In this document: positions 1 to 64,000 of the stretch, one piece after another
Numbering within the stretch: the stretch's first letter is position 1
Layout of the letters: each line of letters begins with the position of its first letter
Origin: Octopus vulgaris
Taxonomy: Eukaryota
Length of the DNA stretch: 64,000 nucleotides
Direction of reading: 5' to 3'
Assembly (NCBI GenBank): GCA_951406725.2
Contig: OX597821.1
Coordinates: 22,010,001-22,074,000, forward strand
Translations under genes and position numbers: made by a program
Notes under the pieces: model-generated
Databases searched by the model: none
Seen by the model: only the letters and a program-made list of their open reading frames with translations
Told to the model about the DNA's origin: nothing

Positions 1-13946: not shown

Positions 13947-13977
<31 letters not shown>

Positions 13978-14039
13978 ATGTATGTATGTATGTATGTATG
14001 TATGTATGTATGTATGTATGTGTGTCTGTATGTATGTAC

Positions 14040-15310
14040 ATCCATTCTCGAACCTCTGACAGCATATTTAATATCAGGCACTTTGCTGAAGAAACGGAAG
14101 TATTTACCTCTCTCATAAGAGAGCTTTTGTATGCAGATGATTGTGATCTAGTAGCGCACACAGAGATTGATATGCAACATATTTTGAATGCATTCTCTGA
14201 TGCTTGCACTACCTTAGGATTGACAGTCAGTCTGAAGAAAGCTGTTGTGATGTACCAATCTGCCCCTGGAAAGCAGTATAGTGAACCAAATATCTATGTG
14301 TATGGTAAACGACTTGGTGTAGTTGATCAGTTTGTCTACATGTGAAGCACTGCTAATAGATATAGCAATTTGGATGATGAAATTCCATACAGAATTAGTA
14401 AAGCAAGTAATGCTTTCAGAAGGCTAGAAAGGCGCCTCTGGAGTCGGCGAGACATACGCAGGAAGACAAAGATAAAGGTGTACAAGGCGTATGTGCTCTC
14501 TTCTCTTCTTTATGCCTGCGAAATGTGGCTCACATATCGATACCACCTTAAACAACTGGAACGTTTCCATCAGATGTGTCTCAGATGGATCTCTGGAATT
14601 AAGTGGGAGGACCGCATCAGTGATCTTGAGATATCGCAAAGTTCTCGGTGTGAAAGTATAGAAGCTCTTGTGTTGAAGCAAAGGCTCAGATGGAGTGGTC
14701 ATCTGGTCAGGGTGAAAGATTCAAGGATGTCAAAACACAACTCTTTTATGGAGAGTTAGCTAAAGGAGAACGACCTCCACATAAACCAGAAAAGATGTAT
14801 AAAGACTTGCTGAAGGTTTCCTGAGATGTAGGAGGGCATAGCTATTGACGTAGCAGGTGGAGAATGATTGTGTACGAGGGGACAGCTGCTTTTGAGAAAT
14901 CGAGTTGCACTTCCAGATGGTAAAGGTCTTGTCTTTCTATGATATTGATATGCAGCGTCTGTGCAAGACCCTGCCTCAGTAAAGCTGGACTCAAGAGTCA
15001 TCTTCGTATTCATATAGCGAGACAGATGAGTGCCAACCTGGCCACTGGTGGTGGTGGTGTTACACACCATACTAATCATATCTGTTAGACACGTGGAATG
15101 GATTGTAATTCGGCGGGAGCACTTAAACGACATGCATAGGTACAAGAAACCCAGTTACAAAAACAGCTGCCTATTGCTGGTAAAGGTTTTAGCTGCCAAT
15201 TCTGTACAAGATATTGTAGATCTTTAGCTGGGCTAAAAAGTCACATTCGATCACAGCACCATTAAGCCTCGTGCAATGGCTATACTCGATAACGAGGGGC
15301 AACCATCAAG
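14040..15310 (+). pseudogene. RTE-clade LINE, 5'-truncated (RT C-terminal half plus 3' end)
   Basis: ELLYADDCDL...LGLTVSLKK; DDEIPYRISKASNAFRRL...TKIKVYKAYVLSSLLYACEMW; QRLRWSGHLVRV. Contains stops and frameshifts. (TATG)n on both sides. Confidence 0.92.
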
Positions 15311-15484
15311 TATGTATGTATGTATGTATGTATGTATGTATGTATGTATGTATGTATGTATGTATGTATGCATGCATGTATGTATGTATGTATGTATGTA
15401 TGTATGTATGTATGTATGTATGTATGTATGTATGTATGTATGTATGTATGTATGTATGTATGTATGATTGCATATATGTATATA

Positions 15485-15735
15485 TAAAAAATACAAAATG
15501 GGACACGAACGCAAAACATCTAGACAGCTAGGTGATATAAAAATGGGACAACAAAACATCCAGATAGACGATACAAAGAAAACAAGGACGGGTCATTCGA
15601 AGTTTTCTTTCCTCAGTCAAACACCAGATTATCCACGCAATTTCGGCTTGTGATTGCTCCAATCTGGCCAACCCCAAGGCAAAACTAAGCTAAGAGCATT
15701 AGATTCATTGGGAGAAAGCAGCACGATTTCGGATG
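15485..15735. repeat. Unclassified interspersed repeat
   Basis: aaaacat..cagatagacgatacaaaga shared with the reverse complement of 58200-58280. Abuts TA tract. Confidence 0.4.
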
Positions 15736-15779
15736 TTTAGTTTTCACAAAAGAACCGTCCTCGATATTTGAACAATACA

Positions 15780-15912
15780 ACTCTGCCGAGATCGACTTCC
15801 CCTTTGATCCTTTCGGGGTTGATAAATTAAGTTCCGGTGAAATGCTGAAGTCGATGTAATCGACTAGTCCCCTCAATTTAAGACCTTGTGTCTATAGCAG
15901 GAAGGATATTTT
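15780..15912 (+). mobile_element. Nin/Deu-domain SINE 3' part
   Basis: gccgagatcgactt...cctttcggggttgataaattaagt ... ccttgtgtctatagcaggaagga. Confidence 0.7.
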
Positions 15913-16402
15913 AACAACACATTAATTTGGCTTTTACATGAGTCCAAAGAGAACCGATTGGTGACGGCTGAAATATCTAATGACTCTTTAGAGAAATCCT
16001 TTGTATTTAAGATATAGCATAACAATACGATATACGTGAGGTCATCAGGAAAGGCTCTTGTGTTTTCTGACTAATGCTTCCGTTACGTATAGCTTCTATA
16101 TGTTCATACCTAGTCTTCAAGTTATATTAATTCTTCACACAATCCTAATCCAGGCCTATTTCACTGATATAACTTGACTCACTGCGGAGAAATATGTACA
16201 CATCAAAAATAAAAACCATACACACACAGACACACACGTGCGTACACACGCAGGCGCATGTAAGCTTATATATGAGTACACAAATCGTAATTGTGAGTAC
16301 ACAAATCGTATATGTGAGGACACAAATCGACAGACGGACGGACGGACGGACAGACAGACAGACAGATAGACAGACAGACAGACAGACAGATAGATAGAAA
16401 GG

Positions 16403-16476
<74 letters not shown>

Positions 16477-16587
16477 TCAGTTCGTTTATTAATAAATAGT
16501 GTAGATCTTGTCGCACAGTGTGGGTATCCATATCTGTATCTCCATCTGCCTAACTATATCTAGCTATCGATCTATCAATATATCTCT

Positions 16588-16999
16588 CTCTTTTACTCTT
16601 TTACTTGTTTCAGTCATTTGACTGCGGCCATGCTAGAGCACCGTCTTTTTTAGTCGAGCAAATCGACCCCAGGACTTATTCTTTGTAAGCCTAGTACTTA
16701 TTCTGTCGGTCTCTTTTGCCGAACCGCTAAGTAACGGGGACGTAAACACACCAGCATCGGTTGTCAAGCAATGCTAGGGGGAGCAAACACAGACACACAC
16801 AAACACACACACACATATATATACATATACATATATACGATGGGCTTCTTTCAGTTTCCGCCTACCAAATCCACTCACAAGGCTTTGGGCGGCCCGAGGC
16901 TATAGTAGAAGACACTTGCCCAAGATGCCACGCTGTAGGACTGAACCCGGAACCATGTGGTTGGTAAGCAAGCTACTTACCACACAGCCACTCCTGCGC

Positions 17000-17000
<1 letters not shown>
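16588..17000 (-). mobile_element. OK-like SINE, full length
   Basis: Aligns end to end with 21209-21617. Confidence 0.92.
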
Positions 17001-17050
<50 letters not shown>

Positions 17051-17830
17051 ATGCGGTCAGAGCGACGAAACCGTTCTGCACGCACTCGTGCAGTGTCCAA
17101 CAATTTCCGACCTGTAGGCTTATGTCGAACAACTGCTGTCACGTGTGGGACGAGTCGGTTTATCAGCTGAGTCTATCGTCAATATTGTCACGCCTCCTTC
17201 CTTCAAACGGGAAGGAAGAGCTATTTTCATCATCCTTGTGGCTATGGCGAAAGAATGTATCTGGTGGACGCGTCTGAAAGGATTGGAGACAAACACTTTC
17301 CTCTCTGGTCAATCTCTCATCAACTTCTTCAAGTACCACTTGAAAAGGAAAGTGAGAGTAGAGAGGCAAGTTTTTCTAGCGAATGTTTTAAAAAAAGATG
17401 GGTGAATGTAGCAAGAATGGCACGTATGAATGACGAAGCCACCTTGAGCATGATCCTATGAACCCAGAAATTGAAAACAGAGAGTTGCTTATTCGCAAAA
17501 AAAAAAAAAAAAAAGAAATATAACATGTGACTTCATTGACCGAGGTTACCGTGGTCTTTTCCGTAGGCTTTTCTTTCCACGGGTAAACCTCACCTGTCCT
17601 CCCCTTTACACTTCATATTGACATTTCTGTGATAACGATCCCTATTGATCAATTTTTTTTCCCTCTCCCCCTTTTTTTTAACCCCCCTTTTTTTTGTCCT
17701 CTTTCTCTCCTTTTACGATCCCTTTTGATCGAAACTCCCCCTTCCTTTTTTTTTTTTAAACCTTCAAAAGAAAAGCTCTACCTTGTAATTTGTTCTATCT
17801 GTGTGCAGCCCTGTGTGGCTAATAAAGAAA
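17051..17830 (+). pseudogene. Tx1/L1-clade LINE 3' end (ORF2 C-terminus plus 3' UTR)
   Basis: CGQSDETVLHALVQC (zinc-knuckle half) ... AKECIWWTR ... FKKRW. T-rich UTR ending gccctgtgtggctaataaagaaa. Sits in (TATC)n. Confidence 0.8.
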
Positions 17831-18273
17831 CATATCTACCTATCTAAATGTCTGCTTTTTTGTATTTCTTTCGAGTAACTCATCCCGATTTCTCTCTATT
17901 TCTTCTTTCACCTTCCTCATTCAACCTCTCTGTCTCTCTCTCTCATTCTGTCCCACACACACACACACACACACATACACACATACACAAACGCGCGCGC
18001 ACACATATACACACACACATACGCAGTTTCCCTCCACACCTTTCTCCGTAACCCCCATGTATTCCTTCAACAGTTAGTCTTACTTTTAAAACCCATGATT
18101 CATCTCAAACACTTCCTGTTCTTATCACAGTTATTAGGTCTTCAGAAACACATTAAATTACTAACCACCGCCACCCTCACTCCGCTGAGGAGCTGTGTGT
18201 GTTTCCATAGCAACGCTGAAGATAATCCAATGTTTACTGCTTGTTTTTTTTCTTTAAATTTCAACATATTCAT

Positions 18274-18619
<346 letters not shown>

Positions 18620-19207
18620 AAATACACACACACATTCATATAAAATATATCCCCTTCGAATATTCAGTACATTTTATCAACTACACCAGTGCTAACTCAT
18701 CTTTTTCTTCTGTGTAAATACAATTCTTTAGTCCATGTGTGCATATGTAGTTATGTAAGCATGTATATACGTATAAGTATAGATAGGTGTATGTGTGTGT
18801 GGGGGGTTAAATACAACTATCCGCGTGCCAATCTGTATTCGTGTCTGCTTATATTTCATGGATTGTGTGAAAGGATGGAAGTGCTGTTTTTTTAATCTTT
18901 TTGATGGTGCTGTTAGTGATGGTCATGATAGGAATGGTGGTGGTATCATTGTATATGTTGTTGTTGGTATTTTTGTTGTTGCTATTGTCATTTAGCCCTC
19001 GGTGAACTTTGATCCAGCAAACTTTTTGTCAAATGCTATCCAGTTTTGACCACCTCGTCATTTGATGTCCACTTACTAAATCATCGTTGAAGACAATGAC
19101 GCAGAATTTGAGGGTTACTCGGCTACTGTTTCCAGCATCCATTTTGACAAAACTGAATCGAAAAGAAGGCGATTCTGTTGATGGTCACAGTTGCACACTC
19201 CCACACG

Positions 19208-19253
<46 letters not shown>

Positions 19254-19299
19254 TGTACATACATATACACATACATGTTACTGTTAACGGCGTTGTTAG

Positions 19300-19760
19300 C
19301 GATGGCGGCAGCGGCAACCTCAGTGGCGTGGCGGCGGCGGCGGCGTTGCTGGCTGTGTTCTTTGTGCCGGTGATGGTGTGGTGACGGCAGCTTGAAATGG
19401 CGGCAGGGGTGGTGTCTGTTACACCTGTGACGATGGTGGGGGTGATGTGAACGGCAGTTGTGGCTGTAATGGCGGCAGCAGAGACGTTATTAGTGGTGGT
19501 GGTGGTGGTGGTGGTGGTGGTGGTGGTGGTGGTGGTGGTTTTGGTGGTGGTGGTAGTGGTGTTGTTGTTGTTGGTGGTGGTGGTGGTGGTGGTGGTGGTG
19601 GTGGTAGTGGTGGTGGTGGTGGTGGTGGTGGTGGTGGTGGTGGTGCTGCTGCTGCTGCTGGTGGTCGTGGTGGTGGTGATGGTCGTGATGGTCGTGGTGG
19701 TCGTAATGGAGGTCGTGGTCGTAGCCGTGGTGGCCGTCGTCGTCGTCGTTGTGGAAATGG
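19300..19760. repeat. (GGT)n/(GGC)n/(GTC)n trinucleotide low-complexity tract
   Basis: Direct reading. Confidence 0.9.
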
Positions 19761-19855
19761 TATTGTGTGCTAAGAAATTACCTGATATTGTAGACCTGTT
19801 TTCCATTGCAAGATATCAGTTGAAGAATGCGGTGCTACGTAGCCTCACATCCACC

Positions 19856-19917
<62 letters not shown>

Positions 19918-20066
19918 GTTCCACACCGACAATTGAGGAAATACATGAAGCGGCAATTATACGGTATACTTACTACAGATAACTATTTCTTGCTTCTTTA
20001 ACTGTAACATACACTACCACACAATACACGAACATACACACACATACGAAAACATATATATACGTA

Positions 20067-20371
20067 TATCACGTGATCACGTGACCGACCAGACCATCAG
20101 ATGTTCCACATCGCTGGTCACAATGCGTTCGCATTGTTTTAGCCTTTGAATGACGCCACCCCGCTGGCTAAGCGAGCAGGCCAACAGAAGAAAGAGAGGG
20201 AGAAAGAGTGGTGAAAGAGTACAGCAGGGATCACCACCCCCTGCCGGAGCGTCGTGGGGCTTTTTTAGGTGTTTTCGCTCAATAAACACTCACAACACCC
20301 GGTCTGGGAATCGAAACCGCGATCCTACAACCGCGAGTCCGCTGCCCTAACCACTGGGCCATTGCGCCTCC
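20067..20371 (-). mobile_element. OR-like SINE (head A + tail 2)
   Basis: Reverse complement matches 8633-8933. Confidence 0.9.
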
Positions 20372-20419
20372 ACATATACGTATATATATATATATATATA
20401 TGTAAAAATGTAAAAAAAA

Positions 20420-20622
20420 TGTGACCTCGTGTGTACTGTTGGCGATTTTTTTCCTCTGTCTTCCCTTCTCTTGATCTTTCCTTCTTCTATGTTTCCGACG
20501 AAGAGCTCCGCTCGAAACGTTAAACCCTCCTTCTTTCCTTCTTTCCTGAGCGTCCAATAATACTATATTTGTTCCACGTCCTCGCGTTGTTGTGTTTTTT
20601 GTGCTTTCTTGTTTGGATCAAC
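20420..20622 (+). mobile_element. ~200-bp Penelope pLTR-like element with hammerhead motif
   Basis: GTTT-CCGACGA-A-GAGC-tcc-GCTC-GAAA-CG-TT-AAAC at 20491-20525. Second copy at 54470-54676. TA-flanked. Confidence 0.75.
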
Positions 20623-20641
20623 TATATATGTATATGTATAC

Positions 20642-20705
<64 letters not shown>

Positions 20706-20717
20706 AGACATATATGA

Positions 20718-20771
<54 letters not shown>

Positions 20772-20984
20772 GTGTGTGCATGTATATACATACATATGCA
20801 GTTTTCGCCAAAAGCCACCTGACAGTAAATCAAAATTATTCAATTCCAAGATTAAAGCAAAAAATTATTTCATATGAGACTTCGCCAATAAACAGACAAA
20901 TGTTTTTAAAAAAGCATTCAATTATTAAACATTCATAATTGGAATGAATAAATAAAATTGAATATTAAGTATATATGGAATATT

Positions 20985-21165
20985 AAATAATTATATAGCT
21001 AAAAAAATAAAAACAGAGAAAAAAACAAAAAAAGGTGAAGACGTAGCAAGGCAATGTATTAATAAGACGCTCAGAGAAAGAAAAGAGTAGTCGTTTTACG
21101 TTTCGAGAATTGCTCTTCTTCAGAAACAAGAATAGCAGGAAAGTCCAAAGGAAGAAAGGAATACA
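20985..21165 (-). mobile_element. Older relative of the 20420 element with hammerhead motif
   Basis: Minus strand GTTT-CTGAAGA-A-GAG-caatt-CTC-GAAA-CG-TA-AAAC at 21093-21127. Confidence 0.65.
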
Positions 21166-21208
21166 TACATACATATATATATATATTCATATATATATAA
21201 TATTCATA

Positions 21209-21616
21209 GGCGCAGGAGTGGCTGTGTGGTAAGTAGCTTGCTAACCAACCACATGGTTCCGGGTTCAGTCCCACTGCGTGGCATCTTGGGCAAGTGTCTT
21301 CTGCTATAGCCCCGGGCCGATCAATGCCTTGTGAGTGGATTTGGTAGACGGAAACTGAAAGAAGCCTGTCGTATATATGTATATATATATGTGTGTGTTT
21401 GTATGTGTTTGTGTTTGTCCCCCTAGCATTGCCTGACAACCGATGCTGGTGTGTTTACGTCCCCGTTACTTAGCGGTTCGGCAAAAGAGACCGATAGAAT
21501 AATTACTGGGCTTACAAAGAATAAGTCCCGTGATCGATTTGCTCGACTAAAGGCGGTGCTCCAGCATGGCCGCAGTCAAATGACTGAAACAAGTAAAAGA
21601 GTAAAAGAGTAAAAGA

Positions 21617-21617
<1 letters not shown>
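21209..21617 (+). mobile_element. OK-like SINE, full length
   Basis: ggcgcaggagtggctgtgtggtaag (A box), gggttcagtccc (B box), internal (TA)(TG) tract, (gtaaaaga)n tail. Confidence 0.92.
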
Positions 21618-21658
<41 letters not shown>

Positions 21659-22973
21659 ACACACAGAAAGAGAGACGGGTGGATTCGTGGGCATATGGCC
21701 CCATATGCTTTCATATATATATATTTATGTGCCCACGAATCCACCCATCTTTATTTCTAATATAAATATAGATATAGATATAGATACATACATATACGCA
21801 TAATACACGTACGCGCGGTATATGTTTGTGTGTGTGTTAACCAAGAAGTGATAAATTACAGGATTGAATCCGTAGGTGCAAAGTTTTTTTATGGTTTTTG
21901 AATGAATAACTCGAATATTGCAGTACACCGAGTTTCGCGTTTCTGCTCCTTCAGCCAGCAAACCTCACCTGTTGTCTCTTCAATCATCCAATGCTTAAAT
22001 ATATATTTTTAAAATATTTATGAAACCCATTAAGAAACACTTATCTCAGTATTTCATTTAGTTATACGTAAGATGTACTATAAAAGCAGCTGTTTTCGGA
22101 TTACTTTTCCATATGTTTCCTGCCTTGGTAGGAATACAAATATTATCTAAATAATATGAAAACATTTTCACACTTTTAATTTATCGCTGCATTCAGCATC
22201 CAACTTCACTGGAAACGAGGTTACTCTCAAACTATTTTCATGAAATTCCGTTTCAGTATAAATATTTTTGAAACACTCGTCCGAAAAGAATTACAACTTC
22301 GCAACAAACGCTTTTTCACTCAACTAGGTCGAAAATAAAGGAAGCTTGTACTTACACAAAAGATGTTTAGCTTCATTAATACAAACTCTCTGATCTTTTG
22401 TTTAAACCATAACTGCAATGAGATCAAATTTATTTTTGTCGCTCAAATACAGATCACACCACATTTTAAAAATTGAAGTTGCAATTCTTATAGGCTTGTG
22501 GTTTATCCACAAATGATCAAGTAATTTTGAATTTGTAAGGATTGTCACTAGAAGTGTTTAAATTTTGACAAAACCGTTGGACATTTAAAATTAGGTCTAA
22601 CAAATGAATGCTTTTGCTCATAGTATCGAGTTTTTATTATTAATTCTGCTGCCCCAACAAAAACTTATGCTTCATCACTACTATTGGTTTCAAATTTAAT
22701 GCTATATACTAACGAATTTGACATTACCATGTCAAATTACCAGCTGGTGCACCATTTTCAAGTTTTCTAACTTTCCATGACTGATGCTGGTTAGATGCTA
22801 ACCATTGAAAGAAATACACACAAGAATAACATGGTCCCTTGTATGCACTAGAGAGGTTAGCATATCCTCGGAAAGACTAAATGATTTCTCTACATTGATC
22901 AGTTCGATCGCCGAACACCCAGTGAACACACACAAACACACACACACACACACACTCACACACACTTATATGG

Positions 22974-23150
22974 GCGGGGGATGAAATGTTCCTGGCTTTA
23001 AAGGTATTGTGAAAGGCCTGGTTGGAAGCCCAACCTTCCAAGTTCACACATTGTGTGAATCTGAGAGGGGAATATGTTGAATAAAATCATAATTAACTGA
23101 TTTTCCTGTATTCTCTTTTAACCAAAGCCTGGAACTTTTCTGCACCTCAT
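22974..23150 (+). mobile_element. Mariner-derived MITE
   Basis: Imperfect TIRs gaaatgttcctggcttt / aaagcctggaacttttc. Internal CVNLRGEYVE* resembles the mariner transposase C-terminus. Confidence 0.7.
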
Positions 23151-23229
23151 GCATTCTTCCATTACACGTTTCCTTGACCAATCCTAATAGTAGTAGTAAA
23201 AACAATTGCCTCGAATCTTACCACAAAGT

Positions 23230-23590
23230 TATTAGTTTTAGTAGGAGTAGGATAGTCGAATAGATCGATCACAGTGTCTCACTAGTACCTTATTTTATCG
23301 ACCCAGAAATTATGAAAAGTAAAGCTGTCCAAGTCTGGATGTGTACTTAGAACGTAAAGAGCCGAAAACAATGACGCTAAACATAGCACGACGTGCTAAT
23401 GATTCTGACAACTCGATTTGAACTCAGAATGCATCTGTCAAGTACTTGTACTTTGTTGTCGATTCCGAAAGGATGAACAATAAAGCCCACTTCGGTGGGA
23501 TTTAATCTCAGGGCTCAGAGAATGGGATCGAATACCACAACGTATCCTGTGTAACAATCTAATAGCTCCGCTAAATTGCCGCCATTGCCA
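23230..23590 (-). mobile_element. Two degenerate Nin/Deu-domain SINE fragments
   Basis: ttttatcgaccc and ccgaaaggatgaa motifs in reverse orientation. Confidence 0.55.
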
Positions 23591-24507
23591 CAAAAGCACT
23601 ATGAGAGATACACTGTGAAATAAAAATAACAATCGTACAATATTCCAAATATCTGTTATTTCAAATATTGTGATTTACTTTGTTATATATCGTTAGATAA
23701 TCGATAAATTACCATGAGATATTTTAATGAAATAAATGAGCGATCTACCCCTGTTTGAAATAAGCCCCTGAGATAAGATTTGATATAAAATTTATCAAAT
23801 ACAAAACAAGTTTATGGCATAGTCTACGATATAGAATCATGCATTGATTTTTGCATTATATAACATAAGATATTAATGAACAACAACGATATTTCTAAAA
23901 GCTGTTTATACTATCGGATACTATAACAAAGAGTATCTCCTCCGGCTCTCTGAGTTCAAATTCTATTAAGGTCATCTTTGGTTTTTCATTTGTTTGGCGG
24001 CCGATAAATAAAGTACCAGTTGTATACTGTATTCAATACATTCTTATATTCTCCCACAAGAAAAAACTGTAAGATTTTCAACCGATATCTTCTTTACCCA
24101 CATATTGTATTTCTGCTTTTGTTTTTGTTGATGGTGTTTTTGTTCATATCTGTCCCTAAATCAATCCTGGTCAAGCAGACTATTCTTCTTCTTTTTTTAA
24201 CTTGCCGGGTCGAGAGGAAAGGCCAGTGTTTATATTCTTTACAGTGTCCCTTAGACCGATGAGGTCAGTACCATTAATTTTTCCTCTTGAATCTGTAAGA
24301 CAACATATGCAGAGAAGACATTAGCAGGAGGGAAATTCCAGAGGACCAATGTTCAGGTGATAAAAAAAAGGACCAAACGGAAACACTAGTAGAACCTGCA
24401 GCGGTGGTTAACATAACAAGGATGAAGAGAGGCAGAACGACTGGGTGGGAAACCCCTGCATGGAGTTGGCATGAGCCTAATTAGGTCGAAGAGTAGGCGT
24501 ACATTAT

Positions 24508-24845
24508 GGGTAAAGATACCCTTCGGTCATGAATGACCGTGGGATTGCACCTAGAAAGTTACCCTCCGAAGCACAAGTCCGGGCACGGTTGTTAATAGCA
24601 GACCGGCAGTCGTCCTTGCATACCAGCCTCTCCTCTCAAAGCCATTGATGTTATCCAAGGGAAAGGCAGAGGCCGATATATTTTGGCACCAGTGACATCG
24701 CAATTCATATCTAACAACTGAGTGAACTGAAGCAACATGAAATAAAGTGTCTTGCTCAAAAACATAACACACAGCCCAGTCCTGGAATCGAACTCACTAC
24801 CTCACAATCGTGATCCCAAAGCTCTAACCACTAAGCCATGCACTT
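24508..24845 (-). mobile_element. tRNA-derived SINE (head B + tail 3), full length
   Basis: Minus strand A box tggcttagtgg, B box gagttcgattcc. Same body as 36494-36815. Confidence 0.88.
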
Positions 24846-25244
24846 ATTATAATAGCAGTAGAAACGGCAGAGCAGGGGCCCATTATATTAACGTAGAAAA
24901 GGCAGAGAAGCCAGTTGACCAAAGACTGAAGCCTGTGAGCAAATTTATGCCAATGAGTAGGGTGCTCCTAATTGGGAATACGGGTTTCGAATGACAGTGA
25001 ACGTAGCAACATCACCGACTCGAATGTGTAAGCAATAATGCGTTGTGGGCCTCACCTAAACTTTGTTGGGCATCAATAATTATTGGCGGTTGATAAGAAG
25101 GTCCAGTCATCGGGATTTGGTCCTTAAATATGTTAATAATCAAAATCATTCAAACCATCACAATCCTGTCTCTTCTATATTTCGAAAATGGCAAATCCTG
25201 GATCACGATATTGAATATCATATTTTTAAAGACTGTCTCCTATA

Positions 25245-25570
25245 ACCTCGGGCCGATCAAAACCTTGTTAATGGATTTGGGGGCCGGAAACCGAAACATG
25301 CCCGTCGTATACGTGTGTATGTGTGTGTGTATGTGTGTGTGCGTGTGTGTGTCTTTGTGTCTATCTTTGTCCCTCACTACAGCTTGACAAACTGTGTTGC
25401 ATTATTTACATCCCAGTAACTTAACAGTTCGACAAAAGAAAATAAGTACCAAGCATAAAAAGAAAATAATTACTGGGGTCGATTCAATAGATCAAAAAAT
25501 CCTTCAAGACGGTGCCCCAGCATAGTTGCAGTCTAGTAACTTAAACAAGTAAAAAACAAAAGATAAAAGA
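25245..25570 (+). mobile_element. OK-like SINE, old 5'-truncated copy
   Basis: cctcgggccgatcaaaaccttg ... gacggtgccccagcatagttgcagtc. Confidence 0.75.
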
Positions 25571-25770
25571 TATGTGCATGTTGAATATTTGCAGAGGTTT
25601 ACTTTCTGGACAAGTGATTTGTTCTGAGAACGTGTGTTGAAACCAAAACGATTGCAACGTAGAAAACCCGTACTTGTCGTCGAAATACACACACAGACAG
25701 TTGGCTTCACTGAAACATTTATTGGCTACTACAGTTCTATCTCTAAAGAGATGAAGAATTATGTACCTTA

Positions 25771-25927
25771 TTTACATTATTTACATTTGACAGATATTTG
25801 TCCTCATCTTCTTTGTTGTTAACACAACGCTTCAGCATATATACTCTCCAGCCTTCATCAGGTGTCTTAGGGAAATTTCGAACCTGGGTTCCCATTCTTA
25901 AGGTATTTTTCAATGTTGTTGTTGTTG

Positions 25928-25987
<60 letters not shown>

Positions 25988-26187
25988 TCACTGCCTGGAA
26001 TCGAACTCGGAATCTTGGGATCAATAGCCCGCGCTCTTAACCACTATATCATATGCCCGTGGGCAACCATGGAGTGAATTTTAGGGCATAATTACCCACG
26101 GGAATATAGTGTAGTGGTTAAGAGCGCGGGCTACTAATCTCAAGATTCCGAGTTCGATTCCAGGCAATGACGTGAATAATAATAATA

Positions 26188-26239
<52 letters not shown>

Positions 26240-26259
26240 TAATGATGATAATAATAATG

Positions 26260-26313
<54 letters not shown>

Positions 26314-26403
26314 TCGAAAAATACCTTACGAATGAGAACCCAGGTTTGAAATTTCCCCAAAGACACCTGATGAGAAATATCCGTCAAATGTAAATAATGT
26401 AAA
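25771..26403. mobile_element. Palindromic element: two divergent tRNA-like heads, each with (AAT)n and a Penelope-type hammerhead tail
   Basis: Arms 25771-26066 and 26092-26403. A box 26107-26117, B box 26150-26161. Minus-strand gacac-CTGATGA-aggc...gct-GAAG-cgtt-gtgt at 25821-25866. Confidence 0.75.
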
Positions 26404-26435
26404 GAACGTAAAGAAAGTATTTATTGGCTACATAA

Positions 26436-26640
26436 TTACCTATCGTCTTCCACGGACATTCTTCCGCTTCTGAGGCGCCCGAGCCATTCGAAACATTGCA
26501 TACGACCCATTGCTTTGTCGCCGCAAGCTTGCCGAAGCCTGTTCAATGTCTCTGTAGCAGACTTCCCTAGTTTAACGCAAAATTTCATGCTGGTTCTTTG
26601 TTCGAATTTCCTGTCCATGACAAAAATCGCAGACTACAGC
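26436..26640 (-). pseudogene. Mariner transposase N-terminal HTH fragment
   Basis: EQRTSMKFCVKLGKSATETL...ACGDKAMGRMQCFEW...SGRMSVEDD is the typical mariner N-terminus. Confidence 0.85.
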
Positions 26641-27276
26641 AGACACATTTGCCGGGACGAAAGTTTTGACAATAAACTGAGTAAAATTAACAGTCTTTGT
26701 GTGTTTTTGAATAATGACTATGCGTCTTCCGTGCTGCAGTCGTTTGTATATTTAATATTTCACAAGCGGTACCCGTGAATATTTCATGGAATTAATGGTA
26801 AACTTGTTGGGTTATGACTGAAAACTTTATCCTAAAAACTTGAAACCGTAACCTGTGTTGTATCTGTATGAAATGATAGTCGCTCATCTGCTAATCATTG
26901 AAAAGTGAAGGAAACTGAAATACGATGCTTACTTAATACACTTTATATATACTCTTTATATACTTATGCACAATTTTATAGACTTAATACACAACCCTCT
27001 CCCTCTTTCTCTCTCCCTCTTCGCCTTACCCTGTTTTTCTCTCCCATTTTCCTTTTCTCTTTGCCTTTCGCTTCAACTAATCATGTGAAAGCATTAACGA
27101 CGAGCTAGGTAACGGAGGAAAAGAACTTAGCTAAAAATATTGCACATTTCAATTACCACCACTTCCCCTCCTCTCCACCCACCTTCCTCGCTTTCAACCC
27201 TTAAACTAATCACGTGGATGCGTTGTGGACGGGCTAAGTATCGGAGCGACAAGCAGAATTATAATAAAATATATGG

Positions 27277-27508
27277 AAGGCTGCGAGTCCACAGATCGTT
27301 AGAGCGTCGTAAAAATGCTTTTGTGGTATTCGTTCCGGCTCTTTTACGTTCTGATCTCAAATCCCACCTATTACAAGTTTGTCTTTCCATCTCTCCAAAT
27401 TCAATGAAATAAAATGCCGTTCAAATACTGGCGCTCATGGCATCGATTATACCTCTTTCACTCAAAATTGCTGTCCATGGAACTAAATTAGAAATTATTA
27501 GATTTCAC

Positions 27509-27590
<82 letters not shown>

Positions 27591-27830
27591 ATGCATGTTC
27601 GTATATTTTGTTATCTATATGTCTGTTCCTATATTATATTATAGTTCATATACAGCGTTTAACCATATACGATAGAATCGGTAGAGTGTCGGACAAAATG
27701 TTTACCGGCATTTCTTCCGGTTCTTTATATCCTGAATTCAAATTCCGCAGTGGCTGACTTTGTCTTTCATCCTTTCGGGAGAACTGGAGTCAACGTGATC
27801 GGCGTAATCCCTCCGCTAAAACAATGGCGA
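27277..27830 (+). mobile_element. Two degenerate Nin/Deu-domain SINE copies around a (TA)(TG) tract
   Basis: ttccggctcttttacgttctga and tgactttgtctttcatcctttcggg. Confidence 0.55.
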
Positions 27831-28017
27831 CACTTATAACAATTATATTTCATATAAGTGTGTACTTATATATTTTGATATATTCCATTTATGAATATGT
27901 TCGTATATTTCAGAATATTTGATATAATCGTATGTTTGTATAATTTATTATATTTGATTTATGTGTCAGTTAGTATATGTATGTGTCAGTTATTATGAAA
28001 TAGTACTGAATATTTAA

Positions 28018-28108
28018 ACTAATTGTCTTTCATTTTCATTTTCTTTCAGGTAAGTTTCCAATTTTTTTTCCTTAAATGCCAGATTTTTTGTTCACCTGTA
28101 AGGTAAGA
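28018..28108 (+). promoter_or_regulatory. Candidate recursive splice site (ratchet point) with 53-nt cryptic RS-exon
   Basis: ACTAAT branch motif at 28018-28023, tract tgtctttcattttcattttcttt, CAG 28047-28049 directly followed by GTAAGT 28050-28055, and AG|GTAAGA at 28103-28108. Confidence 0.65.
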
Positions 28109-28379
28109 TTTATATTCGATTAGTGCGCGTGTATATACACACACACACACACACACATGATTGATTCGCTTTTCGTACGAGCTCTTTTTTTTAAACAGGA
28201 ATAATTTTTTTTTTACCAAAGAATGTCAATTTTGCCATTAAATGCATTACTGGAATAAGAAACTAACATAAACTAAATAGTATTTTTCATTGTTTAACAA
28301 ATATATTACACAGAATGTTTGATTACACATCTTAGAATAGATATTTCTATCAAACTGAAGTTTCATCTACTCAAGTGGT

Positions 28380-29040
28380 GAACTTTCTTTTTGATGCTTT
28401 GTGTGAACCACTTGTATCATGCCAGTCTCTTTGCAGAGACCAGCAGTAGTCAGCCATCATGCTTTTGTTCCACCTGTCTCGATACCTAGTTGCCATGGTC
28501 TTGATGTTTCGGTGTAATATTTCTCCCTCCCAGCTCATCACTTATTGCACTAAGATTTTCAAGGAAGTAGTCCAGGCGACTGAACAGGAAATATAATTTT
28601 ACACTCATGTTGGAGCCCAGGGCTCGAAAACTGGTTAACAGGGTCTGCACAAATTCTTCATAGTTTAATGACTTCTTGTTTCTCAGGCAATTAGACACAG
28701 CTGCAGCGAAAGCATTCCACGCTGCTTTTTCAACGCTAGACATGGTCTCCAAAAACTGCCCGTCCTACAATAGCCACTTAATCTGTGGCCCGTCAAGCAC
28801 ATCAAAGCTGGAAATCTTGAAACAGCCACTGTTTCAGTTTTCAGCACGTTTTACATACTATACTGTGTGCCAAGTTTTATATTAACCACCCAGTTCCATT
28901 CCAAAGTAAGAAATACAATGTAGGCTCTCTTCACAAAATCTGTGATTTTGTTTTGCTGCCCAGGTAAAGTGTAACATCCACAAATAATAGCAGAAAACAT
29001 CGAGGCTGTTTTTGCATTTTCTTCTCTCACAGTTGGCCAT
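28380..29040 (-). pseudogene. Chapaev3-type (CMC) DNA transposase, internally deleted
   Basis: CKNSLDVFCY..CG N-terminus; EKAAWNAF...NYEEFVQTLL..F..LGSNMSVKLYFLFSRLDYFLENLSAISDE; SMMADYCWSL. Confidence 0.8.
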
Positions 29041-30087
29041 ATTTCTGAAATACAAGACAAATAAATATTCAAGCCAATTGTCACTTGGGAAAAGCATTTT
29101 CGGAATTGTCAATAGTTATGAGGTTAGCAAATAAAGATTTACGATGGCAAAGTTCCACAAAGAGCATACATACTATAAAGTTCTTTTTCCAGTTTTTTTT
29201 TTTTTACCATGCTTGACATAAAGTGACTTTGACCCATGTGACCCCACAATTAAAATATTAGGGGGCGGCATTCAAAATACCAGTTTTCAAAAGAAATAGT
29301 TAAAGGCTAAAAAAATACATGCTTCAACTGGTTTGCAATGTAAGTCACACTAAACCAAGTACAGCATGGACATATCTGCCGACAAATTCCACAAATATGA
29401 GACATGGATGATTTATGGCCATTGAGATGTAATGTTTATTAGCATTATGACATTTAGAACTGGCGGACGGTGAAGAGGCAGTGGAAGAACTCAATTGAGC
29501 CAATGTTGCTTCGTACATTGAGGCTGAGCGGAGAAAGTCTATAGCAACGGCCAGGATCACCAGGCTCTATCCAGAGAGTAACTGCAACGCATAGGTAAGA
29601 GCGGCATCCAGAGTTGTGTAATCAGCTAATGAAAAATTAACTATGCCTCAAGCTTAAGGACTTTATCCCCACGACTCTCTCAGGAATAGTGGGTGGAATA
29701 GTAACAGAATCATAGGAATCTATGCAAGCAATGCGACCGAGATGATGAGATGAGATTGAAAGTAGTGAAAGTTGCTCAGATTTGATACATTTTATTTACT
29801 GAAGATGTTTAAATCGTAACTTGTTTCACTTTTTTAGTTGCATTTACTTTAAATGATATCGAAAAGCTGTTTTGTCAAGCTCCATATATGGGTGTTCATT
29901 TGATGAAGCCAAATCTATCCTTAGATTTGATGACAATACCTGAAACATTGAAAAATGAACAATCTTGACCCGGTAGAACGAAATGGATTTCATTTCTTGA
30001 ATCTGCACCCCGAAATTATTAGGATGCGTGTCTCTAACATCAGACGACAAAACATGTTCCCAGGTGTTATCATTTACTATAATCATT

Positions 30088-30320
30088 AAGGCAGATAGCG
30101 AGCAGAATAGTTAGTACGCCGGACAAAATGCTCAGCAGCATTTCGTCCGTCTGTATGTACTGAGTTCAATTGCTGCCGATCTCAACTTTGCTTTTCCTAT
30201 TTTCGGGGTCGATAAAATAAGTACAAGTTGAATTACTGGAGTCGATGTTATCACCTAGTCCCCTCCTCTAAATTGCTGGCCTTATGCAAAATTTGAAATC
30301 AATATTATCACTATTATTAT

Positions 30321-30365
<45 letters not shown>

Positions 30366-30702
30366 TATTATTATTATTATTATTATGAAGGCGGTAAGCT
30401 GACAGAAACGTTAGAACTCCAGGCAAAACGCTTAGCGGCATTTCGTCTATCTTTACGTTCTGAGTTCAAATTCCACAGAGGTCGACTTTACCTTTCATCC
30501 TTTCGGGGTCGATAAATTAAGTACTAGTCAAGTAGTGGGGTCGAAATGATCGACTATCCCCCTCCTTTCAAATTCCAGGCCTTGTGCCTATAGTAGAAAG
30601 GAGTATTATTTTTATTATTAAGTACCAGTGAAACACTGAGGTCGATGTAATCGACTTCTCTCCCCCCTCAAAATGTCAGGCCTTGTGTCTTTAGTAGAAA
30701 GA

Positions 30703-30705
<3 letters not shown>
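30088..30705 (+). mobile_element. Tandem cluster of three Nin/Deu-domain SINEs separated by (TAT)/(CAT) tracts
   Basis: Copies at ~30088-30302, 30388-30604 and 30618-30705, with gaggtcgacttt.cctttcatcctttcggggtcgataaattaagta. Confidence 0.85.
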
Positions 30706-30753
<48 letters not shown>

Positions 30754-30796
30754 GTTATTATTATTGTGGTTATTATTATTATTATTATCATTATTA

Positions 30797-30854
<58 letters not shown>

Positions 30855-31244
30855 CAGTAGTAGTAGTAGTTGTTGTTGTTGTTGTTGTAGTTGGTGTTTT
30901 AGTATAAGGAAGTAATTGTAAAGTAAAAGATAAAAATATAACAGCGTATATATATGGTGTGTTGTAGTTTTACGTGTTTATTTAGCTTTATTCTATAAGG
31001 TATATACTATAATCATAGTCACCACCATCATAATTACCATCATAATCATCATCATTATCGTCGTGGTCGTCATCAGCATCATCATATTCATAATCATCAT
31101 CATCAACTCTATCGTCATAGACATTTTTCATTATTCATTATGATCATTATTAAGCCTTACACCTTCCTGCAACATTAATTGTTGACTATGATATAAAACC
31201 AGACTTATTGCTGTTGCTATCATTATTATTAATATTATTATTAA

Positions 31245-31302
<58 letters not shown>

Positions 31303-31321
31303 ATTATCATCATCATCATCA

Positions 31322-31362
<41 letters not shown>

Positions 31363-31409
31363 ATTATTATTATTATTATTATAATTATTATTATTATTAT
31401 GATTATTAA

Positions 31410-31470
<61 letters not shown>
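30700..31470. repeat. (TAT)n/(CAT)n trinucleotide arrays
   Basis: Direct reading. Confidence 0.9.
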
Positions 31471-31473
<3 letters not shown>

Positions 31474-31983
31474 TTTGAAATCACGCCAAGAATAACGGAA
31501 TGCGAAACCAAACGCACACCTACACACACACACATACACACACATACACGCACGCATGCACGCACACATACACACACACGCTTGCACACACTAGACACAA
31601 CAACAACAAATACCAAAAACAAACCAAACAACAATGGCGTCTTGACGGCTCCTCCGGGAGTTACAGTGGAATAATCATATAAATTACCCAATCATAATTT
31701 TCTTCATAGCTAAAGGGGGAATAGGGGGGAAAGCTTCTTTTATGCCTTGCTTTTTGTTATTGTTGTTGTTGTACTTTTTATTGTCCCCCTCCTTATTTTT
31801 TTTGCTTTGATTTAATTTTTTTTATTTTTGTTGGGATTTACTTTTGTAGGATTTTTGTAATTTTTCCGTTTTTTTTTTTATTTTTCGTGTTCGATTTTTC
31901 AGTCCATACGTTCGTTCAACTAACTACAACTAACTCCATATGATTTTTCTAATCCATAAACTGTACATCGACTTTAGAATTCT

Positions 31984-32032
<49 letters not shown>

Positions 32033-32047
32033 TTATATGAATATATA

Positions 32048-32420
32048 CTCTTTTACTCTTTGACTGCGGCCATGCTGGAGCACCGCCTTTAGTTGAGCAA
32101 ATCGACCCCGGGACTTATTCTTTGTAAGCCCAGTACTTATTCTATCGGTCTCTTTTGCCGAACCGCTAAGTTACGGGGACGTAAACACACCAGCATCGGT
32201 TGTCAAGCAATGCTAGGGGGACAAACACAGACACACAAACACATATATATATACATATATATGACAGGCTTCTTTCAGTTTCCGTCTACCAAATCCACTC
32301 ACAAGGCATTGGTCGGTCAGGGGCTATAGCAGAAGACACTTGCCCAAGATGCCACGCAGTGGGACTGAACCCGGAACCATGTGGTTGGTTAGCAAGCTAC
32401 TTACCACACAGCCACTGCTG
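32048..32420 (-). mobile_element. OK-like SINE, near full length
   Basis: Aligns with 21209-21617. Confidence 0.9.
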
Positions 32421-32614
32421 CATATTTTTATATATGATAGATGTTCTGGGTGTTGCGATAGAGTAGCAGAGCTCTCTGCTTATGCACACATTCAATCAAT
32501 AAACCAAAATGTATTTACTGTACCAGTGCTCATACCAACGTTTCGAATATTCGGTTACCCTGAAGAACTCAGTGTCTAGAGTCCGCAGGAATAAACCAAC
32601 ATTCAGAATGTGTG

Positions 32615-33090
32615 TCAGACATCACTGATAGAAGCGTTGAAGGACCTGCGAAATGTCCACATCTCAAATGAAAAGAGCAACGTCAGTCCATGCACACGGT
32701 ACAGAGAAACTTTTGTTCGCCTTGTGATGCCATGTGCGAACCAGACACATGACTCAAAAACACTGAAAGAGTCAGTTGCCCTCTGAAGCCTCAAAGATAT
32801 TTCGTCGTCCAATGAACAAGAATGGATGTGTGTGCTGCCCAGTGGAACAAACTTGTCTGACACTGTCAGTACAGTTCTTTCAACTAAGATACATATACCA
32901 CATATGGGTTTCCTGTTTTGACCAGGCCAAGCTGAGTCCAAATGACTTGCAATGTGCAGAAATATGATCTATGTGAATTTGCATTTCTTCAACTGTGTGA
33001 ACAACCAAGTCATAATCATCTGCATAAATGAAGTCACGAATAAGAGAGCTGGGGCGAGGATGTCACCTTGCTTGACACCATAGATACATA
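32615..33090 (-). pseudogene. RTE-clade LINE RT fragment
   Basis: GVKQGDILAP; SLDDEISLRLQRATDSF...GITRRTKVSLY. 5' end abuts (TATG)n. Confidence 0.85.
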
Positions 33091-33094
33091 TAGG

Positions 33095-33936
33095 CATACA
33101 TACATACATGCATGCATACATACATACATACATACATGCATTCATACATACACACATACATACATACATACACACATACGTACATACATACATACATACA
33201 TACATACATACATACATACATACATACATACATACATACATACATACATACATACATACATACATACATACATACATACATACATACACACATACATACA
33301 TACATACACACATACACATACATACATACATACACATACATACATACATACATACATACATACATACATACATACATACGTACCTACGTACGTACATACA
33401 TTCATACATACATTCATACATACATACATACATACATACATACATACATACACACATACGTACATACATACACACATACATACATACATACGTATCTACG
33501 TACGTACATACATACATACATACACACATACATACATACATACACACATACGTACATACATACATACATACATACGTACCTACGTACGTACATACATACA
33601 TACATTCATACATACATACATACATACATACATACATACATACATACATACATACATACATACACACATACGTACATACATACACACATACGTACATACA
33701 TACATACATACATACGTACGTACGTACGTACATACATACATTCATACATACATACATACATACATACATTCATGCATACATACATACATGCATGCATACA
33801 TACATTCATACATACATACATACATACATACATACATAAATACGTACATACATACATACGTACATACACACATAGATACATACATGCATGCATACATACA
33901 TGCACACATACATACATACATACATACATACATACA

Positions 33937-33970
<34 letters not shown>

Positions 33971-34076
33971 CATACATGCGTACATACATATATACATGCA
34001 TACATACATACATACATACACACATACATACATACATACTTACATACATTCATACATACATACATTCATACATACA

Positions 34077-34107
<31 letters not shown>

Positions 34108-34231
34108 TTACATACATTCATACATACATACATACATACATACATACATACATACATACATACATACATACACACATACATACATACATTCATACATACA
34201 TACATACATATATCATACATACATACATACA

Positions 34232-34262
<31 letters not shown>
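33095..34262. repeat. 1.17-kb (CATA)n array with variant units
   Basis: Direct reading. Recurrent CGTA/CACA/TTCA variants. Confidence 0.95.
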
Positions 34263-34263
<1 letters not shown>

Positions 34264-34389
34264 CGCTTGCACACACAATATGACTACCTAATTCATGTGG
34301 TCAAAGTTCCACTGAAGGCCCATTGCCCCTACTTTGGAGACTAGCGTTTTCGCTATCGGCAAAATACTTTGAAAATAAAACCAGATCAT

Positions 34390-34589
34390 AGTTTTCACTT
34401 GAATCCCTATTGGACTGCAGCCATGGCGGTACACCGCCTCAAAGGGTTTAATCGAACGAATGGACCTCATTTTTTTTTTGCCGAACTACTGCGTTTCGTA
34501 GACGTCATCAAACGAACACCGGTTGAGGTGACAAAAACAAATACAAATACACACATACACACAACGCACACGTACACACATACATATAC

Positions 34590-34653
<64 letters not shown>

Positions 34654-34862
34654 GTATTACGTCATAAGAATTTAGAATCGTCGACAGAACGTGAAATAAT
34701 TCATTTTTATCTGTAGAACTCGAAGTAGATAAAGCTATAAATGATAGTCTCCGCGTTTTTCTACCCAAAGGAGTTTTTATTTCAATATTTACATGATGTT
34801 ATTTGTAGCTTGATCTACTTCAATTTCTATTATTAAAAACGAATTATTTCAGATAGATAGAT

Positions 34863-34901
<39 letters not shown>

Positions 34902-35090
34902 CTCATAGGCAGACAGACGAATAGGCAGGCAGACGGACAGACAGACGTACGGACGGACGGACGAACGGATTGATGGATGGAGGGTTAAAGTTTGTCTATA
35001 TAAGTATGCATACATACTTCTACATAGTTTCTGTCTACCAAATTCACTCACAAGTCATTGCTCGGCCTGGAGCTATAGTAAAAGACAAAC
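34390..35090 (-). mobile_element. Old OK-like SINE split across an expanded internal microsatellite
   Basis: 3' half near 34390-34560; 5' part (tctaccaaattcactcacaag) near 35020-35090. Confidence 0.55.
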
Positions 35091-35269
35091 TGCTTGTGAT
35101 ACCTGAAAACTCAAGAAAGAAACTAATATCAGCCGGAACTGTAGCTTGTCTTGGACTTGTGACCATTGCATCACGTTGCATGTTAAAGATTATACTTTTA
35201 CAATTTAAGAATAGCAACAAAATGTCTATTTAATAAAAGGGTCGTTGAAACGCTTACACCCACAAGAAG

Positions 35270-35848
35270 CGTTTAAAAATGTCAAATTTTGTTGTATTCA
35301 TATTTGTAGAAATTATCAAACGTGACCAGCAGCAGCCCTAAAAAATGTCATTAACCTTCTAATGCTACAGGATGATGTTGCTAAAACAATATATAATGTC
35401 ACTTTCAGGAAACACAGCCCTGGGTTACATAAAGATTACTTCTGATATGAAACTACGTTTCATCTCAAAGGAGATAATCTAATATAAACTTCGACTGAGT
35501 GCAAACATAACAGATCAGCTATGGCTGTTCGAGACAGAAAAGTAAAGAAAACATGATGTAGTGTTATAGAGGTCAACTGCCCTTCAGGTGTGACCATTAA
35601 TTCTAGAATCGTTGAGAAAGAAAATATTTACGGATAATTGCTCTGAAATCTACAAATTTTCCATTAAATATTCACATTTACACTTATAATTATTGGTGCA
35701 TTTGGCTATGTTAGTAAATGTTTAAATGACAACTTCGTAAAACTAGTTTCCAGGCCTTGCAACTGACCAGCTAACACGCACTTTACAAATATAATCTGCA
35801 AGTGGAACTGTAGAAATACGCAAAACTTTTCTAAAATACAATGCATAA
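35270..35848 (+). pseudogene. R4/Dong-like RLE LINE C-terminus
   Basis: DDVAKTIYN ... IEVNCPSGVTINSRIVEKENIYG ... IIIGAFGYVSKCL; homologous to 55430-55813. Confidence 0.75.
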
Positions 35849-35860
35849 CCTTTCACCGTT

Positions 35861-36176
35861 CCACAGTCGATTACGATGACGAGCGTTCCAATCGATCCGA
35901 TCAATGGAACAGCCTGCTCGTGAAATTAATGTGCAAGTGGCTGAGCACTCCACAGACACGTATACCATTAACCTAGTTTTCAGGGAAATTTAGCGTGACG
36001 CATAGCGTGACAAGGCTGGCCCTTTGAAATGCAGGTGCAACTCATTTTTGCCAGGTGAGTGGACTGGAGCAACGTGAAATAAAGTGCCTTGCTCAAGGAC
36101 ACAACGCGTCGCCGGGAATTGAACTCACGACTTTACTATCGTGAGCCGAATACCCTAACCACTAAGCCACGTACCT
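35861..36176 (-). mobile_element. tRNA-derived SINE (head B + tail 1)
   Basis: Head and core as in 24508-24845; tail (aatttcacgagcaggctgttcc) as in 46943-47328. Confidence 0.85.
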
Positions 36177-36199
36177 TTACTTATTACGCGCTAATTTAA

Positions 36200-36422
36200 T
36201 AAGGCAGGAATGTTATTTCTTCAACTCTCATGAACATTTCCTAGGATTCTTCTGCAGGTTGCCAATGCCAGTCTCGATTCCAATATCTCTCAGTCAGTAT
36301 TTTAGGTGTCGTACCAATTCCACCAATTACCTCTGGAACAATAGTTGTCTTAGCCTTCTTCAGTCTCCTCACTTCTCTGACTAGGTCCTAAAATTTCTCA
36401 ATTTTTTCCAATTTCTTTGGTA
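36200..36422 (-). pseudogene. R4/Dong-like RLE C-terminal fragment
   Basis: KELEKIEKF*DLVREVRRLKKAKTTIVPEVIGGIGTTPK. Confidence 0.65.
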
Positions 36423-36493
36423 TCGGCTCCGTTATGAGACGGAATTACAAAATCTATGAGTTTACACAGTTTCTCTGGCGCATTGCTCAGTCA

Positions 36494-36815
36494 AGGCGCA
36501 TGACTCAGTGCTTAGAGCGCCGAGCTCACAATCATGAGGTAGTGAATTCAATTTCCCGGACCGGGCTGTGTGTGTGTGTTCTTGCGCATGACACTTTATT
36601 TCACGTTGCCCCAGTTCACTCAGCTCAAGAAATGAGTTGCTGGTACCAAGCTGGTATCGGCCTTTGCCTTTCCTTTGGATAACATCAATGGCGTGGAGAG
36701 GAGAGGCTGGAATGCATGATCGACTGTTGGCCTTCCGTAAACAACCTTGCCCTGGGGGGGGGACTTTCTAGGTGAAATCCCATGGTCATTCATGATCGAT
36801 CGGAGTCTTATACCC
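36494..36815 (+). mobile_element. tRNA-derived SINE (head B + tail 3)
   Basis: Aligns with 3184-3468 and the reverse complement of 24508-24845. Confidence 0.85.
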
Positions 36816-37075
36816 TTTTATACTGTTACTTTATCTTGCCCTCTATAATTATATCTAGTTTTCTTCCTTTTCTTGGTCATTACTTTTACTCTTTGAACTC
36901 GGGTTTTGTCGGAACTCCTGGAAACCTGCATGAATTGTATGTTTCCTACCTGCGGCTTGCTTACAGTACCATGCTGCTTGTTCTATTCAACTATCTAGTA
37001 CTTTTCTGATGAGTTTGGCAGACTAGGAGGCAAACTCTTTTGCCCCTGCTCAACCGAGTACTCTGTTCACATTTC

Positions 37076-37644
37076 AAGGCGGCGAGCTGGCAGAATTGTT
37101 AGCACGTCGAGCGAAGTGCTTGGCAGTATTTCGTCTGCCGCTACGTTCTGAGTTCAAATTCCGCCGAGGTCAACTTTGCCTTTCATCTTTTCGGGGTCGA
37201 TTAAATAAGTACCAGTTAAGCACTGGGGTCGATATAATCGACTTAATCCGTTTGTCTGTCCTTGTTTGTCCCCTCTGTGTTTAGCCCCTTGTGGGTAGTA
37301 AAGAAATAGGTATTTCGTCTACCGCTATTTTCTGAGTTCGACTTTGCCTGTCCTCCTTTCGGAAACACCGGAGCAGATGTAATCGACTAGTCCCCTCCAC
37401 ACACACACATACACAAATTTTAGACCTTGTAACTTTAGTAGAAAGGATTATTACTATTATTAAGTTGATGAGCTGGCAGTGTCGTTACCGCGCTGGACGC
37501 ATTTTGAGTTCAAATTCCGCTGAGGTCGACTTTGCTTTTCTTTCTTTCGGGGTCGATAAATTAAGTACGAATTGAGTACTAGGGTCGATCTAGTTGACCA
37601 TCCCCTCCCCAAAAATTTCAGTTCTTGCGCCTATATTAGAAAGG

Positions 37645-37650
<6 letters not shown>
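37076..37650 (+). mobile_element. Nin/Deu-domain SINE cluster, first copy with Tx1-like tail
   Basis: Young-looking copy 37076-37308 ending agccccttgtgggtagtaaagaaa, then copies at ~37309-37450 and 37462-37650. Confidence 0.88.
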
Positions 37651-37691
<41 letters not shown>

Positions 37692-38876
37692 CATTATTAT
37701 TATTATCATTATTATTATTATCATATGAGGTGTAGGTGGAAATGAAGCCGGTATTGTTGCTGTGATGATCAGTTGCATGTTTCAGGAAAACTAGTCGGAT
37801 TATCTCGTTAATCTTACGTGAGTGTTAAGCCGATTACAAGTCGTCGTACAGATCAGACTACAAGAAGATGGCGGAGATGGGGGGGGGGATCATGGTGGTA
37901 GCGGCCAAGTAGTGAGAGAAAATGCAATGAAGTGACGTGGTATAGATTGGTGTGGAATGGGACAGAGTGGTGCTGAGTGGGGAAGGACGTGGTAGGATTT
38001 GAAAGAAATAGCATTCAGATACAGAGAAATTAAAATAGAATAAAACAGAATAATGAAAAATTTACGCCAAATGATAAACAAAATGAAAAACAAATATAAT
38101 AATAATAACAATGATAATAATAATAACATCAGCAACAATAATAATAAAAATAACGATAATAATTATAATAATAATTGCAGTAATAATAATAACAACAACA
38201 ATAATAATAATGATAATAGTTATAACAATAATTACAATAATAATTATTATTAATACTATTATGATAATAATAATAATAATAATAATAATAATATTTTCAT
38301 GGTAACATATGATTTCTAATTATGATAATGTAGAAAATAGAGACACATGGGCAGGTCGTCTGTTATCGTCCTCTCCACCACAATTTAACACAGTACCCAG
38401 CAAATATATACACGTCGACGCACAAACACATATACGCATATATACACATTTACATGCATATGCCCGCCGCTCCCATACGCACATACACGTGCACACACAA
38501 CGTGAATGCAAACACACACATAGAAAAATATACACAAATGCATACACGCGCTCAGACTTACATCCACACATACATGTATCCATGCTTTTGTGACTTTGTG
38601 CGTATATGCACGCATACAAGCACAGATTCCCATGCACGTATTTGTGTGCATCTGCAACATATTGCATTAGCAAGTGCAATATTCTGCTGTAATGCAACAC
38701 CAAAAATCCATTTAATTTTCCAAGTGGAATTAAATCGTTTCTAGATTATTCTGATTTTGTTTCTTCTGTGTTTCTGCATTTGTTTGTGTGTTTCTCAGAG
38801 AGAGCGAAAGAGAGAGAAACAGATAGACAGAGACAGAGATAGACTCAGCGTGGGTGAATGATGACCTCTAGAAAAG

Positions 38877-39735
38877 GGGTTTAAGCATGGGAGAGTAGTG
38901 GTAGGAAGCTAAAGGCTTATTCAGGGTAATGATGATCTGCAGTTAAGAGTTTACCAAGAGGAGGGAAATGGTGACGTTTGCTTAATGAGGGTTTAGAACA
39001 GAATATGTTGACCTGTAGCTTAAGGCTTGCTAGAAGAAGTAAAATAGCGATCTGTGATTAAGGAGTTTACTAAGAGAAGGGAAGTGGTATTCTCTAGTTA
39101 GTAACGGTTTACAAAGGAAGGAACATGGTGACCTGTGACTGAGGATATACCAAGAGAAGGGTAGTTGCGATCAAACTGAGGAATGGGTCATGGCCGTCTG
39201 TGGTTAAGATTTACAAGGAAAATGGAAGCGGTGGTTTCTGGTTCAGAGCTAACTAGGGGAAGGGAAGTGGGGAAATGTTATTAAGGTGAGAAAAGAGAAA
39301 TGGGAAATTGTGGTTTAAGAGTTTACTGAAGACAGGGAAATTGGTGAACAGTGTTTAAAGGTTTATAAAGAAAAGAGTTATGGTGATCTCTGTTTAATAA
39401 GGATTTACTAAGAAGAGATGAAACAGTAATCTATGGTTAAGAGTTTACGAAAAGGGAGATGGTGAACTGTAATTTATAAGAGGTCACAAAGAGGGAGGAA
39501 ATAATGATATATGTTTAAGGGTTTACCAACAGAAGGGAAATAGTAACTGTTTTGAGGTTTACTAAGACAATGGAAATGGTGACCTGTGGTTCACAGGAAT
39601 AAGAGAAATGGGGGCCTGTGTTTAATAAGGATTTAGGTTTACCAAGGGAAGCGAAATGGTGATCTATGATTTTAAGGTGTTTTCAAAGGGAAAGGAAATG
39701 TTGATCTATGATTAAGGATTTACGAGAAGAGAAAT
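38877..39735. repeat. Degenerate ~40-bp purine-rich minisatellite (about 20 units)
   Basis: Recurrent gtttac.aaga.aagggaaatggtgac.tgtg.ttaag. Confidence 0.8.
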
Positions 39736-39869
39736 AGCAACATGCGCCTAAGACATGGGGGCAACACATACGACCTTCGTTTTTTTTCATAACCTCTGAA
39801 ACTGATGTGAGAAAGAGAGGTGAAAAGGAAGAAAGGAAGGAAGGAAAAAAAGGAACGAACGAACGAACG

Positions 39870-40790
39870 AAGTTATCCTTAGATCTGAGCCTTCACTTGA
39901 ACGTTTGCACGTCGCAGAAAGGCACTCAATGAGGACCAGGTACTGATGTTGAAGCGAGAGACGGATTGAGCCCAAATGTTTTTACAAAGACAGGAATGTT
40001 TATGGAATCCACTTAAATGGTCAAGTGACCTAAAAGTGACTCGTTGTGGAAGATAGTAGTGATTGAAATCGTTCTGAATAAATTCTTTAGATGACTCCTT
40101 TGAATATATCGCTTTTAATATTTGCGTGGGTGTTCTTCTAAGAAGACAGTGTCATTTGTTATGGATGCATTCAAAAGGGGTTGGTATTTCGTGATAAAGA
40201 ATGATTCTTTACTAATACGCTGACTACAGGTTGTATCGTCCCTGAATTGATAGACGGGACAGATTCTGAAGCTTGTTATTTGTTATTGGCGCAAATGTCG
40301 ATGTGTTCGCTGAATGCTATTTTTCTGTTTTTCAGGATTTTGATCTGGGATCTATGCAGAGCCATCCTTTGACGTAGACTGTTTTTGCTTGGCCTATGTA
40401 TTGCGTTCGACACCTAGAGCAGGCTAATAGGTATATCAGGTTCTCCGAAGCACATGTGAAGTTGCTCTTCACTGTGAAACGTTGACCCTATTTGAAAGGG
40501 AACTCTGATCCCTCAATTAGATTGACGCATATACCACAGTTAGGTCTTCCGCTTTATTTTAATGACGGCTTCTGTGTTGTTGTTGAGCGTATTCGGGCTT
40601 GTGTTCGGGGACTTTTCATAGATTTGGGCTCTCTCTTGCTTTTTATGATGGTGTGGGTTTGGAGAATAAAATACATTCTGTGGTCCCATTTTAGTCGGGG
40701 AATGTTTTGGAGGATGATGTCGAAGGCTTCATTGTTAAGAGGGTTGTGTGCGGAGATGTATGGTAGGGCTTTTGATAGTAAATCCTTCTA
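39870..40790 (-). pseudogene. Penelope-like element, GIY-YIG region plus 3' UTR
   Basis: LPYISAHNP...CGIC...FTCASENLIYLLACSRCRTQYIGQ...RMALHRSQI...FSEHIDIC...KESFFITKYQPLLN. Confidence 0.85.
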
Positions 40791-41359
40791 TAATTTGGAA
40801 TGTCAGAGTTCATACATATGTAGGTAGATGCACAAGCGAATGTGGATGAACTGCAACGCATACAGGAGTTAACAGTGTTTATTAACACCCAAATTTGCGC
40901 ACACGCATGCAAATAAACACACATGCATGTAGGTTTATATATATATATAAATATATATATATATATGCAAACACACACACAGAGTCTTGTTTAGTTATAC
41001 GCACGTGTGTGTGTTTGTCAGTATTTATGGATATGTATATAAACATATATGTATGTGTATATGATTGTTTGTTGAAAAAAGGATAGAGATAGAGAGAGAA
41101 GGGGAGAGAGAGGAAGATAACAAAGAAAGAAAGACCATGGAAAGAGAGAGACATAGAGACAGAGGGAGAGCAGGGAAAGAGAGAAAGATAAAAACAAAAC
41201 TTTTCAGCATTTTTTTTTTTTTTTGCTTTTTCTTATTTTAACGTCCAAGTCCTGTTGTTTTTCCTTTTATTTGTTTTTTGTGTTTCGTGTTTTCCGTGTG
41301 TGTGTGTGTGCGTGTGTGTGTATGTATGTGTGTGTGTTCGTGCGTGTGTGTGTTTGTTG

Positions 41360-41560
41360 ACCGTTTGTTTTGTTGGCAGGCGAGAGAAAACTCATTTAAT
41401 GCAAAGTCAGCCATGTTGTCAGATAAACAACAGTCCGCCATTATAGCGAAACTCCATCTGACAGACGTTTTGTTCTCTGTACGTTTCGCTTTCTCATGAA
41501 GAACCGAGCCAAAATTTAGAGTCGTGACGTCATGAGGATGCAGGATAAAAATATATCTTT
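41360..41560. promoter_or_regulatory. Candidate regulatory island with full CRE
   Basis: TGACGTCA at 41525-41532, GCCATNTT-like motif and E-box CATCTG in unique sequence. Confidence 0.3.
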
Positions 41561-42577
41561 CTCTTTTGGTCCAGATTTCAATTGTTGATGCAGCTGAAGC
41601 TGCTATTGTTGTTGTTGTTTTTTGTTTTGTTTTTCTTCATCTTGTTGCTATTTGCTATGATTGTTCTTACTGTTTATTCTATTGCTGCAGCCACTGTTGC
41701 TGTTGTTGTTGTTGTTGCTGTTATTATTGCTGTTTCCGGAAGTAGATTTATAGCATAGCTATTTATGGAATAATGTAACGTGACAACTCTTGAGATATGG
41801 CAGGGATTTTTGGTGTGACTGTTGTTGTAAATGTTGTTGTAGTTATTGTTTTAGTAATTATGTGAAAACATGTGTGTGTAGTTGTGTATATATGTGTGTG
41901 CTTGTGTGTCTGAGTGCGTGTATGTTTGTGTGTGTATATTTGCATGTATCTATGTGTCTTTATATACGCATGTGTGTAGTTGGGCGTTTATATGTTTCTC
42001 AGAACGTATATTTATCTATGTATATGTTTATGTAACTGAGCGTGTATAAGTCTGCGTGCGTATATTTGTATATGCTTGTGTGTGTATGTACATGCTTATG
42101 CTCCTGTGTATATGTGTGTAGTTATATCTATACGTCCTGCAGTGTGTACATTTGTTTGTGTATGTGCTTACATGTCTATGTATGCAGATGCGCACGCATA
42201 TGTCTCGTACAGTGTTAATTTTGTTTGTATGTGCTCATGTGTGTATGTGTGTGGCTGTGCGTGCGTATGTCTCGCAGTGTATATATTTTTGTATATATAT
42301 GCTGATGTATGTATGTGTATGCCTTGCAATGTGTATATTTTTGTATACATATGCTTAGGTGGGTATGTCTGTAGCTGTGCGTCTGTATGGCTTCTAGGGT
42401 GTATATTTCTGCATGTATATGCTTGTGTGTATGCGTGCGAATGTACGTATGAATGTCGCACGTTGTAAATATTTGCATTTATATATATATATATATATAT
42501 ATATGTATAAATAGATAGATAGATCGATAGATAGATAGATGCATAGAGACATACATACATACACAGACAGACAGATC

Positions 42578-42665
<88 letters not shown>

Positions 42666-42687
42666 TAGGCGCAGGTGTGGCTATGCG

Positions 42688-44852
42688 CATGCGTTGTTGT
42701 CAGTGTTGTTCGTACCACTGACAGAAGTCGTCACGCTGGTTTCCAGCGGGCGAAAAATTGATCGTAAAAGAAGCTCAACTGAAAGGTAAGACTTTTGTTT
42801 TTTGGATCCAGTGGGAGTTTATTGTTTGCCGTAATTATTTTTTTACAAACAAGAAGTCCTCACTGGTTTCTGTACTCTGGTCTGCCTGCAGTTGAGTGAA
42901 TAGTTTTTCTCACTTAATTATGAGAATTGTTGTGTTTGGAGGCGTATCTTGCTTCCAAAAAGTTGTTCACTTTTAGTGAATAGCTTTTTTCAAAAATTGA
43001 GAATTTAGATGATACAACTTCTTTTACCAATTTTTATGAAAGCTGTGTTCCACGTTGTGGCGTCCCGGGTTCAAATTTGAGTACCAAGTAGTCCTGGATT
43101 ACCTTGTGGCCAGAAGATTCTTTGCTTACTGTTTTTTTTTTTTTGAACTGTAGACTGTTTTCTTTTCTTCTTCTATCTTTTATTTGTGACTTTCTTTTTA
43201 TTGAACTGTTTTCTTTTTTTTCTTCCTTCCTTTTGTTGAGATTTTCTTTTGATTTCTTTTATTTCCTTTTTTTTTAATTTTTATCATGAACTGTGTTTGA
43301 ACTTTGTGTTTTAAAAAAACATGCCAAAGAACAAGGACAACGTTTTGGAGTGGGAAATTGTCCCACCCAAACAGTAGTTGAAAGACTGTGGAGAGAGGAC
43401 TGTGGTGTTGAGGACTTACTCCAAGTCGCTCGACACCATCGCCCTATTTCAAAAGAATGTTATTGAAAGGGAGTTGGCAGAGTATCCGCCAACTATTAAA
43501 TTCATCTCCAGTTGGGTCAAATATGCAACAGCATTATTGCTATTTGACACTCCTGAGGAGGCTCGCAAATTTGCGAGCCAGCCCTTGGAGGGCAGAGAGA
43601 TTTTGTTTCTTCCCACGTATTGTGGGAGGAAGTTCACGAGGGCTTGGGTCTGTGGTTTGCCACTCGGAATAGAACCCGAGTGAATAGAGGTCAGTATCCG
43701 CCAGGGTCTGGGCGGTGGCAGAGTCAAGCTCCTCAATGTAAAAATCTTACCAGCAGCTGATTGAATGGAGTCAAAAGCGGTTTTGACCCTGTGGGCCCAA
43801 TCAGCCAAAATTCTGATGTTTCCAAATTTTTTGAAAATGGTGCAGGTACTCGGTGAATCCTGAGGGTGCCCCCCCCCCCCAAGTGTCATCGGTGCCTGGA
43901 GCCTGGCCATATAAAGAAAAACTGTCCCCAGGAACAAAGTAAGGTCCTGGAGCAGTTGTTTGAGACCTCTGTAGAAGAGGGAACGAAGGCGGCCGGGGAG
44001 GCGGAGGACTCCTCAAAGAAGGGTGGCAAGACGAAGAAGGTGAGCAACAATGGGTGCTCACTGAAGGATCCTAGGCATGAGGCGAACTCCCGGTCAATGA
44101 GGAGACGCACCCTTCCACAGTTGCGAAGAAGAAAAGAAGAGAAACGGGACATTGCCGGCAGTCGGTGATATAGTACCGGAATGTCCCGGAACCTCGTCGA
44201 TGGAGGTTGTGCCACCGGCAGGGGAAGAGACACCGTCGGTGGGAACTGCGCAGCAGACAGTAGAAGTGACTATCTCGTCCCCGAAGGAAGACAAATTATT
44301 GGTCTTCTTCTACAGAGACGGAGGGTGGAGAAAGTGTTGGGAATGCACCATAAGGGAGTACCTTTAGCTTGCACACGGGATCCCGAATGGCCCCCCGCAG
44401 ATAGCTGTGGAGGTCATAACATTGCCCGTGTTGCGTAGGCTGGAGGGACTCGATGAGGAATATCGCTTGTGGCCGAGCGACGCCGACACGGCACTTGCTT
44501 TGTGCTTGAATGAGCGTGGGTGATGGCGGAGAATCAGGTCACAAGCGATGTTGGGGAGGAATATGGGTAAGAGATTGAAAAGCCTCAGTGTTATTGAAAG
44601 TTTCTAGTTTGGAAAATAAAGTAAGAGACTTAGTGCCTCATTTTGTCGTTGAATATTGTTAACAATATAAGAGGTTTGCTGCCTCATCAATAATATAAAG
44701 ATCAATGTTCTCGAGAAGAACGATCGGCGGGCATCACTTTTTTCCCCATTAATCATCAGTTTCATTTTTCATTTCATATAAAATTATGTTTGTGTATAGC
44801 CCGCAGCTTCCTTTCTCTATGTAAGGCCTTTATGGTCAATATAATGAAATAA
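42688..44852 (+). mobile_element. ORF1-only Tx1/L1-derived element (HAL1-like), decayed
   Basis: ORF1 43321-44523 with stops and a KCHRCLEPGHIKKNCP zinc knuckle. No APE or RT. Ends ggcctttatggtcaat..aataaagaaa. Interrupts an OK-like SINE head. Confidence 0.7.
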
Positions 44853-44991
44853 AGAAACTTGCTTCCCAACCACATGGTTCTGGGTTCAGTCCCACTGCGT
44901 AGTACCTCGAGCAAGTGTCTTTTACTATAACGTCAGGCCGAGCAAAGCCTTGTGAGTGGATTTGGTAGACGGAAACTGAAAGAAGCCCGTC

Positions 44992-45029
<38 letters not shown>

Positions 45030-45253
45030 GTATGTATATATTTTTATGTCCATCTGTGTTTGTCTCCTACCCTTGCTTGACATCCGATGTTAGTGTGTTT
45101 GCGTCCCCGTAACTTAGCAGTTCCGTAAAAGAGAACCGATAGAATAAGTACTAGGCTTACAAAGAATAAGTTCTGGGTTAAATTCCTTTGACTAAAGGCG
45201 GTGCTCCAGCATGGCCACAGTCAAATGATTGAAACAAGTAAAAGAATAAGAGA
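44852..45253 (+). mobile_element. OK-like SINE body (its first ~20 nt lie at 42668-42687)
   Basis: ggcgcaggtgtggct at 42668 continues as aagaaacttgcttcccaaccacatggttc at 44852. Confidence 0.85.
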
Positions 45254-45265
45254 ATGATAGAATAT

Positions 45266-45301
<36 letters not shown>

Positions 45302-45829
45302 TTATATATACCACTTTCATGTAGTGGATAAACATCTTGTAACTTGGATGACAGCAACAAATCGAATCGAGAAACAAACGGTCAATTAATAATAATTTCT
45401 AACATCGGCACAAAATTAAAACCTTTTTGTTGTAGTAGTTAGATCTTGTGCAATGTAATTTACACCGACACGGTGTCACCATCTCCATCATTACCATCAT
45501 CACCATTATCACCACAATCATCATTATCATCATCATCTAATCTTAGTAACTATAACAAAGTAACTACAGCATAATTTGAACTAAAAACTTAAAGAGATGA
45601 CACTAAATTCTGCAAAGCATTATGTCTGTTCTACCTTTGACCCTAATCTCTCCACAATAAATCATTATAAACTACAAAGAACATATACATGACTGCGCAT
45701 TATCTGGAAATGAAATTCCGTCAGTACATGCGGCAGTGACACAGCCTACTTCGCAGCAAACTTGAACCTTGAGAGTCCTTTCAACTACATTCAGGAATAC
45801 GCTATCAATTGCAATTACTCTACGAATAT

Positions 45830-46520
45830 TTGTGGTAAGAATGAAGGATTCCAAAGAATGGATCTTCATTAATGTTGCTATACCTGCAGACCAGAATATT
45901 GTTAAGATATAAGATGAGGAAGTCGAGAAGAAACAAAATCTAGGACTGGAAGTGAAAAGAATCCATAGAACCTCAAACGTGAATTTGGTACCTATTGCGC
46001 TCGGTGCACTTTGGGACCATCTCAAAGAGAGCAATATTCTGACATCAAAAGCTGCAAGTACCAAACTTCTTAGGAAGTGTTCACTTGGCAGCAATACTTG
46101 GAGCGGGTCATGTGCTGAGGAAAATCTGACGTCTCTAAGTTGTGGGATAGAGCTGAGAGAGGACATAGATAAACCAGAAGTTAACTGAATAAATAATAAT
46201 AATGATAAGTACCGGTTTTGAAAGCACATTGAAAGGGTACGAGTATAAACCAGAGGGCGTTACCGAGTAAAATGAGTATAAGCTCTTGTGAGATTTTACA
46301 ATCCAGTGTAATTCATCGATTAATACTCGGAGACCAGACATTGCTGTGGTTGATAAACTGATGAAGAAAACCAAGATCATAGATATCCCCATACAAGCGT
46401 AAAACGAAGAACTCAAAAAGATTATTGAATCTTTTAGTGAATGTATATGCTTGCAGGTGTACAAGCCACTAAGAGATGAAACTGTACGTATGTGAACAAT
46501 GAAGGAAGTAACTGTTTTCA
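45830..46520 (+). pseudogene. Two tandem R4/Dong-like RLE fragments separated by (AAT)n
   Basis: WIFINVAIPADQNI...LGLEVKRIH...VPIALGAL, then YEYKPEGVTE...DFTIQCNSSINTRRPDIAVVDK...IIDIP. Confidence 0.78.
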
Positions 46521-46942
46521 GCTAAACGCAATATAAAACCAAAACGGAAAAATTCAGTTATCACTAATTCTGACGGAAGGTGCAGGGTAAGATATATATT
46601 ACCAGAAATAATAGTTTAAAATCCCTTAGAGACGCAAGAAACCACATTGTTATATTGAATATAGCTGCCTTGGTTTGTTTGTTCTTTTTTTTGGGGGGGG
46701 GGATAATAATTTTCAAATTAGCATTTTGCTGAATCAGCCATAGATTCATATGGTAAATATATACACTCACAGTCAGGATTCAGCCAAATCGTCCAGCGAT
46801 GGAGTAGTCACTACTAATGAGCTTGTAATTTTCAAACGAAACTAGTCTAGTCTTAGTATTCTAGCTTCGATGTGAGGCGGTTATTTCCCTTGTCAGTATA
46901 TGAAAATGTGCTTTCTTGCGGTTCTAAGGGTTATATATGTAT

Positions 46943-47328
46943 GGAGGCGCAATGGCCCAGTGGTTAGGGCAGCGGACTCGCGGTCGTAGGATCGTGGTTT
47001 CGATTCCCAGACCGGGCGTTGTGAGTGTTTATTGAGCGAAAACACCTAAAGCTCCACGAGGCTCCGGCAGGGATGGTGGTGATCCCTGCTGTACTCTTTC
47101 ACCACAACTTTCTCTCACTCTTACTTCCTGTTTCTGTTGTACCTGTATTTCAAGGGGCCGGCCTTGTCACTCTCTGTGTCACGCTGAATATCCCCGAGAA
47201 CTACGTTAAAGGTACACGTGTCTGTGGAGCGCTCAGCCACTTACACGTTAATTTCACGAGCAGGCTGTTCCGTTGATCGCATCAACCGGAACCCTCGTCG
47301 TCGTAACCGACGGAGTGCTTCCATATCC
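46943..47328 (+). mobile_element. OR-like SINE (head A + tail 1) with perfect 17-bp TSD
   Basis: A and B boxes present. TSD aagggttatatatgtat at 46926-46942 and 47329-47345. Confidence 0.93.
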
Positions 47329-47527
47329 AAGGGTTATATATGTATATCTGTTTGTCTGACAGACAACAGATAAACAGACAGACGTAGAGCGAAGGAGACA
47401 AAAGAAATAGATAGATTCATAGATCCATGTGGACATACATATATTTTTTCTTTTATTTGTTTAAGTCATTTGGTTGCAGCCATGCTGGAGCACTGCCTTT
47501 TGCATAAATTAACATATATAAATGCAT

Positions 47528-47569
<42 letters not shown>

Positions 47570-47601
47570 TTGCCTATGCATGTATATGTAAATGCATATA
47601 C

Positions 47602-47822
47602 CTCTTTTACTCTTTTACTTGTTTCAGTCATTTGACTGTGGCCATGCTGGAGCACCGCCTTTAGTCGAGCAAATCGACCTCATGACTTATTCTTTGTAAG
47701 CCCAGTACTTATTCTATCGGTCTCTTTTGCCAAACCGCTAAGTGACGGGGACGTAAACACACCAGCATCGGTTGTCAAGCAATGCTAGGGGGACAAACAC
47801 AGACACACAAACACACACACGC

Positions 47823-47878
<56 letters not shown>

Positions 47879-48040
47879 GACAGGCTTCTTTCAGTTTCCG
47901 TCTACCAAATCCACTCACAAGGCATTGGTAGGCCCGGGGCTATAGCAGAAGACACTTGCCCAAGATGCCTCGCAGTGGGACTGAACCCGGAGCCATGCGG
48001 TTGGTTAGCAAGCTACTTACCACACAGCCACACCTGCGCC
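47602..48040 (-). mobile_element. OK-like SINE, full length
   Basis: Aligns with 21209-21617. Confidence 0.92.
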
Positions 48041-48158
48041 TATACATATATACATACATATACATATGGATTGTGTCCCCAACAAGGAGTGTTGGTTATT
48101 CAGTTAACCTGCTGGGAATAGCAGTGAAGTTTGCCTCGAATGAAACGTAAGTTTAAAG

Positions 48159-48197
<39 letters not shown>

Positions 48198-48384
48198 ACG
48201 CACACACACACATACACACACGAACACACCAACCAACCAACTAACCAACCAACCCACAGTTAAATTGTCTACAAAATTAGCGAAGGATTACTTCCTCTCT
48301 CTCTCTCTCTCTCTCTCCTCCTCCTCCTTCTCTTCCTCTCTAAAAACATTAATCAGAGCAATGTCGAAAGCCAGCTGCAACTAT

Positions 48385-49300
48385 CAACGGCAGCAGCAGC
48401 AGCAGCATCGCCATCATCATCACTATCATTGTCATCACATTCACCATCATCAACCACCACCATTGCCTCTCATCATCATCACCGTCATCATTGTTATCGT
48501 CGTCATTCCCACCACTACCACCGATATCCTCAACATTGTCATCACCACCATCAACACCACTTCCACCACAACTAACACAGCTACCACCACTACCATCATC
48601 CTCCACATCGTCATCAGTCCCCCCCCCCCCAGATCCCCTCTCACTTCACCATCTCATTTATCACCACTACCACCACCGCCACCACCTCCATCATCACCAC
48701 CACCACCACCATCACTAGCTACCACTACCACCATCACAACAGTTACAGCCACCACCATCACCACCGCCACCACCACCATCACAACAGTTACACCCACTAC
48801 CACCATCACCACCACTACCACCACCACCATCACCACCGCCACCACCACCACCATCATCACCACCACTACCACCACCACAACAGTTACAGCCACCACCACC
48901 ATCACCACCACCACCACAACCACCACCAACAACAACAGCACCAGCACCAGCAGCCCCATCGTCGTCACCACTACCAGCAGCCTCTCATCATCATCGTTAT
49001 CATATCTCCATCATCCACGGTCCACTATAAATACGAGTCTATATTCAGATAATTATAGTATTATTGGATTTCTGAATAATATATTTTCTTAATTCTTCAC
49101 AATATTGCTGCTTCTGTCCGCCTGCTGCTGCTGCCGCTGCGACTGCTGCTGCTGCTGAGGCTGCTGCTGCTGCTGCTGCTATTACTGGCGTGGTTGCTGT
49201 TGTTGTTGTCAATATTGTTGATTTCACTGTTGTTGCTGCTCTTTTCTTATTGTTGTTCCCCTCGTCGTTACTGTTGTGTTTTGGCTCTGTCTGCTGCTGC

Positions 49301-49330
<30 letters not shown>
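48385..49330. repeat. (CAC)n/(CAT)n/(CTG)n/(TTG)n low-complexity region
   Basis: Direct reading. Confidence 0.9.
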
Positions 49331-49331
<1 letters not shown>

Positions 49332-49718
49332 CAATTTTAACCCCAGGCTGATCCTAATCCAGCTGGTGGTCACATCATTTATTCAGAAAGTGTATCAAAG
49401 AGAATATGATTACAATATATGCGTGTGTATGGGTGTGTGGTGCGTATGTGTGTGCGTATGTGTGTGTGTCGTGCGTATGTGTGTGCGTATGCGTGTTTGT
49501 GTGCGCGCGCGTGTTCTTTAAACTAATGTTTCATTCGAGGCAAACTTCACTGCTATTTTGAGCAGCTCTTTGACTCAGTGGTAACGAGGGTGGTGGTAGT
49601 GATGGTGATGATCGTAGCGGTGGGGGTAGGGGTGGGGGTGAATGTGGCAGCGGCGGCGGCGGCGTTGGCGTTGATGGATGTAGTAATATCTGTCGTCCTC
49701 ATTATCTATATGCCAAAG

Positions 49719-49938
49719 ATATCTGGTGCCCCAGTACAATCATCAGTTCCATATGCCATGTGAGCAGTATCTGATGATTGTGCTGGGACACCAGATGTGT
49801 TATAAAATAATATCTAGCAAGTTCTCAGCACATGAAACGAATAATAGTACATGAAGCTAAATATTGTATTTATTAAATAATATTTACCTCACAGCAGTAC
49901 TTTTATCGTTTTGTTGAGCTTACCATCACGGAGCAGTA

Positions 49939-49940
<2 letters not shown>
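49719..49940 (+). mobile_element. Penelope pLTR-like remnant: hammerhead with long stem II preceded by an inverted partial copy
   Basis: CTGATGA 49771-49777, stem II tgtgctggga/tctcagcaca, GAAA 49834-49837, cgaa-TA. 49719-49746 is complementary to 49771-49798. Ends at (TA)n. Confidence 0.65.
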
Positions 49941-49994
<54 letters not shown>

Positions 49995-50431
49995 TGTTTA
50001 TGAGTCTACGTTTAGTCACTGGGGTCCATTCGCTCGACTAGAAAGCATTACCCCAGCATGGCCATGATTTAATGACTGAAACAGGTAAATGAAAAACATA
50101 AATGATATATGTACACATGTAATATATACATAAGTACGTATCAATGTATTGGTGTGCACGATCTTAACACCTGACTGTGTATATATAAAAATGATTTCAC
50201 ATTAAACTTAAGTATTACTAAAAAAATGTTTTGTAAAGTACATATATTTTGTAAGAAAAAGGTTAACAGTAACTTCCAAGTTTCGGTTAGCTCACCGTCA
50301 CCATATGTGTGTGTATGTGTGTATGTGTGTATGTGTGTGTTTGCATATATATATATGTATATATACATGCAAACACACACATGCAAACACACACATGCAA
50401 ACACACACATGCACACACATACTCACACATA

Positions 50432-50513
<82 letters not shown>

Positions 50514-50710
50514 TTTATGTATAAATGTACACATTGTACAGATAGATAGATATAAATTTAATTATGCATTTGGGAACAAAGTATCTCAGAAAAAACGATA
50601 GAGGATATTTATCGATTTCACCTGAAGATTTCTTAAGTAATGAAACCAAATTCCTTCAGAATATTTTGGTATATTCGGTGTTATCTATCTACCTATCTAT
50701 CTGGCCATGA

Positions 50711-50779
<69 letters not shown>

Positions 50780-50945
50780 TATATATATATTCACTTAACC
50801 ATCTATCATGCTTACAAAATTACATTTATTTTAGAAATACTCTTAACACAATACACACAGACGTATGTATATATATATATATTCATATATGTGTGTATAT
50901 ATATACATACATATGTATATATATATGTACATATTCATATATATG

Positions 50946-50976
<31 letters not shown>

Positions 50977-51149
50977 GTGCGTGTGAGTATGCGTGTGAGT
51001 ATGTGTGCATGAATAGATATAAACATGGATGAATTTAATTGAATTCTGAGTCTATACATAATCAGATACATACATATATATACAGGTATATACACTTGTG
51101 TGTGTGTTAGTGTGTGTGTTAGTGTGTGTGTGTGTGTGTCTGTGTGTGT

Positions 51150-51192
<43 letters not shown>

Positions 51193-51739
51193 TGTGTGTG
51201 TTTGGGTAGACCAGGATACATTGGCATATATTCAAGTGGAATTAATGAGAAATATTTTCACACAAATGACTCTCAAAAGAAAGACAATCTGAAAAGAATA
51301 AAAAAAAATAGATATATCATGGAAGAATAAGATAAAAAAAAATTAAAAAACGCATCAAGTTTTTTTTTTATTCTTCTCAAATAGAAACATTCCATTAATA
51401 GACGTTTAGATTTTGAACACATCATCACTATCATCAACGTCAATATCACCCTCGTATATATTGCTCCTATCAATATCATCAATGTTGTTATCACAATTAT
51501 AGTTGTTGTTTTTGTTGTTATTATTACCATCATTATTATTATTATCATTGTTGTTGTTGTGATTATTATTACTCGTTCTTATCCTTATTAACTTGTAGTA
51601 ATTACCATTGTTACCCGTTGTTTGTTTGTTTGTTAAACACACAGACATCTGTATTCTGAGAAATTTCATCCTACGTTACATTCTATCTCGTTCACTTCAC
51701 TCCTGAGTATTCTTGTTGTTTATTTTGATTATCGATATA

Positions 51740-52200
<461 letters not shown>

Positions 52201-52390
52201 TTGTCATTCATGACGAGTTGTATATTCCCTCCCTTAAAAAATGCAAGATAATATATAATAACCCAAATGAACGATAATATAACGCGGTGTGGAGGGGAGT
52301 GATGGCTGCAGATGGAATGTTGAAAAGACGAGTATATATATTTATAAATATATGTGTGTGAGGGGTATGTATGTATATAAATATGCGTGC

Positions 52391-52432
<42 letters not shown>

Positions 52433-52491
52433 ATGAACATGGGAACATATATCTACCTATTATATATCTATATATATATAGAGAGAGAGAG

Positions 52492-52588
<97 letters not shown>

Positions 52589-52589
52589 T

Positions 52590-52738
52590 TTATTTATTTA
52601 AAGCAGCAGAAAATTCAACAAAACTCAGAGTAACAGGTTTTGTTGAATTTTCTGCTGCTTTAAATAAAGCATATTACTCTACCACTGGTATTTGAGTACG
52701 CTTTTTTCCACCTTGTTTCACATTTATGTGTTTACTCC

Positions 52739-52740
<2 letters not shown>
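52590..52740. mobile_element. Penelope pLTR-like remnant with inverted arms
   Basis: tttaaagcagcagaaaattcaacaaaac / gttttgttgaattttctgctgctttaaa. Same family as 62460-62618. Confidence 0.7.
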
Positions 52741-52792
<52 letters not shown>

Positions 52793-52952
52793 TGTGTATG
52801 TATGTATGTATGTATTATGTATGCATGTATATACATTTGTGTATAAATGTGAGCGTAAGTATGTATTTGATTATCATGTTGATGACAATGCTCAAAATGA
52901 TGGCCATTATTATTATTATTATTACTATTATTATTATTATTATTATTACTAT

Positions 52953-53007
<55 letters not shown>

Positions 53008-53278
53008 GTTGTTGTTGATGTTGCTGTTGTGACCGGTGTTGTTGTTTGTTGTTGGGGGTTACGTTAGCAATGATGTAGCTTATGCTGCTGATGCTGAAGT
53101 TGATGGTACTAACGGCAACGACAACGACAAGAACGGAGGAGGATGAGGACTGAAAAACTTAGATGGGACAGGGCAGGTAAATGAGAAAACCATTCATGAC
53201 GTCATAGGCGATTGTTGGGCTGGTTTTTGCTAAGACAGATTATGTAGTGTTGAAACTGAACAGGAGAGACAAGTTCAG

Positions 53279-53657
<379 letters not shown>

Positions 53658-53699
53658 TGAGTGTATTTTTACCTTGTTAACAATTAACACGGAAAAAAT

Positions 53700-54089
53700 A
53701 TGTCAAGTAACTCTAAGATTAAAAATTCTATATACCAGTGTATAATCAGTACTCGTAATAAAGTACGATTTTACATTGGAAGCACATCGTTAGAGTTATC
53801 TAAAAGAATTTCTATCCATTACTCAACATTTAGGGATAGAAATAAACGGAATAGTACCGGTCTCAGCAAACTGATTTGGGATTTAAAAGACCACAATGAA
53901 CAATTTCATTTAGAATGGTTGATTCTCTCAATTTCGATACCATATGACAAAGGCAAGAAATTCTGTCTTCTCTGCAATTCTGAGCTATTTTTCATTATTT
54001 TTTCTAAAAATACTCTAGTAAACACGGTTATAGAGCGAGCATACAGATGTAAGCATTGGCAAAAACATACATTTAGTGCATATAAGTAG
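53700..54089 (+). pseudogene. GIY-YIG endonuclease domain of a Penelope-like element (Naiad/Chlamys-like), open frame but 5'-truncated
   Basis: SIYQC...FYIGST...KRISIH...STGLSKLIWDLKD...EWLIL...CLLC..E...LVN...CKH. No RT upstream. Confidence 0.85.
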
Positions 54090-54425
54090 TCTCTATCATT
54101 ATATATAATTTAAACTTTAATTTCCTTTATATTTTAACATTCACTATTAATATCCCTACTCTTTCTGTTAGCTACTTATGACGTTATATCATATAACATT
54201 TTTTTAAACAATATTAATAGCGTTCTGTCTATCGCTATACAAATCCATAATTTTTTGCAAAAATGTCTTATTGACGAGTTTCGTTTTTTTCACTTTCCTG
54301 AGGAGAAGATTGCATTGTTTATACCATTTATTCTTTTGAATAGTATCAGTGGAATTTTCGAAACATATGTCGAAAGTAAAAATATTTGAGTACACCTGCG
54401 TTAACTCCATTTTTCTAATTCATAA

Positions 54426-54469
<44 letters not shown>

Positions 54470-54475
<6 letters not shown>

Positions 54476-64000: not shown

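What the first reader, a model, noticed from the sequence alone, without database searches (positions are those of the whole stretch)
25771..26403. Palindrome of two divergent tRNA-like Pol III heads, each joined to a Penelope-type hammerhead tail
Seen: two ~300-bp inverted arms around a 25-bp spacer. Each arm reads outward as tRNA-like head (A box TAGTGTAGTGG, GGG-CTACTAA-TCT anticodon-like arm, B box GAGTTCGATTCC), then (AAT)n, then gacac-CTGATGA. The left arm keeps a near-complete minimal type I hammerhead (GAAA mutated to GAAG). The right arm lost the ribozyme body, apparently by deletion between two GATGA microhomologies. Established: Penelope-like elements carry minimal type I hammerheads in their pLTRs and often integrate with inverted segments; Schistosoma Sm-alpha is a precedent for a Pol III SINE-like repeat with a hammerhead. 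Inference: a tRNA-headed SINE or retrozyme mobilised by Penelope GIY-YIG/RT machinery rather than a LINE, which would be an unusual SINE-partner pairing.
Basis: partly seen in the sequence, partly recalled or inferred. Interest (0 to 1): 0.72.

Follow-up and report, generated by a model that had tools for sequence, protein, structure and literature searches.

The report
Penelope retrotransposon with tRNA-derived promoter
The palindrome is one dead, back-to-back insertion of the end repeat of an abundant protein-coding Penelope jumping gene, a known insertion pattern; the unusual part is a tRNA-derived segment built into that end repeat, which likely lets RNA polymerase III transcribe the element, possibly along its whole coding length.

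Summary
The palindrome is real but is not a separate SINE. It is one Penelope/Poseidon-type insertion (25730-26418, 13-bp target duplication): two 5'-truncated copies of the element's end repeat (pLTR), joined head to head, one with the long tail. That architecture is published. The tRNA-Arg-like head is part of the autonomous RT + GIY-YIG element: it follows the ORF end in 30 of 30 ORF-seeded loci, and the '25-bp spacer' is the element's own 3' UTR. The family hammerhead core is intact (1,165 exact 40-nt copies). Two signs point to Pol III. Of 38 unselected arms that reach the head's first 12 bases, 30 begin within -3..+12 of a G 13 nt before the A box. The 2,632-nt full-length copy has no TTTT terminator (P about 0.01), whereas a second Penelope family in this genome has 10-17 per 2.3-2.5 kb. 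RNA-seq from a relative shows only passive read-through. No tRNA-type promoter in a Penelope turned up in my searches. This scan reported the same family before on other DNA (12 notes).

The parts
25717..25729 (.). Target-site duplication, left copy (13 bp)
   Evidence: Identical 13-mer on both sides, only two occurrences in the window
25730..26087 (-). Left arm: 5'-truncated pLTR copy, from 3' UTR through head, (AAT/AAC)n and hammerhead to the long tail
   Evidence: tail positions 1-185
25730..25770 (-). Optional Penelope 'tail' extension, present on this arm only; in full-length copies it runs on into the ORF
   Evidence: tail described in PMC8557442 and PMC11167929
25821..25866 (-). Minimal type I hammerhead, decayed: stem I 25862-25866 / 25821-25825, core 25855-25861, GAAG in place of GAAA at 25830-25833, stem II damaged; predicted cut between 25826 and 25825
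   Evidence: numbering by the min-HHR rules of PMC4209133 (inferred)
25916..25981 (-). (AAT)n/(AAC)n microsatellite inside the pLTR
25982..26064 (-). tRNA-Arg-like head, left; +1 G at 26064, A box 26041-26051, B box 25997-26008
26065..26093 (.). The 'spacer': 3' UTR of the Penelope between its stop codon and the head (left arm 26065-26087, right arm 26087-26093), joined at a 1-nt overlap
   Evidence: Matches the ORF-to-head stretch of ORF-bearing copies
26094..26176 (+). tRNA-Arg-like head, right; A box 26107-26117, B box 26150-26161
26177..26311 (+). Expanded (AAT)n microsatellite inside the pLTR
26312..26403 (+). Right pLTR tail with the hammerhead body deleted after CTGATGA (26367-26373); ends at the short-tail position
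   Evidence: (tail positions 1-61 and 110-152)
26404..26418 (.). 15-nt filler between the short end and the duplication, origin unresolved
   Evidence: Sequence
26419..26431 (.). Target-site duplication, right copy

Best explanation
[quoted passage not shown] Shown: the unit is pLTR (head, (AAT)n, hammerhead, tail), then one RT + GIY-YIG frame, then the pLTR again; inserted copies are flanked by 9-14-bp duplications and usually have one long and one short 3' end. Inferred: Pol III starts at the G 13 nt before the A box and, meeting no TTTT, reads through the hammerhead, the ORF and the next repeat. The element's endonuclease cuts both DNA strands, and its RT starts at two internal sites in the tail region (as shown for the anole element), which would give the long and short ends. 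RT that starts in the 5'-most repeat would run off at +1 after about 300 nt and give the SINE-like short copies. The cDNA end would fold back on the small GCCC/GGGC palindrome at +1, or anneal to the second cDNA, making the head-to-head joint. This copy's arms start 23 and about 7 nt upstream of +1, so its template was a read-through RNA.
For: Autonomous link: head directly after the ORF stop in 30 of 30 ORF-end loci, tail in 28 of 30 (one is the query's own locus). Full-length copy L091 has RT (RVT_1 E=5.8e-8), a C-terminal domain matching an Anolis Penelope-type protein (E=6e-22), an inverted repeat and a 12-bp duplication (read by eye). One event: 63 of 80 head-to-head pairs have one long and one short end; 37 of 80 have a 9-14-bp duplication; arms share non-CpG deviations at 0.0043 per site against 0.0016 for random pairing (0 of 2000 shuffles reach it); the rare N7=A variant is on both arms in 5 pairs and on one arm in 1. 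5' wall: in 61 arms from tail- and pattern-seeded loci, 38 reach +12, of which 30 begin at -3..+12, 2 at -99..-4 and 6 pass -100; stop rate 0.079 per nt against 0.003 upstream and 0.007 downstream. The same position is one of the main loose-end sites in contigs of 4 of 4 runs from four coded organisms. No terminator: 0 TTTT but 25 TTT runs in 2,632 nt (shuffle mean 3.5, P=0.011); codon shuffle P=0.012; 9 scattered runs in 46,383 nt of 71 copy segments against 44 expected. Controls: a second Penelope-type family in this genome has 10-17 per 2.3-2.5 kb and no head, and a metagenome Penelope has 4 in 2.2 kb. The head aligns end to end with this genome's tRNA-Arg(TCG), score 58.5, best shuffle 46 of 5000.
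Against: No RNA support: in 3 of 3 raw RNA runs of a related organism, reads lie equally on both strands, 87-89% run on into unrelated flanks and no start pile-up is reported. Other Penelopes also have defined pLTR 5' ends with small palindromes and a putative TATA/Inr promoter (PMC3846280), so a wall alone does not name the polymerase. Of 6 direct 5' repeats of ORF-bearing copies that reach the head start, 4 run past it. The TTTT test is one master sequence (P about 0.01); the copies are not independent, and some LINE pieces in these loci are also T4-poor (0-1 in 0.7-1 kb). A 2.6-kb uncapped Pol III RNA that is also translated would be at odds with the length limits argued in PMC10886601. Arms of one palindrome are not independent data points.
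Confidence: 0.66

Rival explanations
1. Pol III makes only the short head-to-tail RNAs, a built-in SINE copied in trans; the coding element uses a Pol II promoter or host read-through, and the lack of TTTT in the ORF is chance.
For: The wall concerns short copies. 4 of 6 direct 5' repeats of ORF-bearing copies run past +1. Known Pol III retroelements are at most about 1.3 kb (PMC10886601).
Against: TTTT is absent over the whole unit, including 2,145 nt of coding pieces (P=0.012), unlike two control Penelopes. L164 and L182 are ORF-bearing copies whose 5' repeat starts at the head.
Confidence: 0.3
2. The head is an inert passenger: a SINE head with an (AAT)n tail landed in the master's 3' UTR, and 5' ends pile up there because the GCCC/GGGC mini-palindrome is a fold-back hotspot or a Pol II start.
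For: The head is nearly as similar to another SINE head in the window (score 56.0) as to tRNA-Arg (58.5). Many joints show fold-back letters (A instead of the master's T at -2). Palindromes at pLTR 5' ends are known (PMC3846280). RNA runs show no own transcript.
Against: The RT has copied through the palindrome before it stops. Arms joined to unrelated DNA also stop there (L050, L052, L059). This view does not explain the 13-nt spacing to the A box or the TTTT absence. Capture of a SINE head is a likely origin but does not make it inert.
Confidence: 0.2
3. One reading: an independent tRNA-headed SINE or retrozyme that acquired a Penelope tail and is mobilised in trans by a Penelope that lacks the head.
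For: Most sampled copies are short and non-coding and start at the head.
Against: The autonomous element carries the same head. No head-less version of this ORF was seen: the 4 of 30 protein-seeded loci without a head break off or are deleted before or within it. Both arms here start in the 3' UTR.
Confidence: 0.07
4. Chance nesting of head and hammerhead followed by a local inverted duplication.
For: None found.
Against: Family-wide linkage, a 13-bp duplication around the whole unit and 80 similar pairs among the loci fetched.
Confidence: 0.01

Closest known systems
Penelope/Poseidon-clade EN+ PLEs: PAc of Anolis carolinensis (PMC11167929, parts 1-2 of 4 read), Pen2a_Av of Adineta vaga (PMC3846280, passages), general structure in PMC8557442 (passages)
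   Same: RT followed by GIY-YIG-type endonuclease in one frame; direct and inverted pLTRs; 30-40-nt tail on one end; about 9-14-bp duplications; hammerhead in the pLTR; reading frame overlapping the hammerhead. 40% identity over the RT region to an Anolis protein (P0043; that this protein is PAc is my inference).
   Different: The pLTR holds a tRNA-derived A/B-box segment and an (AAT)n tract upstream of the hammerhead, and the unit lacks TTTT. The passages read describe TATA/Inr-like or intron-overlapping promoters, not tRNA-type ones.
Minimal PLE hammerheads (Cervera and de la Pena 2014, PMC4209133, passages)
   Same: CUGANGA core, extra base between positions 9 and 10.1, G10.1-C11.1 pair, palindromic 15.2-16.2, no stable helix III, so predicted to work as a dimer.
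   Different: Both copies in the window are broken; cleavage is untested.
Schistosoma SINE-like hammerhead repeats
   Same: Pol III-type promoter followed by a hammerhead.
   Different: Those are described as non-coding and tandem; here the module is the end repeat of a coding element and occurs head to head.
TRIMp3: Cassandra, Helenus, Ajax (Kojima 2024, PMC10886601, passages)
   Same: A small-RNA-derived Pol III promoter inside a terminal repeat, proposed to arise by SINE insertion.
   Different: Those are non-autonomous LTR elements of at most about 1.3 kb with PBS and PPT; the paper argues that their autonomous partners must use Pol II.
Non-LTR retrozymes (PMC7229834, passages; bioRxiv 10.64898/2026.07.22.740005, part 1 of 5 and passages)
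   Same: Short non-coding pLTR-derived units with a type I hammerhead, proposed to be mobilised by PLEs.
   Different: Defined by tandem units; the preprint's main text has 0 hits for 'tRNA' and 'promoter'.

Membership tests
EN+ Penelope-like element (Penelope/Poseidon) | RT with C-terminal GIY-YIG endonuclease in one frame | tested here: met
   RVT_1 hits. The C-terminal piece matches an Anolis PLE-type protein, E=6e-22, and the GIY-YIG region of control L155. Pfam GIY-YIG itself did not hit the L091 piece. All copies seen are broken by stops or shifts.
EN+ Penelope-like element (Penelope/Poseidon) | Direct pLTR by partial tandem before the ORF | tested here: met
   24 of 29 ORF-start loci (self left out) have the tail directly before the ORF (my count).
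EN+ Penelope-like element (Penelope/Poseidon) | Inverted 5'-truncated copy, tail on one end only, target duplication | tested here: met
   63 of 80 pairs long + short; 37 of 80 with 9-14-bp duplication; window 13 bp.
EN+ Penelope-like element (Penelope/Poseidon) | Placement in the clade by phylogeny | not tested
   No tree was built; clade inferred from domain order and best named hits.
Minimal type I hammerhead | Core nucleotides, stems I and II, palindromic helix III position | tested here: met
   Majority base at every core column is canonical; 48 of 105 arms not selected on the ribozyme keep all core bases; N7 is the only non-CpG core column with a second allele above 10%. Rfam does not call it.
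Minimal type I hammerhead | Self-cleavage (as dimer or with protein help) | not testable with these tools
   Needs in vitro transcription.
tRNA-derived SINE | 5' head with A and B boxes at the element's start | tested here: met
   Met for most short copies; not for the two arms in the window, which start 23 and about 7 nt upstream.
tRNA-derived SINE | Non-autonomous family distinct from its partner, sharing only the 3' end | tested here: not met
   The whole short unit, head included, is the autonomous element's pLTR.
tRNA-derived SINE | Transcription by Pol III | tested here: inconclusive
   Indirect signs positive; RNA-seq of a relative shows no own transcript.
Non-LTR retrozyme | Two or more tandem units with complete hammerheads | tested here: not met
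   The window arms lie on opposite strands and both ribozymes are broken; short direct tandems occur in L019 and L104.
Non-LTR retrozyme | Circular RNA | tested here: inconclusive
   No back-joint at the predicted cut among the 15 joints shown; 38 were not shown.
TRIMp3 (Cassandra, Helenus, Ajax) | Non-coding LTR element with PBS and PPT | tested here: not met
   The family is coding and of Penelope type; PBS and PPT were not searched.

The most novel reading that the evidence does not exclude
An autonomous, protein-coding retrotransposon transcribed end to end by RNA polymerase III from a captured tRNA-type promoter in its pLTR, purged of TTTT over 2.6 kb, whose own end repeat doubles as a SINE through internal RT initiation.
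Probability: 0.45. Interest if true: 0.8.

Novelty: new variant of a known kind. Interest (0 to 1): 0.6.

Why it matters
Autonomous retrotransposons are taken to use Pol II (or Pol I read-through), and tRNA-type promoters to belong to non-coding parasites; PMC10886601 argues this from Pol III's limited length. A Penelope with A/B boxes in its end repeat, a start 13 nt before the A box and no terminator would break that division. It would show one route by which SINE-like and retrozyme-like repeats arise directly from a coding element. It makes an open Penelope question testable: where the RNA starts and how uncapped, ribozyme-bearing RNA is used. In practice, thousands of 'SINE' copies in this genome are Penelope ends. 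The palindrome itself is ordinary for the class.

Tried and rejected
ARAGORN found no tRNA in the window. Rfam found neither tRNA nor hammerhead in the window stretch or in 7 loci; its miRNA hits come from the palindrome and simple repeats. Folding single arms gave z-scores of -1.84 to +0.45, so no structure signal. The first intact-core count (0 of 107) came from an index slip and was redone (48 of 105). A short intron in the tail, guessed from splice-like words, was not seen among the joints shown (ORF depth about 1-20 per strand; 38 joints not shown); the frame is open without it. RNase P-type processing was set aside because the head does not fold as a tRNA. A head-only SINE was not found: all 29 head-seeded loci continue into the microsatellite, and the 5 without a tail within 600 nt are interrupted, truncated or have a long microsatellite. 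A search with a foreign GIY-YIG region returned only this family in the 30 loci fetched of 96 matches; the control family came from a chance neighbour. The metagenome scan gave 1 relative, without head or hammerhead pattern. No listed holder was on record as RNA; this says nothing about expression. Literature searches without a matching report: Penelope-like, tRNA-like, Pol III: 0 papers; 4 papers, listing only; 10, listing; 0; 20 of 44 listed; 30 of 47 listed. Repbase, Dfam and SINEBase entries and paper supplements (for example the repeat library of PMC13282606, of which I read passages only) were not seen and may already hold this family.

Full report
Observation. The unit is larger than stated: a 13-bp duplication at 25717-25729 and 26419-26431 bounds it. 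The left arm carries about 40 more bases of tail than the right. The left hammerhead has GAAG for GAAA and a damaged stem II; the right lost its body between two GATGA words. ARAGORN and Rfam call neither motif. The genome has 2.8 Gb in 227 contigs; that it is an octopus is my inference from size and repeats, and no tool named it.

Family. The tail has at least 3,783 candidates, the head 1,178 and the ORF end 2,679 (lower bounds). An intact 40-nt hammerhead core occurs 1,165 times exactly, with 0 for the reversed control. Of 29 head-seeded loci, 24 have the same-strand tail within 600 nt and 20 have an inverted partner. So head, tail and palindrome are family traits, not chance.

The head belongs to a coding element. 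Upstream of the head, some copies continue into a reading frame. In 30 of 30 loci seeded on that frame's end the head follows directly, and the tail follows in 28 (includes the query's own locus and three near-identical copies). In 26 of 30 loci found with a foreign GIY-YIG protein the head follows too; the other 4 break off or are deleted there. L091 is a full-length, decayed copy of 2,632 nt with RT, a C-terminal endonuclease-type domain matching an Anolis protein, an inverted repeat and a 12-bp duplication. In 24 of 29 ORF-start loci the tail runs straight into the ORF, the partial-tandem pLTR.

The palindrome is one Penelope insertion. Among 80 head-to-head pairs, 63 have one long and one short end, 7 two long (in 5 of them the sense arm is the direct repeat running into the ORF), 1 two short and 9 an end outside both classes; 37 have a 9-14-bp duplication, 16 a 6-8-bp match and 27 none. 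The arms share private changes more often than random pairs (33 in 7,664 sites; 0 of 2000 shuffles), and the rarer N7=A allele is on both arms in 5 pairs and on one arm in 1, of 57 pairs covering it (my count). This form is published: inverted 5'-truncated copy with a 30-40-bp tail on one end (PMC8557442, passages), inverted pLTRs with 9-10-bp duplications and junction palindromes (PMC3846280, passages), and two internal RT start sites with cleavage of both strands (PMC11167929, parts 1-2 of 4). Arms differ by 7.9%, so the family is old.

Hammerhead. Column tallies give the canonical core, an extra base after A9, a G10.1-C11.1 pair, a 5-bp stem II, a 4-5-bp stem I and a palindromic helix III position, the minimal PLE type of PMC4209133 (passages), predicted to need a dimer. 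48 of 105 arms not selected on the ribozyme keep all core bases. N7, the one free core position, is the only non-CpG core column with a second allele above 10% (178 T, 27 A), a small sign of selection in the masters. Cleavage is untested.

Head. It aligns along its length with the genome's tRNA-Arg(TCG), best of 30 tRNA loci covering six amino acids, score 58.5 against a best shuffle of 46 in 5000. It scores 56.0 against another SINE's head in the window. Capture of a SINE head into the 3' UTR is therefore the likely origin (inference).

Signs of Pol III use. First, a wall of 5' ends. With +1 set at the G 13 nt before the A box, 88 arms not selected on the head or ORF end start as follows: 14 beyond +30, 18 at +13..+30, 18 at +4..+12, 17 at -3..+3, 9 at -4..-99 (4 look like fold-back or microsatellite artefacts) and 12 past -100. 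In the 61 arms from tail- and pattern-seeded loci, the stop rate is 0.079 per nt at -3..+12, 0.003 upstream and 0.007 downstream (positions transcribed; arms of one insertion are not independent). The same position is among the main loose-end sites in contigs of four runs from four coded organisms (63-117 contigs each). Second, no terminator. L091 has 25 TTT runs and no TTTT (dinucleotide shuffle mean 3.5, P=0.011; codon shuffle mean 3.2, P=0.012). In 71 copy segments the 9 runs are scattered, at most 2 at one site. A second Penelope-type family in this genome (A 39%, T 26-28%) has 8-17 runs in each of 20 copies, 10-17 in those of 2.3-2.5 kb, and no match to the head. A metagenome Penelope has 4 in 2.2 kb.

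Against. RNA reads from a related organism lie equally on both strands, mostly run into unrelated flanks and show no start site: passive read-through of old copies, which neither shows nor excludes a Pol III RNA. Of 6 direct 5' repeats of ORF-bearing copies that reach the head start, 2 begin there and 4 run past, and both window arms start upstream of +1. Long templates were therefore often read-through; this fits a terminator-free tandem but also Pol II. Many joints at the wall carry fold-back letters, so a palindrome hotspot contributes. The TTTT result rests on one master, and some LINE pieces nearby are also poor in TTTT.

Mechanism. Shown: architecture, linkage, single-event insertion, wall, TTTT absence. 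Inferred: Pol III start at +1; read-through of the unit; RT initiation at the two tail sites; run-off at +1 giving about 300-bp SINE-like copies; fold-back or annealing giving the head-to-head joint. I put the Penelope identity at about 0.95, a working Pol III promoter at about 0.7, and whole-length Pol III transcription at about 0.45.

Novelty. The insertion is a known kind. A tRNA-type promoter in a coding Penelope's pLTR did not appear in my searches; repeat databases and supplements were not seen. The nearest precedents are non-coding: Schistosoma hammerhead SINEs (PMC6765202, passages) and TRIMp3 (PMC10886601, passages). This scan's earlier notes report the same family on other DNA, 12 findings in at least 2 genomes, 8 shown. 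I read them after forming this view; they are not independent support. Verdict: new variant of a known kind, interest 0.6.

Noticed in passing
window 24560-24830 (- strand): A different tRNA-headed SINE-like repeat whose head resembles this element's head (score 56.0); 6-8 matches among the fetched loci.
   Followed up: partly
window 25250-25570: Another very common interspersed repeat just left of the insertion (30-45 matches among the fetched loci); not identified.
   Followed up: no
L007, L020, L044, L159 (inside the pLTR microsatellite): Other repeats sit inside the element's (AAT)n tract; one looks like a Dong/R4-type LINE piece (motif recalled, not tested). The tract seems to be a target for other elements.
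   Followed up: no
L062 oriented 1816-2325; L091 oriented 3685-4245: The frame through the hammerhead and tail is open and in frame with the ORF, with an ATG upstream of the core; the variable repeat in the tail is 9 nt and keeps frame. The start codon likely lies in the pLTR before the cut site, as in PAc.
   Followed up: partly
L092 798-1922 (-), L216-L235: A second, younger Penelope-type family (96-98% identity among the best copies, at least 2,178 candidates), with no tRNA head and no hammerhead pattern near its 3' end in 8 of 20 copies checked.
   Followed up: partly
L029 2199-2780 (+): A further RT-like frame that may be a third Penelope-type family; no Pfam hit.
   Followed up: no
L092 oriented 2238-3169 and 3849-4782: A 934-bp inverted duplication at 99% identity covering part of the ORF, far younger than the family; local rearrangement or assembly effect.
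   Followed up: no
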